DNA from: Promethearchaeota archaeon
Lineage (GTDB): Archaea > Asgardarchaeota > Lokiarchaeia > Sigyniarchaeales > SOKP01
NCBI GenBank assembly: GCA_004524535.1
Contig: SDNY01000075.1
Span: forward strand, 1-17,339
Direction: 5' to 3'
Length of the DNA stretch: 17,339 nucleotides
Shown here one piece after another: positions 1-17,339 of the stretch. Each line of letters opens with the position of its first letter. The first letter of the stretch is position 1. The notes under the pieces are model-generated. The model was not told where the DNA came from. It saw only the letters and a list, made by a program, of their open reading frames with translations, and searched no databases. The position numbers and the translations under genes were made by a program.

Positions 1-168
1 ATCGGCTACTTTATAATTTACCATTTAATTTATACACCTTTTTTTCATATTCTATTAATTAATTACTACAAATTAGTTTTAATAAAAATTTAAATATATT
101 TTTAATCAAAGTGACATTTAATGGACTTAATTTTTATTGAATAATTAATATAATTAAATGATATTAAA

Positions 169-1143
169 TTGAATAATATTAAATCGCAAAAAATTAATCG
201 TATTCTCTTAAAACAATTTAATAATAAATCAAAACCAGATATAAAAAAGATTTCCAGCGAGATTAATTTAAGTCCGCAAACTATCAAGAATAGATTAAGT
301 CGATTAAAAGAGGAAAAAATAATAAGTACTGCTACCATTAATATTAATCCTAATCCTCCCTTGAATTTGAAATATGTTTTTCTCGAAATCAAGACCAATC
401 CAAAAGAACCTCAACTTGTAAATAATCTAATTAAGATTCCGCAAATAAAAACTTTGGATGGCATTTTTGGGGAATTCTCCTTGATTGGATTATTTATTTT
501 CAGAAATCTGGAAGAATATCATGAAGTATTAAGCTCGATAGATGTTATCATGGCACAATCCTATTTTAAAAAATATCAAATAATAGAACCTATAAAAGTA
601 TTTAAGACAAATGGAATCGAATTACAAAACGCACTTATTAATCCGAAGGTAAAACTAGATTACGTTGATTATGATATCCTTTCAATTTTACAAGAAAATT
701 ACAGCTTAAAATATTTATCCACATACAAGATTAAGGCTATTTTAAATGAGAAATACAAAAGAGATCCAGAAAGAAAAGAGATTTCTCAACCCACAATATA
801 TAATCATATAAAGAAGCTCGAAAGTGAACAAATAATCCTAAATTACACTATAAATTTTAATCCTAAAAAAATTGGATTCAAAGGAAAATATATAGTTCGA
901 ATAAAACCAAAAGATCCTTCTAGGTATAATGATTTAGCCGTAAAGTTAGAAAAAAAGAAACAGATTACGGATTTGTTCAGAATTGGAGAGCAATATGGTC
1001 TATTTGCCCTTGTTCAAGTGAGGGAAATTGAAGATTATGGTAAATTTATAAGAGATTTATATGACACGGAAGAGATTGAAGATACTTTCACCAATTTTAT
1101 ATTAGATTCCTTGATTCCTTATACGAATTTTATAATTCATTAG
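169..1143 (+). CDS. Lrp/AsnC-family transcriptional regulator with two tandem wHTH+RAM modules
   Basis: TTG start. N-terminal HTH (KKISSEINLSPQTIKNRLSRLKEEKII) followed by a RAM-like domain (IKTLDGIFGEFSLIG). A second module starts at LDYVDYDILSILQEN...SQPTIYNHIKKLESEQII...ITDLFRIGEQYGLF. Confidence 0.85.
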   Translation: MNNIKSQKINRILLKQFNNKSKPDIKKISSEINLSPQTIKNRLSRLKEEKIISTATININPNPPLNLKYVFLEIKTNPKEPQLVNNLIKIPQIKTLDGIFGEFSLIGLFIFRNLEEYHEVLSSIDVIMAQSYFKKYQIIEPIKVFKTNGIELQNALINPKVKLDYVDYDILSILQENYSLKYLSTYKIKAILNEKYKRDPERKEISQPTIYNHIKKLESEQIILNYTINFNPKKIGFKGKYIVRIKPKDPSRYNDLAVKLEKKKQITDLFRIGEQYGLFALVQVREIEDYGKFIRDLYDTEEIEDTFTNFILDSLIPYTNFIIH

Positions 1144-1207
1144 GTCTAAATCTAATATCTTCATATATGAAAATGTATTTTATATTTCATTAGTTGAAAA
1201 CATTAAA

Positions 1208-1486
1208 GTGAGTAAGATAACTGAGAATTTAAAAGAAAAAATCAATATTGAGGCTTATTTTCTTTCACAAGAAGATTTACCTTACGACACTTTATGTTGG
1301 ATGCTTGCTGAAAGACAATTATATCAAAAAATCAAGAAAAAACCCCCAAAAGAGTTGATAAAGAATAAGGCGGTAGAAATATTTTTTTCTTCAGCTCCTT
1401 ACGATGTTCTCTGCTGGTTAATAGCAGAACTTAATATTTTAATTAATAAAGGGACTTTTGATGATCATTCTAAATTTTTCGGGTAA
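1208..1486 (+). CDS. Small hypothetical protein with two internal DUF2934-like helical repeats
   Basis: GTG start. Repeats KEKINIEAYFLSQEDLPYDTLCWMLAERQL and KELIKNKAVEIFFSSAPYDVLCWLIAELNI resemble the DUF2934 pattern (I..AY.....W..AE..L); the family match is by eye only. Confidence 0.7.
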   Translation: MSKITENLKEKINIEAYFLSQEDLPYDTLCWMLAERQLYQKIKKKPPKELIKNKAVEIFFSSAPYDVLCWLIAELNILINKGTFDDHSKFFG

Positions 1487-1596
1487 AGATAAAAATATTC
1501 CAAAGATTATTAGTCAATAAAAAGACTATATCTTAATTTTATCTCTTTTTATATTATATTATACGTAAAAAATTCAAATTCAATAGAAAATAAACA

Positions 1597-3669
1597 ATGA
1601 AACCTTTTTTCGAGCTTTTAGAAAAAAGAATTGCATTTTCTAGAAGTGGTCGGATTAACATAGGGAAAAAATCGAAGAAATTCATATCAACTCCAAATAT
1701 TGTAATTCCAATTAAAAATATTTTAATGAACCAATTAGATTTTATTAAAGAATTTGAAAATCACGATATTTTTTTAATTTCATCAAAAAAATACCTTAAA
1801 AAAGATATTATTCAAGACAAGTTTAGAAATAAGGGATTTGTATATGCTCATCCAGGAACGCTGGAAAAATTTCAAGAAATTATAAATAAAAAAATGAATC
1901 TCTTTTCTGAAAATAATATAATATCGCTAATTCCTTTCAATATTCCAACAAACTCTATAATTAAGGACTTTGCTTCAAAAGAGATTGAACATTATCTTAA
2001 TTCTGCTAATAAACTATTAACAAATAATCCAAATCTTAATTTCGGTTTGTCTGTAAAAATATTTGATTATCATGAGTTAATAAATCTTTATATTCCAACA
2101 ATTAAAAATAATGATAATGTTAAAATTTTAGTTTTATCTGATGTTTTTGATAATACCCTTAATTACAGAAACATAATTAAAACAATACTTCAAATTAAAC
2201 AAGAGCTTGACAATAATCTCATTTTATTTGCATCAGGAAAAATAATACCTAAATTTTATCCAATGTTGATATATTTAGGAATAGATCTTATCGATAGCTC
2301 TTATTTGTTATATTTGTCTTCTGAAAATTTTTACGACACAATAGAACACTTGCTTCCAATATATAAAATTAAATATTTACCCTGTTCATGTGTAGTTTGT
2401 AGAGGTAAAATTAAATATCTTTTAGAAGAAAAATATTCATCAGAGAAAATAAGATTACTTTGCCTACATAATCTAATTACTGCAGAAAATTATTTAAACA
2501 AAATAAAACAATATTTAAATTACGAAGATTTCCGTGCATTTGTCGAAAAATCATCATTAGACGATACAACACTAATTTCGATTTTAAAAATATTAGATAA
2601 GGAATGTTTTAAAATTCTCAGATATGAAACGCCTATAGTTCAAGAAAATAAAATAATAAAATGTCTAGGGGCATCTTCATATTATAGACCTGATTTTCAA
2701 GAATTTAGAGAGAGGATAGTCAAATATTTTTCTCCAGAACCATCGACTACATTAATTCTATTACTCCCTTGCTCTTCAAAAAAACCATATTCAGAGTCAA
2801 AGTCTCATCGACAATTCTATAAAGTAATAAGAAAATTTCCTGAATTCCCTAATTTTCAAGAAATTATTTTAACTTCTCCGTTAGGAGCAATTCCACGACA
2901 ATTAGAAAACATATATCCCGTTAATTCGTACGATATTTCAGTAACTGGCGATTGGGATAACGAAGAAATAAACATTGCTGCGGAGATGCTCGTTCAAATT
3001 TTAAAGAAATATGATAAAAATATTCCAATCATCTGTCATCTTGAAGGAGGATATTCTAAAATTGTTAAAAAAGCACAAGAAAAACTACAACATGATTTTT
3101 ATTTTTCTGAAATTCACGAGAGACCAACTTCTATTGATTCGCTCAATTCATTGGAAAATTTAATAAGTAATTATAAGGATAAATTTTCACCTAAAAATGA
3201 AATTCAAAATGGAGATTACTTACTAAAAACATGGATTCGAAAATTTGTAAAAATTTTGGATTATCAGTTCGGTTTAGGATCGGGAATGAGAATTCTTTCA
3301 AATGGATTAATTCCTAGAAGAAATAAAAAAAATACTAAGACTCAACTCATTGATCCTAAAACTAAAGAGTTATTAGGTGTTTTTAAACATACTTCAGGAC
3401 AAATCGCTTTAACAATAAAAGGAGCTATTAGAATGGCACCATTTTCTGATTCAAATGTTATTATCTTCAATAATACAAAAATTATCGGAAATACTTTATT
3501 TCGTCCTGGAATAAATGATTACAGCCTTAATTTATTACCTTCTAGTTTTGTAATTATTTTAGACAACGAGAAAAAGAATATTATAGGCCTTGGTCAATTA
3601 CTAGTTGGTTCTAATTATTTGAAAAATTCGAGAACTGGGAGGGTGGCAAGAATCTATGAAAGCAAATAA
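1597..3669 (+). CDS. arcS: Archaeosine synthase alpha subunit ArcS (TGT-paralog barrel, DUF5591-type domain, C-terminal PUA-like domain)
   Basis: N-terminal SRSGRI...TPN; LIYLGIDLID; Zn site PCSCVVC...LHN; hallmark LLPCSSKKPYSESKSH, TSPLGAIPRQLE..YP...YDI.VTGDW, DYQFG; PUA-like C-terminus. Lies directly upstream of RaSEA. Confidence 0.9.
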   Translation: MKPFFELLEKRIAFSRSGRINIGKKSKKFISTPNIVIPIKNILMNQLDFIKEFENHDIFLISSKKYLKKDIIQDKFRNKGFVYAHPGTLEKFQEIINKKMNLFSENNIISLIPFNIPTNSIIKDFASKEIEHYLNSANKLLTNNPNLNFGLSVKIFDYHELINLYIPTIKNNDNVKILVLSDVFDNTLNYRNIIKTILQIKQELDNNLILFASGKIIPKFYPMLIYLGIDLIDSSYLLYLSSENFYDTIEHLLPIYKIKYLPCSCVVCRGKIKYLLEEKYSSEKIRLLCLHNLITAENYLNKIKQYLNYEDFRAFVEKSSLDDTTLISILKILDKECFKILRYETPIVQENKIIKCLGASSYYRPDFQEFRERIVKYFSPEPSTTLILLLPCSSKKPYSESKSHRQFYKVIRKFPEFPNFQEIILTSPLGAIPRQLENIYPVNSYDISVTGDWDNEEINIAAEMLVQILKKYDKNIPIICHLEGGYSKIVKKAQEKLQHDFYFSEIHERPTSIDSLNSLENLISNYKDKFSPKNEIQNGDYLLKTWIRKFVKILDYQFGLGSGMRILSNGLIPRRNKKNTKTQLIDPKTKELLGVFKHTSGQIALTIKGAIRMAPFSDSNVIIFNNTKIIGNTLFRPGINDYSLNLLPSSFVIILDNEKKNIIGLGQLLVGSNYLKNSRTGRVARIYESK

Positions 3670-4756
3670 TATAAATAGTAAACCTAATGAAGCATTGGTG
3701 GAAAAAATAAAGAATATTAGAATGAAAAAACTTAAGAAAAAAATGAAATTTACAAAAGAACAATTGGATAAACCAGTAAGCTTTTGGATAAAAAAAGATA
3801 GACTTCTAAATGAGATCGGAAAAGATTTTACAATCATTTTAAGAACACGGGGATGTAATTGGGCATTAGGTGAAACAGGGGGGTGTTCCATGTGCGGATA
3901 TATACAAGATGCAAATATTGAAGGTGTTAACACCAATCAAATCATTAATCAATTTGATTACGCACTCCAAAACAAATTAAACGAGATTGAAAATGATGAG
4001 AATAACTATATAATAAAATTATTTAATTCAGGCAGTTTTTTTGACGAGAGTGAAGTTACTCCACAAGCTAGAACTCATATATATGAAAAAATAGCAGAAA
4101 TTAAAAAATTAAAAGAAATAGTTGTCGAATCTCGAATTGAATATATTACTTCTGAGAAACTTAGAGAAATACGGGATTCCTTAAAAAATAAATATATTGA
4201 AATTGGAATTGGTCTTGAAACTAGTGATGATTATATTAGAAATAATTACATCAATAAAGGTTTAGTATTTGAAGACTTTAAGAAATCTGTTCAACTTTGT
4301 AAAGAATATGGCATCGGAATTAAGGCATACTTATTATTTAAACCACCATTTCTTAACGAAATAGGTGCTATAGACGATTGCGAAAATTCAATAAAAACTT
4401 TAATTAATTTAAATATAAACACTATCTCAATAAATCCCTTAAATATTCAAAAAGGATCTCTTGTAGAACATTTATGGTATCAAAATAGGTATAGACCTCC
4501 TTGGTTTTATTCGCTTATAAAATGTTTAAAAAAATCAATAACTCAAAAAGATCTTGAAAATATAAGAATATTATCAGCTCCGTCAGGAGCTGGAACAAAA
4601 AGGGGTATTCATAACTGCTTAAAGAGAGAATGTAATGAAAATATGATGGAAATTCTTAGAAATTTTGTATTAAATCAAGATTTAAAGTACATAGAAAAGC
4701 AATATAATTATTGTAATTGTAAAACGAAATACCAATTAAAAAGCCAATATTGTTAA
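3656..4756 (+). CDS. raSEA: Archaeosine biosynthesis radical SAM protein RaSEA
   Basis: ILRTRGCNWALGETGGCSMCGY radical SAM motif with extended spacing; KLFNSGSFFD, VESRIEY, GLET, KAYLLFKPPFLNE, YRPPW, GTKRGIHNC. Overlaps the arcS 3' end by 14 nt. Confidence 0.9.
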   Translation: MKANNINSKPNEALVEKIKNIRMKKLKKKMKFTKEQLDKPVSFWIKKDRLLNEIGKDFTIILRTRGCNWALGETGGCSMCGYIQDANIEGVNTNQIINQFDYALQNKLNEIENDENNYIIKLFNSGSFFDESEVTPQARTHIYEKIAEIKKLKEIVVESRIEYITSEKLREIRDSLKNKYIEIGIGLETSDDYIRNNYINKGLVFEDFKKSVQLCKEYGIGIKAYLLFKPPFLNEIGAIDDCENSIKTLINLNINTISINPLNIQKGSLVEHLWYQNRYRPPWFYSLIKCLKKSITQKDLENIRILSAPSGAGTKRGIHNCLKRECNENMMEILRNFVLNQDLKYIEKQYNYCNCKTKYQLKSQYC

Positions 4757-4837
4757 AATTTAGGGAGAAAACCATTATATTTAAATAGAAACATTATTTG
4801 GTTAATTCATTACTTAGTAACTTGGTAAGGTAATAGT

Positions 4838-5083
4838 TTGAGTTGGGTTAAACTAAATCTATTTTATCTAGGAGAGTCCAAAAAGAATCAAATCTTTAGG
4901 AGTACTCATTGGAATAGGGCTAAAGATGAAAAAATTTTTAGAAAAACTGTTTATAACGAAGAATACGAGAAAATTGGATATATTAAAGAAATTTTTGGCC
5001 CTTTAAAATTACCTTTTATATCGATTAAAACCATCCCCGGTCAAGAATTTAACCCAAAAAGCAATCTTTATGTTAAAGTGTAA
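4838..5083 (+). CDS. gar1: H/ACA RNP component Gar1/Naf1 family protein
   Basis: TTG start with AAGGT upstream; VYNEEYEKIGYIKEIFGPLKLPFISIK matches the archaeal Gar1 core. Sits directly upstream of tfb, a common archaeal gene order. Confidence 0.8.
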   Translation: MSWVKLNLFYLGESKKNQIFRSTHWNRAKDEKIFRKTVYNEEYEKIGYIKEIFGPLKLPFISIKTIPGQEFNPKSNLYVKV

Positions 5084-5122
5084 TAACAATATTTCAAAAT
5101 ACTTGAAATAGAATATCAAAAA

Positions 5123-5127
5123 AGGTG
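5123..5127 (+). promoter_or_regulatory. Shine-Dalgarno-like AGGTG ahead of the putative tfb ATT start
   Basis: aaAGGTGtaaaacATT; 6-nt spacer; subset of the archaeal SD consensus GGAGGTGA. Confidence 0.6.
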
Positions 5128-5133
5128 TAAAAC

Positions 5134-6099
5134 ATTTCAAGTTGGAAAGAAGTTAAAACGTTATTTGATGAAAATGACGATGGGTTATCTGTAAAACACT
5201 GTTCAGAATGCGGGTATATCATATCTTACGATGAAAATAGAGGATTAATGGTATGTGAACAATGTGGTTTAATAAAATCAGAAAGATATATTGATCGAGG
5301 TCCAGAATGGCGGGCTTTTGATGCTGACCAAAAAAAGAAAAGAACTCGAACGGGAGCTCCAATGACATACATGATTCATGATAAAGGTCTAAGTACTATG
5401 ATTGATTGGAAAAATCGTGATATTTACGGAAAAGAAATATCCGCCAGATTAAGAGCACAGATTTATAGAATCCGAAAATGGCAGAACCGTATAAGAGTAT
5501 CTAACGCAAATGAGAGAAATTTAACGTTCGCATTAAGCGAACTAGATCGTATGGCTTCAAATTTAGACCTTCAAAAAAATTTGAGAGAATGTTCAGCAAA
5601 AATATATAGAGATGCTGTACAAGCACATCTGATTCGTGGAAGATCAATTGAGGGTGTCGCTGCGGCGAGCCTATATGCCGCTTGTCGAATGTATAAAGTA
5701 CCTCGAACATTAAATGAAATTGCGGAAGTTGCTCGGGTAAACAAAAAAGAAATTGGCAGATCATTTAGATTTATTACAAATGAATTAAATTTAAATTTAA
5801 CTCCAACGAAACCATTAGATTTCCTCATTCGGTTTATAAGTGAACTCGGCTTATCTCAACAATGCCAAAGTATATCCAAAAAAATTATAAAAATAGCAGA
5901 AATGCGTGGACTAACTTCTGGGAGAGACCCTACAGGAGTTTGTGCAGCCGCAATTTATGCGTCATCAATTTTATGTAAAGAAAGAAGAACTCAAAGAAAG
6001 ATTGCTAAGATTTCACAAGTAACAGAAGTTACTATTAGAAATCGATTTAGTGAATTAGTTGAAAATTTTGACTTAGGAATCCCATTAAAAAAAAGATAA
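5134..6099 (+). CDS. tfb: Transcription initiation factor IIB (TFB), about 321 aa, probable ATT start
   Basis: Zn ribbon CSEC...CEQC, B-reader GPEWRAF, HDKGLST, two cyclin folds ([34 protein letters not shown]). The ORF-track ATG at 5248 cuts the Zn ribbon in half. The frame is open back to TAA at 5128-5130 with no ATG/GTG/TTG, and ATT at 5134 follows AGGTG. Gene identity is secure; the start position is less certain. Confidence 0.9.
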
Positions 6100-6105
6100 T
6101 TTGAA

Positions 6106-6119
6106 TTTTTTTTATTTTC
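6106..6119 (+). terminator. Oligo-T archaeal terminator after tfb
   Basis: T-rich run starting 7 nt after the tfb stop codon. Confidence 0.45.
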
Positions 6120-6331
6120 TCAAATAAAATTTTATAAAATTTTAAATTACTCTCTTAGCGAAAATGAAATAATATAATGTTGTATTTGCCGGGTTACTCC
6201 ACCCATCTCATATATGCGCGAAATAACTAGGAAATTCTTTTTCTATATTATCTTCATATCATATCATTTAAAGACGATTTATTTCCAAATGAAACCTATC
6301 AAAAAAAAAAGATAGGATTTGTTGATTTAAA

Positions 6332-6658
6332 TTGGTATCTATTTTAAGTGAACAAGATGTGAATTATTTTCTAAAAGAGATAGAAAACAATTTTCCAAAT
6401 TTCGTAGCAGGTGTCATTACAGATCGACATGGATTTCCTTTAGCATCAAAAATTCCTGAAAATTTCCACATTAACGAGACAGAACTCGCTTTATCCGCAA
6501 TATCAGGTGAAAAAGATTTCATAAATGACTCTAAATTAATCAAGGTTAAAAGAAATCTAGATAAAGCAAAAAATATAAAATTACTTTTTCTGCTAAAATC
6601 TAAAGCCGAAAATTTGAAAAATCTGAAAAAGATAATTGAAAGGCAAAATTTTTTTTAG
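6332..6658 (+). CDS. Roadblock/LC7-like domain protein
   Basis: TTG start; helix followed by FVAGVITDRHGFPLAS (Roadblock beta1-beta2 xDxxGxxxAS pattern); C-terminal half short and divergent. Confidence 0.65.
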   Translation: MVSILSEQDVNYFLKEIENNFPNFVAGVITDRHGFPLASKIPENFHINETELALSAISGEKDFINDSKLIKVKRNLDKAKNIKLLFLLKSKAENLKNLKKIIERQNFF

Positions 6659-6856
6659 GAATTTTAATGAATAAAAACTTAGTAAATCAAAGTTGTTCGG
6701 GGCGTGCGCAAAAAAAACAGAAGACTTAATTTTTTAAATAATAAACATTATTTATTCTTTGTAATAATAGCTATTAAATAATAGCGTTGTAAAAGTAAAG
6801 AGTTTACTTTAAATAAATATATAGAAAGTAAATTAAAACAAGAGATTGAGAATCTT

Positions 6857-7327
6857 TTGAGTTCTTCTCGAAACGAACAAATGTTAAAGCAGATATTAAC
6901 TACAATTATTAATAGTGCGGCAGGATTAAAATATGCCATAATAATTGATGATACAGGATTAACTATTGCCTCTCAATCTAAATTTACTTTTACTGAAGAT
7001 GATCACGGTTCAGTCGAAAAAATTGGAGCTATTGGGGGAGCCGTCTTTACTGCTGGAGAAGAACAAGGACAAATCCTTGGGTATGGAGAAATAAATCTTC
7101 AAATTACTGAATATAAAAAAGGATTGATTTTTTCAATTAAACTTGATGACGGTGTTTTAGTTCTCGCAACAGATTTAAACGTCCAAGTTGGATTTATTCG
7201 CGCCCTTTTGAAGAAATGGGCCCCGCGGATCACAAAAATTTTAAATAAATACTTAGAAAGCAGCGATCAAAAAGCAATGAAAGAAGAATTAAAAGAGCTT
7301 TTTAGTACTGATTCTTTAGGATTTTAA
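6857..7327 (+). CDS. Roadblock/LC7 (MglB/LAMTOR-like) domain protein
   Basis: TTG start; LKYAIIIDDTGLTIAS, IGAIGGAVFTAGEEQGQILGYGEI, ITEYKKGLIF, GVLVLATD..VQVGFIR is the classic Roadblock layout, plus a C-terminal helical extension. Confidence 0.85.
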   Translation: MSSSRNEQMLKQILTTIINSAAGLKYAIIIDDTGLTIASQSKFTFTEDDHGSVEKIGAIGGAVFTAGEEQGQILGYGEINLQITEYKKGLIFSIKLDDGVLVLATDLNVQVGFIRALLKKWAPRITKILNKYLESSDQKAMKEELKELFSTDSLGF

Positions 7328-7395
7328 TTTATAAACTCATTTTAATATTAGATCTTTTTTAAAATAAATCTCATAGTGGTTTAAATAAATAAAAA

Positions 7396-7713
7396 GGTAA
7401 GGCATTATTGTAGCCTAAAGAGCCGAAACACACTAACACATCTTTCTCATTTATTGGGTATACCGTAAAATCAAAAAAGTTCTCTCGTGTAAGGCGTTAA
7501 TTTCATGCCTTGTTGGGTCATAACCATGTCTGCGACCTGGGTACTGGCTTCAACCTCATTGCTTTGATATTTATCGTTGCTTGGTTAAGAGCCCATTTTA
7601 TTCGCAGCTAATTGCTGATTATTAAACTCGGGATGTTCGCATTTCTTTGCACACATAATCATCGATTTTCATATGTGCCCTCGAAAATGCAGATACTCCG
7701 TCATTATTTTCCC
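7396..7713 (-). ncRNA. Candidate unclassified structured non-coding RNA (about 310 nt)
   Basis: 40% GC (120/300 over 7401-7700) versus 13% at 14941-15060; no long ORF; six or seven consecutive stems whose G-U pairs mostly favour the - strand; TTTATAA at 7743-7737 upstream; T5 at 7395-7391 downstream. Confidence 0.5.
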
Positions 7714-7750
7714 AATATAATAATAGAAAAATAAGGTTATAAAGATTTTG

Positions 7751-9295
7751 TTAACGTTTTCCTCTTAACTTATCTAAAAATTTATGTTCCGTTTTTCTCC
7801 TTATTAAGACGGCATAGATGAGCATAATGATAAAAAGTGTAAAAATTCCAATTATAATATTAATTTCTAATTCTGGAAGCCATCCTAGACCCTCTGTATC
7901 ATAAAATACCTTGCCAGTTTTAGAATCTCTAAAAACCTTACCCCCTGCACCTCCCTCTTCACTATATGCAATGACTATCTCCCAATCTTTTAGTTCATTA
8001 TCTGGATTGTCTGGATCTACTGTACCATCTTCGTATTCGAATTTAAGAGTTATAACAGTTCCATCGAGTTCTACATCTCCGTAGACTTTTAGATCAGGAT
8101 TAAGACCTTCGATATTCGTCTCATAATCTTCACCATCAATATCAAAATCATCAATTACTGTCGCAAGGTACTTATCTACTGGAGTGTAAGTTGGTAACCC
8201 CGCCAGCATTAAGAAGAAAAAGAAATTAAATTTTTCTGGAATTTCTTCTTCAATAATATCCCGTATTGCCAGTAATCCCTTTGTGCCTTGTTGAAGAGGA
8301 TTCTCTCCAGTTGGATTAAGAGCTGCATCTAAAACTAACGCTGGGAGATTATCCCCTCCTTCGGATGGTCTAGGGAGGGGTATCCCCAACTCTGCTTCAA
8401 TAGTATTCGCTATTTCAGTATTTACAGTAGTCCAAAGAATAAATTCGTTGTTTTTTAAATACGTAAACGAATCATTAAAGGCTAATATGGAATTTACAAC
8501 TAAATCGCTTCTATAATATAGCTCAGATTCTAGCGCTTTTAATCTTTTATATGAATCGTACCAAACATCAGGGTCTTCCAAGAATGGGCCTCCACCCTCA
8601 CTATCAGGTTTATCAGGAAAATCTCCTTCAGTTATTCTATCCCAACCTCTTGTTTCAACCATTGTACATTCTACTTTTTCACCATATTTATTATTCACAT
8701 AAGTCTGATCCATATTATAACTTAGACATAAATCTGTTGCAATAGAACCGTTTCCAGCAACATAGGCCTGTGCACTACCAGGTGGAGCAGTTACATCCCA
8801 ATTTAAAGGGTCGGAAGTTATTCCCTCGTATAGAAGACCTATTGCACCTTGTTCATTTTCAGGATCTCCAAGCTCATTTGTGGAGTCCATTATGTAACCA
8901 AAAACACTATTGAAATCTGTAATTTCTTCTATACCCTCAACATCGACATCTACTGTAAGTATATAGTCGCCAAAAAAATCAATTTCATCTTCTTCCCAAC
9001 CGACAAGTTTTCCCTTACTTTTTGCTCCAACAACGTCAGCATATTTCCCAAAAAAATCGTCTGGGTTATCAGCCCCCACTCCTAAATGATCATCCCATTC
9101 GTCCTCGTCGTATAATATTACTCGTGACTCTCCTGCTATTCCTTTACCAACCTCAGGTACTCCAAATTCATACTTCACAGGTTTTTCTATGGTAAAAAAG
9201 CTAAAAAAAATGTAAATAAAAGGTAGTAGTAATGATACAATAAACAATCCATATAATATTGCTTTTGATACTTTTATTATTACATGTTTATTCAT
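7751..9295 (-). CDS. Acidic cell-surface protein with N- and C-terminal TM helices (paralog A, 514 aa)
   Basis: N-terminal hydrophobic segment, D/E-rich ectodomain, C-terminal TM followed by a basic tail (IIIGIFTLFIIMLIYAVLIRRK); paralog of 9716-11275. Confidence 0.85.
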   Translation of the reverse strand: MNKHVIIKVSKAILYGLFIVSLLLPFIYIFFSFFTIEKPVKYEFGVPEVGKGIAGESRVILYDEDEWDDHLGVGADNPDDFFGKYADVVGAKSKGKLVGWEEDEIDFFGDYILTVDVDVEGIEEITDFNSVFGYIMDSTNELGDPENEQGAIGLLYEGITSDPLNWDVTAPPGSAQAYVAGNGSIATDLCLSYNMDQTYVNNKYGEKVECTMVETRGWDRITEGDFPDKPDSEGGGPFLEDPDVWYDSYKRLKALESELYYRSDLVVNSILAFNDSFTYLKNNEFILWTTVNTEIANTIEAELGIPLPRPSEGGDNLPALVLDAALNPTGENPLQQGTKGLLAIRDIIEEEIPEKFNFFFFLMLAGLPTYTPVDKYLATVIDDFDIDGEDYETNIEGLNPDLKVYGDVELDGTVITLKFEYEDGTVDPDNPDNELKDWEIVIAYSEEGGAGGKVFRDSKTGKVFYDTEGLGWLPELEINIIIGIFTLFIIMLIYAVLIRRKTEHKFLDKLRGKR

Positions 9296-9334
9296 TTTTA
9301 ATTCAGCAAGTATTTTTTTTTTTTTTAATTTATT

Positions 9335-9652
9335 TTATTTTATTCTCTTTGTCCGCAATTTAATTTTTATCCAGGTAATTGCAATTGCGGCCGCGCTAAA
9401 TATCATAACAATTGAAAATCCAATATAAATATTAACAATAGGAACTTTGTCAGAGAGTATTTCATCAACATCATCCTCATAAGATTTTTCTTTTTCAAGT
9501 TCTCTTAGAACCGTAGCTGTAATGATAGCAGCGCAATAATTGTCATAGTTGTCGTAAGCTCTTATTTCAACCTTGTAAATACCAAGTCGAAGTATGATGG
9601 AAGTAATCGTGTCGTCAAGATCAATAGCGAAGAATTCCGTGTCATTAATCCG
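9335..9652 (-). pseudogene. Headless, in-frame copy of the C-terminus of the 1192-aa surface protein (silent cassette or relic)
   Basis: Translates without interruption as RINDTEFFAIDLDDTITSIILRLGIYKVEIRAYDNYDNYCAAIITATVLRELEKEKSYEDDVDEILSDKVPIVNIYIGFSIVMIFSAAAIAITWIKIKLRTKRIK*, about 75% identical to the end of 11336-14914. Preceded in frame by TAA TGA; no canonical start at its 5' end; absent from the ORF track. Confidence 0.88.
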
Positions 9653-9715
9653 TCATTATGTTCCCAATATAATAATAAAATAATAAATAGAAAAAAAATG
9701 TTATAAAGAATTTTT

Positions 9716-11275
9716 TTAACGTTTTCTTAACTTATCTAAAAATTTATGTTCACTTTTTCTCCTTATTAAGACGGCATAGATGAGCATAATGACAAAAAGT
9801 GTAGAAATTCCTATTATAATTGTAACTTCTAATTCTGGAAGATACCCTAGACCTCCTGTTTGATAAAATACCTTGCCATCCTCATCTCTTAAAATAATAG
9901 AACCTTGAGATCCCTCATCACCATAAACAAAGGAAATTTCCCAATTTTTTAGTATTTTATCTGGATTGTCTGGATCTACTGTACCATCTTCGTAGTCGAA
10001 TTTAAGAGTTAACACAGTTCCATCGAGTTCTACATCTCCATACACTTTTAGATCAGGATTAAGACCACTAATATACGTCTCAGGCACTGTACCATCAAGA
10101 TCAAAATCATCAACTACTTTACTAAGGTATTTATGCACTGGAGTATATGTTGGTAAACCCTCCAGTAATAACGAAAAAAGAAAATTAAATTTATCTGGAA
10201 CATTATCTGAAACAAGATCATATACTGCCAGTATTCCCTCTGACCCTTGTTGAAGAGGATTCTCTCCAGTTGGATTAAGAGCTGCATCTAAAACTAATGC
10301 TGGGAGATTATCCCCTCCTTCGGAAGGTCTAATGGCTGGTATCCCCAAATCTGTTACAATCTTATCCGCTATTTGATCATTTACAGTACTCCAAGCGGTA
10401 GGTACTTTGTTTTTTAAATTCGTAAATGAATCATTAAAGGCTCTTATGGAATATACAACTTTATCACACTGAGCATATAGCTCATTTTCTAGCGCAGTTA
10501 ATCTTTTAAATGCATTGTACCATTCATGAGGGTCATCCAAGAATGGGGCATCAGCCTCATCTCCTTCCAAATCAGGATTATCATCATAATCTTCGACTGT
10601 ATAATCCCATGCTTCTCTTTCAAGTAATACACCGTCTAATTTTTCAGCATATTTTTCATTCACATAAGCCGTATCCATTGGAAAGTTAGTACAAGTATCA
10701 ATTGCAATAGAACCGTTTCCAGCAACATAGGCCTGTGCACTACCAGGAGGAGCATTTTTAGTATCATTCCAACTTAAAGGTTTGGAGATTATTCCCTCGT
10801 ATAGAAGACCTACTGCACCTTGGTCACTTTCAGGATCTGCAAGCCCCCATATGCCATCAGCTACATAATCAAAAACAGAATTGAAATCTGTAAGTTCTTC
10901 TATACCCTCAACCTCGATCGATGTTGTAAGTATAAAGTCGCTAAAAAATTCAAGAATTTCTTCATCTTCTTCCCAATCGAGAACTTTTGTCTTACTTTTT
11001 GCACCAACGACATCAGCATCTCCCCCAAAATAATCGTCTGGGTTATCAGCCCCCACTCCTAAATGATTATTCCATTCGTCCTCGTCGTATAATATTACTT
11101 GTCCCTCTGTTGTCATTCCTTTAGCAATATCAGGTACTCCAAATTCATACTTACTCACAGGTTTTGCTATGGTAAAATAGCTAAAAAAAATGTAAATAAA
11201 AGGTAGTAGTAATGATACAATAAACAATCCATATAATATTGCTTTTGATACTTTTTTTATTACATCTTTATTCAT
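9716..11275 (-). CDS. Acidic cell-surface protein with N- and C-terminal TM helices (paralog B, 519 aa)
   Basis: Same architecture as 7751-9295; same leader sequence (9291-9315 = 11271-11295); 60 nt downstream of the large gene, so probably co-transcribed. Confidence 0.85.
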   Translation of the reverse strand: MNKDVIKKVSKAILYGLFIVSLLLPFIYIFFSYFTIAKPVSKYEFGVPDIAKGMTTEGQVILYDEDEWNNHLGVGADNPDDYFGGDADVVGAKSKTKVLDWEEDEEILEFFSDFILTTSIEVEGIEELTDFNSVFDYVADGIWGLADPESDQGAVGLLYEGIISKPLSWNDTKNAPPGSAQAYVAGNGSIAIDTCTNFPMDTAYVNEKYAEKLDGVLLEREAWDYTVEDYDDNPDLEGDEADAPFLDDPHEWYNAFKRLTALENELYAQCDKVVYSIRAFNDSFTNLKNKVPTAWSTVNDQIADKIVTDLGIPAIRPSEGGDNLPALVLDAALNPTGENPLQQGSEGILAVYDLVSDNVPDKFNFLFSLLLEGLPTYTPVHKYLSKVVDDFDLDGTVPETYISGLNPDLKVYGDVELDGTVLTLKFDYEDGTVDPDNPDKILKNWEISFVYGDEGSQGSIILRDEDGKVFYQTGGLGYLPELEVTIIIGISTLFVIMLIYAVLIRRKSEHKFLDKLRKR

Positions 11276-11335
11276 TTTTAATTCAGCAAGTATTTATAGT
11301 TTTTTTTTTATATATATCATATATATTCTTTTTTT

Positions 11336-14300
11336 TTAACGTCTTTTAATTAATATCATGCTAATTACAATTGCGGCCGCGCTAAATATCATAACGATTG
11401 CAAAACCAATATAAATATCAACAATAGGACGCTTCTCAGATAATATTTCATCAACATCATCCTTATCATAAGATTTTACTGTTTCAAGTTCTCTTAGAAC
11501 TGTAACTGTAATGATAGCAGAGCAATAATTGTCTGCGGCGTCGTAAGCTCTTATTTCAACATGGTAAATACCAAGTCGAAGTACTTCGGAAGTAATCAAG
11601 CCGTCATTATCAATAGCGAAGAATGCCGTGTCATTAATCCAATATCTATCTATTCCAATAATATCGTTAGCGTCCACATCGTAACTTAATTTCGCTTTAT
11701 TACCTTCCGCCTTCACGATTCTGACAGTCTGATCAGTCGGTACGACAACCCAGAATGGTTTTGTCAAGTCTACAACAGTAATTGTAATAATTGTACTTAA
11801 ATTGTTATTAAAAAAGTCAGACGCATTTATCATAAGCCTGTAATTAACGCCAAATGAAAGAATTGTGTTGTTAGTTATTACACCGCTAACTGAATCAATG
11901 GTAAAATTCGTCATATCATTAATCGAATATTCCTTTATATCAGAAAGATCGGAAGCATTCACATCATAATTAAACGGAAATAAATACCCTATTGTCTGGT
12001 CTGTCGGCTCTTCATCCCATGTTGGGCTTGTGGTGTCCACAACGGTAATTGTAATAATGGCACTTACATTGTTAAATAAATTGTCAGACGCATTTATCAT
12101 AAGCCCGTAATCACCTACGACCAAAGCGGTATTGTTAATAATTATGCCATTATCGGGGTCAATAAAGAAGTTTGTTGTGTCATCAATCGAATATTTCTTT
12201 ATACCATCGGCATCTGAAGCAGATACAGTGTAACTAAATGAATTCCCTAATTCAACCTGCTGATCTTTCGGATCAATTAACCAGACTGGATTTTCTTGGT
12301 CGATAACGGTAATTGTAATAATGGCACTAGCGTTGTTAAGGCTATAATCAGACGCATTTATCATAAGCCCGTATGGGCTAGCAGCTAAGGACAAAGCGGT
12401 ATTGTTAGTTATTTCACCGCTAACTGAATCAATGGCAAAATTCGTCGTGTCATTAATCAAATATTCCTTTATACCATTAAGATCATAAGCATGCACAGTG
12501 TAAGAAAAATTAGCCCCAAGCTGAACTTTAACATCTTCTGGCGTTGGATCCCAAGTTGGTGGGTCAAAATCTACGCTTTGCCGTGTTAATATCATACTAT
12601 CCTCCAAACGGAGTTTCATTCGAGCATATTCTCTTTTGCATTCCCAATCAGTAAAATTACCGAATACTGTTGTCTCAGGGAAGAAATCTGTTTTTCCATT
12701 TGGATCTCCATGATTTCCATAAACTGCCATTTCAGTAAATTTTTCATTATCGTTCCAATAATACGCAACATCTCTATATTTTTCTTGAGTAAATAATTTC
12801 CAGGTTTCATTATATGGGATATATGTCCAAGCACCTCCGCCACTAGTATGTATATATGCCCAGTCACTCAATGGATTACCATCTCCTGCTCCCGGAGCAG
12901 ATTCTTTACTAGTAGTTACTAAAGAAGTATTGTCATAATGACCTGCTTGCGGACCTCCTCCGCTTACTAGACCACTAGCACCATCATCATTACTCCCATC
13001 ACCATCAGGAGTAATCTTTAATGGCCACGTTTTTCCTTCATCTCTACATTGGGTTAAATCTGGAAGCCCAGCATCTCCATTTGGCGCTTGACCAAGTAAT
13101 ACATACGCTTCCGGATCATTTCTAACATTGGTAGTAAAATTTTGCCCTGCTAAAAATCCATAATGAAGCTGTGCAATAATTTGCTGCTCTGGGTCTCCTG
13201 TTGAATAATTCGTGGTTAACTCAACAGGGTCAACTGACGTCATATTAGCATAAAATTTGGAGGTAGACCTTGCTATACTCCAGTATTCTTCATATCCAAA
13301 GTCGAGTGGAAAAGCTGTTCCAAACAAATCTTTAAGAAGAAAACCACTTCCAAGATCTATACTAAACACGCTTACCGAAAATTGGTCAATAACTACTCTA
13401 CATGGACCATCAATAGCAGCTTCATTTGAAGCATCTGAATCATCAACTATTCCTCTTAAAAAAGGTGCATATTCGGCATCTGTTACATTATCATGATCTC
13501 CATCGTCAGAATATGAAAGAAGCAAAGGGAGAGTATAGTCCATACCATTGGTATAAATATCTTTAATCCCACCATGGGCTTGACCTCCAACTCCAGTATG
13601 ACGATGACTATTATTATAATCATCATCCTGCCCTGGAAACCATTTATCCAATTTTTCAAGATCAAGATCCATTTTAATATTGTAACCTATTGATGTATTT
13701 TGCTCGTTGTATAGTAAGCGGTTGGGAGGGTACCCCCATTCTCCTTCCCTCCAAATATCAGCACTATCATTTAAATCAAAAATAAGTAACCCCCCGAGAT
13801 CTGGCGGTGCTATTTGTATTACACGTAAATTAATGGCTATCCATTGTTTCCCTATTTCTGTAAATAAAGGAGTTGGAGCAGAACCAGGTAAATTTACTGT
13901 TGCATTAGATCCGAGGTCCTTATTATTCACATCTATTGTATATTCATAATTTTGGCCAGTAACTTTCAAATTAGTTTTATCCCATGACACAAAATCTTCT
14001 CCTCCAGGAGTGAAAAAATTAGTCGTTGGATTTTGAACCGTCGAGGTTGCATTAAAATATAAATACATCCAACTTTGACCGCCATCAACGGGATCAAATA
14101 ATTCAATTTCATATCGGTTTAAAGTTCTAGTAAGATTCCAATTGTCTACACCTGCTTTTTTGCCGTTCTGAGCATAAAAAACCACTTCATCATCATAATC
14201 TACCCTACGTTCGAGCTGATCCCATATTCCACCTGGAGCCTCTCTTGGGTTTAGGATAGGAGTAGGTGTTGGTCTTCCAGGATCAGTAGAGGTATCATTA

Positions 14301-14914
14301 TCAACTAAATCGGATCCAACGGGGGCAGGGTAGACGGGCAGAGAACTATTGGCCCAGCCTTCTGCTAATCTAGTTGACCAAAATCCTAATTCACATTCGT
14401 ATTTTGTGGGCTCTTTATAAGCGGCAGTTTCATTAGCATCTATATCCTTGCCTGCATAGCGTTTTTCTGCTACATATTGACCCCAATTAGTTAAGTCTAC
14501 CTTTGATACCGCATCCTCAACCTGAGTGCCAAAATTATATATAAAACTTCTGAAATAGCCCTTTTCGTCTAACTGGAAAGGAACAAATTCCCATTTGTTA
14601 TCCATAGAATAGTAAGCTATTCTAAAATCATCAACAGAAAGATTATGTAGTGCTGTCCATAATTCCGTGGCAGTTTCATTACTTAGAACTACAGGATAAT
14701 TAACCCGAGTCAAGTTTGGATCTCCCGGAGCGGCGATTAAAGGTTTTTTAAGTGTATATTCTTCTTGTTTACCACTAATTTCTGTAGAATTAAGATTCAC
14801 ATCTGGATTCGGATTATTTAACATTAAAACTAGTATTTGAAGGAAAAATATACTAATGATAAAGAGAATTATTGTATGTTTCTTATGTTTTTTTAATTTT
14901 ATCAAATTTTTCAC
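11336..14914 (-). CDS. Large cell-surface glycoprotein/adhesin-like protein with four cadherin/Ig-like repeats and a C-terminal TM anchor
   Basis: GTG start; basic plus hydrophobic N-terminus; ~750-aa acidic unique domain; four ~88-aa repeats; many N-x-S/T sequons; C-terminal TM followed by KRR. Confidence 0.88.
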   Translation of the reverse strand: MKNLIKLKKHKKHTIILFIISIFFLQILVLMLNNPNPDVNLNSTEISGKQEEYTLKKPLIAAPGDPNLTRVNYPVVLSNETATELWTALHNLSVDDFRIAYYSMDNKWEFVPFQLDEKGYFRSFIYNFGTQVEDAVSKVDLTNWGQYVAEKRYAGKDIDANETAAYKEPTKYECELGFWSTRLAEGWANSSLPVYPAPVGSDLVDNDTSTDPGRPTPTPILNPREAPGGIWDQLERRVDYDDEVVFYAQNGKKAGVDNWNLTRTLNRYEIELFDPVDGGQSWMYLYFNATSTVQNPTTNFFTPGGEDFVSWDKTNLKVTGQNYEYTIDVNNKDLGSNATVNLPGSAPTPLFTEIGKQWIAINLRVIQIAPPDLGGLLIFDLNDSADIWREGEWGYPPNRLLYNEQNTSIGYNIKMDLDLEKLDKWFPGQDDDYNNSHRHTGVGGQAHGGIKDIYTNGMDYTLPLLLSYSDDGDHDNVTDAEYAPFLRGIVDDSDASNEAAIDGPCRVVIDQFSVSVFSIDLGSGFLLKDLFGTAFPLDFGYEEYWSIARSTSKFYANMTSVDPVELTTNYSTGDPEQQIIAQLHYGFLAGQNFTTNVRNDPEAYVLLGQAPNGDAGLPDLTQCRDEGKTWPLKITPDGDGSNDDGASGLVSGGGPQAGHYDNTSLVTTSKESAPGAGDGNPLSDWAYIHTSGGGAWTYIPYNETWKLFTQEKYRDVAYYWNDNEKFTEMAVYGNHGDPNGKTDFFPETTVFGNFTDWECKREYARMKLRLEDSMILTRQSVDFDPPTWDPTPEDVKVQLGANFSYTVHAYDLNGIKEYLINDTTNFAIDSVSGEITNNTALSLAASPYGLMINASDYSLNNASAIITITVIDQENPVWLIDPKDQQVELGNSFSYTVSASDADGIKKYSIDDTTNFFIDPDNGIIINNTALVVGDYGLMINASDNLFNNVSAIITITVVDTTSPTWDEEPTDQTIGYLFPFNYDVNASDLSDIKEYSINDMTNFTIDSVSGVITNNTILSFGVNYRLMINASDFFNNNLSTIITITVVDLTKPFWVVVPTDQTVRIVKAEGNKAKLSYDVDANDIIGIDRYWINDTAFFAIDNDGLITSEVLRLGIYHVEIRAYDAADNYCSAIITVTVLRELETVKSYDKDDVDEILSEKRPIVDIYIGFAIVMIFSAAAIVISMILIKRR
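11496..12571 (-). repeat. Four intragenic cadherin/Ig-like domain repeats (about 264-275 nt each)
   Basis: Units start at 12571 (DFDPPTW), 12301 (DQENPVW), 12037 (DTTSPTW) and 11770 (DLTKPFW); consensus D..P.W...P.DQ.V..G..F.Y.V.A.D...I..Y.INDT..F.ID...G.I......Y.L.INASD...N..SAIITITV. Confidence 0.9.
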
Positions 14915-14961
14915 AATTCAAACATTAATTATCATTATATAGATATTTTTATATATAAAAC

Positions 14962-14980
14962 TATATATAAATCTTTCCTA
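14962..14980 (-). promoter_or_regulatory. BRE-TATA promoter of the large surface gene
   Basis: Purine-rich AGGAAAGA followed by TTTATATA about 50 nt upstream of the GTG start. Confidence 0.55.
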
Positions 14981-15416
14981 TTTTATTTAAATCTTTTTTA
15001 TTTTATTTAAGTATATTTATGGATACACTTTTGTATAAATACCATAATTTTATCATTTCTCTTACTTTAATAGGCTCTTATAAATAGATGAATAATATCT
15101 TTAAAAGTAAAACATTTAAAGAAATAAATCGCGTCAAAACTTGTGAAAAAATTTAAAAGAGAAAGAGAAATTAGGTCAAATTTCTATTTCTTTCTGTCAG
15201 GAAGGTAAAAAAAAAAATATAAGAGGATCTCAACTAAATTATATACATATCTCTAATTGGTAAAAATTCAATAATATTGACTATTGCCTAATATTGATAT
15301 TTCACCTTGTATATAAAAAATTTTGAGGAATTATGGGGAAATTAGAGTAAAATGTTAAGAAAATCAAATTGTTTAAAAGATTGGAGAGATTTATATATAA
15401 AAATATTTAAATAAAA

Positions 15417-15435
15417 TAGGAAAGATTTATATATA
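15417..15435 (+). promoter_or_regulatory. BRE-TATA promoter (identical inverted copy) upstream of the 183-aa membrane protein gene
   Basis: AGGAAAGATTTATATATA; a further AGATTTATATATAA copy lies at 15387-15400. Confidence 0.5.
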
Positions 15436-15534
15436 ATTTTATTAAAAATATCTAAGTATGGTAATAAATTTTTTAATTGAATTGTGAAAAATTATATAAA
15501 ATTAATTCTATCATAAAATTTTGAGTGATAAAAG

Positions 15535-16086
15535 ATGGTAAAAGAAAAAATATCAAATGGTTTACGTTATATGGCAAACGAAAAAAATCTAGTGATTTTA
15601 GGAGGAATTTTAACTCTTATTTCTATATATTTATTATCGTGGTTTACCTATTTATTAGGCACTAACCATTACGCAAACGGTATGGGCGGAATACAAAATC
15701 TCCTTCATATCTTTACTAATGGAAAAGAGTATGCATTTGCATATGGAGTACCGTTATGGGCAACTATCTTAATGGTTGCCTTTATTATCACGGTTCTGGC
15801 TTGTGGTTTCATGCAACTATGCGGGAAAAAAAGTTATTTTCTAGGATATTTCGGATCAGTTATAGCTCTACTGTTAGGCTTAATAACTATAATTGGTGCA
15901 AATATTGGTCTTATAGGATTCCATAGAATTCTTTATTTATTTGGCGGTGACCCTTTAATTGAGGGATATGTTCCACTCCATATTGTAATTCCTGGAAGAC
16001 CCGAAACGATTGCAACCTATATTTTAATCGCTGGTGGGATAATAGGACTTTTTCCAATGTTGGGCGGTTTGAAAAAACGAGAGTAG
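15535..16086 (+). CDS. Hypothetical integral membrane protein (about 4 TM, Gly-rich)
   Basis: ATG start; several hydrophobic helices; basic C-terminus. Confidence 0.8.
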   Translation: MVKEKISNGLRYMANEKNLVILGGILTLISIYLLSWFTYLLGTNHYANGMGGIQNLLHIFTNGKEYAFAYGVPLWATILMVAFIITVLACGFMQLCGKKSYFLGYFGSVIALLLGLITIIGANIGLIGFHRILYLFGGDPLIEGYVPLHIVIPGRPETIATYILIAGGIIGLFPMLGGLKKRE

Positions 16087-16280
16087 TCTTAAATCCATTT
16101 TAAATTCTTTTTTAAAATTATCTCACAAATAGTTCTAAATTCTAATTTTAAGAGTTATTCCTTTTTTGTCTTATATCTCTGGATTTCAATCTTGAAATTA
16201 ATACGTGTAACTTTAAAAATAGTGGCATCTATAAATAATTTAAAATTTTAATAAAAATGTAAAAAAGTAATTTGTTTTAA

Positions 16281-16673
16281 TTGAGGGGATTATTTTTGGA
16301 CAGAACAGTGTATTATAAATACATGTTTATCATAGGGGCAATATGGAATTTGGCTGTTGCAATATCTCTTCTTATTATGTCATATTTCATAAATCTTGGA
16401 TTTTCGACTTTAGGTCTAATCTATTATCAAGGTTTTTTGAATTCGGTAATTCTTTTTGGAATTGGATATTATATAGTTGGCAGAGATATCAACAAGAATC
16501 ATGCTATCGTCTTATTAGCCATTGTAGGAAAAATTCAAGTCTTTACATTTTTTCTAGCTTATTTCCTTTTAGGAATTATGACAATTTTCGAAGTTATTGC
16601 CGGTACAATAGATTTAATCTTTGCATGCCTCTTTATTGAGTTTTTAATTAATTTCGAAAAAGTTGAATCTTAA
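16281..16673 (+). CDS. Hypothetical 4-TM membrane protein
   Basis: TTG start; four hydrophobic segments (IGAIWN..., FGIGYY..., VGKI.VF, IDLIFA.LFIEFL). Confidence 0.75.
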   Translation: MRGLFLDRTVYYKYMFIIGAIWNLAVAISLLIMSYFINLGFSTLGLIYYQGFLNSVILFGIGYYIVGRDINKNHAIVLLAIVGKIQVFTFFLAYFLLGIMTIFEVIAGTIDLIFACLFIEFLINFEKVES

Positions 16674-16719
16674 AAGAGAGAAAAAATGATAATATTTTTT
16701 TTTTCTTAAATGCTCGAAT

Positions 16720-17339
16720 TCAATCCTTTTCTTGATTCTTCTGAATTAAATTATGAATCTGGTCGTAAGAACCCAATATTTTCTTAACCTCGGGATGATA
16801 TAATCCTTCTTTTGGGTCGCCTTCAAATATACCTTTTCCGCTATTTAATAATAGCATTTTATCTGCCCAATTTTCCACGAAAAATAAATTATGAGTAGTG
16901 AATAAAATGGTCATCCTCTCTTCTTTCCTTAATTTTTCAAAAATTTCAAGATGGCTATAAATAGATTTAAAATCTAGATTAGCAAATGGCTCGTCTAAAA
17001 TTAACAATTTTGGGTTCATTACTAATAGGCCAGCTAATGAGGCTCTTTTTTTTTGCCCCCAGGACAAATTAAAGGGGGAATATTCTTTAAAATCATATAA
17101 ATTTACTGCTTTTAAAGCCCATTCTACACGTTTTTTTACTTCCTCTTGTTCGAGCTTTAAATTTCTTGCTCCAAAACCTACATCTTCTTCTATAGTTGGA
17201 GCAAATAATTGATCGTCGGGATTTTGGAATAAAAATCCAATGTTTTGCCTAACCTTCCATAATTGCTTTCTATTTCTCGTAAGGACTTCATCAAAAATCT
17301 TGATTGTTCCAGATTTTGGTTTTAATAACCCAACTAACA
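16720..17339 (-). CDS. ecfA: ECF/CbiO-type ABC transporter ATPase, 5'-truncated by the window edge
   Basis: The frame is open from 17337: LVGLLKPKSGTI..., Q-loop GFLFQNPDDQLFAPTIEEDVGFG, signature LSWGQKKR, Walker B LLILDEP, H-loop TTH. The ORF-track start at 17067 is internal. Confidence 0.9.
   Translation of the reverse strand, partial: LVGLLKPKSGTIKIFDEVLTRNRKQLWKVRQNIGFLFQNPDDQLFAPTIEEDVGFGARNLKLEQEEVKKRVEWALKAVNLYDFKEYSPFNLSWGQKKRASLAGLLVMNPKLLILDEPFANLDFKSIYSHLEIFEKLRKEERMTILFTTHNLFFVENWADKMLLLNSGKGIFEGDPKEGLYHPEVKKILGSYDQIHNLIQKNQEKD

Follow-up and report, generated by a model that had tools for sequence, protein, structure and literature searches.

What is encoded by a G+C-rich island that lies between two protein genes and holds no reading frame of appreciable length? 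We have addressed this question for a segment of the 17,339-nt stretch of DNA analysed here (referred to below as the window), in which a preliminary description, made from the letters of the sequence, had proposed a novel structured RNA of ~310 nt on the minus strand, with a promoter and a terminator of its own. The non-coding island of 40% G+C that was described there is readily seen: G+C content is 0.40–0.41 in positions 7400–7699 and ~0.27 on either side, and, the upstream gene excepted, the longest stop-to-stop frame within positions 7330–7760 is no longer than 42 aa. As we describe below, the minus strand carries at this locus a discrete gene for a structured non-coding RNA, with a promoter-like TATA box and a terminal U-run, and very probably the gene specifies a diverged box H/ACA pseudouridylation guide with three motifs. 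The claim of novelty, by contrast, finds no support, as anatomy and rRNA complementarity place the RNA with the multi-motif box H/ACA guide sRNAs known from archaea, a class of which it would be a diverged representative rather than a new kind of RNA.

The locus and its homologues

The coordinates of all features discussed here are collected in Table 1.

Table 1. Features of the RNA gene and its surroundings, in positions of the window (RNA motifs are written 5' to 3' on the minus strand)
Feature	Position	Strand	Remarks
Upstream gene, 514 aa	7751-9295	minus	its end adjoins the RNA gene
TATA-like box TTTATAA	7743-7737	minus	the conserved 5' end (UUGGG) follows ~22 nt downstream
Whole RNA gene	7715-7391	minus	conserved UUGGG to U5 run; putative ends; ~310-320 nt
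P0 helix, 5' strand UUGGGA	7715-7710	minus	pairs with 7518-7513
P0 helix, 3' strand ACCCAA	7518-7513	minus	pairs with 7715-7710
Putative 5' kink-turn, bulged strand	7709-7698	minus	stem I AAAU and C-box-like AAUGACGG
Putative 5' kink-turn, other strand	7631-7624	minus	D-box-like CCGA and stem I GUUU
Candidate H/ACA motif 1	7699-7634	minus	helices 3-6; clamp GGA/UCC, lower stem GCAUU/AAUGC
Motif 1 putative guides	5' 7684-7679; 3' 7650-7647	minus	5' UCGAGG; 3' GCAA
Motif 1 putative K-loop	7671-7658	minus	UGA...GAUGAU
Motif 1 ACA	7636-7634	minus	
Candidate H/ACA motif 2	7621-7521	minus	helices 7-11; clamp UAAUC/GGUUA, lower stem CUGCG/UCGCAG
Motif 2 putative guides	5' 7596-7590; 3' 7542-7537	minus	5' AUGGGCU; 3' ACCCAG
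Motif 2 upper stem and putative kink-turn		minus	UUAACC/GGUUGA, then AA...GCAAUGA
Motif 2 extra AGCCAGU	7549-7543	minus	between upper stem and 3' guide
Motif 2 ACA	7529-7527	minus	
Candidate H/ACA motif 3	7508-7402	minus	helices 12-16; clamp GCAU/AUGC, lower stem GCCUUACAC/GUG..UUUAGGC
Motif 3 putative guides	5' 7486-7480; 3' 7437-7434	minus	5' GAGAGAA; 3' GUUA
Motif 3 upper stem	7479-7474 with 7444-7439	minus	
Motif 3 putative kink-turn		minus	UGAU / AAUGAG
Motif 3 genus-specific insert	7430-7420	minus	11 nt
Motif 3 ACA	7411-7409	minus	
U5 run	7395-7391	minus	after the last helix
Convergent gene, 156 aa	6857-7327	plus	weak Roadblock/LC7 match

The TTTATAA box is present at the position from which transcription had been proposed to be directed, and in an alignment of 20 loci the homologues carry a box of the TTTATA or TTTTTA type at the equivalent distance. 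The U5 run that had been named as the terminator closes the element as described. A bacterial-type promoter scan also flags positions 7743–7714, although its model, being bacterial, means little for an archaeon. That the organism belongs to the archaea is evident from the genes of the window and from the RNA models that match its genome.

The genes around the RNA are not equally constant. In 40 loci compared, the upstream gene belongs to one family in 15 loci, to another in 6 and to others in fewer, and since it differs among loci we conclude that the RNA is not a 3' UTR. On the other side, a roadblock-like convergent gene is kept in 35 of the 40 loci, at distances of 3 to 185 nt, and the neighbourhood of the RNA often includes a TFB gene.

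Contigs from RNA libraries (4 metatranscriptome runs from 4 studies) covered only positions 7466–7702 within the 1301 bases from 6900 to 8200, such contigs showing neither strand nor ends and coming from libraries that can also hold DNA. Both neighbouring genes were without cover in these 4 runs, as were the outermost parts of the element itself (7391–7465 and 7703–7715).

We observed by BLAST that, of 23 further genomes from this family, 21 have one homologous copy, at 70–97% identity, while no copy was detected by BLAST in 16 genomes from other families of the order. For wider searches we used a covariance model, R1, of 302 positions and 51 pairs, from which disputed helices had been left out and which matches the window at 7402–7710 with 319.5 bits. 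Across the order, R1 detected the RNA in 121 of 150 genomes, namely in 118 of 130 from the same family, nearly always as a single copy, in 2 of 14 from a second family and in none of 5 from two others. In other families of the class, 5 of 10 genomes sampled gave a match, and full-length matches of 64–125 bits were obtained in further families (f5, 2 of 2 genomes; f7, 2 of 2; f6, 0 of 3). In other classes the RNA was detected in 9 of 36 genomes sampled, 2 of these matches being weak.

Rfam models gave no match at the gathering score anywhere in the window, and in the segment 7250–7850 at E≤10 they gave matches at the level of chance only. RNase P RNA and SRP RNA, which the preliminary description had likewise not found here, are encoded elsewhere in the genome, on contigs C126 (119.2 bits) and C135 (60.4 bits) respectively; neither archaeal covariance model matches the window, and both candidates were rejected. 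SECIS elements, U3, RNase MRP and telomerase-like RNAs were also considered and set aside, as Rfam gave no match, the upstream gene is variable, and an H/ACA reading explains most of the invariant blocks described below.

Helices, kink-turns and three candidate H/ACA motifs

Folding of the single sequence, when compared with shuffled sequences, gave z-scores of -0.62 for the minus strand and -0.13 for the plus strand, neither of which is significant; the window sequence alone thus gives no support to the structure first proposed. Comparison of homologues was far more informative. RNAalifold predicted 57 pairs from 20 copies, 21 of them with compensatory changes. We then considered 57 distinct copies, aligned with MAFFT and thus neutral with respect to structure, onto which a 68-pair structure was mapped from the window sequence. 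Paired cells amounted to 89.7%, compared with 81.5% in shuffles and 34–43% when partners were slid by 1–3 columns, and changes on both sides were seen in 51 of the 68 pairs, compared with 28.8 in shuffles (none of 500 reached 51) and 21–27 with slid partners. Among helices 3 to 16, both-side changes occur in each except a 3-bp CAC/GUG helix and a 2-bp apical GG/CC helix. Most wobble pairs, as had been noticed earlier, are G-U on the minus strand, and they mark that strand as the one transcribed. In conservation, covariation and the presence of RNA contigs that exclude the flanking genes, these observations bear out the proposal of a structured non-coding RNA of ~310 nt on the minus strand.

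Of the individual helices in the preliminary description, about half proved right and about half wrong. Compensatory changes were found in the first five pairs of GCAUUUU/GAAAUGC, in the GCACAUA/UAUGUGU stem within it and in the inner three pairs of UUAACC/GGUUGA. The helix CUUUUUU/GAGAAAG is 3 nt out of register with the supported upper stem of motif 3. Two positions of GGUCG/UGACC pair in only 5 and 8 of 20 sequences, and a long-range covarying helix is found instead; CAGC/GCUG gives way to pairing of 7607–7603 with 7535–7531, which covaries from CUGCA/UGCAG to CCCUG/CAGGG, and AAGGC/GCCUU to the helices GCAU/AUGC and GCCUAA/UUAGGC. The helix GAGUUUA/UGGGCUC can be formed within the family, but by eye it fails in two copies from the second family, and it competes with a better-supported kink-turn stem. 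Finally, the junction GGaGUAuCUG/CAGUACCC, which was to have enclosed the first three stems, has three of eight positions that pair in only 9, 27 and 26 of the 57 copies.

The architecture that emerges consists of three hairpin domains, the first two of which are joined by a helix, P0, as a three-way junction, while GCAU/AUGC closes the third. All 6 pairs of P0 are changed on both sides among the 57 copies, with 80.5% of cells paired, and inspection of the 20-locus alignment by eye revealed the variants GGGAC/GUCCC, AUGGGA/UCCCAU and GGGGA/UCCCC. On the strength of this helix we have extended the 5' end of the RNA to position 7715.

The signature of a kink-turn (AUGA opposite GA) is found at four places: in domain 1 both at the base, where it resembles a box C/D motif, and at the tip, as a K-loop, and once each in domains 2 and 3. 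These assignments were made by eye from sequence rules and carry no score from a tool. Motifs of the tandem G.A type lie on top of all three upper stems, with the GA invariant or nearly so in the 57 copies. In the kink-turn at the base of domain 1 (the 5' kink-turn), the GA dinucleotide is invariant in the 57 copies and all 4 pairs of stem I are changed on both sides, one column pair (12/116) being CG in 22 copies, UA in 17 and UG in 17. By eye, the two second-family copies have AAUC/GAUU and UUC/GAA as stem I, and the 5' kink-turn is retained where the RNA occurs in other families and classes.

The majority of the invariant single-stranded blocks (CGAGG, GCA, GGGC, GAGAG and GUUAGUG) coincide with what would be pocket strands, the GA pairs of kink-turns, or ANA boxes of a box H/ACA guide, and the stems between them covary. 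According to PMC2377435, such guides place the ANA box 14–15 nt from the target and the kink-turn 5–6 bp from the pocket, and of the two guide strands the 3' one is the more important. When compared with the rules as given there, the upper stems of motifs 2 and 3 are of 6 bp, and that of motif 1, at 7 bp, exceeds the prescribed length. In every hairpin the lower stem stops just before the ANA triplet, and each ANA box lies in an internal loop shut by a clamp helix, rather than in a free linker or tail.

The box of motif 1 reads ANA in all 57 copies, 53 of which have it at 14 nt from where the 3' guide tops out. Motif 2 has ACA or AUA as its box in 53 of the 57 copies, with a spacing of 13 nt from the A of ACCCAG in 51; if the preceding base is taken as the top of the guide, the distance becomes 14 nt. 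The extra AGCCAGU of this motif, a non-canonical element, can pair with the motif's own 5' guide in 50–55 of the 57 copies, and the 3' guide differs in the two copies from the second family. For motif 3 an ACA box is seen in 50 of the 57 copies, at a distance of 16 nt from the top of the guide in 46; in the 4 copies of the genus, which carry the 11-nt insert, the distance is for that reason 26 nt. Most copies of motif 3 are thus outside the rule of 14–15 nt, which by eye is observed in some copies from other classes. The two arms of the motif 3 clamp, GCAU and AUGC, are by eye lost together in some copies and extended to 8–10 bp in two distant ones.

If this reading is correct, the RNA would be transcribed from its own minus-strand promoter and would fold into hairpins in each of which a pseudouridylation pocket separates a lower from an upper stem and a kink-turn or K-loop serves to bind L7Ae. 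The ANA box, 13–16 nt to the 3' side of the pocket top, would be held by the PUA domain of Cbf5, while the pocket strands would flank a target uridine of LSU rRNA, for isomerization by Cbf5-Nop10-Gar1. Of these proteins, Cbf5 (409.5 bits) and Nop10 (55.6 bits) are found in the genome above their cut-offs, and a Gar1-like ORF at 4838–5083 of the window scores 27.7 bits, just under the cut-off of 29.3.

Complementarity to ribosomal RNA

Candidate targets were sought at 1097 U sites in the organism's own LSU rRNA (contig C174, 3517 nt) and SSU rRNA (contig C76, truncated at its 3' end), with the geometry fixed. For each motif exactly one of the 1097 sites reaches its level of pairing on both sides, with pocket tops that had been redrawn from the ANA distance and with the borders of motifs 1 and 3 fixed after candidate targets were known. 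Motif 1 selects LSU U2781, through pairing of UUGC with GCAA and of CCUCGA with UCGAGG (4+6 bp); 62 of 200 shuffled rRNAs gave a site as good. Motif 2 selects LSU U2909, with CUGGGU opposite ACCCAG and AGACCGU opposite AUGGGCU (one mismatch), a level reached in 5 of 200 shuffles. Motif 3 selects LSU U2178 in the loop of helix 69, where UAAC pairs with GUUA and, on the other side, a U pair and a 1×2 loop precede pairing of CUCUC with GAGAG (4+1+5 bp), as was seen in 63 of 200 shuffles. With loose scoring the motif 2 site is still the best (16 pairs) and the sites of motifs 1 and 3 are not at the top. The pairing of motif 2 is therefore strong, and that of motifs 1 and 3 weak when each is taken singly.

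Other ways of bounding the pockets were less productive. A first scan with pockets bounded by the RNAalifold helices gave no convincing site, noise prevailed in a very loose scan that left the offsets free, and two other pocket tops for motif 2 (C149/A189, and GGCU/AGCC within the upper stem) gave no good target. The 3' strand of helix 69 reads CUCUC in every rRNA retrieved (4 of 12 genomes; 3 rRNA copies). Neither guide nor target varies among the genomes examined, so that no guide-target covariation could be shown there.

We assigned E. coli numbers by matching flanking motifs to the annotated E. coli rrl gene. The equivalents are 2496 for motif 1, 2585 (U2909) or 2586 (U2910) for motif 2, and 1915 for motif 3. 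If the base before ACCCAG is taken as the top of the motif 2 guide, the target becomes U2586; we predict that motif 2 is directed to U2585 or U2586 in the peptidyl-transferase centre. The yeast guide snR46 acts on 25S position 2865, which would correspond to E. coli 2496. To relate these positions to those of Pyrococcus abyssi (Pab), we infer that Pab numbering in domain V equals E. coli numbering plus 92, an offset that depends on a statement about Pab35 and on the E. coli positions 2457, 2605 and 2580 as we assume them to be. With this offset, Pab 2588 becomes E. coli 2496 and Pab 2678 becomes E. coli 2586.

PMC2377435 states that Pab35 covers the RluE, RluB and RluC sites, that motif 1 of Pab40 acts on 23S position 2588 and its motif 3 on 2016 in the loop of helix 69, and that motif 2 of Afu4 and Pf7 can be argued to aim at Pab 2678, a pseudouridine in haloarchaea, fly and mouse. 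Pab 2016, 2549, 2588 and 2603 are, by the same account (PMC2377435), pseudouridines in eukaryotic large rRNAs as well. The targets that we predict match the sites given there for the three-motif sRNA, in the same order, when the +92 offset, itself derived as above, is applied and Pab 2016 is compared by way of the helix 69 loop.

Alternative readings and comparison with known guide RNAs

An improbable alternative is that the H/ACA motifs function as we propose, but within a composite guide whose 5' C/D-like kink-turn and hairpin 1 K-loop recruit Nop5 and fibrillarin, as in eukaryotic scaRNAs or the C/D-bearing form of Pab21. Sequences that resemble C, D', C' and D boxes do follow one another canonically in domain 1, by eye (AAUGAYGG ... 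UGA ... RAUGAK ... CNGA), and the covariation of stem I and the persistence of the kink-turn in other families and classes, described above, would be in keeping with such a role. There is also a precedent, since Pab21 was found in vivo both with and without its C/D box motif (PMC2377435). However, the spacers between the boxes measure ~25 nt where 12 would be expected, and they are base-paired to one another as the H/ACA hairpin, leaving no free antisense sequence upstream of D or D', and a bare kink-turn can bind L7Ae with no need for Nop5. A box C/D sRNA proper was rejected on similar grounds: the box-like motifs are in order, but the mutually paired spacers are not ~12-nt single-stranded guides.

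We regard it as very unlikely that the RNA, rich in kink-turns, serves as the scaffold of an RNP that has another function, its fit to H/ACA anatomy and to rRNA being coincidental. Such a reading would accommodate the lack of any Rfam match, HgcG included, the fact that the pairings of motifs 1 and 3, taken singly, are no better than those of about a third of shuffles, and the non-canonical clamps, extra AGCCAGU and motif 3 ACA distance of 16–26 nt. Yet it leaves to chance that three hairpins each have a pocket, a kink-turn and an ANA box at nearly the prescribed spacing, that the invariant bases are those of the pocket strands, and that the three best sites match, in the same order, the targets published for the three-motif sRNA. 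Hardly any probability attaches to a cis-acting or antisense element (whether as the upstream gene's 3' UTR or as one that regulates the roadblock-like convergent gene, which does lie close by in most loci) or to a decayed protein gene (the minus strand has open stretches of 27 and 37 codons in one frame, with a single TAA between them), given that the upstream gene varies, the element has a conserved TATA-like box of its own, the RNA contigs stop short of both neighbouring genes, no frame exceeds 42 aa, and the substitutions are compensatory in helices and not patterned by codons, for which last reason the coding reading was dropped.

We therefore return to the three-motif H/ACA guide as the preferred reading. 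Our findings add to these genomes an unannotated housekeeping RNA gene that Rfam has missed, and they predict three pseudouridines in the functional core of the ribosome, of which one lies in helix 69 and the others in the peptidyl-transferase region; two of the three sites are, according to PMC2377435, pseudouridines in eukaryotes also. Model R1, together with the alignment of 57 sequences, could serve as the seed of a new family or be used to enlarge RF00064 (HgcG; gathering score 77 bits), the model of which gave no match genome-wide at E≤10 and passed its cut-off in none of 14 control genomes. Within the collection of papers searched, none pairs Asgard archaea with ACA sRNA, or with Cbf5 and a guide RNA.

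The nearest known systems are Pab40, Pf7, Pho40 and Afu4 of the Thermococcales and Archaeoglobus (RF00064), of which the RNA described here is a functional counterpart and probably an orthologue. If the orthology to Pab40, Pf7 and Afu4 is true, the three-motif guide and its set of targets are old within Archaea. Those RNAs likewise have three H/ACA motifs, every one of them provided with an ANA box and with a kink-turn or K-loop. Motif 2 is irregular in both cases: that of Pab40 and Pf7 is described as having an extra stem-loop on the 5' guide strand, along with a weak helix 2 (PMC2377435), whereas here the extra bases are on the 3' guide strand. Further differences from Pab40 and Pf7, as these are described in the text of PMC2377435, are the C/D-like 5' kink-turn, the P0 three-way junction and the clamps outside the ANA boxes.

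These added elements provide a concrete case for how multi-motif H/ACA particles are built. It is conceivable, though we think it rather unlikely, that the C/D-type kink-turn around motif 1, the three-way junction and the clamps form a higher-order architecture that is fixed in this phylum, for a particle assembled or regulated differently from that of Pyrococcus. Such a particle might be a mixed C/D-H/ACA one of the scaRNA type, or the motif 2 guide might be masked by AGYCAGU until the substrate arrives.

Single-motif guides such as Pab91 and Pf9, a group for which structures of H/ACA RNPs have been solved, share with each of our hairpins the two stems, lower and upper, a pocket, a K-loop or kink-turn and an ACA box, with spacings of 14–15 nt and 5–6 bp (PMC2377435). 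Compared with that description, the RNA studied here has three motifs, ANA boxes within internal loops, an upper stem of 7 bp in motif 1 and an ACA at 16 nt in motif 3. With Pab21 (PMC2377435) it has in common that an archaeal H/ACA guide is joined to a C/D-type kink-turn motif; it differs in that the C/D-like motif here encloses H/ACA motif 1 and is not a separate module, with no methylation guide evident. Eukaryotic H/ACA guides have two hairpins and an H box, and have no kink-turn. The ANA box in its clamped internal loop in the present RNA resembles the eukaryotic H box in the hinge.

Additional sequence within motifs 2 and 3

Coordinates of the features discussed here are collected in the table below. 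Two of the features lie inside the probable box H/ACA guide RNA gene itself, and we examined them in the alignment of its 57 distinct homologues. Between the upper stem and the 3' guide of motif 2 there is a short element, AGYCAGU, which could pair with GGCU of the motif 2 5' guide in 50–55 of the 57 copies; changes in this pairing were observed on one side only. The element may mask the motif 2 guide. The lower stem of motif 3 carries an 11-nt insert, UGUUUCGGCUC, in its 3' strand; this insert is confined to the 4 copies from this genus and places the ACA box 26 nt, instead of 16 nt, from the pocket. Possibly, motif 3 is impaired by this insert, or the insert loops out.

Features of the window and of the genome considered in this section
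Feature	Position	Strand	Basis or location
Gar1-like ORF, 81 aa	4838-5083	+	Pfam Gar1, 27.7 bits
TFIIB gene	5248-6099		adjoins Gar1-like ORF
Roadblock-like protein, 156 aa	6857-7327	+	weak domain matches
11-nt insert UGUUUCGGCUC	7420-7430	-	3' strand of motif 3 lower stem
AGYCAGU	7543-7549	-	between motif 2 upper stem and 3' guide
Two paralogous proteins, ~515 aa	7751-9295 and 9716-11275	-	translation
Partial repeat of RNA gene 5' region	9640-9740	-	sequence match
LSU rRNA	contig C174:53392-56908		archaeal LSU model match

Genes flanking the RNA

The Roadblock-like protein matched Roadblock/LC7 and MAPKK1_Int only weakly (E about 1e-3, under the cut-off). Its gene is convergent with the RNA gene in 35 of the 40 related loci compared, including those from a second family of the same order; no functional link between this gene and the neighbouring RNA was found. 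On the upstream side, genes of the ~515-aa family adjoin the RNA in 2/40 loci only. Neither paralogue has a match in Pfam, and in translation both show a hydrophobic stretch close to the C-terminus, followed by basic residues.

The partial repeat reproduces the terminal codons of the adjacent paralogue together with the TATA-like box and the RNA's initial ~25 nt, beyond which similarity to the RNA gene is lost. It looks like the remnant left when the membrane-protein gene was duplicated in tandem (7751-9295 and 9716-11275), apparently together with the RNA's promoter.

Gar1-like ORF and LSU rRNA

The Gar1-like ORF, which lies 2.3 kb from the RNA gene, was the sole match to Pfam Gar1 in the genome, slightly below the cut-off of 29.3 bits. 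TFB is close to the RNA gene in many related loci as well. The LSU rRNA is 3517 nt long, as compared with 2987 positions in the archaeal model, and therefore contains large insertions.
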